A stretch of DNA of 64,000 bases from Trichosphaerium sp. ATCC 40318 (taxonomy: Eukaryota > Protista > Tubulinea), in the NCBI GenBank assembly GCA_038496445.1, contig JALMLS010000441.1, positions 1,248 through 65,247 on the forward strand. Reading direction: 5' to 3'. Positions within the stretch are counted from its first letter, which is position 1. Each line of letters begins with the position of its first letter. A program made the translations under genes and the position numbers. The notes under the pieces are model-generated. The model saw nothing but the letters and a program-made list of their open reading frames with translations, was not told the DNA's origin and did not search any database. This document shows positions 1 through 64,000 of this stretch, piece after piece.

Positions 1-903
1 AAAGTATACTTGGGTCATCCCAAGGAGCAGCTGGGTTTAATTCTTCCTTGCTTTGAAGCAAACGCGCAAATCCGAACTGACCCAAAGTCATCTGTTCAGT
101 TTTATCGGTTACAAGTATAGGATGTGCAGCGAGGTGCAAGTCAACAACTAAATCAGTTCCCTTTCGTAAAAAAGTGAGTACAAAAAAAGACTACTGTTCG
201 CGTGTACTTCGAATCTAGCCTGTTCAGCTGGATTGCATCTTTCAGAGCTCGTAGTGTATGGCCCAAGGTTACAGTTATCTCTTGGACAGTCTCATGGTAT
301 GAACAACGATATTTGATGGTAATGGGTTCGTTGGATGGCTGGGAAGCAAGAATTTGCAATTCTGTGAAAAGGTTAATGATAAATTGCTCCAATGGTGTAA
401 TGTTGTTTGTACCTGGTTCTAGTTCGGGCGCGTTTGGGTCAACTTCACATGAGGTCTGTTCCTCTTTTTTAGGCTCTGCGGTTGCGCCTGGTATGATTAG
501 TTTCCGTTTTGACGTAACAGAAATGTAAGTTGGTTTTTTTATTTGTACCTTCGTCGAAAACTGCTACAACCTCGTCAGCCTCCATAATAGCGTCTTCCAA
601 GATATCTTCGTTGAAAAGAAAGGCGTCATCAGCTTTTAACTTCAGTTCTGTAATTTTCACGTTTAATCCGGCGTCTGTAGCAAGTCTACGCGTAAACGGT
701 TGAGTTCAAAGAAATTTTTGCTTTTTTTTTGGTTACTGACAGCGTTCACGTACTTTTGAATGGAGGTCTCCAAATCTCCAACGGTTGACTCAGGAGACAA
801 ATCACACGAAAATTTTGACGACCCAACCTAGAAAAGTTACAAACTTGTATTTACACGCGTATTTCAATACCTCGACTGTGTAAGTAGTTGTTGTGTTGGC
901 CAT
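1..903 (-). CDS. Hypothetical multi-exon protein, possibly with ubiquitin-like (beta-grasp) domains; 3' end runs off the window
   Basis: ATG at 903. GT-AG introns join MANTTTTYTVE / VGSSKFSCDLSPESTVGDLETSIQKYVNA / ...KITELKLKADDAFLFNEDILEDAIMEADEVVAVFDE / ...ITIKYRCSYHETVQEITVTLGHTLRALKDAIQ. The 'TV.DL...I' and 'TL..LK..I' patterns recall Ub-like folds. Divergent from the Roco gene across about 240 bp. Confidence 0.55.
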
Positions 904-1142
904 GGTATTCTGCGTGCCGTTTAGACAGATTTACGCTAGGAAACCAACTTAAACATAGCTCTTAAGGCATTAACGCACGTAAACAATGAACAGCTATTTG
1001 CTAGAGCAACCACAAGAAGGCTGAATTCAATTGTACGTCAAATCGTGCAACATAAACAAAACCAGCCTGTCAAATGACAGAAGCTTCTAACGGTACGCTT
1101 GTTAACAATACCACCGCCCATAACGTTCAAACGGCACGTTAA

Positions 1143-4100
1143 ATGAGTTGGTGTCGGCCAAACTACAAATGGCGTTTCGACGAGAATCATATCCTATCTA
1201 GAGACTTACCACAGCACTTTAGGTGACCCGTTGGAGTACAAGATTGTTTGCGTAGGCCAAACATTTTTAAAAACGTCATTGGTCAGCTCTTTCGTAACGG
1301 AGACGCAACAAGTACAGGTCAGCCGCGTCGTTTCGTTTCAAAACAAAAATATTATTTCGGCGCTTTTTTTCAAAAAAACTAACTTGACGAGCAGTATGAC
1401 CCTATAATAGAAGAAAACTATACCAAATCTATAAAAGTAGATGATAAACTTTGTAATTTGATAATAACGGACACAGCCGAACAGGTATGAACCAAGTTTT
1501 TTAGTGTAAAACAAGAAAAGTTATTTTTGGAACAACCCTTTTTTTCTTTTTTTATGTTCAGCTAATTCTGACTTTTCTTTCATTTCAGGATGAATTCTCG
1601 TACGTCTGAGTATCTTTTATATCTTTAATATGAAAGATTATGATATATTTCTTACTCACAGCGAAAGGTCAATGCGAGAAATGTGGTTTAAGAACGGTGA
1701 AGGTTTTATTTTTTTCTACAATGTGAGGTCAAGGACAAGCCTTGAAGGACTTAAGTTTCAGTTGAACATGATGTTTAATTGTAAAGACAGTAGGGATATA
1801 CCAGTTGTACGTTATAACGCTTACGTGACCTACAAGTGTTTTTATTTCTCTTGAACAACACGCCGTAAAAACCCGATATTTTATTAATTTAATTAGACTC
1901 TTTCGTTGATTTTTACGTAGGTCATTGTCGGTTGCTGTTACTCTCGTAGTGAAGTAGGCGACAGAGAAGTATCAAAGCAAGAAGGTAAAGCATTTGCTGC
2001 AGGTGTTTGCGATAGAGGTATTCCGTATTTTGAGGCTGACGGCGACACTTGGGTACTTTTTTCTTTCGAATATTACACCTTTTGTTCACTTCTTTTGATC
2101 TTTAGACTAATGTGGAAGAACCCTTCGAGGCTATTGTCAAACAAATAAACACTAGAAGAAGTCAACCAGCTATAAAGAAGATAGAGAACCCCAAACTACG
2201 GTTAAAGATATCAAAGAGAAATCTTCTGAGGATGGAAATCACAGACAAAGCTCAGAAACAAGGGCTGAAGCGTCTTCCAAAACCACTGATTCCTTACGAA
2301 AACAGCGTGGCTCATCGTATTTTGAAGCACTTGCGAGGACGTACGCGGTGACCTTCCAAAATATCGTTGCGAACTGACAATTGGTTTCTGTAGCGTTGGC
2401 AGAAGAAACCTCATTGCCGCCAAAGGTAAACGAAAAGATAATGACAGATGCTATGGCTCAGGTGTTTGTGTTCACGGACAAGCCTACCAAGATTGCTGAC
2501 CTGTGTTATCATGCTGAGAGCGAGTTCAAGAGCCTTAGGTTTCCTTTCGGAAACAATAACAATCGGCCTCAGAGTCATGTTCGTGTTATAAATTTGAACT
2601 CTGGAACAGCAAAGTTTCAATATTCTAAAGCTGATATAATCATTCTTCATATATCATCTGTAGAGTATCAGTGGGTATACGGTTATGTACAACATACGTT
2701 TTCATCGTCGTCTCCAATATTTATTATGCTACGGGAACCTAATAGCAAGATTCCTATTTTACAAGGTAAGCCAAAGATTTTTTTCAGTTCTGATGCACTT
2801 TCTTAAGCTCCTTTTTATTTAGAGATATCGATGGCACGTTGGTTGTCTGGACATATTATTGATTGGCCTAATAAGTCAATAAAGTCTGTGAGAACTCAGA
2901 TAATAGGCGTTATTCTTTATGAATCCAATTTGAAGCACGAGGCAGACTTCCTTGATTATTACAGAAATTGGGTTGAATCTAAACCGAAATTGTATCCTCC
3001 ATTGACGACAACACGGCATCATACGCTCAAATTACTTGGTACTACACTTCTAGATGTTTTTTTTAAAGTCTACAGTGATAAATGGCTGACATGAATCATT
3101 TTAGTTCTTGGTCATGGCGGTTGCGGTAAAACCTCACTCATCAACTTTTTGAAAAAAAAAAAGAATATAATTACACAGTCTACTATTGGTTTTGATAGTA
3201 GTTTTCTAAGGTAAACGTTGTTTTGACTTTTTGATGAACTTAATCTGTACTTTGTCCGTATGTTCGGTTAGATTAATGGTTTGTTGTAGCATACGATCCA
3301 ATAAATTCACTGTTTATGACTTTGCTGGACAACTCGAGTATTTATCTGTCCATAAGCACTTTATATCCGCAGAGTACTCAATCTACATCATAGTGGTACG
3401 CATAGAAACTCTAGCATCTATTGTCACGTGCTTGATCAAGAGTGGATCGCATTTTTATCCAAAATCTGTTTTGTTCTTCTTCTCGCAACTCATGGTATTC
3501 TTAGTTCGATGCATCACAACAATTTGAGGTTGCTATGAAACAAATTAAGCATTGGCTTGCTTTACTACGTGGTAAACTACCTAGCACAACACTCAATGCT
3601 ATTTTTTTTGTTGGAACAAAGATAGACGAAGTCAATAATCGTAATACAATCGATACCCTCCGCACTGATCTAAAAGCATTCTTGAGTCAGGAAACAGAAT
3701 TTACAAACCATACAATTTCGTTCGTCTCTTCAATAACTGGTACTGCGCTTCACCTTTTGGTAACATCTTGATTAACATGCTGTAGGTGAGGGAGTTACAC
3801 AAATGAAGGGACACATAGCTGAAGTGTATAAAAGTATGAAGCCATTTCCTAAGGTATGTAAAAAAATGGCGGTAGAAACCGTGACGGTTTTTTATTGGAA
3901 TGGAAAAAACTGAGATCTCACTTCTCAAATAGGTTGCAAACTTATGTCAAGTCATTGCAGATACTGCTTCACAAGGAAATCATTGTAGAGTATTTACGAG
4001 TGTGTACGTGTTTGGCAAGACCGGTTGTAGTTCGCCTCAGCGTCTTGTTGTTTTGATTGCTTTTCTAAGTTCTCTTTTTAGCTCCGACTTTAAAGACATC

Positions 4101-7100
4101 TGCAAGAAAGAGTTCAAAAAGAGCCATACTGATTGGAACAGGTTAACTAAACTCGAGTTTGCGACATACCTTGAGTACTTGCATAACACTGGAGTGCTAA
4201 TGCTAGATACTGTACGGATTAACTGTTTTGTTTTTGGTTCATCCCTCCTTCTCATTTTTTTGGTTTTAGACGACTGCTATAATTTGTACAAAGCCAGCTA
4301 TCATGTCTAAAATCTTGAGCAGTTTTATTGGACCTGATACACATATCAATCGACTTCAGGAGCAGAAAGGAGGCTGTGGTGGTATGAGGAATCCAATAGT
4401 ATCTTTAGAGGATGCTGTAAAACGTTTGCAACGTGTTCCTACTACTGATGGAGAACCATACAGCCGGCTCATTTGCTTATCGATTCTCAACTTTATGGAG
4501 CAGCTCAAGATCTGTTATATGCTGTCACCGCAAGAGGAGGTACGCTTGAAGTGATAAGAGTGGAATCGTGTACTTATTGATCGATAGATATGTTACGGAA
4601 GACCTGGATACATGTTTCCAATGCTCCGACCAAAAGCTGAAATGGCCTATCTACCTCCTGTAGTAGGTGATCGTGAGGGGTTACGTCTTTGGACGGCTAG
4701 ACTTAAGTCCAGCGAAGATGTTAGTATTACCAGCGATTTTTTTAACTCGATGCAAGTTGAACTGAGAGGTAAGCAAAAGGATTGAAAGCGTTTTTTGCAG
4801 AGATTTACTTTTTTTCCTCGCAGATTTTCACGACTTCAAGTACAAGCTTTTCTTGAACTCTATGGTCCTTGCAGATAAACAAGGTAATATGGTGTTATTA
4901 TACCACTCAGTAGATTCCATCATTATGATGGTGCGGGGTACTGATCCAACAACTTGGGTACTTCCTATTTTTCTCATTTTCGTACTCTTTTTTATTGTTC
5001 TTTTTTATTCTTAACTTTGGTTTTGTTTTAGCTTTCTACGCTATATGCATTTATTCCTCAATTGAAGAGAGCATCTTTTGATGTACTTTGTCCTTCGTGT
5101 ACGGTATCAGGGACGTTCCAGTCATTCGATAGAAGCCATGTTTGTAAATCTTCTACAACAACGCTTACAGAACAGACTGTTGATCAAGGTGTTCCTATTG
5201 AAACTCTTGAAGGAGTTGTACCTAAATTATGGAGTCCAAAAGGAGGTATTACATTGTTTTCTTTTCATACAGACTGTAGTTTAAGTCATTAATGTCGTTT
5301 CAATTAAGGCGTCTCTTTCTTTGAAAAAGGAGTATGGCAACAACAGCCTCAGTTGAAGTATACTGTTCTAGAGCAGTGTGAAGCTATAAAAGAGAGAAAA
5401 AGCGAGTACTTACGTGCTCGGGATATGTTCTACCAGTTTGTTGGTGTTGACAATGCATCATTCTTTAAGCTTGATAAGGTTGTGTTCTTTCACAATCCTA
5501 CTCTTGAAAATAAGTTTCATGCTTTTTATCAACGTGTTATATCACGTGTTGTTGACCAACATGATCCAAATGATATTGAGGATTCGACAGATGATGGTAT
5601 GTACTAGCTAACAAGGTGTGACGATGCTAAGCAAAGTTTAGGTGCAAAGAAGGCTTGGAAACAATGGTTCTTAGAAAACTTCTAACAATGCCATATTCAA
5701 ATTTTTTTTTATTTAGGATACTTGAAAAGTTAGATAGTTACGCTATGCGTGGGTCTGGGAATGAACAAGTGAATTTATTGCCAGGGTGCGTAACTTTGTT
5801 TGTCGTTTTGACTTTTTTTCTTACTTTTTTCTTTGTTTAGGTTTCATGGCACCACAGAGGTATTTTTTCGCATATTCTAAGTCTAAGAAGGCTTTACTAA
5901 TAAAGAGGTTATAGGAATCATCGTTTAAAATCGCTGAGAATAATTTTTTGGAGCCTCGAGAGCTCAACAATCAGACAGATCCTGGTTATTTTGGTACTTA
6001 ATCGGCAGAATGTCAAACATGTCACTGATAGTCTTTGGTAGGTAAAGGCATATACTTTACGCAATCGCCAACGTATGGTATGGTTATATTCTTTCAAGTT
6101 TATTCTAAGCCCTAAATCACGTGTAGGATCCAAATACGCTGAACTAAAGCAAAAGACAGGTCAACACTGTCTCCTCATATCGGTACGGCAACTTTTTCAG
6201 AAAAAACAAAAATAGACACCCTCCCTTCCCTTTCTTTGTTAATGCTGCTCTTTAGTGGTTGATTATGGGTAAACCGTATCCTGTCATTGAGACACCGGAT
6301 CCTAATGATCCAAATACGTTACTTGGAAAGCCATGCAAGGCTGGCTATGACTCTCATTATGTTGTTGTTAAAAAGGCTGGTAATGATATGATGTATATGC
6401 CATGTCGTCCTGCTGAAGAACCTGATGCAGATGAAGTTGTAGTATTCAACAAAGACCAAGTAAGAAATAGTTAAACGCACACCTTCTTGGAATTAATGGC
6501 TATTTAGATACTGCCGCGATACTTGGTGTACTACACTAGGAGTGGCACCAATACGTTTGATACATTCGAACTTAGCTGGCGAGATTGTAGAAACTTGGTT
6601 TTGTGGGTAAGTACAGCAAGAAGAGATGGTCTTGGTCCGATACTGGCCACAGTAATTGCCACGACTTTGTGTTGAACTGCTTTTTTAGGTGGATGATAAT
6701 CTAGCTGATGAGAATAAGTTCACTGTAAAAATGTTGGAGAAGGATCCTAAAGCGAGTGTCAAGGTGAGCCCCTGATATGAACATAAGTTGATTAGTAATG
6801 TATTTGTATGTAGGTCATACCCATGACGTCAATCACGGAATTGATGGCATTTTTGAAGCAGTATGCTGCCAGTAATATTAAAAAAATAAAGGTCATTACA
6901 AATCAGTACAGAGCGAATGATGGCAAGCAAGATGCTGCCAATAATCTTGTCAAGTACGTTTACCCATCAATTTTTATATGCGTTCTTGATTCAAAAAAAG
7001 AGCGCACAAAGAGCTGGTTGCTTATTTTTTTCCGTTTTTAGAGTTGTCAGGGAGAAAAAGAAGTGGAAGAAAATTCCAATATTGATATACGGCAACAATG

Positions 7101-7189
7101 TTGACAGCGCTGGTTTTCTTGTCAAGAAATATTCAAAGGTTAAGGCCACTACTAAGGCAGTTGACTTGCTTCACTTTTGTTCAAAGTAA
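1143..7189 (+). CDS. Roco-family protein: degenerate Ras-like domain + Roc GTPase + COR-like region + PARP-like ADP-ribosyltransferase + C-terminal receiver(REC)-like domain
   Basis: Spliced exons give Ras-like EYKIVCVGQTFLKTSLV / YDPIIEENYTKSIKVDDKLCNLIITDTAEQDEFSSMREMWFKNGEGFIFFY; Roc motifs LLVLGHGGCGKTS, STIG, YDFAGQLEYLSVHKHF, VGTKID; ART motifs FHGT, DPGYFGKGIYFT, Y, GYDSHY, DEVVVFNKDQILPRYLVYY; C-terminal LVLWVDDN...IPILIY. Splice phases keep one frame from the end of the Ras domain into Roc (checked at 2341, 2766, 3039). Confidence 0.85.
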
Positions 7190-7576
7190 TCCATTTTCCT
7201 TCGCTGGTGTGTCGGTTCATTGTACAAAGAAAAAAATAAGAAATCAAGAAACAGATTAATACCTGTTGTCCAATAAAACAAACATGTGAAAAGAACTTTA
7301 TCTTGTATTCAACTATGTGTTTTACATCATATATCTATGTGAGATTGGCGCCATCATGTCCAGCAGAGGAGACTGTATTTTTTGGAGGTAATATGCCATT
7401 GAGGTCAACGGTGCAAAAGCTAAAAGGTTGTGTTGCAATTTCAAATAGTGCAAGGAAAACTCATAAGCTAGCTTTGGTACAAGGAGATAGGGACTCAATT
7501 CATAACATCGATACTAAACATGGCCCCAATGTTGCTTTTTAGTTCCTTCAAAGGGGTACATCTCATGTCGTACTCT

Positions 7577-7805
7577 GGAATTGACTGGGAATAGTGACAA
7601 AAAACATTATAATCCCAATTTTGAGCTCGGTATTGTTTATCACTGTGAGCATGTACTTCTTGGTAACAAACCAAAACATGTTTAAATACTTGCTAGCACC
7701 CATTGTATAAAATAAGAGAGATGAAAACGGTTTTACTTATAAGTAATGACGAACTCAAAATTGGAATTATCGATTTTTTTTTTGTCACTAATCCGGGGCA
7801 ATTCC
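7577..7805. mobile_element. MITE-like element with ~55-bp imperfect terminal inverted repeats
   Basis: ggaattgactgggaatagtgacaaaaaacattataatcccaatttttgagctcg (7577-7629) is the imperfect reverse complement of cgaactcaaaattggaattatcgattttttttttgtcactaatccggggcaattcc (7750-7805). The interior is non-coding. Confidence 0.6.
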
Positions 7806-8098
7806 TGTTAGTGAGCACATGTAACCCCACCATAGCACGTGCTTGCTTCGTATAGGGAGTTGCCTTTTGAAAGTACTTTTATGATATTCTAAAATGCAAC
7901 AAGCTGTATGTACCGCTTCCGATCATTCGAACTGGTTGACCTATATTGATTGTGGCTATTTTATCGCCGATTGGCAAAGAGGTGACTTAATTAATTAAGC
8001 CACATCCCAAAGCAACGTTAGCTCATCCAATAAAACAATACCCTGGCAGTTTGTGATGCTAGAGTACTAGGCGATAATTTATTGCGCGTTTGAGATCA

Positions 8099-8153
8099 GT
8101 TCGAAACGTACGAAATTTCGAACAACTTGTTCGAAAAAACTTGAGTTTCGAAC
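8099..8153. promoter_or_regulatory. Tandem dyad motif (GTTCGAAA-N9-TTTCGAAC) x2 upstream of ankyrin-ART gene 1
   Basis: Exact copies at 8099-8123 and 8129-8153 (30-bp period), followed by the palindrome TTATCACGTGATAA at 8224-8237. Confidence 0.35.
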
Positions 8154-8494
8154 GAAAAAAAGGACTTTTAAACACACTAACCGCCACAGTCGTAGTTGCC
8201 GCTTCGAGAAAAAGGTTGTAGAGTTATCACGTGATAAACAAGCGTAAAAGGCACGTAAAATAGCTTTTTCTAGAATTTACTTATCACGTGGAACGTGCTA
8301 GCGGAGTGAAAACCACGCAAATACAGAAACAAAAAAAAAAAACCGTTAACATCAATTTTTATATCAAGGACGGAAGAATGTCTTGAGATGGTCTATTTGA
8401 TTAACTTTTTTTTAAGCGAACCGTTCAACACTCAACTCACATAATCCTGAGGATACCTAAACTCTTCAAGTATCTACGCCTGTAGCCACATATC

Positions 8495-11400
8495 ATGTCA
8501 AACCAGCACCAAGAACATGCGCTAACATTGGCAGGTATTAGCAAACCCTTCTTTAATACAATGACTATAACGATATTACAATAGCTGAACTGAAACTTCT
8601 TCAAACCTCCTATGATACTTCTATCATGTGCATGTACTTTGATTCAAAACAACTTATAAGCAAAATAAAGGATACCACAACAGGTACAATTTTATCTGAG
8701 GTAGCAAAGGTTCACATGATTGTAGTATATAAACTGAAAAAGAAGCTACGTTGCCTCAAAACAGCTGATCAAATTCTACTGTGTTCAGGTTTGTAAATAG
8801 TTGTACATACATAGTAACCAATTTAGTTTATGCCAGTTTACCTATTATCAAATCAATGTGTTTAAAGGCAGGGGCAGATATCAGTGCTCCAGATAAATAC
8901 GGAAGAACAGCGTTACACAAAGCAGGTACTATTAATAAAAATACAATGTATGGTCTAACATTTCCCAGTATTTCATGGATACAACCATATTGTTGAATTA
9001 TTGCTCAATGCAAACACAAATATCAATGCTGCTGATAAAGATGGGCAGACAGCTTTACATATAGCAGGTAGGCTTGTAAATAATATACAACGTAAGTTCT
9101 CACACTTTCCAGCACGCCATGGACGCAATAATACTGCTAAATTATTGATCAATGCAAATGCAAATGTCAATGCTACAGATAGCAATGGAAAGACAGCTTT
9201 ACATAAAGCAGGTACTTTTATAAACATACAATGTATGGTCTCACACTTTTTTAGCATGCCATGGACACAACAATGCTGTTGACTTATTGATCAATTCAAA
9301 CGCAAACATCGATGCCGGAGATAAAAATGGTGAGACAGCTTTACATAAAGCAGGTACTGTCATAAACAAACACTGTATGTCCTCACACTTTCCAGTACAC
9401 CGCAGACACCATAATACTGTTAAATTATTGATTAATAGAAACGCAAGTATCAATGCTACATTTAGAGATGGATGCACAGCTTTATACAAAGCGGGTACTG
9501 TGTTGTAACAATTTATGTTCTCACATTTCCCAGCCTTTAATGGGCATAATGATATTGTTCAATTATTGATCAATGCATTTGCAACAATCAATGCTACTAA
9601 TAAAGATGGACACACAGCTTTACACGCTGCAGGTATTCTGTTGTAAGATATACAATGTATGGTCTAACCTTTTAGTGTTTCATGGGCACAACGACACTGT
9701 TCAAGTATTGATCAAATCAGATGCAAATATCAATGCTAGAGATAAATATGAACAGACAGCTTTACACCTAGCAGGTACTGTTGTGCATATACCAATGGTG
9801 GCCTAATCTTTCCAGCATATCGTGGACATTATGGCACTGCTAAATTATTGATCAACGCAAAAGCAAATGTCAATGCTGCAGATAAAGATGGTCAGACAGC
9901 TTTACATAAAGCAGGTACTGTTGTACTATTGTAAGCATAAAATGTATGTCTAACACTATGTAGCATGCTGTGGACACAATGACACTGCTAAATTATTGCT
10001 CAACGCAAAAACAAATATCAATGCTGCAGATAAAGATGGTGAGACAGCTTTACATAAAGCAGGTACTGTTGTACTATTGTAAACATGCAATGTATGTTCT
10101 CACACTCTCCAGTATGTCATGGACACATCAATACTGTTGATTTGTTGATCAACACAGATGTAGACCTCACTGCCACAAACAAAGATGGACAAACAGCTTT
10201 ACATATTGCTGGTTCTATAAACATTTTTGAGTTATAAAATATCTAACGCTTGCTAGTTGACTATTGCCACAGTGGAATAGCTGAGAACTTAATTAAAGCA
10301 GGTGCAAACGTTGAAGCAGTAAATAATAAAGGATGGACACCTTTATATTTTGCAGGTGATACTAGGATACCAGAAGACTAAGCAGTATTTTAACTCTTTA
10401 TGTAGCACAATATAGACCTACTGAAGTATTTGTGAGCTTATTACCTGAAAGAGATATTTTTCCACGTGCCATGACTGAACAGAGGTTTGATTTCAAAACA
10501 GTATTTTTGAAGGTTGTTGACAATGATCCTGCATACACCAAAGTGTTTGAGACTCTATTGGCGCACCTTCCAATCAATCAACAAGGTCATTCACTATGGA
10601 CTTCATATGCATATATGACAAGTCAGAAATACATTTTTGCAACTCAATTTCCAGAGTGGAGATCCAAGCTTGCAAAATGGTTACAATACTTGGTACAACT
10701 TTCAAGTCAAAAGTATTGTACTAATCGAATACCAAGCCAACACGTTCTTATTTTAAACTTGCAATACAAAAGGGTATTTGTTCATTAATCTGTACTTACA
10801 ATCCCATCTTTGTGCAATCCCCAGTACTAACACGTGTGTTTCAAGTTCAAACTGCTCATCATTTTGTTAATAGAGCTTTTGGGTTCAGCAAGGAGACCTA
10901 ATGGAAGGTATTCTGTGTGATTTACCACATAGTATGTGGAGCGAAAAACAAAACGTAACTGGTACTATTGCTCAAATGTGTGAAGAGGATGGGCTGTGTA
11001 TAAACTCCATTCAACAAGATAAACAACATTGTGCGTGGTTTAATACAAGAATCAAAAGTGTGGTGTTTACTGTTATTATAGCATTTGTAGACCCTCACAT
11101 GTGCGGATATTGTATTGCACACCAACCTATCAGAAGTACTGTATGTCTAAAAGTTTTTTATTAAATACTTTTTTAACTGTTGATAAAGCGTATGGATATT
11201 GTTGGGAATAATCTCAAGTGTAAGATTGGTGCTTATGCTATTCAGCCTTTTATACCCAATAGAGTTTTATGTGACACTGCAGCTGGTACAATCAATACTT
11301 TTCTCCAAATAGATTGATTTTCAACAAGGATTAAGAAGTAAGACATCATGGGACTTAAACCCTCGATTGGAGTATGCACGTGCCTGGGACAGATCAAACA

Positions 11401-12866
11401 ACAAGTAGTGTTTTAATGTTGTTTAATTCATTTTTATTTTAACAGTTCCTAAAGAGGTTTTGTGGAAAAAGCAACTCATTACAGACTATTGGACCTTTTT
11501 GACCAAACCGACACTGTAGCCAACAGAGAGCTAAAGGTTCTTCGTAAACAGATGTCAAAAATGCATGGATATGACCAAGTCACTGTTAAATCAGCATATC
11601 TTGTTTGCAATGATGTCTTGCTTCAGAACTTTGGCATGTACAATACAATAGTTAAGCATAGGCACCAGTATGTAGACATAAATGTTTACGGCTATTGATT
11701 GTTACCTAGAGAACTGCCCAAGTTGTTTTGTAGGAATGATTGGGAGCATGATGCCCACAACACTAAACGGACAAGCGTTTATAGCAAGTTTTCATCTTTG
11801 ATTGCTGGATCAACCAACGCAGAACAGGTGCTGTTGTAATAACAACCCCTATATGACTTATTAATTGTTCAGTTACCTGTTTTGTTAATGGCACATGGAA
11901 CACGTGCAAAAGCAGCTTATAGTATTGTAAAAGCTGGATTTGGAACTGTAAGTGCATTGGATGCTGGATATTATGGACAAGGAATCTACTTTACAGTACT
12001 ATTGTGTTCACTTGGTTTTTTCCTCTAACATGTTACCACAGAGTAGTCTCACATATGCTGCCTCATATGACGAATCTCAAGGTGAAAAAACACTTATTCT
12101 GAGTTTAGTCACACCTGGAAATGTGTATCCTGTATGTACATGGGTTTGTTTGTTTATTTACAGCTTTGCTAGGTAATAGAAAAACCTACAGATCCTATTA
12201 ATTTTCAGGGTAAGCCTATTAAACCTGGATACCAAAGTCATTATGCAGTTGTAAACAAATTGGGGCAAGCCGTGAAAGAAAATATTGACAAATGCAAATG
12301 GGATGAGTTGGTTGTAGCTCAAGGTAAGTAGTCATACGCCAACCATTATTGGTTTTATTTATAACGTGTTAATTTAGATGTACAAGCTGTTGCACGTTAT
12401 GTCATAACAGTTGTAAAGAAGCCACGGAAACGAGTAATCCAGAACAAAAGCAAAGGAGCAAAAAAGAAAGCAAACAAACCAAAGCAGGCAAAGATTATCA
12501 AAACGATCGGAAGTGAAAACCTAGAAAACAAAGAGGTTGATAAATTGGAAGATGATAGCGAGTCAGATGAGTTTTCTGATGACGACTCATTTAAAACTAA
12601 ACGGTAAGGCTAACAAGACAGACTAGCTTAGTACTTATTTACTACAAAGAAAATTATGGGCAGCTGCAAATCCAAATCAACTTGATCAACCGAGTGCACA
12701 AGATCAGCTTGTAATATCGTTAACACAAGAAGTCACAAAACTCAATCAAGAAAACAAGGAAGCAAATACCAGAATCACGAAATTGGAGGAAGATAATGCA
12801 AATAAATGCAATCAAATTGCTGAACTACAAGCCCGAATTGCAATGCTTGAGAGCAAGAGTTCATAA
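8495..12866 (+). CDS. Ankyrin-repeat + PARP-like ADP-ribosyltransferase protein with C-terminal coiled coil (ANK-ART paralog 1)
   Basis: About 11 ankyrin exons (..GH...V.LLINANANINA.DKDG.TALHKA). ART core LMAHGT...GFGTVSALDAGYYGQGIYFTSSLTYAASY...VTPGNVYP...GKPIKPGYQSHY...WDELVV...QAVARY. Tail ...NQIAELQARIAMLESKSS*. Exons at 10.8-11.45 kb could not be resolved, so intactness is unproven. Confidence 0.82.
8828..10355 (+). repeat. Exon-intron tandem repeat (~140-150 bp unit; one ankyrin repeat per exon)
   Basis: Recurrent gacagctttacataaagcag|gtact donor and ...cacactttccag| acceptor; ~99-nt exons with phase-1 introns. Confidence 0.85.
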
Positions 12867-13281
12867 CGATTTTGTGCTTGCTTCCTTCTGTATAATAAAA
12901 ATTTCATTAGTTTCTGATAAGCGTCACTGTATGCAAAGTTGCAACAGATACCACGAATGTATCCTTATGGAGTACTGAACAGAAAGTCACGTGCATGCTA
13001 TAAATCGGCTTAGCGCTACATAACATAGCACTATTTCAGGCCAAATCCACTGGCAGGGTATGAGAATATAGTAAAAGCACTGTAACTGTTAATAGATTCA
13101 AGAACTCCGTGGTACGCTATAAGCCACATGTGGAACAAAGCTAGACCAATGTTCTTCATTTAGAACGGATACACATTGAGCCTTGTAGAAGGCTTTGCAT
13201 TGTAGTTATGTGGGCATACTTTTCCACCATGGAATCGCTTCTAAGCAGTCTTTTTTTGATATTTATTATTGTACATCATGG

Positions 13282-15720
13282 TTAGCGTTTTCCTCTATTT
13301 TTTGTAGAGCCACTGCTTTTGCGGGTATTTTTCTTATTACGTGATCCACCTGTATTGTTTGTACGTACAGGGGCGCTTCTATTTTTTCTAAATATTAGCT
13401 TGAGTGGTGTTCCCAAGAATGAGAACTCATCACGAATTTGACGTTGTAAGAAGCTAATATATTGATTTGAAACAAGCTCTGGATGGTTCACAAAGAAAAC
13501 AAAAGCAGGACCCTAATAAGGTACCCAGGTCATTAGTAATCGTATCAAAGATGGTTATGTAACGTACAGCCATATTTCCTTGTGTCACGTGACGAATCTT
13601 AAGCTTTTTAAGGCCAAGTTTTGGAGCTCCTCTGAGTAATGTAGCTTTTTCAACAAGTCCAATCAAGTTGTTTGTTGAAATCTTTTTCCTCCTTTCTTTG
13701 GCTACTAGCAGAACATCGTCCAATAAATTAGGTACATTATAACCTAAGCAAGCATAAGGACATTGAACACCATTAAAAAAAAGTTGTCAAAAGTCAGGGA
13801 GGCGTTCAGAAGTCGAAAAAAAAAAAGTTAGGTGTACCAGTTTTAGCAGATATGAAGTCTATTGGGACAAAGTTTATCCACTCAATATGCTCTTGAAGTG
13901 CCTTACGATAACCTTCTTCAGTTGGTCTGTTTTTCTCACTTACTTTATCAGTAAGATCCCACTTATTTACAACAGTGATACAACTCTTGTACTGATCAAA
14001 AATATACGTCAAAAGCTTGTTATCCTAAAAAAAATTATTAAACACTCCGATAAAAAAAACTCGATCCAGGAACACGTGTTTAAAAAAAAGTACCTGTTTT
14101 ACTGGTCCTTCAACTGCATCTATCATAAGTAAAGCAATATCAGAACGATCAACAACCTTAAGAGCCCACATGGCGCTAAACAATAAATCAGTAAAAAAAG
14201 TAATAAATAAAAAACAGTTTCTGTACCTTATCTTCTCAATAGGCGAATCTTGACTCTTTGGTCTCCTTACACCCGCAGTATCAATAAGTGTAATAGGTGT
14301 TTCCTTATCACCCCACTTTAAATGCTCATCAACAGGATCCATTGTTGTACCAGGAACATCTGAAACAACAGATCTCTCACGACCAGCAATATGATTCAAA
14401 AGACTAGACTTGCCAACATTAGGCTTACCAATGATAGCAACCTTAACATCCTTTCTCTTTGACTCATCATCTGACTACAACAATAAAATAAGAAAAACAA
14501 AACCAGTACACAGAAGGACAAAGACTAAAGGCCAAAAGGCCAAAAACAAAGAAAAGAACAAAAAAAAAACAAAAAAGACATAAAAACTTACAAATGGCAT
14601 GAACCCCATACGCTTCGCTTTCTCCGTGAAGTTTTCCAATAAATTAACAATACCCAAACCATGTATACCCGAAATAATTTCAGGTTTTCCTAAACCAAGA
14701 CGAACAAATTTTGTGCATCTTCTCCCTATTTTTAAATTAGTAAAAGGTTTTTTTTTTCACGTGAGAAACACGTGCACACAAAAAAAAAGTTGCGTTCATA
14801 AAGTATGGTTTACCATTGTAGAGTTATCAGCTTTATTCGTTCCAAGAATTACTGGTTTTCCTGATTTCTTCAAGAGACGAGCAAGGAGCTTATCATGAGG
14901 GTGAATACCAGATTGACAATCTTTGAAAAGAGAAGATTACCAATCAGAATGTTACGATTAAAAAAGTTGTAAATTTTACCTGTCATGTACAAAATAATAT
15001 CAGCTTCGGATATAGCAACCATAGCTTGCTCATGAATTGACTTGGACCTGTCGAGATACGGTTAAAAAAAAAGAATTAAAAAATGTCAAAAGGAAAAAAA
15101 AAACAAAAGACCGTCGCGTACCAGTTGTCTGTCTCACCAAGCATACCACCTGTATCTACCAATAGAAAACTCCAATCTAGCCAATCACATACACCATAAA
15201 CACGGTCTCTAAAGCAGTTATGAGCGACAGACATAGAGAGACAACCCAAAAAAGAAAACACCTGCCAGTTTGACATTTTCGTTTTTATTTTCATTACCTT
15301 GTTGTCCCAGCAATGTCTGAAATCAATGCCTTTGAATACCCCACCAATCTATTAAATACAGTCGATTTACCTACGTTTGGACGGCCTACTATCGCAACTA
15401 AAGGCTTGAAGTATTTCTTCGTTGGTTCATCGAATCCAACTACGCTAAAACAACTACCGTTAGCGAATAGAGTACTATACCGCGTTTTTAAAGTGCTTTT
15501 GAGGCTTTTTGGAAAGTTTTGCGCTCAGTGAGCTTACTTACACTTCTGAGCCTGGGACTTCCCTATCTTTTATGTTTGGAGAGTCTTTGAAGTCGAATTG
15601 AGATGGTCTAAAAGGCATTCTTCCTTTTGTATTAACTGTTGTACTACGTTGTTCTTTTGTCTTGTCGCAGTAGCATCGCACTCTTACAACCTTCGAAAAC
15701 TCTATATAGCGTAAAAACAC
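13282..15720 (-). CDS. der: Ribosome biogenesis GTPase Der/EngA (organellar), multi-exon; true start uncertain
   Basis: Two tandem G domains: [18 protein letters not shown]...GTTRD...LVDTGG and [35 protein letters not shown]...IDTAGVRR, with NKWD, then a KH-like C-terminus ([36 protein letters not shown]). Confidence 0.93.
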
Positions 15721-16037
15721 AGCTCATTGATATATAACCGTACTATTGACGTATTTAGGCGCCCTTCGCGTATGCCTAGCGCTTTAGACAAGAATTAGTT
15801 GTTTGCATAGTTCGTTATCGCAAGTTACCTGGTAACCCCCCAAAGGCGTGCAGAGAATGTAAATCGGCGCATGAGGCCACTTGCGTTCAAATACAGTGCA
15901 CGTAAACAAAAAACGATAAAAAACGGTCAAAATGTTGTCTTTTAGATTTACAAAGGGTCGACCTCTTTTTTACATGGGGCGAAATAAGGTACAACATGTT
16001 TTAACGCCAAAAAGGAGACGCTAAATGATCTCACGTG

Positions 16038-16405
16038 TTACTTTTTCTCTTTACGTTTTTTACTTGGCTTCTTGTCCTCTGATTCAGTCTCAGCCTTTCT
16101 TTTTGCTGGTTGTCGCGCTTTAAGAGCTTCAAGATATCCAGGTGGTAATAAATCCTCGAGAGGTACATCTGCTTCGCTTTCTAGTTGGTTGATCTCCTCC
16201 TTAGCGTCCTTTTTTGTCTTTACGTCATTTGCTTTTTACAAGTTAGTTAAATCATACTACGTTATCTCTAATTACCCTCTGCTTGCGCTATAGAGTCTTC
16301 AACATCCTCTTCTTGATCAGGTTCAAACTCTTTATCTTTGCTTGGCGAAGTAGACTTTGATTCTTTGGTTGCTTTGGTAGCTTTGGTATCTGCTTGTTTA
16401 GACAT
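16038..16405 (-). CDS. Small charged nuclear protein (2 exons) with an 'E..QLESEADVPLEDLL..GY' motif and C-terminal NLS
   Basis: MSKQADTKATKATKESKSTSPSKDKEFEPDQEEDVEDSIAQAE / ANDVKTKKDAKEEINQLESEADVPLEDLLPPGYLEALKARQPAKRKAETESEDKKPSKKRKEKK*; one short intron near 16235-16276. Confidence 0.7.
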
Positions 16406-16530
16406 TTTTGAAGATGCTTAGAAGAGTTTCAAGTTGTAACGCTTTCCCGCTAGAAATTTGAGGATTTCCGATATTTTATTCTACATCACATTCTCACAGA
16501 GGAGCGAATTAAAACAAGCATCTGTACATG

Positions 16531-17030
16531 TCAAATAGACGTTTCAGCAATTACATACGCAATAGCATAGTCTATATCGTGAGAAATTGACAGGTGTATT
16601 TGTTCAATGTTCATTTTACGCACAATTCGCTCAGTTGCACCTTCAAATATAACTTGAGGCTTTCCTATGCACCAATTAGCGAAGTGACGTTCGTTGCTCA
16701 AAAAAAAGTTAACGGCGTTACCTGACTCTGATTTTACGATATTAATCTCAGGGAACGCTATGCGATCTGTTGGACTGATTGCCTTCCATACTGCTTCTTT
16801 GGCAGCCCATCTTTGTTTTACATAAGATCAACGCAGAGATATACGCGTAAGTACCTTGATGCGAGGTACTGGGTCGCTTTTTGTTCAGAAACAGATTTTC
16901 TCTGCTGAAACGAAGCTTGTTCTGCGCTATGTAGCACCTTACGCACGAAACGATCGCCATAACGCTTAGAAACCCTCTCAATTCTACTTATCTGAGCAAT
17001 GTCACAACCAATACCGCAAATACGTTGCAT
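16531..17030 (-). CDS. acpS: Holo-[acyl-carrier-protein] synthase (AcpS-type 4'-phosphopantetheinyl transferase)
   Basis: GIGCDIAQISRI, YLASR/WAAKEAVWKA, GKPQV, IHLSISHDIDYAIAYVI*; two introns. Confidence 0.92.
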
Positions 17031-17142
17031 ATCTCTTTAACATGCGGTTATCACCCGGTAAATTACCTGAGTTTACTTTATTAAGCGATTTTAAGCTTTT
17101 AAAAGTCAAACACGTTGATTTTGTTCAAAAAGTTTCTTATTT

Positions 17143-18544
17143 TCAAGCAGAGTCATGGAATTCTGCTGTTACTTCGCTAGCACCAGCAAGCTTGTTTATC
17201 TCAACTTCAGGTACTTCTTCGCCTTTGAAAAGGCGACAGAAATGATACAAATGTGTCATCTTTTCTTCTCGTTTTGTAATTGCTTTGAGTGTGTTCTCAA
17301 CCCATTCATCTTCATCTAAAAGCAACTTTCCACCAAATTCAGTTACTAGTTCCTAACACAGTATGTCAGACAGCGACACATGTTAAAAAATTTGGTTTTA
17401 TTTTGTGACAAGGCAACGACGTAGAAAAAATGTAAAAAAACATTGACGTACTTTTTTAGAAACGTATTTTTGTAACTCTTTTGGCTTTGCCAAAAAATTA
17501 ATCATTTGCTTGTACTACAACAACAAGAGTAAGTAATTACAGATGTAATATTTTGGTATCAGAGAATGTTCACGAGAAACATTTAAAAACGTCACAATTT
17601 GAAAAAGGTGACACAAACTACTTTTTTCAAGAAATTCCAATTGTTGATAGTGACGTTTCTACCAGTGACTGTAACCATTCTCCGTACGTATACTTACCTT
17701 TGCTGGTACCAATGGTTTGATAGCTAATGATAAAAAACCTGTTTAGCGATATGACAAGGCGTGTGTTGTTCAAACAAAAATTTCTTTGACATTGGCTTTT
17801 TTTTCCTTTTGACGTACCATACCAAAGTGTTGAAACAATAAACGGAGAATTTATAACAAGTATCTTATAGACACGCTAAAAGTTGTGTTATACTATTTCC
17901 CTACGCGTAGAGATACCTGTGGGAAGTATTTTGCGACTACAGCTGATACATCCTTCAAAATACCTTGATCTTTGTTTTTTAGACCGAAACTATGCGTTGT
18001 TAGTAGAATATACGCTGTTGAATACCTTCTTACCCTTTCATGTCGCATATTATGAGTACTTGGCTTACATCCTTTGACATGTGCACTGTCATGGCCAAAC
18101 AAACGGATAGAACCAGCTGTATTGTTTGTTCTCTCTCAAACTCTCCAGGTAAGTGGTTTTTTGCTCTAATCAACATGATTGGTCTACCCTGTATTGGTAA
18201 ACGTTAGTTTATACATTAAAAACGAGTAAAAATACCTCTAGATCGTTTCCCATCAATAGTACTTTTTTAGTTTTGATTTGTGCGCTCAAATCTGCTTTTA
18301 GAAGGTTTTCAACTTCACCAGACGCTAACCACGCATAGTAACGTTTTAACTACGGGTTTTAGCAATGTTATATTGTCCGGTATCTAACCTTTGAATAAGC
18401 ACCGTCTACATCGTAGTCCTTCTGCTTTAGAAAGCGATCAAAGTGATCGTCTTGGTCTTTACAGTTGTTAACCTCAACAAATGGTTTTTTCGCTGAAGAG
18501 ATCTTTTGTTTTAACTGTTTAAGAGCTGTTGCTTCAGATGTCAT
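17143..18544 (-). CDS. CRAL-TRIO/Sec14-family lipid-binding protein
   Basis: MTSEATALKQLKQKI...DDHFDRFLKQKDYDVDGAYSK (CRAL-TRIO N helix), GNDLE/GRPIMLIRAKNH, LKDVSAVVAKYFPQ, C-terminal ELVTEFGGKL; multi-exon. Confidence 0.8.
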
Positions 18545-19197
18545 GTTGGAGAGTTCGTTTAAAATTGGAACATTCTTGACTCGTATTGTAACGCTTAGAA
18601 TAGTAATCCATCAACGAATTGGGGGTCAATGAAGCTGTTTAAAGGTAATACGTGTGATGACATCATTGAATTTGTTAAGTCAGCGTGTCAAACGTCAGGG
18701 GATGCCCAAATGTCTACGGCGCATACAACAAAATTCGGCTGCCCACATATTGGTTGCTGGGCGAGTGATGGCGTTCGTTCACCTTTGATAGAACTACGTT
18801 CGAGTGCAACAACGAGCTGCCGCACACTGCTATGGTACAGACGATTTTTATCGGTATTCTAACAGCGTTTAGTTCGGTGTGCAAAAAAGCAGTTACAGCT
18901 TGCGATAATTGCTTTTCTTTGGTAGAAATAATTGAGGGGTGTGGTAAGGACAATATAAGAGAGGATTTAAAAGTATTAACCTTTTGCGTAAAAGGTAGGT
19001 GCAGGAAATGCGGTTTTCCGAGTGTCGTCAATATAAAGACGCGCAATGCGCTTAAATTACCATCATTGGCGCCAACGTCTTCGAAAACCGTGGTAACTAC
19101 ATTATTGGCTATTTAAATACCCCAATAGCTAACCAATACGCGCAGCGCATCATACAGAGAAGAATCTCTGAAACAGGCTACATACAGTACAAAAAGG

Positions 19198-20474
19198 ATG
19201 AACACGCACTCCTACAGTCACTCCTTGCTCCAAAGATTAACCTTGCAACAACTAACGCCGATTTGGGACAAACAGAGCCAAACAAGAACAGTACGACCTT
19301 TGAAAGTAAAAAAATTTCATACAAACTGAGTTGGCCTGTTTGTAGATTTGCCCAAGCCTCAAGGTATTGATGAAAGCACTGAAGACAAGAGAGGTGCTAA
19401 GAGAAAACGTTCTGATACTCCAGATAAAGATTGCGATATTACACGTGATGCAAAGAGATCCAAAACAAAGCATATAAATTTGACAGAAGTCAAAGTGTAT
19501 CTTCCTGATAAAGACGTATTTTCAAGCTTTAGTAAGCAAGATCTAAAGTCACTTTGCGACGGTAAGGTTCAAATTTGTTTTTTCAGAACAAAGAGCTTGA
19601 GATTGAGAGTGTTTATTGACTCTGTTTTTTTTTTGTAGATGTGGAACAAGAGCGTCTTGATATTTTAGATTTTGATAAGAAGAATGAAGATACAAGGTTT
19701 TTAATGTCATTTCGTACATGTATATCTATTGGTATTTCTTCAAAATTAGGGGTAATGTTGTGTTCGTTTTTTTTTTTTTCGATCACGTGATTATTATAGA
19801 AAAATTTGTTGACGTTTTTTTTGGTTATAGATGTTGCAAGCGTTGTATGGAGGACAAGGTGATGATAATACTACAGATATTTTTTTATCTGTCAGTGAGT
19901 TTTGTTGTCAGCAAGCTAATATTGTTTGTCAAAAACAAAATTCTGATTCAACTTCAAAAGTCTGGCAATCAGCTGCTAAAATGGCTGCAAATATCAAATC
20001 TTCTTCAAATAACGTTAAAACAGTTATTGCAAGAATACTTAAACAGAGGCATAAATGCGCAAGGTACAAAAAAGAGGCCATGGGCAACAATACTTTTTCT
20101 TGTTTTTTTCCACAAAAAGGTTCTTAACAGTTTTTTAGGCATTTGTTGAGTAGCTTGTCTTCTAATTACATTAAAACACTGTCATTGATTTCTAAAGAGT
20201 TATCTTCGTTATATAAAACGCTAGACGAGATATGGGATAAACAAAAGTCATCACAACCAAGTGTAGTAGACAGAACGTAAGTCATCTGTTTTTTTTTTCA
20301 ATACTTTTTTTTTGTTAGCAAGTGTTTAAGTTTTTCCGCAGGGAGCTACTTCACGACTACAAAAGCACTGATATTGAAAAAGATATACTTTCTAGTGATG
20401 CTGTAGATAGATTAACATCTAAAATAGAGTTATGGACACAAATTTATAAGACAATGTCGAGTTGTGTCTTGTAA
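19198..20474 (+). CDS. Hypothetical protein, multi-exon, with NLS-like KRGAKRKR
   Basis: GT-AG-bounded exons including ORFs 19348-19638 and 19831-20127; last exon ELLHDYK...MSSCVL*; no recognised domain. Confidence 0.55.
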
Positions 20475-20626
20475 AAAACTGTAACTTTTTTCGAAAAAAC
20501 ATAACTGATTTCACATACTTGCTCCTCTGTAGGTCGGTCATATTATTGTAAATATAGTAAATAAATAACTGAAATAATGTATCAAACCTGTGTTTATTGA
20601 TTATGATCGAGTCTCTTGATGATATT

Positions 20627-21398
<772 letters not shown>

Positions 21399-22708
21399 TT
21401 GTGGCACTTTAAAGCTTGGCTTAAAGAGTTGTTCCTATTTAAGTTCAAACGCACCAGGAATACGACCGAAACTGCAGCACGTCGTTATTTTTAACCTCAA
21501 TCATCAAGTGAGGTAGTAATGGCAGTCTTGGGTTAGCAAGAAAAGAAGACAGCCAAGGATGAATTTATGAGGTAGAAAAAGCAGCGTAGAGAAGTCGCAT
21601 TCGCGTCTGTGCATCTTTTTCACCACTGGGAAAGGCTTGGAGGTACGAGGATACGATTTTTGTTTGTGGAGTCTAAACGCTTATTAAAGCAACTAATTTA
21701 CTAGTTAGAGCAAAGATGAACACTGTGTTATCTAGAAAATTGAAAACCGCCTGACACAGCTTTGGGTGTGCACTTTACGCGCTGATAACATTGCTACTAT
21801 AAAAACGCTATCGGTACCTATCCAGAATTACATTTACAGTTTTTGATCAAAAACTCGAGTACCGTTCAATACAAGCGCCTTCAATTTATTTGGAGTGCAC
21901 ATAGAAACTCTTACGCAAAATTAGTGCTCAAACCAGGTGCAACAAACAAAAAACTCTTTAGTATTAAAAAACGCACATAAGCTGTTTGTTAGTTGCAATT
22001 GCACTTTCATACGCGCATGATAATTGAAAACTCCATTTTGTTCACTTTTCGTGTTACTTACTATAGCTACATAGACGATAATGAGTATGAAGTGCTTCTA
22101 AGTGCATACGACTGGTATTGTCCAAGGATACGATTCATAGCACGAGACCTTTACCTAATTGCTGCAAACACATCATATTTCACGCTCTACGTTAAATGTC
22201 AGTTGCTTCAAGCGATTAGAATTTTCTGTGGGATGTGGTGCGGTTTGGAGCAAAATAGGGGTTGAGCGTCAATGCAGCGTGTTGTTCATTTGGAGCGAAG
22301 ATTTTACGCGACAGTCCGAATTAACGTCATAGTTTTTGTCAACTCTGATGTTCTAGTTTGTTTAATGCTCTTTTCACGTAGGTATAAGCTTGTTGCACGC
22401 TACACGTTAAATTTAGATACTGCATAGGCTCAATTATGTCGAAAACTATAAAGGTATTTACGTACAAGCGTTCTAGTGTACTTTCTGACTAATATTTAGG
22501 TGTTAACTGACAATTTTGGTTCTAAATGACTTCTAACGCAGTTTTTAAAGAATTGAATGCTCGGAATATATGGTACACAAGTAGATACGCTGTTTATGGG
22601 TGTTCTAAAGTTCGATAAAAGTGACAGAGTTTATATTTTGGGCAGTTTTCTCGTATAAGGAATGGTCATGATCAGTAATACTCTAAAAGTACCCCAATAC
22701 AACCTCAA

Positions 22709-23122
22709 ATGCTTAAATTTATTGTTGCAACTCTTGGCTCCATCCGATCGGCTATTACAGGACAACGACAACGTCCACGACACGGAAGAGCTTACATCCT
22801 TGCTCGAGCACAAGCACAACAACGAGAGAACGCACAGCGCGAAGCGGAGGCGGCTAATAACACTACCGACAGCCGAACAGAAAACAACCCACCAGACTCA
22901 AAGACAGGCCGCAAAACGACACCGAAGACGTCGAAGAGGCACCTGATAACGGTAGAACAGTTCAATGCCAAACTTGCAAAGTTGAAGAAGTTACGCCAAC
23001 AGTCCTTTAAGAAAGCGGCGAAGACAGTAAAAGAGGCAAAATCAACTGTCAAAGAAGCTACTAAAGCCTCTGCCTTCACAAGACATCTTCAAGAGAAAAG
23101 ATCTAGGCGCCAACGGAAATAA
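22709..23122 (+). CDS. Hypothetical basic (K/R/A-rich) protein, intronless
   Basis: 137-aa ATG ORF with a helical Lys/Ala-rich C-terminus and a downstream AATAAA (~23234); no recognised family. Confidence 0.35.
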   Translation: MLKFIVATLGSIRSAITGQRQRPRHGRAYILARAQAQQRENAQREAEAANNTTDSRTENNPPDSKTGRKTTPKTSKRHLITVEQFNAKLAKLKKLRQQSFKKAAKTVKEAKSTVKEATKASAFTRHLQEKRSRRQRK

Positions 23123-23465
23123 CTCTACTCCCTCCACCACTCCCAAAACTAATGGTTTAGACGCCCATCCTTACCTACCATCAATATTAGAAATACCTAA
23201 AGTTCCACCTACATCTGTAAACTAAAACTGTAAATAAAAGTACCTGTATCATAAACCAAAGCCTTTTGTTTTTTTGTAGAATCGGTGATCAGAGTAGACA
23301 CTTAACCTTTCAGATTAATTTTGTTGTTGACTACTCGCTTACAAGGTTTGTGGAGCTCGTGGTAAGGACACTTTCTAGTATGATAGAACGTCATGAACAG
23401 ATGAAAAAGGGTAGTGGATTTAAAGTCAACGTTTGTTTGGTTAAGTCGAGTGTCATTCGTCTAGT

Positions 23466-26400
23466 ATGTCTCGAAGTAGGAAGTACATGAAGGAGCCAGC
23501 GCTGTCGTACGAAAAGTGTTAAAAAGTAGGATTCTAACAATAAAAGTTTGGCTGGACGGTATGAACCGGCTGCCTTGGCCAATATCTCGTGGGAAACGCG
23601 TGCTATACATGGCGAGTCACCAGTTAAAGTATGATTTTGTTTAAAATTGACAATTTAATCTACAAACCGTCTGAGTGCCATAAATTGATAAAAACCAGGC
23701 GTGTGACCGACTTACAAAAAACTTTATCACAATTAAACCGTTTGTTCTTACTTTACGTATTTAGTGGGGCTCTGGTGCTGTAGAGTACAAGGGAAAACTC
23801 TACGTATTCTCTGGGACAAAACGGCAGACAACAGACCTAGAACCGTTCCTTTTTGACTTGAAAACGTCAAAATGGTCTAGCGTGAGGGTTAAGAGCTCTA
23901 GAAGGGCTGCTAAAAGAGATTGCGTACCTTGCCACAGATGGGGCATGTCAATCGCGCTCTTACAAGGGAAGTATGCAGTAGGGTACGTGAAGAAATAATA
24001 TACGTGCACAGCTGATTTCTTTTTTTTTTTTTTTGAAGACATGGAGGGTTCAACAGCAAGTGCAATTTCTGCGATTTATTCGCGTTTGATCTGTCCTCTC
24101 ACACGTGGTTACCTATTCTCATTGATAGCGCATTACCTTGTCTTCATTTTAGAGCGTTCCATAGCGCTGTGTCATATAATGATAAGGTAACAATGAGACA
24201 ACAATTTATGTTTTGAATTAATTAAAAGAACTTATAATTTATTTATTATAGATGTACGCTTTTGGAGGCATGTTCTGTAATGGTGGTCCTTACGATTACT
24301 ACAACGATTTGGTAGAATTCTCATTAGAAATTACAAATGATGGAAGTGCATGTATTACATGGAGAGTGGTAGAGACTAATGGAACTCCACCTGCACCTCG
24401 GTAAACCTTTTTTTTTTTATAATTTAGGCTTTCGCTTTGTTTTCGATTTGTTCCCTTTACTCTAACTCTCAAACCCTATTTAGTTCACAACATTCTTCTG
24501 TTGTCGTGGGGGATAAACTATACATCATTGGTGGTTATGACGGATATCATATATTCAATGGTGAGTAGGGTTTCTTGAATCTTTTTTTTGTATGAACGTG
24601 CAATTTTAAATGATTATGCTTAGATGTGTGGTGTTTGGATTTAAAGTCATTGTTGTGGAGGAATATATCAAAAACCAGTATATTAAGACGACAAGATCTT
24701 ATACCAAAAAACTTTAGGTGAGTGTCTGTGAGAGCTTGTCACAAAAATATAATTTTTGATGTTGACATTCTTTTCTTTATTAGGATAAGCAATTGCTTCA
24801 GGCCTTTCTGTTTGGCTGCTAGCACTTTGTTTATGATAAACTTAGAAGCAAATCTTTGTAGTTACCATATTCCATCTAATACATGGAGAACATACTCATT
24901 ACCAGTCGACGATCCTATGCAGTACGTCTATTGACTTCAAAAGAAAATCGCATCACAACAAATCATGACAACAAATTCTTATTATTTTCTTAAAGGTGCA
25001 TACTGGCTATAGTTGATGATACATTACATGTTAATAGTCACAATACACATTATACACTCCAACTTAAAAATATATCGTTTATCAAAACCGATAATAGCCC
25101 AGAAACACCAAGTACGTCGTTTTTGTTTCAAAAAAAACCAAAAAAAAAAAAAAACTTAAACAATGTGGGTTCGTGTTCATGTAATTGTATTAGGAGGTAG
25201 CCCATCGATGGGACCTAGAATTATGGTAAAATGTAGTCTAAGAAGTGGTAAAAAGGAAACACGTGCGATAATGTTCGAGTATAAGAATGATCTTGCTAGC
25301 CTTCAAGAAGCGCTTGCATTAAAGTTTGGTAAACCTTTGCATTCTTTCAATTATAAACATGACGATGATTGGATAAACCTGGATGATGATAATGGTAAGT
25401 GCGCAACGTACTAACACGATATTCTAACACATGATATTATTTTATAGACCTAGCATTGGCCATAGACGTATGCGGAAAGAGCTTAACAGTTAGTGCTCTG
25501 CCAACGCAACAAAACAATAAACCGAAACAACAAAACCAAGGCCGTATCAATGTAAAGAGTATATATACAGAGCTTGATGATAAGTGCAAGATCCCTTGCA
25601 AAGAGATAGAACTTGGAGAATGTATAGGCTCAGTAAGTTTAATTTACTTTTTTTTTTTGAAATTTTTTTGTTTTTTTTTGAAGGTGTGGTTGTTAATTGG
25701 TTTGTTTTTCTTGTCTTTAGGGATTTTTTGGTAAAGTCTATAGATCAAACTGGAGGGGTCTTCGAGTTGCTTGTAAATCTATTGATAGACTTGAGCACAA
25801 GAGCAAGAGTTCAGAAGAGATGTTTGCTGCTGAAATACGCAATATTTGTAAATTGCGTCATCCTAATATTGTTCTCTTTATTGGCGCCAGCATGGATACT
25901 GATACAAAGTACATACTATTTGAGGTAAGAAAATAGGGTAGAGGCAATGCCTTCAAAAAGGAAACAAAAAAGTTGATTATCAACACGTGACTTTGACATT
26001 TTTTGTTTCATGAAATCCAACTTTTTTTTCCCCTTTCCACATAAATATCTTTCGTTTTATTTCGCAGTTTTTCAACGAACGAGCTTTGATTTTTTGATTT
26101 TTGATTTTGTTGCCTAGTTCTGTGAGGGAGGATCTTTACGAGAATATTTACGTTCTATTGATACACCACCTTCTCAAGAGAAGATAGCTGGATACGCTTT
26201 TGATATTGCTCTGGCACTAAACTATTTGCATCACTGTAAAGTTTTACATCGCGACTTAAATTCAGGGAATGTATTGGTACATCCTTTCTCCTTTTTATAC
26301 ATCCTGTAAATCTCTTGTGCTAAGTATATTGTTATAGTTGACTAGATTTTGCGCCAAGGTCGCCGATTTCGGATTGAGTAAAGTCCTTGGTACGTTTAAA

Positions 26401-27058
26401 AACAAAACTCAGTTTTTTTTTCAACTTTTTTTTTATTACTTCTAAAACTGTTTGTACTAGATCCTGATCAACGATATGCACAAAGTGGAGTATCTGGAGC
26501 AATGGGTACGTTGGAAAAGATTTATTATTCATTAGAAAGGAGGTGTAACTGAGACTTTTGCTTTTTTTTAGCGTACATGGCGCCAGAGGTCATTAAAAAG
26601 GATTCCTATGGAGTCAAGGCTGATGTTTACTCTTATGGATTGTTGGTCCAAGAGATGCATACATTGCAAACACCTTGGTTTGGCATGACTATTCATCAGC
26701 TTGTTATGGCTTTGGAGAGAAAGGAGAGGCCAAAAGTATCAACGTATGCGACAAATGTTGTTGCAAAGTTGATTACAGACTGCTGGGCTGAGGACCCTAA
26801 GGATAGACCTTCTTTTAAGAGTGTTGTTGATACACTTAAACCTTTTGTTACTATTCCTAATGGCGCACATAACCAAGAAGGTGCACTTGAGTATGATGAA
26901 GAGATTTTAGATGGTAAGCTTTTTTTTTTTTTTTTTGCGCAGAAGTTTTTATTAAATCTCTTTGCTTGCTTGCTAGTAACTTATGTTTTTTGCTCCTAGA
27001 AATGGATACAAGTATTGGTGGGTATATTAAAAAATCTGAATTTGAAGACTTGAGTTAA
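23466..27058 (+). CDS. Kelch-repeat + PB1 + TKL (Raf/MAPKKK-like) protein kinase
   Basis: Kelch: AVEYKGKLYVFSG, MYAFGG, PPAPRSQHSSVVVGDKLYIIGGYDG. PB1: IMVKC...FNYKHDDDWINLDDDNDL. Kinase: IGSGFFGKVY, VACK, LRHPNIVLFIGA, HRDLNSGNVL, KVADFGLS, YMAPE, DVYSYG, CWAEDPKDRPSF. Confidence 0.9.
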
Positions 27059-28364
27059 TGCCACGTGATAAAATAATCCATTTGTAAAAGTAGTGTATGA
27101 ACCAAAAAAAAAAAGTTGTATTTGAACCAGAATCTTGTTTTCGTTCACGGTTGTGATTTGTCAGTTTATATTTGAAACAATTCACCAGACTAAAATTCTA
27201 CTCCGTGTAAGTCTTGGGACGTATAGGTTCGGAATGAGACGATTCCGGGATTCTAGAAATGGTCTGACTTTTTGACAATATCAGCCAATCGTGGACCGGA
27301 AAAAATATTCCTGAACCGTATGCGTCTCCTCGGATATTTATCGGTGCCTAATGAAAACTTTAGTACTAATACCAGTAATAAATTATCGCTGTCTAAGGTG
27401 TTTTTAACCGAAGAAAAGATGTGCATTTATAGCGTGCAACAAGAAACGAGATTGGATCTGTGGATTTTTTTTTTCTTTCGAAGGTCATGGAAATTCGTCG
27501 TGGAGGGGAACGCTGAAAACGCCGAATAGGTCTCGGAAAACAACACGCAAACGTATGTAAATGCGATACAGATAAATAAAGGCAGTTTTGGTTAAAAAAA
27601 AACGGTTGGATTTTTGATACTATTTCTATTTATATTCAATACGCGTGGACGCAATAAAATACAGTGACGGCTCTTTTAAGAGCGTATTAGGTTCAACGAG
27701 TAATTATTTGTACACTTTCAACAACGAAAAGGCGCCCCAAAGCACAGAAACAACAAACCAATAATCGTGTTGGAGGTTTTTTTTTCAAACCGACAACCTC
27801 AGCACACAACGGGTATGTAGATAGCTACGATAGTTACAACGGTGTTCTAGGTGCCTTGAAAACTGAATATTTTCGCTATAGACCTCCAGTCTTACAACCG
27901 TGTAGCCTAATATAGCATAAAAGAAGAAAGCACTTTGAGGCACCAATCCAAAAAAACTAAAATTCTGCCAAAAAAGGCAGGTACAAAGAATTTTTGTGTG
28001 GTGTGCCCTAGAAGTCGCTTCTCTTATCCCTGTTGTCAGGTCTTCTATCACGTAACCCCTATGAAAAATGCGTTAAAAACATAGCATAGGCAGTGTTAAT
28101 CGATCTGCAGCTTGAAAGATGTGATGATGTAACTACATCATGCATTGTCGAATACTTCTATTCTGTACACCACAGCTGCTTACTGCAGTATGGTGAACAA
28201 ATGGTTCAAATTTGACGTTGCAGGACCACCAACCTGCAGAGACTACATTCAATGCATTTAGCCTCCTTGGGAACAAGACATGTCTTAAGTACCTTGGTGG
28301 GGATGAGCACACTGTACTCTACACACTTTACCACAACCAAATATTTGGTTGTGTTGTAACTGTT

Positions 28365-29062
28365 CTCTTCTATCATTATAACACCCATAGCAGGTGTAGA
28401 AATGTTAATCGAGTTCTGGGTTACAGACATAGTACCCTAACAGGTGCATGCCATCAGTTGCCTCAACATCTTTTGTGATGTAGGGGTGCTACAACTTTTA
28501 CCCACAAGGAACGGCACTTGTCCAAGTACTTATGGAGGAAAGACACCAATGTGTCAAGAGTGATGCCCTTAGTAGGCAACATTTGAAAGCACCAATGCTC
28601 TTGTTCTCTTCTAGCATTATAACACACATCCCAAAAAAGGAAAAGTGTAGAAATGCTAATCGAGTTCTGAGCAATGTTACACCAATGTGCAAGTCACATG
28701 GTTAACATTACACAAGGTATGTGTTAAAGTCCTTAATGGGCTACAACAAACCATATGAACATATAACTGACCTTTGTTCTCTTCTAACATTATAACACCC
28801 ATAGCAGGTGTAGAAATGTTAATCGAGTTCTGGAGCTAATACACAGTGTGCGCTAACTTGGATCACTTCTTCTAGCATTATAACACTTCTTCAAGGAGGT
28901 GTAGAAATGCTAATCGGGTGCTAAGCCAGGTATGCATTTACACAAGGTATGTATTGAAGTCCTCAGTGGGCAACAACTAAACTACCTGTGTATGAAAGTT
29001 ATTATCTCTTCTAGTATTATAACACTTCCCATCAAGGAGGTGTAGAAATACTAATCGAGATA
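28365..29062 (+). repeat. Five dispersed copies of the hairpin ctcttc-tagcatt-ata-acac-[variable]-gtgt-aga-aatgcta-atc-gag
   Basis: Copies at 28365-28413, 28606-28664, 28779-28827, 28864-28920 and 29003-29062. Confidence 0.9.
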
Positions 29063-29658
29063 TTGTAACACATCATTACAGTCCTTAGCATGTACAAATG
29101 TAACATGCCTGGGTGGATGAAAGGAATCAATGATTCCAACTAAGTAATTCAAGAAACTGTATGACACGTCTAGGGAACACCTAAAGGAAAGACAAGTTCT
29201 AGTACTTGGGTGGGTAACAGATGTGATGCATTGACTCAATTGACGGAAAGGCACTCAAGCCAAGTACATCAACATGAGCATGCAAGTGTTACAGCTTCAA
29301 CCTCGACAAGGAAAGGGACCAGCCGAGTACTTGAGAGGAAAGGTAATTCATACGCTGTGTAACACATCTAGGTAACACCTAAAGGAAAGACGAGTTCTAG
29401 TACTTGGGTAATAGATGTGGCTGGTCTGAATGGCAATGGCAGATTAAAGGAAAAGGCAGTCAACCCAAGTACGTTTAGGTAGTGGTACACCTTCTAACTC
29501 ATCTAGCAAAACAAGACGGAAATGGTTGGGCATTACAAAAGGTATGTAGTGAAGCCCTTATGGATGTATGACTAACCTTTATTTTATACCATAGTAGCGC
29601 ACTAAAGGATGGGAGGATCACACTTGGACAAAGGTACAGCCCGTACTGCTTACTGGCG

Positions 29659-30143
29659 TTTAGGTCAAATACAAGATGTAGGGGTTCAATGAGGAGGTAC
29701 AAGTTCATTTGCTAACTAGCTGCGCTATACACACTAATGATGAAGGTGTGTATAGCCAATTGATCCAGGGAATGCAGTTTTAGGTACTAGCACGCAAGAT
29801 GTCGGTGTTCAATGAGGAGGTGCAAGTTCATTTGCTAACTAACTGCGCTATACACACTATTGATGAAGGTGTGTATAGCTAATTGATCCAGGGATATGCA
29901 GTTTTAGGTACTAGCACACAAGATGTCGGAGTTAGTTCATTTGCTAACTTAGCTGCGCTATACACACTATTGATGAAGGTGTGTATAGCTAATTGATCCA
30001 GGGATATGCAGTTTTAGGTACTAGCACACAAGATGTAGGGGTTCAATGAGGAGGTGCAAGTTCATTTGCTAACTAACTGCGCTATACACACTAATGATGA
30101 AGGTGTGTATAGCCAATTGATCCAGGGTTATGCAGTTTTAGGT
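29659..30143 (+). repeat. Four tandem ~110-125-bp units, each with the 11-bp hairpin gctatacacac/gtgtgtatagc
   Basis: Units start near 29659, 29779, 29904 and 30014; unit 3 has an internal deletion. Confidence 0.92.
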
Positions 30144-32055
30144 GCTCATCTTGTGAGCAGATGTAGATGTCAGGTGGTTCTATTATTGGCATTAACTATA
30201 AACATGAGGGTAAGTTGTGGTGTAATTGATGGTAACTTCTGTGCAGGTTGGCTAAGAGATGTTGGCAAAGGGATACAGATTTGGGTGCAAGTGGTGGCTT
30301 AGCATAAGTACGTGTTTATTGGATGTTTAAAAGTGTATTTACTAACTGTTCTACCTTCGCAACTTGGCTTACAATAGGTAGGTACAAGGTGGGGTATAGA
30401 TTCATAGGATGGTGCGTTAGGCAGGATTCACAGGATGGATGGCTATTGGGATTGTTACACCTACTGCTCATTATACGACTGTGGTGGTATCTGGACTGTA
30501 GTCTGTTCTTCATCCTCTTAGCACATGCCAGCTGGGTCAGTTTTCACTGGTTGACCGAGTTTAACACGTGTTGAGATGACAAAGGAACAGATTACAGGGC
30601 AGTAGGTGTAACTCACAATAGGGTAGGTACAATGGGATGTGGATGCACAGGATGGGTGCAGTAGATGTAATCATTAGGTAGGTTTCACAGGTTGGCTTTG
30701 GGCGATAAGGGACGATGGCTTGCAGAACGGTACATATGTAGTGTCCTTTAATAACTTACTTTCTATTCTATATGTAGGGTTTCGCTGGTTCACACAAGGG
30801 GGTTGTTGTAATTAATAAAATCCTTTTTCTTCTTTTAATTAACATTTCACAAGTTTTCCTTTTTTTTTCTTTTCTTTCATTAGCATGCTTACCGCAGGGA
30901 CAGGCAATGTAAAGCAACTTTAAGGGCGGCATAACTAAATCAAACAAAAAACCTAAAAGTTGCTTCTTGCTATTGCATTCTGAGACTAAATACATCTATG
31001 GGCCAGTTTCAAGGCCAATCCTTGTATACTTTTTTTTTACATCTCCTAGATGACTTTATGCATCAAAAAAGTAGAGCACCACTTCGCTATCACGTGATAT
31101 TAAAACAGTTTCTAGATTTAACATAGTTACATGCTACTAGTGTCTGGGAATGAAGAAGTGAATTTGGTGCCAGGAGGTTGCTTGCTAATCGGCATTGCCT
31201 ATTGCTGAATTAACCAAACAAACTAGTATCTTCAGCCTATTGAAGTTGTATTGCTCCACATTTCTATGTTCAGTACATTGATAAACTGCTTGAAGTTTAT
31301 GATTATATTTCACATTTAGTTCACCTTTTTGTGTACTTTATTACCAACACTTCAACTCTTGAACACTATTTCCGGAATTGTTGAAGTGAGATTTGATAAC
31401 TACTGCTTTGATTGTCATGTTCAAAATAGTTTTTGAAGTGTAAGATGGTTACAAGGTGACACAAAGATTTCTTTTAACCAGTAATAGCAAAATCAAATTT
31501 CGTGCTTTTCTCGAAACTCTCAAGAAAGCGATGCTGCCCAAATGTTTTTGATTTTCCTGGTATTGATAAGGACAATTTCTTTCCCTCAAGTCCAAAAAGG
31601 ATAAACAATTGTCAAGTCAAGTTAACGCTTCAGTTTTTTTTTTTCTTTTCTCAAAATGGAAACCCACAACAGACTTATTGTTCCATTTTTTTTCAAAATT
31701 GTAGTACGGTCTCATTGCACATGTATTTTTTTTGTTGAGTAAGGAACAGTTACAGATTTATGTCGTTAACTTGACATGACTTGACAATAGTACTTCTAAC
31801 AAAACATGAGGTTTGGAAATGGATTGTTAAATAAGTAATAATCTGGGTCACAACTCCAAAGTTGAAAGTCAGTTTTCTAAGAGCTTTTGTGTTGATAACA
31901 ACCCTGACTTTGGAGGTTACAAAAAGCATTTAACCTAAATTCGGTCGTTGGCATTCCAAGCTAATTTGGCACAGCGCATTCACTTAACGGAAGTGCAATT
32001 TGTGGCAATTAAACGTAGCTTATAGACAATACTGTCCACATAGAGTACACCAAGC

Positions 32056-32391
32056 ATGCTAATATACATAAAACAGCCAACACAAACCGGGTTTGTAACT
32101 TTGGAGGTAGAGCATACGACGACCTTAGATATGCTAAAAGATATGATTTTAAACAAAACTGGTGCGTATTAAACGATAATTAGGCACATTACGCCTCTAA
32201 CGCTTTAAATAGGTATTGAAAAGGACATTCAGCGCTTGATAATGGCTGGGAAGGTCTTAGGAAACGACTCTTCGACTCTACGGGATTATAACATAAACGG
32301 AGAACAAGTCCTTCATTTACTAACTTCAGATGAACTTAACAAATCGGTACATAAAATACCTGTCTATGATCCTGCAGCTGTGCGTAACTAA
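32056..32391 (+). CDS. Ubiquitin-like protein lacking C-terminal di-Gly (2 exons; absent from ORF track)
   Basis: MLIYIKQPTQTGFVTLEVEHTTTLDMLKDMILNKT / GIEKDIQRLIMAGKVLGNDSSTLRDYNINGEQVLHLLTSDELNKSVHKIPVYDPAAVRN*; intron 32162-32212; aligns with ubiquitin TLEVE, QRLIFAGK, TLSDYNI, TLHL. Confidence 0.85.
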
Positions 32392-32933
32392 GAGCTGTGT
32401 GTGTAAATCGAACGCTCGTTTAATTTACTGTAAAGACAACTACTTGTGACACAACGTTCATGAACGCCAATAAAATTGTAACTCCGTATTTGTTTTTATA
32501 TCGTTTGTACACTTGCAAGCGGTTGTAGGTTTCTAGAGGCAAACTGCATGTTGTAATACTGTAGGCTCAAGATGTTCTTACACCTTAGAGTATTTTTAAG
32601 TTGTAAGTATTAAGCTTGTAGTGGCCCGGCTATCATTGCTTGAAAGCCCATTCACCTCCTTGAGTATCCATGTAAGTTGCATTGTTCTCTAATTTTATGT
32701 CAATAGTTCACGTATTCACCAAATCGAACTAAACACAATATTTATTGTTTGAAATCGTATCTTTAGGATGACGGTTTTCAATCATATTCAACTGGTTTTT
32801 TATTTGAAATCGTGTACCTTAAGGGTGCCAGTTTCAAACATATTCAATCATTTATCGTTTATCGTTTGATAATTTCACTTGAAAAAAACAATTAAAGTAG
32901 ATTGTTTTTTTTTGTGTATTTCCTTTCTACTTT

Positions 32934-33145
32934 GGATTTGCTGAAATAACGCTATTTTATTGTAACATAGCCGCTCCAGATTAGTATCACACGTGATTTT
33001 CTGTTGGAATGCTCAAGTGAAGAAATCCACAACGATACGCTAATGGTATAGCTATAGAGTTGCAAAAGGCTAACTATGTTCACAAGCTGTCCCAAAAAAT
33101 CAGGAGTAGCGTTAACACAAAATAGTGTTATTTCATGTCAAATCC
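32934..33145. mobile_element. MITE-like element, copy A
   Basis: TIRs ggatttgctgaaataacgctatttt ... aaaatagtgttatttcatgtcaaatcc; interior homologous to 34697-34935 (ctaatggtatagct..agagttgca; aaaaatcagg..tagcg). Confidence 0.7.
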
Positions 33146-33259
33146 TCCTAGCCGAATTATCTTTCGGGGGAGAAGAAAAGGAGGGCATAGTATATAGTGA
33201 AGTTTACCATCAACCCACATGCTTTGTATCTTAGTTGCCCATCTATATATACCACTCTT

Positions 33260-34549
33260 TCATTTCTCCATGTTTTTTATCGTCAACCCACATGTTTTGT
33301 ATACAAATCGATTTTTTTTTGTTTGTACACCATCAAACCATGTGGTTTGATTCACTAATCGTCCTGTTTCATGCCAAACCTTTTTTTCGCCATGAAGTTT
33401 ACCATCAACCCACATGCTTTGTATCTTTAGTTGCCCATTTTCATACCACTCTTTCATTTCACCATGTTTTTTATCATCAACCCACATGCTTTGTATCTTT
33501 AGTTGCCCATTTGCATACCACTCTTTCATTTCACCATATTGTATATCATCAATCCACATGCTTTGTGCACTAAGTTTTCCACTTTCATGCCACTCTTTCT
33601 TTTCGCCATGTTTTTTATCATCAACCCACATGCTTATTTCCTCGAGCTGTCCACTTTCATACCAATCTGTTTTTTTACCATGGCATTTACCATCAACCCA
33701 CATGCTTTGTGACCCGAGTTGTCCATTTTCATACCACTCTTTTTGTTCACCATGACATTTACCATCAACCCACATGCTTTGTGACTTGAGCTGTCCATTT
33801 ACATACCACTCTTTTGTTTCACCATGTTGCTTATCATCAATCCACATGCTTGTTGCCTCGAGCTGTCCACTTTCATACCAAGCGTTTTCTTTACCATGAC
33901 ATTTACCATCAACCCACATGCTTTGAAATTGTAGTTGTCCATTTTCATACCACTCTTTTTGTTCACCATGTTGTTTATTATCAACCCACATGATTTGTGC
34001 CTCGAGCTGTCCACTTTCATACCAAGCTTTTTCTTTACCATGACATTTACCATCAACCCACATGCTTTGTGACTCGAGTTGTCCATTTTCATACCACTCT
34101 TTTTGTTCACCATGTTGTTTATCATCAACCCACATGATTTGTGCCTTGAGCTGTCCACTTTCATACCAAGCGTTTTCTTTACCATGACATTTACCATCAA
34201 CCCACATGCTTTGAAATTGTAGTTGTCCATTTTCATAGAACTCTTTTTGTTCACCTTTTTTCTTTCCATTTATCATCATACATTGTAGCTTGATATTTCC
34301 ATTCTCATACCAAACTTTACATGGACCTGTCCTATATTGTTTAATACATACTTTTCCACTTTTATACCACCCTATCCATTGTCCTTTTCTTTGTAGTGTT
34401 GCATCAAAATGTGTATTGATTGCTGCTCTTTTTGAGAGTGTATGGAATTTTGTGAATGCTTCAATGTTGAACGTGCAGAAATATGTTTGAATTTCACATG
34501 GAAGATCAAGTACAGTAAAAGCCAAGCTCTTTGTTGAATTTGTTTCCAT
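33260..34549 (-). CDS. Intronless F-box-like + MORN-variant repeat protein
   Basis: 429-aa ORF. N-terminus VLDLPCEIQTYF (F-box-like LP.EI), then about 13 24-aa repeats (GKCHGEQKEWYENGQLESQSMWVD). Decayed out-of-frame repeat copies continue at about 33200-33300. Confidence 0.85.
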   Translation of the reverse strand: METNSTKSLAFTVLDLPCEIQTYFCTFNIEAFTKFHTLSKRAAINTHFDATLQRKGQWIGWYKSGKVCIKQYRTGPCKVWYENGNIKLQCMMINGKKKGEQKEFYENGQLQFQSMWVDGKCHGKENAWYESGQLKAQIMWVDDKQHGEQKEWYENGQLESQSMWVDGKCHGKEKAWYESGQLEAQIMWVDNKQHGEQKEWYENGQLQFQSMWVDGKCHGKENAWYESGQLEATSMWIDDKQHGETKEWYVNGQLKSQSMWVDGKCHGEQKEWYENGQLGSQSMWVDGKCHGKKTDWYESGQLEEISMWVDDKKHGEKKEWHESGKLSAQSMWIDDIQYGEMKEWYANGQLKIQSMWVDDKKHGEMKEWYENGQLKIQSMWVDGKLHGEKKVWHETGRLVNQTTWFDGVQTKKNRFVYKTCGLTIKNMEK

Positions 34550-34696
34550 TTTCTTTTTTGTTGTTGAAAGTTATGTAACTTGATTTAACAGTTACACTTG
34601 AGTGTACAATATAAAGTGATAATACCTAGAAAAGAATAAGGGAATATTCGTAAATTGAAGGTGAAACGACACGTGTATTTCAGAAAATAATCAAAA

Positions 34697-34935
34697 GGAT
34701 TTTAACCTGAAATAGCGCTATTTTATTTTAACACTAAAAAGCCTACTTTGTAGGCCCACTCCCGATTAGTAGCAAGCACGTGACTTTTTGCTCGTATGCT
34801 CACATAATTTACTCCATATGGGTATACTAATGGTATAGCTCGCAGAGTTGCACAAACGAGCTACCTACGTTCACAAACCATCTCGAAAAATCAGGCTTAG
34901 CGCTACCACAAAATAGCGCTATTTCAGGTCAAAAT
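34697..34935. mobile_element. MITE-like element, copy B
   Basis: TIRs ggattttaacctgaaatagcgctatttt ... aaaatagcgctatttcaggtcaaaat. Related end-fragments at about 12985-13048 and 35560-35620. Confidence 0.72.
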
Positions 34936-36042
34936 ATTGTTTTTTACGTCTTTGGGCTACATGATATTACATGCGCCGCTAATACGTAATACACAGCCAG
35001 AAAAACGAAAGATAACTACGGTTTTGTGTAATGTCACTACTCCGGGTCTTGTACGCGTATATAATAGTACGTGCAGTGTACTACCAATGCGAGCTGTTTT
35101 GAATGCTTTTTACGTAATATTGTACGTACGTTAAGGGATTAACTATCAAACTACTGGTGCGTCAATAGTTCTACGTAGGCAAAGCTCCGGTAACAAAATA
35201 ATAACTAAAGAAAAAGTCTTACAAGTTCAACGTGCAAACTTAAAATAGTATGGTGTTAAGTGTGAACTACATTAAATACCATTTTGCAAGTACTAATCCC
35301 AGTGCTGATGTCATCTCTATAAACAGCCTTGTCAAAAGTGTACTCGCTACTGGAGTGAGGTGGATCCTTGCACGTGCGTTTTTGTGTGGCTATTGGTTAG
35401 GTATTCTAATAGACGGCTATTGGTTAGTACCTTGGTTAGATATTGTTTAAAGTCGCTTTTTTGGTTACCGACGTAGTATTTCGGATGTCATGAACACAGG
35501 CAGCCCTGTGAGAGTCTGCAGCAAGCGGTCCAATTTTTAAGGGATATTGTATACGATAGTAAGTCACGTGCTTACTAATGTGAGTAATGTTAAATAAAGA
35601 TAGTGTTTTTTCAAGTCAAAAGCCAGCATGTCGACATCCATTTAATCGTTTCCGCCTCTGTATGGGCTTTACAAGCTTAGAAGATCCAAGCTCGATTATT
35701 TGTATGCGTTTCGGAGCGTTGTGAGCGAAAGGCCAAAAAGCCGAAAACTGTGCAAGCTTTCTTTGTAACAAGTGCTCTAATGACAGGAAACGCGCGAACC
35801 AATATTCGGCTTTTTTGCTGCAAAGACTAGGAAATATTTAAGTGGATGCCGAAAATAGGCAACTCACGGAGAATTGTTCTCTACAATGCAGTCAAATTTA
35901 CGTCCACTAAATATACCAGAATCCATTGAGTGAATTTCCAGTGTATAAGTATGTACACTTTGGGACGGAGAAATACAAAATTCCTTGTAGTTGACTTAAA
36001 ACCACTTCTGCCTTTTTTGGTTAAAACGCTCTAATTAGTACA

Positions 36043-39000
36043 ATGCAACAACACAAACTAGTTTTACTGGTTTTGTGCTCAATAGCAGTATGCAATACGT
36101 CGCTTCTAGATACTTTGAAGAACTTTGAAGAACGCTACGACTTTTCTCATGACCCATCAACGGATAGTGGTAGATTCTGGGTTTTTTGGACAGTTAGAGG
36201 CGAAAGCGTTGATATAGCCATTGTTGGGAAAGCACAAGGATACCTAGCACTCGCATTGAACCCTACAGCTGGTAATGAGATCTTAAACGCAACAATGAAC
36301 GGCGCAATCGCTACAATTGGTACCGAGCACTATTTTGGTACAAATGTATACTAAAACGCGTTTAAAGGCTTCCAGAAGGAAGACAACATTACTATTGGTA
36401 CCTACGACTTGTTTGAAACGGATGATGATCACGGTGCAACCAACACAACGAATACGTTCACAAACGGGACTTGTACGCGAAAACGAACTCCCTGTTTCGG
36501 TTTAGACTCACATAACGTAGTTACCAAAGATCCCGAGTTTGTGACTATGACATACACTCAAAACTACACTACTGAGCAGATAACGACACAACAAGGCTGG
36601 TTATTTGCTTTTAGGGACACACCAGAGCTTGGATACCACACTGACCGTTATAATAACATACTAACTCTCAGTACGACACTGTTTTTTTTTGATTCAAAAA
36701 AAACTAGGAATTCGTTTTTTGTACTAATTTGGCGTTCCGCTATGTTGTTTTTTTTTTGTCACAACCAATAATGTGCTTTTGGTTATTTTATAAATATCAT
36801 TTTCATAATGAAAAAAAAAAATGAGAAAGTTGTGACTTGTTTAAGCGAGCTAAAAGTGAGATTCTCAAAATTTCGTGAAACTTCTTTCGTTGATTTTTTT
36901 TGGTACCTACGTTTTAACATTTTTGTTCTTCCCTAGGCTCTGGAGCTGGCGCTACACCTGTAGTATTATGTAATTGTAGTACTTGTGATCCAAATGAGGC
37001 GAATAAGTGCATTACACCAACAACAGAAGCACCAACAATACCATCAGCACCAACTACTGTTGCTCCGACAAAGCCTTTTGAGCCAATTAATTCGCCAACA
37101 TTCACAGACTACCTGGGCGTAACAGGTTTAACTGCAAGGTTTGAGTTGTCGGAAAATGAAATCGCCGTCACACTTACAGTACCAACCGCAGGTATCCCGT
37201 CACTCCAAAAAGTCAAAAACACATATGTTTTTTTTTGAAAGTTTATTGTTTTGTTAGGTTATATTGGTATTGCTTTTGGATTTGGAAACATGGTTCCAGC
37301 TGTAGCTATTATAGGGTTCGTTGGTAAAGATAACAACACCAAGAATGTCAAGGTAAAACCTCAAATTCTTGTGCATTCAGTTTTTTGTTATTGTACACGG
37401 TACTGACACTAAAAAGGCTTGGGATCTGTTGGCTTACGATGACAAACACCCAGAATTATCAGCAAAAATAGATCCAGAGTCACCAATCACTTTTATTGAA
37501 TCTGGAGTTACAACTGATTCATTGAATGTAACAACACTTTGGTTTTCGATGGAAAGAACATTTGTCGCAAAGAATGACAGTAAGTCACGTGTTTTTTTAG
37601 AACATAATATTGTTGTCCATTATCTCATTTTTTATAGGTATTACTGTTGCTGAGGGTGTTGATGTTCTTGTCGCACATGGACAAGTAAAAGAAGGGCAAC
37701 CTCAATATCATGAAGATCGTTCAAAAGGAAAACTCAGTTTTGCTCCACCTACTACTGTTCCACCTACCACTGCTGCCTCTGGAGAAGATTTCTTGGGTGT
37801 TCGTGGGTTCAGACAAAGTAATGAAATAAAAGGAGACGAGATTAAAATCTCGTTTTCTGCACCAGGAGGTCCGGAAACAAAAGAAAACTTGACGCATTTT
37901 TCTAACTGCGTTTTGCAGAATATGTTGCTCTTGGATTTGCTGATACCTCTCCTGCACGTATGGTAGGTTCTCTAGCATTAGTTGGTTGTGTAGTAGAAGG
38001 CAACGGTATCTTGAAGGTAATATATTCACAGCTGGTGTGCTCACAGTTCTAACTGTTTTTCTTCGAAAGACATTTGCCTTAAACGCTTTAAATGAAGCTG
38101 GTGTTGTTGAGAAACCTGGTGTCTTTAATATCATCTCTTCGTCAGTAACTAAATCCAATGGTGTTACATCCGTTGAAGTCACACTAAAGACAAAATACAA
38201 CAATGGTATAACAGTTTTTTATCACGTGATTCTGTCTAACTAAGCGTTTTTTTGAAGATAAAACAATTAGCGCTTCTTCTGATGTTGTCATTGCCTTTGG
38301 CAACCTTCGTGCAAGTAGTATTGCACCAGCACAACATAGTACGTACCTAAACTTACACAATAATGGCTCTAAACGGTAGTCTAGGCCCACAAGATCATGG
38401 TGCTGGTACTCTTTCTGGAAGCAAAGCGCCTATTGATAGTTTGCTATGTATGCTATTGTTATTCACTCATCTTCGCTTATATTACTTTTAAGTGTCTCAT
38501 GGAGTTCTCATGTTCTTGGCATGGGGTTTGATGATTCCTCTTGGATGGATGGCAGCACGATACTTGAAATTTGCCAAAGGCAAAGTTTGCAACTTTCCAT
38601 ACTGGTGGGCAATTCACAGGTTGATGATAAATTCGTATTTCTTGTGGTTCTTATTCTTATTAGACCTCTTCAAATTGCTGGATTTGTACTATCTCTTGCA
38701 GCTTTTGCTATTGTTGTGTACTCAATTGTTGATAACAAAGGTACAGAATAGAGCTAAGTGAGCTTTGATACGCTAACAATTAAATAGGAACTCAATTTTG
38801 GGGTGGAATATCTAAGTTTCACAAACCTTTGGGTCTTGTTATTACTGTCTTGGGTGCCGTTCAGATCTTAATAGCGTTGATCAAGTACGCTGAAACTCAA
38901 GCTTTATATCAATGTATTAACATACTTTTCTTAGACCACACCCAGCAGAAGATGGAAGCAAAGGATTGCTACGCTTATTATGGGAACAAAAACATAGATG

Positions 39001-39348
39001 GCGTAAGAAGTTGTTTTGAATATTCTTATTTCTTTTCTAACACGTGTACACAGTTGGACGATTCATGCTTTTTGCTGCTATTCCTCAAATGTTCTCTGGA
39101 ATAGTAGAGCTACTTAAGGAAGACCAAGGTCGTAATCTATGGTACGTCAGTTGTACCGACAAAACAGTTTTTTGGTTCTTAGTTTAGTCTTTCAAGTTGT
39201 TGACACTGTTTTCAGGTTATACCTCCTTGGTGGTGTTTTGTTCACATTTGTTGTTGCTATTATTATCTTCGAAATATTAAGATGCAAGCAGAGTAAGAGT
39301 ACTAAAGCAGAGAAAGATCCATTACTATACAAAGAGCTAAAAGACTGA
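36043..39348 (+). CDS. Secreted/membrane multi-DOMON + cytochrome b561 protein (ferric reductase-like)
   Basis: Signal peptide MQQHKLVLLVLCSIAVC. Three DOMON-like units (GYLALA..M..H; GYIGIAFG..M..YH; YVALGF..RM..QH) with Pro/Thr linkers. b561 His motifs SHGVLMFLAWG, WWAIHR, FHKPLG, KHRW.GR. Confidence 0.85.
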
Positions 39349-39850
39349 GCAATTTTTTTGTAGAAACAAAATAAAGTGAATAATTACACTAGAGCAAATT
39401 TTAAAGTGTTAGTAATATTCAACAAACAGTCTTAAAAACAGAGCTTAAATATTATAACCCTGATCCCGTACAATTGATTATTGACAACAAGGTTTCAAGC
39501 TGAAAGTCAGATTTGCACAATCATTCCTGTCACGTGAGGCGTCATGCAAGTATCATATACGAAAGTTTCAGAGTTTTCTCTTGTATCATTCAAAGACGCA
39601 GCCTGCCACTTTGTGTTCTGGTGTTAGTAGATGGATTTCAAAGTATCTTGGCCAAGATAGTCGCAGATGATGTTTGCGAATCTGGTACGGAATTGTGCAG
39701 ATTATCGATTAAAAAAATATTCACAACTTTTACAAGTTCTGTAGTACTAAATCATTGCACTACCGAAAATCAACAAACGGTGTACTGTGGACTGAGAGAA
39801 GGGAATGCGTACTTGTTGCCAACGACAATAGAGTTATCCTCTTTTTTTTA

Positions 39851-39925
39851 CTAGACTCACGTGTTCTTGTTGATCTACAATACCAGATTGGAGGAGAGAA
39901 TACGTCTCACTAAGCTTCGATTCCC
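39851..39925 (+). repeat. Dispersed ~75-bp repeat; inverted copy at 62938-63011
   Basis: tcttgttgatctacaataccagattggaggagagaatacgtctcactaagcttcgat matches the reverse complement of atcgaagctgagtgagacgtattctctcctccaatttggtattgtagatcaacaaga with two mismatches. Confidence 0.75.
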
Positions 39926-40394
39926 ATATCACATGTACATATACAACATAAATCAATTGAAGTATTCAATCCATCAAAACATGACAAACAATAAGGATAT
40001 TTGAATCGTAACCTGGGGTTGTATACAACTGCTACTTGCTGATTGTTTTACGATTCTAACGTACTTAAACAACTACCTCTCATTCATCAAACGCCAGTAA
40101 AATACGTATTTACACTGTCAAAATAGCAAGGTACAGAAATGTTGTTTCTTGAGGCCAAGGCACCTTGATCTAATACGAGGTAAAGGAGCGTTGCTGTGGG
40201 TACAATCTTGAAAAGATGGTTTTCAGATCGCAAGTGTGTGCCTTGTATAGCCCGCCTTGAGCCTATTATTTAGACAAAAGGTGTTCGAGGAGCGATTGCG
40301 TAACATAAAAAGTTTATACGTCACATTTGTACATGTCTTATACAACAAAAAAGTAAAAAGAAGTTTTTTTTTTTTCCTTTGTTTTTTTTTGTGC

Positions 40395-41579
40395 TTATGC
40401 TGATGGAATATCTGGTCCAACAATAGGTGTAGCGATATTATAAATAGCAGCTCCCTTTGAGTAATCTTTACCGGGTATCTTTTCAATACGCTGAGGGTAG
40501 TTTTCTCTCTTGTCTGAGTAGTACGCACTATGTAAATCACCAGCTAAAAAAAAAGTGTGATGTTAGTAAAGAAATAGCCTTACTTTTCTTTGAAATTGTT
40601 AGATGGTAGTACCTGATGCGGCATTAAATGTAAAGAAGTAAGCACGTCTTGGACTATTTGTTTTGTTGATATCACTTCGATGTGGAATAAACGCATCAAA
40701 GAAAACAACGTCACCTAAAAAGATGTCAGCCATTTCAGCTTAAAGTTGCACGTGATTTAAATAAAAATACCTGGCATCGCTAGTACAGGCTCAAATGTAA
40801 GGTTTTTGGCTACTTCTGGATGAATCTGAAAGGCATGATGTGAGAGGAGACACAAATAAGGATATTCAAGCGTACCTCCTTTCGCTCATTCATTCTCAAA
40901 CGTTTACCTTTCCAGTTGCCAGCACTGAAGCATACTGTCCCGTTTTCGACTGTACATGGATCGATAGGAACCATAACAGTTATATAGTAGTCAGCCAAGA
41001 CATATGCGGGGATATCTTGATGATCAGGGAAGGCACCACCACCTGTAACAAAAAACTGTTAAAAAAACTTGACAGAAAAAAAGATGCAATTTTTCTTTGG
41101 ACTTACCAGGCATTTTATAGTTAATCTTTTCTTTATAGAGGTACATCTCACTGCCGTGAAGTTGTCCAACAATATTACGCAAAATCTCATTTGCAATGTG
41201 ACGCATACCTTCATGATGATCTACAAAGTTTTCTGTACGACATAACCGCTCACCCTTTGGTGTATTCTAAAAAACACATCAAAAAACGTGACTTAACACT
41301 TTTTTTGTCAAACGATTTTGGAATATTTACAAAACAAGACTTTTTATGTAAAAACGTCTACAAAGTGTCTTATACGCTAATAACAAGCGTTTTCTATTGA
41401 TTAAGACATACCTCAAAGTAATGCATCCATTTTCCTTTTTCTTCTGGCCAATTTGTAATCTCTGTAGTCCAGCGTTGTAAGTCACATACTTGTTTATCGT
41501 TAAAGAGTCCGCGCATTACAATATGAGAGTTGTCTTTAAAAAACTGTAATTCATTCGGAGACACTGTTTTATGTGACAT
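40395..41579 (-). CDS. Fe(II)/2-oxoglutarate dioxygenase, phytanoyl-CoA dioxygenase (PhyH) family
   Basis: LYKEKINYKMP/GGGAFPDHQD, ITVMVPIDPCTVENG, PGDVVFFDAFIPHRSDINKTNSPRRAYFFTFN (HxD...H, R). Confidence 0.9.
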
Positions 41580-42093
41580 TGTTATTTGTTTGTATGTTGA
41601 TGAGGTGTTGTATGCGTTGAGAGAGTGTTAAGACTTGGAGACAAAAATACTTCAGGAAGGTGTCATTTGGCTGTCAAAGTCTTTTGTGCACTTTTATCGT
41701 GTGAGGCATACTGTTTCGCGTTCTACTACGCGCATAGAGAACGTAGGTAATAATTGGAGATGCTCTAGTCCTAATTGGCGATTTTAGTCAGTTATCGTTA
41801 AAAGAACAATCAAACTCTATCAATACTACGAATAGTATAATTGTAGCTTGTGTTGGTGGCATTGGAAGTAACTTTAAGCTACAAAATGTTCAATGTCGCA
41901 ACGGAGTAGTTACAGAACTGCAATTTATTTAAAACAGCCTTTGTCATGCTCATTGAAGCATTGTAGTAGAGGATTTGACCTTACCGACTAACTAACGCTT
42001 TGAGTGCCAAAAACTTCTGCGAAAAGCAACGAAATTGTGTAAACTTGGTATTGGTAGCTTATAATAGGTGTTTGTCTTTCAATACGCTCGTAA

Positions 42094-44663
42094 ATGCTAA
42101 AAGAAGCTGAAAATGTCGAAATGCGCATATTGTTTAACGTTAGAACGAAAAAAAAGCTAGGAGATGATTTTTCAGCGTTATATAGAGACAAGTACGAGTT
42201 TAGAACTGTCGCTAGTATAAAATAATTTATAAACCGTTAAAATGATCTTCACACGCGTCTATATAGGCTTTACACAGATGTCAGCGTACTTGTTGGTAAA
42301 AATATTTATGAATTACACAAGCACGTTAATATACATCCATACATGTACTAACAGAGTTATAGATGCGTTCTAGCATGCAGGTAGGTGTTTATGTCAATGC
42401 CAGCAAAAAAAAACGAAAATACCGTTTAGGTCACCGACATTACGTGCAATGCTCTCTAAAAAATGGCGTAAGGCAGATGCAGGTTTGTTATTATTTTATT
42501 TATTTCAATGTTAATTCTTTCATCTGAAGCAAATGAACCAGTAGAATTGAAGGAAGTACGCAACTAATGTTACAAATATACCAACAACATTTATCCATTT
42601 TTATCTCGTTTTTTTATTCAACTCGGCTTTAGATTACACCAAGTATATTTGAAGCAGTTATAGAGGTATTGATTATTTTCTATTATGCACGTGTGTTGAC
42701 ACGTGGTTTTGGTTTTTTTTTGGCACAGAGAGTTGTTGTTTCTTATTTTTTTATAGTTTATGTACAGCGGTAGAATTACTCTTAGAGGTGACCAAGAATT
42801 TCCATTGATGCAATTACTTAGGGTACGGTACTAAATTCTTGTTTGAAAATTTTTATGGCACACTGTGTTGGTACAGTTGCTGCCTTAAAAAGCGTTTCGT
42901 TTAAGCGTCATTTTAACAGGTTTTTTTACAGGCTGCAGAGTTTTTCCAGATGCAATCAATGCACTCATTACTTATGTACGTATTTATCTTTTAAAATTCG
43001 ATTTAGATGTTGATTGGAGCTAACTTTAACCAAAGCGAACAGTTTGTTACTCCTGATTTTTTGACAATTGAGAATATACCTTGGATGCTCGAAGTACGGC
43101 GTTTTTACATTATATGTGGTTCGTTATGATTAATGTATAAAAGGTCGCATTGAATGCAGAAGATGAGAAAACGATAGAAATCTTATCAACCTTTGTTGAA
43201 TGCACGGACTCTTTTTGTTTTTTTACTTTCAACGTTTTATTTTGGATCGAGCTCATTGATTTGTAGTTATGTCGAATGAACTGTATGAGTCTAATTACTT
43301 GGAGAATTTTACTAGAGATGCTCTTATACACGTGATATCAAACCACTACCTGCGTATAAATGAGCAGAAAGTAAGAACGTCTTCCGTTTGGAGGAACTAA
43401 ACTTGACCTGACTTTTTTTTTCAGATTTTGATAGTAGCGTTACGGTGGCTCTTACAAACAAATAAAACAGAAGAAGATATGAAAGTATTCAGATATATAA
43501 TCTATGATAATATTATAGACAATGTTGCAGACATTATTAAGAAATTTAAAATACAGATGATGGACGACAAAGGTTTGTTCACTTTTTTTTTTTTGAAAAC
43601 GTTTTTTTTGTGTTGGCTGTTTTGAGATGGTTGTCAACGTGTGAATATACTATTATTTGCTGATATGGTTGCATCTAGTATTAAGTAATGTTATGAGAAA
43701 CTTAAAAATACAGGATGTCGATATTACAAGGCAAGGATCAAGTAAGAAAAGAAAACTAAAGAAATTTTTTTTTGCTAATTATTTATCACTCATAGCAATC
43801 TACTGTGATGTTGCAATATTCACATTGACAGGTTCAGCTACAAGAATAAATGATACCTGCGATGCACCGATGCGTATGTTGAAGAATCAGTAACGTTCAA
43901 ATGAATTAATTTGTGTTGAAGGTGTCGGTCCTGGAGAAGGAAGCGCAATAATTTCTCTTCCGTCACAACGTATTGAGGTGCACTTCACATTCCAACTGGC
44001 AAAGTTAATATGTAACCATACTTATCCTTAGAACATGGCATATAATTTTGAAGTAATCATCCCAGAAGATAGGTAACCAGGACGTTTCGAAATCGTTCGC
44101 TAATTTTTTTCTTTTAGCAAAGGATTTGATATTAAGTTCATGTCGTTCTTAAAAGTATTGTACCACTTTTCTCCAAGGTAAGAGAATTCTCTTCTATCAG
44201 TAATTAACGTATTCTAATCCTTTTGATTCAGATTCAAGGATGGTAAATCCTTCCTTGCTCGAAACAAGTATGAAAGGCAAGTTCATTTTTTTTTAATTAA
44301 TTCTATTATTGCACTGTTCACGTGTTTTTTGTGAAGATCTAAACTTCTTTTTAAAGCGATGATATTACTGAACCTGAGATAAAATGTAATCCTGGAGATT
44401 CTATGGTTGTATGTATAAAGATATTAAAGGATGGACTTGAAGTATGGGTTGATTATAGATTCCTTGTAAGATTTTCACAAGTACTTCTTCAACTTAAAAC
44501 ATCTGCTTTGGCTATTACTGGTGATGTCATTGTTACTGCTTTTAAGATGGGTTTAAGCAAGAAAGAAGTTATAAAAGCTAAAAGACAACGTAAGAAGAGT
44601 CAGTCAAAGTCAAAGAAACAATCAACTTTGAATGTAACTACAAACGGAAATGAAGCCTCTTAG
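42094..44663 (+). CDS. BTB/POZ (+BACK-like) domain protein
   Basis: DDFSALYRDKLYTDVSVLVGKNIYELHKCVLACRSPTLRAML...PVELKEITPSIFEAVIEFMYSG...AAEFFQM; later VALRWL (BACK-like); many short exons. Confidence 0.82.
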
Positions 44664-44924
44664 CTGTAAGTCTGTCTTGAATGTTTTCAAAAAAACATGT
44701 GCCAACCGTTTAACAGAATGGTACAAACACTGTGTCCATCTTATTTCGCAAAAAAATTGTCGCCTCGTCTAGCTGTTGTGACAACTTTGATCGGTTGAAT
44801 TTGTATTGACTTAAACGATGGTTTAAGTTGCCTTGTGGCTTTTTTTTTGGCTGCTTTTTCGCATAACAACGTTCTTAGCGATTCTCTATAATAATCGGAG
44901 TATCTACAATAGTTTTAATCAATA

Positions 44925-47479
44925 ATGAAACTCTTTTCGGTAGCTAACGTCGCTTCGGTCCCAAAACGCGCGGTACGGTATAATAACGCTAAATCACGCG
45001 GTAAGAGATCGTTTGCAACGGAACCTCCAGTAGAAAGCTTTAAAAGTACCGAAGCGCAAAAAACCTTCCGGTACACGCATGAACATACTTAATTTACGCA
45101 GTACCGGACTATTAGAGCTAAATTATGTCCAGACACAATATTCCTTGGACAGATCCCGAATACTACGACGAAAAAAGCCTAGAGAAGGTAATAAACGCTC
45201 TTTCAGAGTTTTTCCGCTGACGAAAAAACTTAAAAAGGAAATGCGGCGTGTTTTCGACGTTTGTCACGGTTGTCGACTCTGTTATAACTTATGCGACTCT
45301 TTCCCTACTCTATTTGATCTTGTCGATGATTCAAAGACTGGAGAGCTTGATAGCGTAGACTCAAAGGAATTTAAGGCAAGTTCTTGTTTGAAACTTTTTT
45401 TGATTTTTGAAGAAAAAAAAAATTATTTCGGATTTTTTTAACGGCGATACTTCGTGATTAGAAAGTTGTTGATGATTGTACTTTATGTGATATGTGCTCT
45501 ATAGCAACTTGTCCTTATGTCCCACCTCATCCATTAAATGGTACATGGCATTTAAAAGTAGTTATTAATAATTCACTGAAAACACTTTGTAATTTTTTTT
45601 GCTGTATTTTTCTGACGTCTGTTTTTTGCCTTTAGTTGACTTTCCACGTTTAATGTTACGATATCGTGCTATTGAAAATAAAGATGATAAAAAGATTTTA
45701 AACAGATACTATATACCACCAGAATACAATGTCAAAAAGGTGAGTTCCGAAGTTGCCAACTTTTTTTTCTTCTTCTTTTAACAAAACCAAACCACCATTG
45801 AGTCTACGCCAAGCTATAACCGTTAACAATAATGTAATAGATATCTGGTGCTGGTAGCGGACACGATGGAGAGGTTAGAGTTAATGAAGGAGTTAGTAGA
45901 AAGCTTGAATTCAAACCAGAAGGTTAAACAAAACGAAATCGATTACTTTGGCTGACCATTGTTGTGTAGGCTTCGTTCACAAGATGATGACAGACACTGA
46001 TTATATGGGTAAGCTTGCAGCTAAAAGAGCACCATTAGTAAACTGGATGGCAGATCAACCTCTAGCACGTAAAATAGCTGGTAGGTGCTACAACAAAACA
46101 GAACAAAGATCGAATACAAGTTTTTTTTAATTGTCTTTTTAAGGTGTTCATAAAGATGCCAAAGTTCCTAAAATGTTAAAAAAAGACGACCAATTTTCAA
46201 GTTATCTTGAACCAATGGATGTTAATCCTGAGGCTCCTGCATATGGTACGAAAAAGTGATTGAATTTAATGTGTATTTTTTTCAACTTGTTTTGCTGATA
46301 AAATCTCTCAGGACAGCGGAAAGTGGTTATGTATTCTACATGTGTTGTTAATAATAACAAACCTGATATTGGCAAAGGTATGTGTTTTTTACTTAGCTTT
46401 TAGTTGACGTGGTGTTAAGTGGTATTTAATATTTTTTGGTTTTTTTAAGTTTTTCAATAGCTACAATGCGTGTTCTGTTACATAATGGTGTTCGTGTTGA
46501 GAGCGAGTATATTGGTTGCTGTGGTATGCCACAATTAGAGAGTGGTAAAATCGCTGAAGTAGAAGAGAAAGCCAGAAAAATAGCAGAGATTCTTGTATTA
46601 AAGTAACAACCAAAGCTGTTTTTGTTCCATATTTTTTCTGACCATTGACGTTTAGGTATGTTAACCCAGGATATGATGTTGTTGTTCCTGTGGCTTCTTG
46701 TTGCTTAATGTTTAAAAAAGAATGGCCAATGTTATTCCCAGATGATGAAGTACAGCGTTATTTTTAAAAAGACTTTTGTTGTTGTGTGCATGTGTTCTTA
46801 TTTTTTTCTTAGAATATACAAAAACTTGCAAAATTCACGTTTGACCCTTGTGAGTATCTCTTGAGATTAAAAAAGAAGGAAGGTATTATACCTACACAGC
46901 CGCTTGCAAAAAAAGTTAATGTAACATTACATCACGCTTGTCACTCAAGGGCACAAGGTATTCAACAAAAAATTTTACAAGTTGTTCAAATTGTCTCGTT
47001 AGGTATGGGATTCAAGGCTCTTGATGCTTTGAAATTGTTTGATAATATAAATATAACATCAGTGGAACGATGTTCAGGCCATGGAGGAAGTTTTGGCGTA
47101 ACAGAGGTACAAGAATTTGCAAAAACAAAAAGTTGCATTTATCTTACTCTTTTTTTTTAAAGCATGGTCATAAAGCGGCACATAAAGTTGGCAAGCCTGT
47201 ATTTAGAAATGTTATAAAATCTCTTAAAAAAAGAGATAACAAGGAAGACCCTGTCTATGTTTTGTCTGATTGTCCACTCGCTGTACGTCAACATTAATAA
47301 GGGAATCTTGAACTTGAAATACTAAAGTTTTTCTTGTTACTTTTGCTGATGTGAATCTGGTCTAGGTTGATCATATCAAAGAAGGTGTACTTAAACAAGA
47401 TAATACAACAAAAAGTGATGACATGGTTACAGCACATCCGATGGAGTTTATTGCAAAGGCATACGGATTGGAATTTTAA
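44925..47479 (+). CDS. Fe-S oxidoreductase (2x[4Fe-4S] + two CCG domains; GlpC/HdrD-like, rubrerythrin-associated RFO type) with mitochondrial-type leader
   Basis: Leader MKLFSVANVASVPKRAVR...GKRSFAT; RVFDVCHGCRLCYNLCDSFPTLFDL, CTLCDMC...CPYVPPHP..VDFPRLMLRYRA, GCCGMP, VASCCLM, HHACHSRAQG, ERCSGHGGSFG, SDCPLA, HPMEFIAKAYG. Confidence 0.9.
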
Positions 47480-47842
47480 TTAATAATTCAGAAATAAAAT
47501 CTATGAGCTCTGTATAAATTGACTTTTTGGGTCCACATTTCGGACTTGCACTATTTGTTTGTATAATTGTCAATTTCCATAAAACTCTACACGTTTTGAA
47601 GTCTAATAAGACACTATGTTATTTTGGTGCGTTTACATATCTAAGTTTGAACACGTGTTTGGAAGGGCATTCTTTTTACAATGATTATTTCTGTAAACAA
47701 TTGATTCTTGTTTTCTAATCTGTTGCGTTTTTTATTCAGTGCAATTGCTGCTATTGGAAGAGTTCTACATTAGCTGGTTTAGAATACTTGCTTACGACGT
47801 GGTTTGACTAGTATTTTTTTGCTTTTTTTTCAAACAAACCAA

Positions 47843-48808
47843 ATGAAGCGCAGTGCATCTTTATCAATTAATGAACCTCCCAAGAAGATAAGGAAGTTAA
47901 CACAGTATTGTAATAACGCTCTGGAGTCGCTACCTGATGATAAACTAATAGAACAACTAACAAAGTATCAAGTACCAGTAGAATCGCTCTCTGAAGAGAT
48001 ATCAAAGCGTGTTGGCAATATTTATGCGGAAAAACTGTTACAATCAATGTTCGACCTAAACAAAGAGCTAGAGCTTCCAAACATCAAAACAAACAAGGTT
48101 GCTAACGAGCACGTGCTATCAGCATTAAAGAGTAAAGTAGATACAATGATAAACACCAACCAGGTCCTTTCTCGTTTAGATAAGTGGATAACATCTTTGA
48201 GGGAGTTTTTGAAGAACCCCACTGATGACGATGAAGGTGACAATTACTGTACTAGTGAAGAACAAATCAACCAATTATTCCTTTTGACACAATTGGTACA
48301 AGTCCAAAGTGTAGGTATGTAACATCAGATTAACACAAAGTAACCACGTAAAACAAATTGTGACTAAAGATACCATGTTATTAAGTGTTTCACTGATTGT
48401 TTATTTATAGAAAGAAATGAAACAGAAGTACAGAATGATGAAGGATACAATATGAATGTTGATGTAACAATTGGAAAAGGAAATGAAAGAGTGGGTATCT
48501 CTTTCAGCTATACAGACTGGACTAAAGGCTATTCAAACAGCTACATACGCATTTTATCCATATACAGGCATGGCCTAAAATATAGTGAAGAAATCTATAA
48601 AAAAATTTACGATTGCGATGAGACTAGTTTAGAAGGGATACAGAAATTTCAACAAGATGTTTTCAAAGTCATGTCACCTCACCTTGGAAAAGAGGTTAAC
48701 ATGGCTTTTACAACACGTCAGTTTTGTATCTTTTTAGATATCTTGTTTAACTGTGACAATGAAGAGTTCTATCTAAAAGGAGCTGCAGTAAAAAATGGCG
48801 TCATTTGA
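47843..48808 (+). CDS. Hypothetical protein (2 exons) with N-terminal NLS-like PPKKIRK
   Basis: Long exons 47843-~48312 and ~48411-48808 flank a GT-AG intron; AATAAA after the stop. Confidence 0.65.
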
Positions 48809-49442
48809 AACTCAAAATAAAACTATCAACATATTAATTTTGTGTTGGCATTGTTTCTACCTACGTCGAACCCTTTTATGTTGGTGTTTGCTTTATTATA
48901 TTGGGCCATTTAATAGAGGATTTGTTGACTCCATCATTGACAATGGTTAATCTCTTACGTAGTTCTCAAGCTCGCTATGCTATGACATTATTTCATGCAA
49001 ATGTCAAGTTGATAATACGACATTTATTTTAGTAGGACTAACACTCGTAAGAGAATTTCACGTGCAAAACCAGCTCTGTGCTAACGTCAACTACTGTCCA
49101 TTGCGTTCTGTTGTTAAAAATAGTTGCCAACAACTTTGAACAGGTTTTGTTTTGGTCTAAACTGAAGCCCGTTCTTGTGGTCTTGAAGAACGCTTCTACC
49201 GGTTAGTCTGACAATCATATTTCTGATGATATCGCTGCAAGAACCTTTCTAACGTTAGTGTACCACCAAACATACCTGTACAACGAACAGAATTCCGATG
49301 AACGCCAAGAAGCTCTTTTTTTATGGTCGTTTGGCAAACATGTTCTCCAGTGGACTAATTGCGCGTAGGAGCTTGTTTTGTATTAGATAATAACCTCATT
49401 TGTGCTTATTTACGCGGATTATACAGGAATTGTAGTTTTTAT

Positions 49443-49694
49443 TTAAGAATATCGGTGTCTACGCCTTATTACTGCGTATTGTCGTCTGCAACTTCTTTCG
49501 CAGGTCAAAGTATGACATGCATAGGCGTCTTCAGGAGATGAATATTTTAAACACTGAATGCGTGAACAGCTACATCCTCGTAAACACCGTTGTTTTGGTG
49601 TTTCTTCCTGCCACCAAAACTTGAAACACCCTGAAGCAACAGATATGCAAGCAAGAATAACTAAGAGAGCTAAGAGAGTACGTATTGCAGCCAT
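49443..49694 (-). CDS. Small secreted cysteine-rich cationic peptide
   Basis: Signal peptide MAAIRTLLALLVILACISVASG; mature region has 8 Cys and an Arg-rich tail. Confidence 0.6.
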   Translation of the reverse strand: MAAIRTLLALLVILACISVASGCFKFWWQEETPKQRCLRGCSCSRIQCLKYSSPEDAYACHTLTCERSCRRQYAVIRRRHRYS

Positions 49695-50500
49695 TGCTAT
49701 AGCAGTCAAGAAAAAGAAGTTGCAATTACTTGTTTTGACGAGTAGACACTAAAACGGGAAGTGGTTTCTTCTTTTGAGTCCAACTAATTGATTGAGCTAC
49801 TAAACCGTGTAAAGTACTGAGGAGGTTCTAAGTTTTTGACGTATTTACAACGTTTTGCAATGGCAACCATCCAGATAAACGCTTCTGTCCCTATACAGAC
49901 TTTCCTTGCGTAGGATAGCCTATTAAAACTATTTGCACGCGTTTTAAGGCCCTTGTGAGCGAGAGGTAAAAAGTCGAAGTTACTGCGCGTTTGCTTGCGT
50001 ACAGGCGCCAAAAGAATGACACTAAACAACGTATGTATTACTCACGTAAACTCGTCTTACCTTTTAAACTTATGTAGCATGAAACTCTCGCTGTACTAGC
50101 TGAGTTTGTTTTAGAGAATTTTTCGCTAAGCAGTTGAATGTGCTATGGTGTAAGCACTATATGCTTTGAATCTACACAGAAAGTATGAGAGCGTAATATA
50201 AACCTGTAGCCGTGTAAAAAAATAAATACGTTTTACTGTTTTTATGGTATGACGTTATTGTAAGATGTGAAAATCTTCTCGCTAGGTCTTTATTGTTCAT
50301 CATTTATACCTTGAAAGTGTATAAAGAGTACTATTGCATTGAACCTGAGTGTGCACACTAAAATGATAGTTGTGGCTCCGCTAAAAACGTCAAGTTCCGC
50401 TTATTGATCTTGATTAGGGATATAAAACCGAGTTAAACGCTTTTCATTTGTTGTAGGGCACTTTTTCTAAAAATGTTTACAGTGTTTTTCCTCTTTCTAA

Positions 50501-50599
50501 CTTATGCAACATCCCAAACAGCCAAAAATGACACATACATACTACACGCGCATGTTGAATACAATACATCATTTTTGGCTGTTTGGGATGTTGCATAAG
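50501..50599. repeat. Perfect 31-bp inverted repeat with 37-nt loop
   Basis: cttatgcaacatcccaaacagccaaaaatga (50501-50531) / tcatttttggctgtttgggatgttgcataag (50569-50599). Confidence 0.9.
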
Positions 50600-51600
50600 A
50601 TAGTGAACAAAATTGTTTTATAAACAGCGTTGTTTGACCTAACCTCAGGGATAAGTAGTACATCACTGTTTAAGCGGATTTGGCCTATTCATTCGACGGA
50701 AAAAGGTGTTGATGCTCTTAAATAAGGAATTACAAGTTCCTTTTTTGCTGAAAAGATCACGGCACATATTTTCTATGATAATTGTGTATAATGTACTTAT
50801 TGTGCATATCAGTTTCGATCTTCCTGTTGAAATACAAACCTTAAACTATCATATACGGCAGTTTCAGGCGAGTAGCTGACTGCTGTGTTACTGACACATT
50901 TTTTACTTTTTCATCAACTGCTTAGAGAAAAATTCTCTATTTCTTCAATAACACGTGGAAAACTTTTTTGGCTTTGCTACAGTTTCTCACCGCCATGTTT
51001 TTCTGTCTATTTTACTGAACTCGTGCTTTGTAGTCATCACAATACATTTAGTAGCTCTGCTTTTATCTATGACAACCCACCCATATTTTGGGCGTGAAGT
51101 AATAGCTACTCAAAAAAGAATGTCGTGATATATTGTCACGTGCACAAAAGGAACCGGTTCGTAACGTACGCTTACGTTAACGCAGGTATCGCGAGACACT
51201 TTACGTGAATATTTTTGTGTTTCTACATTCTACCTTCTTTATTGCGACTGCGCGTCCTTTTAATAATACAGGAGGAATGGAATGGGTAAATCTGCGAAGA
51301 GTGATTGCGCTACAACTGCGCGTAACTGTGAAAATACTACAAACCAGGATTAATATCTTGTAGGACATACGAATATCCGTTAATTAGTTGGTTAAAGCTA
51401 CAACGGGAGGAAAATAATCGTGTTGCTGTAACAAATCAGTAAAATAGACCGTGATACTACCTTTGGACTCTCATTCTTTTTAATCAGAAGCACAAAACCA
51501 GAACCGTAACGCGAGCACAATAACAGTTCAACGAAAAACCGGAGGTCAAGTCACGCCGCTTAATATTGTTTTACGATAACTTCAAGAGTGACAACACGTC

Positions 51601-54600
51601 ATGGCAGAACCACAGCGTGAAGAAACTCAAGATCCAAATGGTTGAAAATAACGCTTTTTTTATAATGTTGGTAACAATAACATTTATTCATAGTTGAGTG
51701 GAATATGTGGCATCCAATTATCTGCGAAAATGAACTGACCGCAATTGAACTTGTGTGGTTTTTTGCAGGTATGCAATATGTGGTAAGCATAGTTAACCAG
51801 TTGTAGTAAGAAATGGCTATGGAGAAATTGTTTCATCGCTTATTAAAGTGAACATAAATGTTGATGTTGTAAATTCTAGCAGAAAGACAGCTTTAATTTA
51901 TGCTGGTAATGTCACATATGGAATACAGCGTGGGTTTACTAACATTACTATGTAGCCTGTAAAAAAGATTATAAAATTGTATCAATGCTAATCAAGGCCG
52001 GAGCAAATATTGAGGCTGTTGATGAATATGGAAACACAGCTTTGATTAGGGCGGGTAATACCATTGAGATACAAAATACAACTTGATACCACTCACACTA
52101 TTAGTAAACAATGGAGATAATAAAACTGTATCAGTGTTAATCAAGGCTGGAGCAAATATTGAGGCTGTTGATGAATATGGATACACAGCTTTAATTTATG
52201 CAGGTAATACATATTGAATACAAACATGTTCGCTTACATCACTATTTAGCCAGTAAGGGACATTATGAAACTGTATCAGTATTAATCAATGCTGAAGCAA
52301 ATATTGAGGCTGTTGAAATAGATGGAAACACAGGTTTGATGAGGGCAGGTAATAGCATTGAGATACAAACATGTTTGCTCACATTACTATTTAGCCGAAT
52401 TGAACCAATATGAAACTGTATCACTATTAATTAATACTGGAGCAAATATTGATGCTGTTGATAAATATGGAAACACAGGTTTGATTCATGCGGGTAATAG
52501 CATTGAGATACAAACATGTTCGCTTACATTACTATTTAGCCAAAATGGGACATTATAGAATTGTATCACTATTAATTAATGCTGGAGCAAATATTGACAC
52601 TGTTGATGAAGATGGAAACACAGCTTTGATGAGTGCAGGTAATGCCACATATGGAATACAGCATGGGTTTACTAGCATTACTATGTAGTTTGGGAAAATC
52701 ATGATAAAATTGTATCAATGCTAATTAAGGCTGGAGCAAATATTGAGGCTGTTGATGAATATGGAAACACAGCTTTGATTAGGGCGGGTAATACCATTGA
52801 GATACAAAATACAACTTGATACCACTCACACTATTAGTAAACAATGGAGATAATAAAACTGTATCAGTGTTAATCAAGGCTGGAGCAAATATTGAGGCTG
52901 TTGATGAAAATGGATACACAGCTTTGATTCAAGCAGGTAATAGCATTGAGATACAAACATGTTTGCTCACATTACTATTTAGCCAGTAAGGGACGTTATG
53001 AAACTGTATCAGTATTAATTAATGCTGGGGCAAATATTGAGGCTGTTGATAAAAATGGATACACAGGTTTGATGAGGGCAGGTAATAGCATTGAGATACA
53101 AACATGTTTGCTCACATTACTATTTAGCCAAAATGGGATGTTATGAAACTGTATCAGTATTAATTAATGCTGGAGCAAATATTGACACTGTTGATAAAGA
53201 TGGAAACACAGTTTTGATGAGTGCAGGTAATGCCACATATGGAATACAGCATGGGTTTACTAGCATTACTATGTAGTTTGGAGAAACCATGATAAAATTG
53301 TATCAATGCTAATCAAGGCTGGAGCAAATATTGAGGCTGTTGATAAATATGAATTCACAGCTTTGATTAGGGCAGGTAATAGTATTGAGATACAAACATG
53401 TTCGCTTACATCACTATTTAGCCAATAAGGGACATTATGAAATTGTATCAGTATTAATTAATGCTGGAGCAAATGTTGACGCTGTTGAAATAGATGGAAA
53501 CACAGCTTTGATGAGGGGAGGTAATAGTATTGAGATACAAACATGTTTGCTTACATTACTATTTAGCAAAAATGGGACATTATGGAATTGTATCACTATT
53601 AATTAATGCTGGAGCAAATATTGACGCTGTTGATAAAGATGAAAACACAACTTTGATTTGGGGAGGTAATAGCATTGAGATACAAACATGTTCGCTTACA
53701 TTACTATTTAGCCAATATGGGACATTATAAAACTGTATCACTATTAATTAATACTGGAGCAAATATTGACGCTGTTGATATTAATGGAAACACAGCTTTT
53801 ATGTGTGCAGGTAATGTCATTATATAAGATACAACATGTTTGCTCAAGAGAGGATTAGCACACAAAGGAGACAAAAAAATCATGTCAATGTTAATCTATG
53901 CTTATGCAAAAATTTACACAGTTGGTGAAGATAGAAACAATGCTAATTCGGGTACTGTACTCAATCAAAAAGTAAACCATCATTATTTGCCTTAACTGTT
54001 TTTTGGTAGTTATATCACCAGACAACACAATGTGGCAAGACTTACTTTTTTTGTTATTTAAGCAACTAATTTCAAATGCTCTTGGATCTGTTGTAGCATT
54101 TGTAACTTTTTTACAATACTGTCCAAGTGGTAAAGAATGCAAAGTAATGTGGAAATCTTGTTTGTCAAACGTATACTTGGCTTCTGATAAACAAACGCTT
54201 TTTGAACATATTAAGCAATGGCTTCCATACTTGGTATGCCACTATGGAACAATATGTTAGTTCTTACTAATCATACAACATTTAGCCAACACGGTCTTAT
54301 TTTAAACTGGCAATGGAAAAAGGCATTTGTTATTTAATTGGTTATATTTATATAGCCAGATACAGCTATGATAATGTACCTTTACCACAAATCATTAAGC
54401 TAACTGGTTTATCAGGGATTATTTTGGAAACAAGATGGCCTATTAATGCATGGTATCTTTAGAGATATGCCTGATGACACATGGGACAAAAACCTGGATG
54501 GGCAGTTTTTTACATATCGCAATCATCTATCATTTATCACAGGTACAACAAGTTACTGTCTTACAAATACTAAAAAATATAAGAATTAAAACATGAAAAC

Positions 54601-56329
54601 GGATGGGATCTTAATCCACAATTGTATTTTGCACATTCTTGGGACAGATCTAAAAGCATGTACGTCTGTTCAATGTGCCATTGTGGGTATCTTTATTTAT
54701 TTGAAAAGAGGAATTATTACAAAAGCGACTCACTATAGAACATTAAATCTTCTTGATGAAAATGACAAAGTTGCTGTCAGAGAATTGAAAATCCTACAGC
54801 AAGATATGTCAAAAATGCATGGTTATGACAAATACAATATTGTTGAAGCGACTCTTGTTTACAATGAAATCTTGACAGAAAACTTTGGTCGATCCAACAA
54901 AATACTAAAGCATAGGCATCAGTACGTTTTTTTGTAGTTTATTTAGTCCTTACATATTTTAGAGAACTGCCTGCATTTTTTAAAAAGCAAGATTGGAAAA
55001 AAGATGGCAACAAAAAGTACAAAGAGAGCGTTTTCATTAAATACAATGCCATACCCACTCAGGAATATGAAAGTACATACAATACAGACTATTTAAAAGA
55101 AGACAATACAGAAGGACAGGTGGTGTTCATCAACGATATCTTACTCTCACACCTGTTTAGTTACCAGTGATATTGATGGTTCACGGAACAAGTGAAAAAG
55201 CAGCTTACAGTATTGTAAAGGCTGGTTTTGGAACTGTGAGTGCTTTGGATTCTGGATACTATGGTCAAGGCATCTATTTTACAGTATGCAAAAAACAGTC
55301 ACATTCCATTGCTGATTCCACTATAGCGGAGTATAAAATATGCGTGTTCATATGACACTGGAGGAACCAAAGAAAAAACAGTTATTTTGAGTCTTGTCAC
55401 TCCTGGCAACGTATACCCTGTACATTAACAAAAGTTTATCATGTTCTTTATTAATTGATGACTATAAAAAAGGTAAAACCAACCGACAAGTTAAGAGGAC
55501 AACCGATAAAACCAGGCTACCAAAGTCATTACACATTGGTTGATCACAAAGGTAGACCTGTCACAGAAGATAAAGTTACTAGTGCAGTGTATGATGAACT
55601 TGTTGTCGGACAAGGTACACCCAAAGAAGAATGTAACGATCATAAACTAACGCTATGCAATCAGATACTCAAGCTGTTGCTCGCTATGTTCTCAAACTAC
55701 TACCAAAAGAGCAGAGTAAGAAAAGAATCAAAACAAAAAAAACCAAGAAAGGAGATAAAAAACCAAAGAAAGGGGATAAAGTTTCAGAGCTAGTTGGTGG
55801 TTCCGATGATCTTTCAGATGATGAAGAAAATTTTCACAATAGTAGCAGGTAATCTATTTCTTTTCTTGTTCTTACTTATTGACTTACCAGGAAATTGTGG
55901 GCTGCCCGCGATTTGGACACAACTGATGACCAACAATCAAGTACCAATAATGTAAATCTCGAACTAGAGTCTTCACAAAAAACACAATGTGAAATCGAGA
56001 AACTAAAGAAAATCAACGTAAATATGAAGGAACTTCATGAGAATATACATGCAAGGCAACAACAAGATATAGCCAGCTTAGACCAAGACAATATCATCTT
56101 ACAAAGAAACGTCAATCACCATCAAAAAGAAAATGCCAACTTATCTCAAATTATCAACACCCTAAAGCAAGATAATTCGAGCCAGCAACAAGAAATTACC
56201 AACTTATCACAAATTATCAACACCCTAAAGCAAGATAATTCAACTCAGCAACAAGAAATTATCAACTTATCACAAACCGTCACTACCCTACTTGCCAAAA
56301 TAGCCCACCTTGAAGGTAGCAAGAAGTAG
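51601..56329 (+). CDS. Ankyrin-repeat + PARP-like ADP-ribosyltransferase protein with C-terminal coiled coil (ANK-ART paralog 2)
   Basis: About 14 ankyrin exons (GHYETVSVLINAGANIEAVD..GNTALI.A). ART core LMVHGT...GFGTVSALDSGYYGQGIYFT..IKYA.SY...VTPGNVYP...GQPIKPGYQSHY...YDELVV...QAVARY. Lys-rich/acidic linker and coiled coil with 21-aa repeats. Central exons (54.3-54.7 kb) not fully resolved. Confidence 0.82.
51806..53810 (+). repeat. Exon-intron tandem array (99-nt ankyrin exon + ~46-50-nt intron) with three intron classes
   Basis: Near-identical introns: A gtaatg(t/c)cacatatggaatacagc..., B gtaataccattgagatacaaaatacaac..., C gtaatagcattgagatacaaacatgtt...; order A B C C C A B C C A C C C. 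Confidence 0.92.
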
Positions 56330-56824
56330 CTCCAATGTACAAGCATCCCGTAGCACAAATAAACATTTCCTTTACTTATTGTACTCTTTATTTGCACATG
56401 TTAAAAAGATGATGTAAATGTTGCTGTGTGCATCAATTTCAATGTGCCTCTGTTATGACCCAACAATTATTAGAGGTTATATCATTGTCCAGATGAACTT
56501 TGTAATAGTAAGTTCTGCTTTAACTGGCGCTTCTGTGCTTTATGTGTCTAACGGTGGTTGCTGCACTACTAGATCAATTATCAATCCCTTATCATTTTAT
56601 CTTGTGTTGTAGGATCACGTGGGAATGAATAAAACAGATCACAAACTGGAGTTAACAGTAGCAACAGCACTTATTAAGAGCGCCTAACACAGTGCTGTAC
56701 TAATACATGAGCTAGCTGGTAAACATTGCTCACAAAGTCAAATCAATATCCGCGATGTGAATTCAGCTAATATGACTTTTGCTTGAACAATAAGAGTCCA
56801 AGTCACAACAAAACCAACCCTGAG

Positions 56825-57678
56825 ATGGCCGCTAATGGAAACGATTCTAGCCTTATTGATATCATGCCTCTAGAGCTGCTATGCGCTATTTTTACTCAAA
56901 TGGCATCAAATAAGACTCGCTGTACTGCAGGACAATGTTGTAGGCTTTTTTCTACTATAATACACGATTATGTTGGCTATTACGCAGTTAGAGTTACAGA
57001 ACAAAATTGTAGGCAAATTATACCTTGTAAGGCTATCATACGTCATTCTATGATAAGATTTTACGATTTGGCTCCTATATTTCTATTCACTGGTTTAAAA
57101 AAAGTGCGTTTTTCTTATGGTAGTGGATCACGTGTCACGGACGAGATTGTTCGATGCTTAACAGGGGTTCACACTATTAATATAACATCTTGTCGGTTGA
57201 TAAGTGGCAAAAGTCTGAAGGCATTCCGTGGCGCACATACTGTTATTCTTCAAGGATCATGTGATTTCAATGGCAAAGGAAAAACTACTTCAAAGGTGTT
57301 CACACCCTTAGATTAGGTTTTTATCCAAGGCCTACCTACTCTGGTCGTTGGATAGCTTCACTAGCAGGTATACATACATTGGACATTGGCCTATCAGTGA
57401 GTAGTATTGGTATTAAAAACGAACATATAGCAGCACTTGCTGGTATCTCGGAACTGGTTTTGTCAGGTGCTTCATTCTTGACTGATGAGGGTATAATACC
57501 TTTGAAAGGTATTAAGATATTACGTATTAGTAACTGTAGTGTTACTGCAAAAGGTATTCATTGGTTACTACCTGAGCTTAAGGTTTTTGACATCTATGAG
57601 TGTGATACTATTTCTAAAGAAGAATTTAAAGATATCTTAACTAAAATGTTAACCTACAAAGAACAACGTACGGACTGA
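56825..57678 (+). pseudogene. Intronless F-box/LRR gene with one frameshift (~57280)
   Basis: IDIMPLELLCAIF F-box; LRRs (LTGVHTINITSC). After GKG the LRR consensus continues in the -1 frame (YFKGVHTLRLG...LAGIHTLDIG) with no intron signals. Confidence 0.7.
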
Positions 57679-58149
57679 CTCTTGACAAGCTTTGTGATAT
57701 CACAATCAAACATAGGAATTAGTTTGTGTTATTTTTGATGAATATAGTGACTGTAAATAGAGAAAATTAATAAATAAACACTGGGAAGGAACATTTCCGA
57801 AAAGTTATTTTCTTACTTATGCTATCGATTTCCCCTTTCAATTACCTGAGAAAGAACTGTGATTCATGTAAATTAATAGCCACTGTAGCGTCCTACTAAT
57901 TAAGAACAGCGAAGTATGCGTACATGGGCATTGTAAAAAGTAATTGAAAAAAAAAAGCATTCAAAATCTCGAAATGTTGTTCTAGCCTAAGAAACTTTGT
58001 CGTGTTTTTAAACGACTAAGCTACATGCATTAGCAAACGCGGTACCTGAGTGATGTAAAACCTGTCACAACAGGTTTTCGATTCACAACAGATAAGCTAG
58101 CTTTCACATGTATTTCTTTGTTCACGGTTAGTTAATAATCGCACGTAGA

Positions 58150-60045
58150 ATGTTGTACACGGCCATAATTTTCTCTGTATGCGCTATTGTATTCATGTAT
58201 TGGCTGTTTCAACGTAAAACAGATATTCCAGGACCAAAAGGATATCCTCTTATTGGTAGCTTATTAGATGTAATAAAATCACCTGAAAACCGACTTGATT
58301 TATTCGAAGAGGCACGTTTAAAAAAACAATTTTCAATCAAAACCCACGTGATATTTTTTTTTTGACATTCTATGTTAGTGGCGGCAAAAATATGGAGATG
58401 TTTATCAAGTTAGCGTGTTTGGAAAGAAAATGGTGTTCATTTCTGATTTTGAAGATATGAGGACTGTACTGAAGCATAAAAACATCTTTATATCAGACAT
58501 AGTGTCAAACCCAAGAGCAGTGGAGGTTCGGCTTGAAAGTATCTTTTTTTTTTTTGGTTTTTTGATTTTTACCACGCACGTGCTTTTGATCTGAATCGAT
58601 ACTAGTCACTTAAGCTTGATCTTTCTTTGGGACTTCAAAAGGGTCATAACTGGAAGGTGATGAGAAAGTTGGTAGCCCCTGGTTTTACGAATAAATACTT
58701 GAGATCCAAGTTTGATGGGATTTTGCATGTGCTTGCATCACAGACATATGAACTTGAGAGCTTTGCAAAGAGCGGTGAATGTATAGTTGATCCTTATAAG
58801 TTTACATCAAGAATGACTCTTGGCGTTATATCTCAATTACTTTTTAAGATAGACAAGTTTGAAGGTAAGCTCTTTTCATAGTATTTATTATTTTGAAAAT
58901 CTCAAAAAAAAAGATGAACAGAAAGAGCGTCAGTTGCTTGATGCTTTTGGAGCATTATTGGTTGTTCTTGTAAGAAGAGACTCGTTTGCTTTTGATTATT
59001 GGAAAATACCTTTATTGGTGCCAAAGGTACCAATATTAAACGGCTTTTTGGAACAGTCTCTGACAACTTGAAAACAAGGAGGAAAAAGCCTTTATGCATT
59101 CAATGGACAATGTTGTCATTCCTTTCATTAAGCAAGTCATGGAGAAAGCAGAAAATAACCTAAAGATTCCTGGATACAAACCTCAAAATATAGTAGAGGT
59201 ACTCGAAATACAACACCAGAAGCTAACAAATTAAATTTTTTTAGGAAATGCTTGTTGAAAAAGATGGAGAAATATGGACTTCTGAAAGCATTTTGTCTAA
59301 TATTCTTGGTATCTATCTTGCAGGAGTTGAAACAACTGCTTCTGTGATGGTTTCTGTGATGTATGTTTTGTGCAAATATCCTGAGTTTCAGGACATCATC
59401 TACAACGAGGTTGAACCAATGATGAAGAAAGAAAATCCCGATTTCGCTGATTTTATGAATAACACAAAACTCCTGAACTTTGTGAAAGAAGTACTTCGTC
59501 TATACGGACCTATACTCTTGTTATTCAGAAAACCGATAAAACCATATAAATTACAATCAAAACATGGGAGTACGACTTATAAACTTTCGCCAAAAATTCT
59601 CTTTTTTTTCTTACCTTATATTTTTTAACACGTGGGTTTTTCTGTAGCGTTTGAGATTCCTGCAGGCGCTAATGTAATTCTTAATACTCAATCTGGTTAC
59701 CAAGATGAAACTAACTATGTAGATGCTAAGATTTTCAACCCAGATAGATACAATAGCCCAGGTAAGATAACAACCTCGTTGCATTTCGTTTTTTTCAAAA
59801 AAGACAGAAACAGAAATCTAACCTTGTTAGGAGTCACTCCGTACTTTGGGTTTGGCGGTGTTCCCCGCATTTGTCCAGGCCAGCATTTGGCTATTATAGA
59901 GTTAGCAATACTATCTGCAGTGATGTGTTATCACTTCCGTATATCACCTGCACCTGGATGCATTCTAGAAGACGTAAAGTTTGTTTCAAAGCCTGCAGTA
60001 AGATGCAAAGGTCTTTCAGTGCAACTATCAATGCGTCAAGTATAA
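58150..60045 (+). CDS. Cytochrome P450
   Basis: N-terminal TM helix + PGPKGYPLIG; WKVMR; AGVETT (I helix); EVLR; FNPDRY; FGFGGVPRICPGQHLA. Confidence 0.93.
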
Positions 60046-60533
60046 AAATACATATTTAACAATGTATTAATAAAACATACACAAAGGGGGTACTCCTAAA
60101 TGAAGTTACCGGGCTGGCGATTGATAAAAGCCTGAAAATTGGGTAGAAAACAATTAAAAAAGGTATTCACATTGAGTACCTCTGTTGTGATCGATAGTTA
60201 AAGACTAGGTTTGGTAGAGATATGTGGGATGCAGTCAAAGCAGAGTCTTGAATCTATTTAAAACGCGTTTCAAAGCTGCATAGTGTGCCGCGGCGTAACA
60301 AACTTCAAGGATTTAACATTAACTGACACTGAATAGAATAACGATAGTACGATCCACTCTTGCGGGTGCTACACGCAAAGAAATACATCCTATGTAAGTT
60401 AGAACCCCCGAAATGGTCAGATTTTTAAACAAGATTTACGTAGCATAATATCACGTGATAATCATACAAAACAACTAAACACACGTGAAATACGCGTCGA
60501 CACACATTGAAATTTCGATAAAAATACAAAACA

Positions 60534-61751
60534 ATGCAATCTGTAGACACCCTCATACACCTTCCAATAGAACTATTAGTGCGTATTCTTAGCTACAATC
60601 TAGACGTAGACATGGACTCTATATCATGTGTTTGTCGTTTGTTGTCGATTATCGCCGATCAACACATCCAATACATCTCAACTCGTTACATAAGGTTAAA
60701 AACAAAGACAGACGTTTACAGACTTTTACTGTACCCACGATTACTCACAAAGGCAAGAATAACATGCTACCCGTCCATATCGAACAGAAGACTATTAAAA
60801 CTATCAGGTGTACGTAATATAGCTTTAAGGAGAGCTAGTAGAATCACAGATAAGGGTCTATCTGCGCTCTTGGGAGTACATTGCATAGATTTATCCGGTT
60901 GTCATTCGATCACAGGTGAAGGGTTTAAAGCGTTATCTGGAGTACATACAATAAAACTCAGTGACTGTCGTCGTATCACAGATGAAGGTTTATCCTATCT
61001 GTCTGGAGTTTATTATATTGACTTGTCGGATACCTTTGTTTCTGATAAAGGAATTCAAGCGTTACAAGGTGTTCACACAATAAACTTGTCAATGTGCTCA
61101 AGAATAACCGATAAGGGAATATCTTATCTATCAGGTGTTCACACTATAAGTCTCAAGTATACAAAGGCAGGTGATGTTGGGATCAAATCGCTTTCTGGTG
61201 TACATGCCATTGATTTAGAAGACTGTGAGAATATTACAGATGAAGGTATTAAATCATTGGCTGGTGTTCATACAATTAACTTACAGTACACTCATGCTAC
61301 TGATGATAGTATTAAATGTCTTTCTGGTGTTTATAGTATAAAGTTAAGTGAAACGGAAGTAACAGATGAAGGTTTAAAATCGCTCTCTGGCGTTCACACT
61401 ATTTGGTTGGTAGATTGTAAAAATATCACAAATCTTGGTGTTAGAGCTTTAGCTGGTGCTCATACAATTAATCTTCAGTATTGTCATCAAATAACTGACT
61501 CTGGTATTGTACCTCTTGCGGGTGTACATACTATAGGATTATCGGCAACCAATGTTACAGATAGAGGCGTAAAAGCTCTTGTTGGTGCTCATACTATTTA
61601 TTTAGGTCAAACAAAAGTCACCAATGAAGGTGTTGAAGCACTTGCAAAAGAAGCTGATACAATATCATTACATAATTGTCGTGGAGTAAATGCACTTGGT
61701 GTTAGAGTTATATCTAAGGCTTTTTTACAAAGAAGATTGGTAGGGTTGTAA
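60534..61751 (+). CDS. Intronless F-box + leucine-rich repeat protein
   Basis: 405-aa ORF; LIHLPIELLVRILSY F-box; about 13 22-23-aa repeats (LSGVHTINLS.C..ITDEGIKS). Confidence 0.88.
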   Translation: MQSVDTLIHLPIELLVRILSYNLDVDMDSISCVCRLLSIIADQHIQYISTRYIRLKTKTDVYRLLLYPRLLTKARITCYPSISNRRLLKLSGVRNIALRRASRITDKGLSALLGVHCIDLSGCHSITGEGFKALSGVHTIKLSDCRRITDEGLSYLSGVYYIDLSDTFVSDKGIQALQGVHTINLSMCSRITDKGISYLSGVHTISLKYTKAGDVGIKSLSGVHAIDLEDCENITDEGIKSLAGVHTINLQYTHATDDSIKCLSGVYSIKLSETEVTDEGLKSLSGVHTIWLVDCKNITNLGVRALAGAHTINLQYCHQITDSGIVPLAGVHTIGLSATNVTDRGVKALVGAHTIYLGQTKVTNEGVEALAKEADTISLHNCRGVNALGVRVISKAFLQRRLVGL

Positions 61752-62104
61752 GCGAAAAGACATTTTTCAAACACCTTTGTCAGTGTTCTATTAATAAAAA
61801 TACTTCAATGTTAATCCACCTGTCACTGGCCACTCAAACTTTTTTCCAACCTCACATACAACATTTTTAAGAGCTTAAATTCACCAGGGCAATATGTGTC
61901 CCTCGTATACAGGACTTGAAGTCTCCACTGTTTGTTGATTAGGCACGCTTGTTTTATTTTCTAATGACATTGATTCGATTCATTACAAACACAAAAACGG
62001 TTGACAGCAGCATTGACTTATGCATTCATTCCTTGCTGTTGAGGAACTAGGTGTGGAAATAGTGTAAAAAGCATCGATTTATTTTGACGCCTTATCTTGT
62101 TTTT

Positions 62105-62617
62105 TTAATGCAACCACGTGCGTTTTCTATTCTTATCAATAATGTATGCTTTTTCAATTGTACCATCTTCATTCCAATACTCGGATTTACCTATTTCCTT
62201 ACCCTCTTTGTATGTCTTTTTCATGTACACCTTGCCACTAGCGTACCATTTAGTACAATCCCCTTCTAATACATTATTGTTGTAGGAACAAACTTCATAG
62301 AGTTGCCCGTTTTGATACCATTTCCTTGATACGCCACTTCTTTGTCCGTTTTTAAACCCAAGTTCGCTCTTTTTGGTTCCATTCTTATGCCATTGTGTAC
62401 ATAGACCATCACGTACGCCCATAGTAAAAGATTGTACTTCTACAAGCTGTTGAAAGTCCCACTTTTTAAAAACACCGTTTTTTACCAAATCGTATGAGAA
62501 TCTAGATGTCGTTGCTGTTTGCTTGCATAGTAGTGGCCAAACTACAAAAACAGAGTTATCAATAGATGTAATGATATAGTGAAGTTCAGTGGGTATGCCC
62601 AAAAGCGACGAAGCCAT
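62105..62617 (-). CDS. Intronless F-box-like + MORN-variant repeat protein
   Basis: 170-aa ORF; LLGIPTELHYII then G...W..NG repeats (GLCTQWHKNG, GVSRKWYQNG, GDCTKWYASG, GKSEYWNEDG). Confidence 0.8.
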   Translation of the reverse strand: MASSLLGIPTELHYIITSIDNSVFVVWPLLCKQTATTSRFSYDLVKNGVFKKWDFQQLVEVQSFTMGVRDGLCTQWHKNGTKKSELGFKNGQRSGVSRKWYQNGQLYEVCSYNNNVLEGDCTKWYASGKVYMKKTYKEGKEIGKSEYWNEDGTIEKAYIIDKNRKRTWLH

Positions 62618-63403
62618 TACACTAAGTTTGTTGGCCTGCTACGCCAATTTCAAATAAAACTATTGGTGTAGGTTAAGTTCGTATAGTGGTTAAGATACTG
62701 TAAACTTGTGACAGTATAAAGAAGTATTTTACTGGCGTTTGATAAGTGAGACGTAGTTGTTTAAGTACGGTAGTATTGTAAAACAACATCAGTAGTTCTA
62801 TACAAGGGCAGATTACGATTCAAAAAGTTTTTGTGTTGATTGATTGAATGTTTCAATTGATTTATGTAATTTGTTGTATATGTACAAGAGATAACTCCAA
62901 ATTAATAAATGGGAAGGGTCTCTGGCTACGTGATCCAGGGGATCGAAGCTGAGTGAGACGTATTCTCTCCTCCAATTTGGTATTGTAGATCAACAAGAAC
63001 GCGTGAATCTAAGGTCTGCAATTGTTGATGGCAAGCATAAGTTTAGTATCACAAGCTTCAAGGTAGCTAGATCGCAATCACATCAGCAAAACTTGTTACC
63101 ATAAGGCTAGCTTTCTCTTAAAGTCCAACTTTTTACGTCGTCCAACAGCCGATCTCAATTTCTAGTTTCTCAAAGCTTGCGAATGTTTATCAGACGTAGT
63201 TCACCATCATGGTGGTTACATTAGAATTCGTATCACGTGTTATTCTCATATTGCCGGGGAGCTCGCTACTAAAGAACACCAAAATAGTGTTATACACACA
63301 GCCCTACAGATAAAGATCTATCATATCTACAGTTGACCACGTGGTTTTCATAAGGTCGCTGGCTTAACTATCGTCGTATTTTTTTTCTTTCTAAACAACA
63401 ATA

Positions 63404-64000
63404 ATGCTTATGCCTAAATCAGAACTACACAAAGCTGTACTGGCAAATGATATTGAAACAGTTGAAAAATTACTTCAAGATGGCGCAAACCCAATGAAAC
63501 TATTATTTATTCTAGAGGACCAAAGTACAACAACAACTCATTCTCATAAACATACAATTAACTGAATTTTAAAAATTACAGATACACGCTCATACATGTT
63601 GCGTTACGCACAGACGAACAAGTCAATTGCCAGGAAGCGATACCAAACATAGAAATAATTTCGATGCTCCTCAAATACAATGCAGACGTCAATGCCTTTA
63701 TGTTTATGATAAAAGGAACCGACAAAAAGAACAGCAGCTTTACAAGAGATCTTGTCTCTGACGCTTGAAAACCTTCCGAGTACTATGACCTTTTGAAGCT
63801 TGGTCTATCAAAAGGTGGTGATGTAAATACTTCAGAGACAATAAATAGAGCAGGAGTTATGGCCATTTCACAAAAACATTGCTTACAAAAGCAGTTGATA
63901 ATCCTGTTATCCTCCAAATGCTACTCGAGACACCTGGCACTGATCCTGATGCCTATAATTTTACAAAGATTGTTTCTTTGACACACAATTTACAACATTA
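63404..64000 (+). pseudogene. Ankyrin-repeat gene fragment with apparent frameshifts
   Basis: SELHKAVLANDIETVEKLLQDGANP; YTLIHVAL...IISMLLKYNADVN; LLKLGLSKGGDVN lie in incompatible frames. Confidence 0.55.

Follow-up and report, generated by a model that had tools for sequence, protein, structure and literature searches.

What is the module-built, gene-free stretch of about 2.7 kb, with its repeat-rich 3' tail, that lies in the intron-rich genome of the amoeba Trichosphaerium sp. ATCC 40318? A first-pass annotation of the window, by which we mean the whole 64-kb stretch of DNA analyzed here, had read it as a candidate large, structured non-coding RNA assembled from four module families under selection on RNA structure. 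We found all four families present at the coordinates collected in Table 1, far beyond chance, all on the + strand and all confined to this locus within the window. Our tentative answer is that the stretch may be one copy of a lineage-specific, multi-copy, repeat-modular non-coding RNA that would offer many protein-binding sites.

The absence of a gene, as claimed earlier, was borne out. In six frames the stretch holds no open reading frame longer than 88 amino acids, and its best codon-usage score, given by a weak classifier, falls within the range of shuffled sequences. Ten open reading frame products were absent from the protein collection by exact look-up, and the two that we searched by word-indexed search and full HMMER were without credible relatives. 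Covariance models of Rfam 15 gave no match at gathering score anywhere in the window, in keeping with the first-pass annotation, which could not assign the locus to rRNA, snRNA, SRP, RNase P or a ribozyme class; with E up to 5 over 27700-31100, the best match was SNORA69 on the - strand (27 bits; gathering score 47), and the three further matches at this permissive threshold were all weaker. No tRNA gene was matched. We also considered a telomerase RNA and rejected it: there is a single CCCTAA at about 28436, and about one is expected by chance in 2.6 kb by our estimate. Outside this genome, pattern scans of metagenome contigs gave no match, and those of viral contigs gave none except for a loose GAA/AGUA pattern, whose more than 113 single matches are about the number estimated for chance. 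None of 80 matched viral-contig loci held an array recognized by the covariance model of these units, and a phage collection had no match to the locus. As these searches found no homologue beyond this genome, there is no covariation between species to draw on, and we found nothing specific on comparable RNAs in the literature. Dictyostelium apart, almost nothing is known of such RNAs, whether long or structured, in Amoebozoa.

Table 1. Features of the locus, in window coordinates; R1 and R2 are covariance models of the rods and of the GAA/AGUA units, respectively.
Feature	Position	Strand	Details
Branched structured element, 5' edge of module domain	28060-28260	+	-60.8 kcal/mol, z -4.2, 0/200 shuffles as good
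GAA/AGUA hairpin unit 1	28262-28300	+	R2 E 4e-8; alignment A2
Perfect 22-nt palindrome	28332-28353	.	self-BLAST 100% over 22 nt, E 2.4e-4
Rod copy 1; AUA/AGA and UUC/AUC 3x3 loops invariant	28355-28430	+	R1 88 bits; U.U mismatch at column pair 19-61
GAA/AGUA hairpin unit 2	28500-28537	+	R2 E 1.2e-9
Degenerate eighth GAA/AGUA unit, after unit 2	28528-28575		
Rod copy 2	28596-28681	+	fold -23.1 kcal/mol, z -4.4; R1 82.6 bits
AAGGTATGT unit 1, 5'-splice-site-like sequence in hairpin loop; then CTGAC, pyrimidine run, AG	28706-28752	+	repeat family D4
Rod copy 3, G-C to A-U compensatory change	28769-28844	+	R1 match
Rod copy 4, two G.U pairs in outer helix	28858-28935	+	R1 match
AAGGTATGT unit 2	28936-28982	+	part of block duplication 28708-28827 ~ 28938-29059
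Rod copy 5, C-G to U-A compensatory change	28996-29076	+	fold z -5.2; R1 match
Palindrome ggaatca-a-tgattcc	29123-29137	.	~0.2 expected by chance in 2.6 kb (estimate)
GAA/AGUA hairpin unit 3	29178-29213	+	R2 E 1.4e-9; within duplicated block 29144-29211 ~ 29343-29409
GAA/AGUA hairpin unit 4	29237-29275	+	R2 E 1.9e-8
GAA/AGUA hairpin unit 5	29302-29338	+	R2 E 2.1e-7
GAA/AGUA hairpin unit 6, near-duplicate of unit 3	29376-29411	+	R2 E 2.6e-8
GAA/AGUA hairpin unit 7	29441-29480	+	R2 E 2.3e-7
AAGGTATGT unit 3; then GACTAAC, T-rich run, ATAG	29531-29577	+	
Tandem units of 110-124 nt, each with invariant 12-bp hairpin, loop holding UGAUGA	29649-30146	+	repeat family D1; contigs of X1, X2, X3
G/T-rich tail, dense in TAGGT and GATG	30147-30817	+	GC skew +0.25
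Long imperfect inverted repeat, 176 nt, ~61 pairs on main axis	30445-30620	.	

Of the module families, the GAA/AGUA hairpins have the best-supported structure. Seven GGAA...AGTAC units, the number given by the first-pass annotation, lie between 28262 and 29480, all on the + strand; R2 recovers exactly these seven (E 1e-9 to 2e-7), and its next match in the window has E 2.4. GAA and AGUA are invariant in 7/7 units, the flanking G-C pair is kept in all seven, and 86-100% of the cells in the inner and outer helices pair. Pairing is kept through two-sided changes: 89.8% of helix cells pair, against 74.9 +/- 3.7% after shuffling (0/500 shuffles as good), 11 cells are changed on both sides where 4.1 are expected (0/500), and pairing falls to 26-51% when the partner is slid by one to three columns. 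The motif makes sense on the + strand only. In all seven units, 5'-AGUA-3' stands opposite 5'-GAA-3' with standard pairs on either side, and this G-GAA versus AGUA-C pattern with Watson-Crick flanks is, at the level of sequence, the signature of the recurrent sarcin-ricin/loop-E motif of rRNAs and 5S rRNA. In contrast to the ribosomal sarcin-ricin loop, however, the units close on the GAA-to-AGUA side, which is the reverse, and have no GAGA tetraloop; they match no rRNA or 5S model. Unit 3 presumably resembles the loop E/helix IV region of 5S rRNA. As no 5S model matches, a 5S origin of the units is no more than a lead.

The five rods, each of 55 nt, lie at 28361, 28602, 28775, 28866 and 29007. 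Their 20-nt 3' arm occurs five times with at most one mismatch (0.00 expected), and each rod folds as three helices with two 3x3 internal loops. Both arms, of about 21 nt with 15 pairs, are conserved and nearly invariant, the loops and flanks are variable, and the apical stems pair in every copy despite their unlike sequences. These had been described as five covarying hairpins; the hairpins are there, but the covariation was overstated. Although 97% of the cells pair, there are only two compensatory changes, along with four G.U cells and no A.C cells; of the 15 pairs, 12 are either fixed or changed on a single side, and the covariation score is reached by 33/500 shuffles. The rods are conserved, not covarying, and since most of their pairs are invariant they are uninformative on structure. 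The argument that G-U pairs work on the + strand proved weak: the rods fold alike on both strands (sum -98.6 versus -100.5 kcal/mol), and in sliding windows the stretch as a whole shows a modest excess of folding, with a mean z of about -1.1 to -1.5, again alike on both. Strand evidence for + as the transcribed strand is weak.

The three AAGGTATGT..AAGYCCT units (28712, 28942 and 29537), another family of the earlier description, are present beyond chance (0.03 expected), with no covariation among them. Two pairs of duplicated blocks, found by self-BLAST and listed in Table 1, link several of the modules. Between the duplicated blocks, the cores are identical at 111/123 positions (90%) and the rest at 40/144 (28%), a difference with a Fisher P of 1e-26 for cores picked after the fact, and this core-over-spacer conservation suggests constraint. 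All module copies stem from local duplications, so their counts are not independent. The earlier claim of selection on RNA structure is sustained in part: the GAA/AGUA covariation and the excess of core over spacer conservation speak for it. Among the smaller elements that had been listed, the palindrome at 28332 is perfect over its whole length and the ggaatc/gattcc pairing at 29123 is present; the 7-bp match gttgcct/aggcaac also exists, 110 nt apart, but chance would give it.

Further 3', the four tandem units are spaced by 123, 110 and 124 nt, in keeping with the earlier estimate of about 120 nt. A covariation test was uninformative here, the four copies being too alike. Two identities were considered for these units and rejected. 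A box C/D snoRNA or K-turn is at odds with the UGAUGA loops, since the units have no CUGA (D box) and their geometry does not fit, UGAUGA sitting in a hairpin loop and not beside a terminal stem. For spliced-leader RNA genes, the Sm-like site is poor and the contig depth only moderate. The units carry UUUUAG/GUAC and a U-run; we know of no trans-splicing in Amoebozoa. In the tail, TAGGT reaches 9.0 per kb versus 0.7 elsewhere and GATG 18.8 per kb versus 4.3, both enriched on the + strand only. There is no folding excess in 30150-30800, save for one long inverted repeat. This near-perfect hairpin, absent from the first-pass annotation, folds at -76.6 kcal/mol (z -7.6) on the + strand and -64.7 kcal/mol (z -6.3) on the - strand; aligning its arms against each other gives four A.C and four G.T appositions, and a variant copy among the public contigs still folds (X1; -69 versus -71 kcal/mol).

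Expression was approached through three public sets of assembled contigs, X1 from a 2015 study and X2 and X3 from a 2022 study, whose library type is unrecorded and which are probably RNA. Their contigs cover 29621-30817 only, that is the 3' half, with the flanks uncovered. Those of X1 reach 30611 and those of X2 reach 30817, beside an AATAAA (30814-30819), and then run into adapter. The 3' part is therefore probably transcribed, the contigs being probably RNA. No contig of X1, X2 or X3 lies over 27068-29620, and an X1 contig stops at 27067 on the neighboring kinase gene with no mismatch. Contig starts or ends at 29621, 30453 and 30611 fall exactly 30 nt from variant sites, which makes them branch points of the assembly graph and not RNA ends; 29621 was accordingly rejected as a transcription start, since the first variant site follows it at a distance of exactly k-1 (30 nt). 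Because of the gap over 27068-29620, a single 2.6-kb transcript is unproven, and no expression was seen for the hairpin arrays in this copy.

The same contigs bear on copy number. They hold at least two sequence variants of 29621-30611, differing by 1-2-nt indels, and show another junction downstream of the tandem array. Additionally, one X3 contig derives from a further copy in which rod and AAGGTATGT modules are rearranged, and a 482-nt X3 contig, otherwise unlike, holds a 35-nt match to GAA/AGUA unit 4. Given these variants and rearranged module copies, the locus belongs to a multi-copy family; self-BLAST, R1 and R2 detected no module copy or fragment elsewhere in the window.

In the repeat-modular reading that we tentatively favor, the locus has grown by repeated local duplication. 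Its 5' part, at about 28060-29600, is an array of small hairpins: seven with an invariant, putatively bulged-G internal loop (GAA opposite AGUA) set between helices that vary in sequence but still pair, and five rods with two invariant 3x3 loops. In the 3' part (about 29620-30817), four tandem units averaging about 117 nt are joined by a G/U-rich tail (UAGGU, GAUG) that contains the 176-nt hairpin. If both parts lie in one RNA, the + strand transcript would present the same few structural and linear motifs many times over, and may bind a limited number of RNA-binding proteins multivalently, serving them as scaffold or sponge after the fashion of repeat-modular lncRNAs. A bolder version, which we consider rather improbable, is that a dispersed family of such multi-kb structured RNAs forms an undescribed ribonucleoprotein class, in which the permuted sarcin-ricin hairpins and the rods would each dock a dedicated protein and the RNA would nucleate a large multivalent particle or condensate.

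A multi-copy, rearranged family leaves a transposon or satellite origin open, and the first-pass annotation had itself named a match of this kind as counting against its reading. This main rival, which we regard as doubtful though by no means far-fetched, makes the locus a satellite-like repeat or a transposable element of the non-autonomous kind, about 1.2 to 3 kb long and with copies at several loci, whose hairpins and repeats are DNA-level features and whose transcription is incidental or element-driven. The diverged variants, the altered junction after the array and the rearranged copy would fit such an element, internal tandem repeats, a long inverted repeat and a terminal AATAAA are common in this class, and the balanced G.T and A.C appositions of the inverted repeat are as in neutrally decaying DNA. 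However, repeat search and self-BLAST over 27000-31500 revealed no terminal inverted repeats, LTRs or target-site duplication at the borders (the repeat pair 28229/30238, 14 nt at 93%, is at chance level by estimate), no transposase or reverse-transcriptase reading frame lies nearby, and the window is without a second copy or fragment. Neutral copies should moreover diverge evenly, unlike the cores and spacers here, and DNA repeats are not expected to show helices that covary on either side of an unchanging internal loop. It also seems unlikely that the locus is a polycistronic small-RNA precursor, its rods and 176-nt hairpin being Dicer substrates for microRNA-like or small interfering RNAs. 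The length and conservation of both rod arms between variable loops and flanks would suit this, as would the X2 contig depth, which peaks over the 3' arm of the long hairpin, but six of the roughly 21 rod arm positions lie in the two 3x3 internal loops, and arms with two such loops are poor for known Dicer substrates. Furthermore, matches to microRNA families in Rfam are at chance level only, and the GAA/AGUA hairpins, with non-conserved stems of 2-5 plus 5 base pairs, cannot be Dicer-type precursors.

Two further explanations concern the 5' array. Coverage of the 3' part only would be accounted for if the array were cis-regulatory DNA, a cluster of protein sites upstream of a transcribed unit, and the RNA gene were confined to 29620-30817. 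The conserved 20-nt cores with free spacers do resemble homotypic binding-site clusters, and there is a TATA-like run at 29580-29589; nevertheless, two-arm compensatory changes and covarying helices are unexpected for DNA sites, and the X3 contig with rod and AAGGTATGT modules of another copy is probably RNA, so that we hold this explanation to be very unlikely. Scarcely credible, in our judgment, is a spliced transcript, in which AAGGTATGT would supply real 5' splice sites and CTRAC, a pyrimidine run and AG, which overlap the following rod in its 5' arm, would end introns of 52-87 nt. CTGAC, CTAAAC or GACTAAC does occur 40-60 nt after each unit (3/3), followed by a pyrimidine run and AG, and the implied sizes fit the introns of the neighboring kinase gene as well as the Trichosphaerium genome mean of 75 nt (PMC10521059). 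Yet the contigs, which do not cover the units, contain no splice joint, two of the five rod 5' arms are without AG, no reading frame emerges, no coding signal exceeds that of shuffled sequence, and real introns nearby are far more T-rich.

That the same internal-loop motifs persist across many copies, although the helices and spacers around them change, is a rare sign, readable from sequence, that a protist RNA is selected for its shape. Should the locus prove to be one transcript or a transcript family, it would provide a tractable repeat-modular RNA with an origin separate from the animal cases; as a mobile element, it would be a new repeat family to be masked in annotating this genome.

Several known systems invite comparison. 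Clustered microRNA-like hairpins are similar in their paralogous hairpins (five here), near-invariant arms of about 21 nt and variable loops, but the rod arms each have two 3x3 loops and the other module families do not fit. MITE-, SINE- or LARD-like elements are likewise multi-copy and non-coding, with internal tandem repeats, a long inverted repeat and transcription (here from contigs that are probably RNA); in contrast to them, the locus showed no terminal repeats or target-site duplication, is unevenly conserved along its units and contains covarying helices. From Xist, roX and NORAD it is set apart by the lack of any sequence relationship, by belonging to another eukaryotic supergroup, by being apparently multi-copy and by contigs on 29621-30817 only. 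Nevertheless, the likeness to these RNAs, which is drawn from established knowledge, lies in their overall design: Xist with its A-F repeats, roX with its roX-box stem-loops and NORAD are multi-kb and free of open reading frames, with several short repeat families, some of them hairpins. Two sources deal with repeat-modular lncRNAs (PMC11792242, PMC6917512). The locus shares with this class conserved cores between free spacers and, presumably, multivalent protein binding.

The locus under study (about 28060-30817) carries hairpin arrays in its 5' part and tandem units with a G/T-rich tail in its 3' part. It is real, non-coding, grown by local duplication, partly transcribed and a member of a multi-copy family. 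The window has a G+C content of about 36-41% and contains eukaryotic, intron-rich genes (a tyrosine-kinase-like kinase, MORN-variant and F-box/LRR genes, and a ubiquitin-like exon). This fits the published Trichosphaerium draft genome, in which G+C is 37.7%, introns average 75 nt, exons average 154 nt, and MORN and F-box genes are enriched (PMC10521059). The kinase gene, directly upstream of the locus, contains six short introns, which start with GTAAGT, GTACGT or GTAAGA and end in YAG. Its own 3' end is matched without mismatches by a contig of the 2015 study that stops at 27067, and the first recognisable + strand coding exon downstream of the locus begins near 32040, so that the module region sits in about 4.8 kb of gene-free sequence. 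The next gene downstream encodes a ubiquitin-like domain and shares its strand with the modules (Table). No ORF longer than 88 aa was found in the locus; random sequence of matching size and composition is estimated to yield one of about that length.

The first-pass annotation had proposed a single structured RNA of about 2.6 kb made of reused modules, and the module families themselves proved real in several searches. A repeat search recovered five 59-nt units, three AAGGTATGT units (short modules resembling a 5' splice site), a 55-nt pair and four tandem units, and Tandem Repeats Finder confirmed a tandem array at 29702-30143. In pattern searches of all 64 kb, every module was restricted to the locus and to the + strand (0.00-0.03 expected by chance). 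Covariance models of the five rods (three-helix hairpin units) and of the seven GAA/AGUA units (hairpins with a G-GAA...AGUA-C internal loop) returned exactly those copies (E 1e-7 to 1e-17), with no credible match elsewhere in the 64-kb window. Self-BLAST identified two duplicated blocks (Table) and an internal identity of 87-96% in the tandem array.

Further sequences were observed around the locus (Table). A partial fourth AAGGTATGT-like unit and a structured stretch lie upstream of its start, and on this basis the module domain may begin near 27800. At the 3' side are an inverted copy of part of rod copy 2 (apical and 3'-arm sequence), a weak match to the rod model just beyond the locus end, and a small separate hairpin in the downstream spacer, whose mir-365 match is at chance level. 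A 52-nt stretch farther downstream resembles part of the Roco gene region and, by this similarity, may be a short dispersed repeat.

Features of the locus and its surroundings (window coordinates)
Feature	Position	Strand	Details
Partial AAGGTATGT-like unit	27806-27820		87% to 29535-29549
Structured stretch	27851-28060		z -2.8 to -3.8
AAGGTATGT units	28706-28752, 28936-28982, 29531-29577	+	
Intron-like spans, AAGGTATGT unit to AG	28717-28803, 28947-29019, 29542-29596		52-87 nt, intron-typical spacing
Block and copy	28708-28827, 28938-29059		75% identity
Block and copy	29144-29211, 29343-29409		87% identity
Tandem units	29649-30146	+	
Inverted partial rod copy	30838-30865	-	82% over 28 nt
Weak rod-model match	30860-30935		17.9 bits, E 0.15
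Small hairpin	30898-30977		arms 30912-30925 / 30952-30965, 93% complementary
Candidate dispersed repeat	31123-31174, 5734-5785		52 nt, 79% identity, E 6e-7
Ubiquitin-like domain	32044-32388	+	two open segments

In the GAA/AGUA units, G-GAA and AGUA-C are invariant in all seven copies and are flanked by an outer helix and a short inner hairpin, while the helix sequences vary by unit (AGA/UCU, GGC/GCC, GG/CC, AAGAC/GUCUU). On the structure predicted by RNAalifold, pairing is kept in 89.8% of cells, compared with 74.9 +/- 3.7% in shuffles, 11 cells are altered on both sides against 4.1 expected, and covariation scores 0.558, compared with 0.266 in shuffles, in a test of seven sequences whose structure was derived from the same seven and of which units 3 and 6 are near-duplicates. 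No shuffle reached the observed value for any of the three measures, and pairing fell to 26-51% when the partner was slid by one to three columns.

The rods had been described as five covarying hairpins, which overstates their covariation. All five adopt the same fold (CUC, then a UUC/AUC loop, seven pairs, an AUA/AGA loop and a final four to eight pairs), equally good on the + and - strands, and 97% of the alignment cells pair. However, 12 of the 15 pairs never vary on both sides, the only compensatory events are G-C to A-U in copy 3 and C-G to U-A in copy 5, and the covariation score was equalled or exceeded in 33 of 500 shuffles. Copy 1 has U.U at a pair that is A-U in copy 3. Although their sequences are unrelated, the apical stems pair in all five units, which lends the fold additional support missed by the alignment.

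No covariation was found in the three AAGGTATGT units. At 40-60 nt after each of them come a CTRAC resembling a branch point, a pyrimidine run and AG. These signals overlap the following rod's 5' arm, which doubles as the pyrimidine tract, and the spans from AAGGTATGT unit to AG could be short introns (Table). The tandem units, mutually too alike for a covariation test, all contain an invariant 12-bp hairpin that has UGAUGA in its loop and is enclosed by a flanking helix. When two rod-AAGGTATGT unit-rod blocks were aligned, the module cores, picked after the data had been seen, were identical at 111 of 123 positions and the remainder at 40 of 144, a very large contrast. Since neutral duplicates should diverge evenly, this argues for selection on the cores or for homogenisation limited to them.

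Coverage was assessed in assembled contigs of unrecorded library type, from the 2015 study (X1) and from two sets of a 2022 study (X2 and X3). X1 is probably RNA, as it is small (12.7 Mb), covers the kinase 3' end and leaves intergenic DNA uncovered; the longest X2 and X3 contigs are below 6 kb, and the locus flanks are likewise uncovered. Coverage of the locus is confined to its 3' part (29621-30611 in X1; 29688-29909 and 30447-30817 in X2/X3), with no contig from the three sets over 27068-29620 or 30841-32000, so that one structured RNA spanning 2.6 kb is at most a candidate. An X2 contig enters Illumina adapter at 30817, a shared fragment end beside AATAAA. The contigs contain two sequence variants at several places; over 30453-30611, one contig shows 1 difference and another 8 substitutions and 4 indels. 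Two contig starts, at 29621 and 30453, precede the first variant site by exactly 30 nt, and the contig end at 30611 follows the last one by 30 nt; we interpret all three as graph branch points, not as RNA ends. One X3 contig joins a partial AAGGTATGT unit to a rod whose 5' and 3' arms enclose a loop of six letters, at different spacing, and another carries a lone GAA/AGUA unit amid unrelated sequence, indicating that the modules occur at other loci and in these probably RNA-derived data.

Folding excess across the locus is local, modest and without strand preference: in 150-nt windows, mean z is -1.1 (+) and -1.5 (-) over 28100-29620, -1.3 (+) and -2.0 (-) over 29620-30150, and about 0 in the flanks and over 30150-30800. 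Two elements are exceptions. One, at 28060-28260, has z -4.2. The other, within the transcribed tail, is a 176-nt near-perfect inverted repeat at 30445-30620 that the first-pass annotation had not listed. Its + strand forms about 61 main-axis pairs (-76.6 kcal/mol, z -7.6; - strand z -6.3), and the variant copy seen in X1 retains the long hairpin (-69 vs -71 kcal/mol), with a C-G to U.G change. The arm-against-arm alignment has balanced G.T and A.C mismatches, four each, and on the + strand RNAfold yields nine G.U pairs and a single A.C apposition. This pattern suggests that the hairpin may be a decaying DNA inverted repeat instead of a selected RNA helix; it could either give rise to double-stranded RNA or be a foldback insertion.

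Taken together, the best-supported reading, which we hold tentatively, is that the locus encodes a non-coding RNA specific to the lineage, with repeated structural and linear motifs acting as multivalent protein-binding sites. Searches of metagenome and viral contigs, a phage collection and, with ORF products, protein sequences found no relatives outside this genome. On the + strand of 29600-30820, TAGGT reaches 9.0 per kb (0.7 elsewhere) and GATG 18.8 (4.3 elsewhere); when only the non-redundant part is counted, there are 7 AGGTA where 1.5 are expected and 17 GATG where 5.6 are expected. Such motifs might bind proteins as short linear elements or be remnants of older short repeats. That the locus is a transcribed mobile or satellite element is a less likely alternative, and a small-RNA precursor cluster is less likely still.

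In GAA/AGUA unit 3, the 3' side (29198-29213) reads UAGUACUUGGGUGGG and resembles loop E/helix IV of eukaryotic 5S rRNA; no 5S rRNA model matches, so the resemblance is no more than a lead. The GAA/AGUA loop is meaningful on the + strand only, where it bears the signature of the sarcin-ricin/loop-E motif, in an orientation opposite to that of the ribosomal loop.
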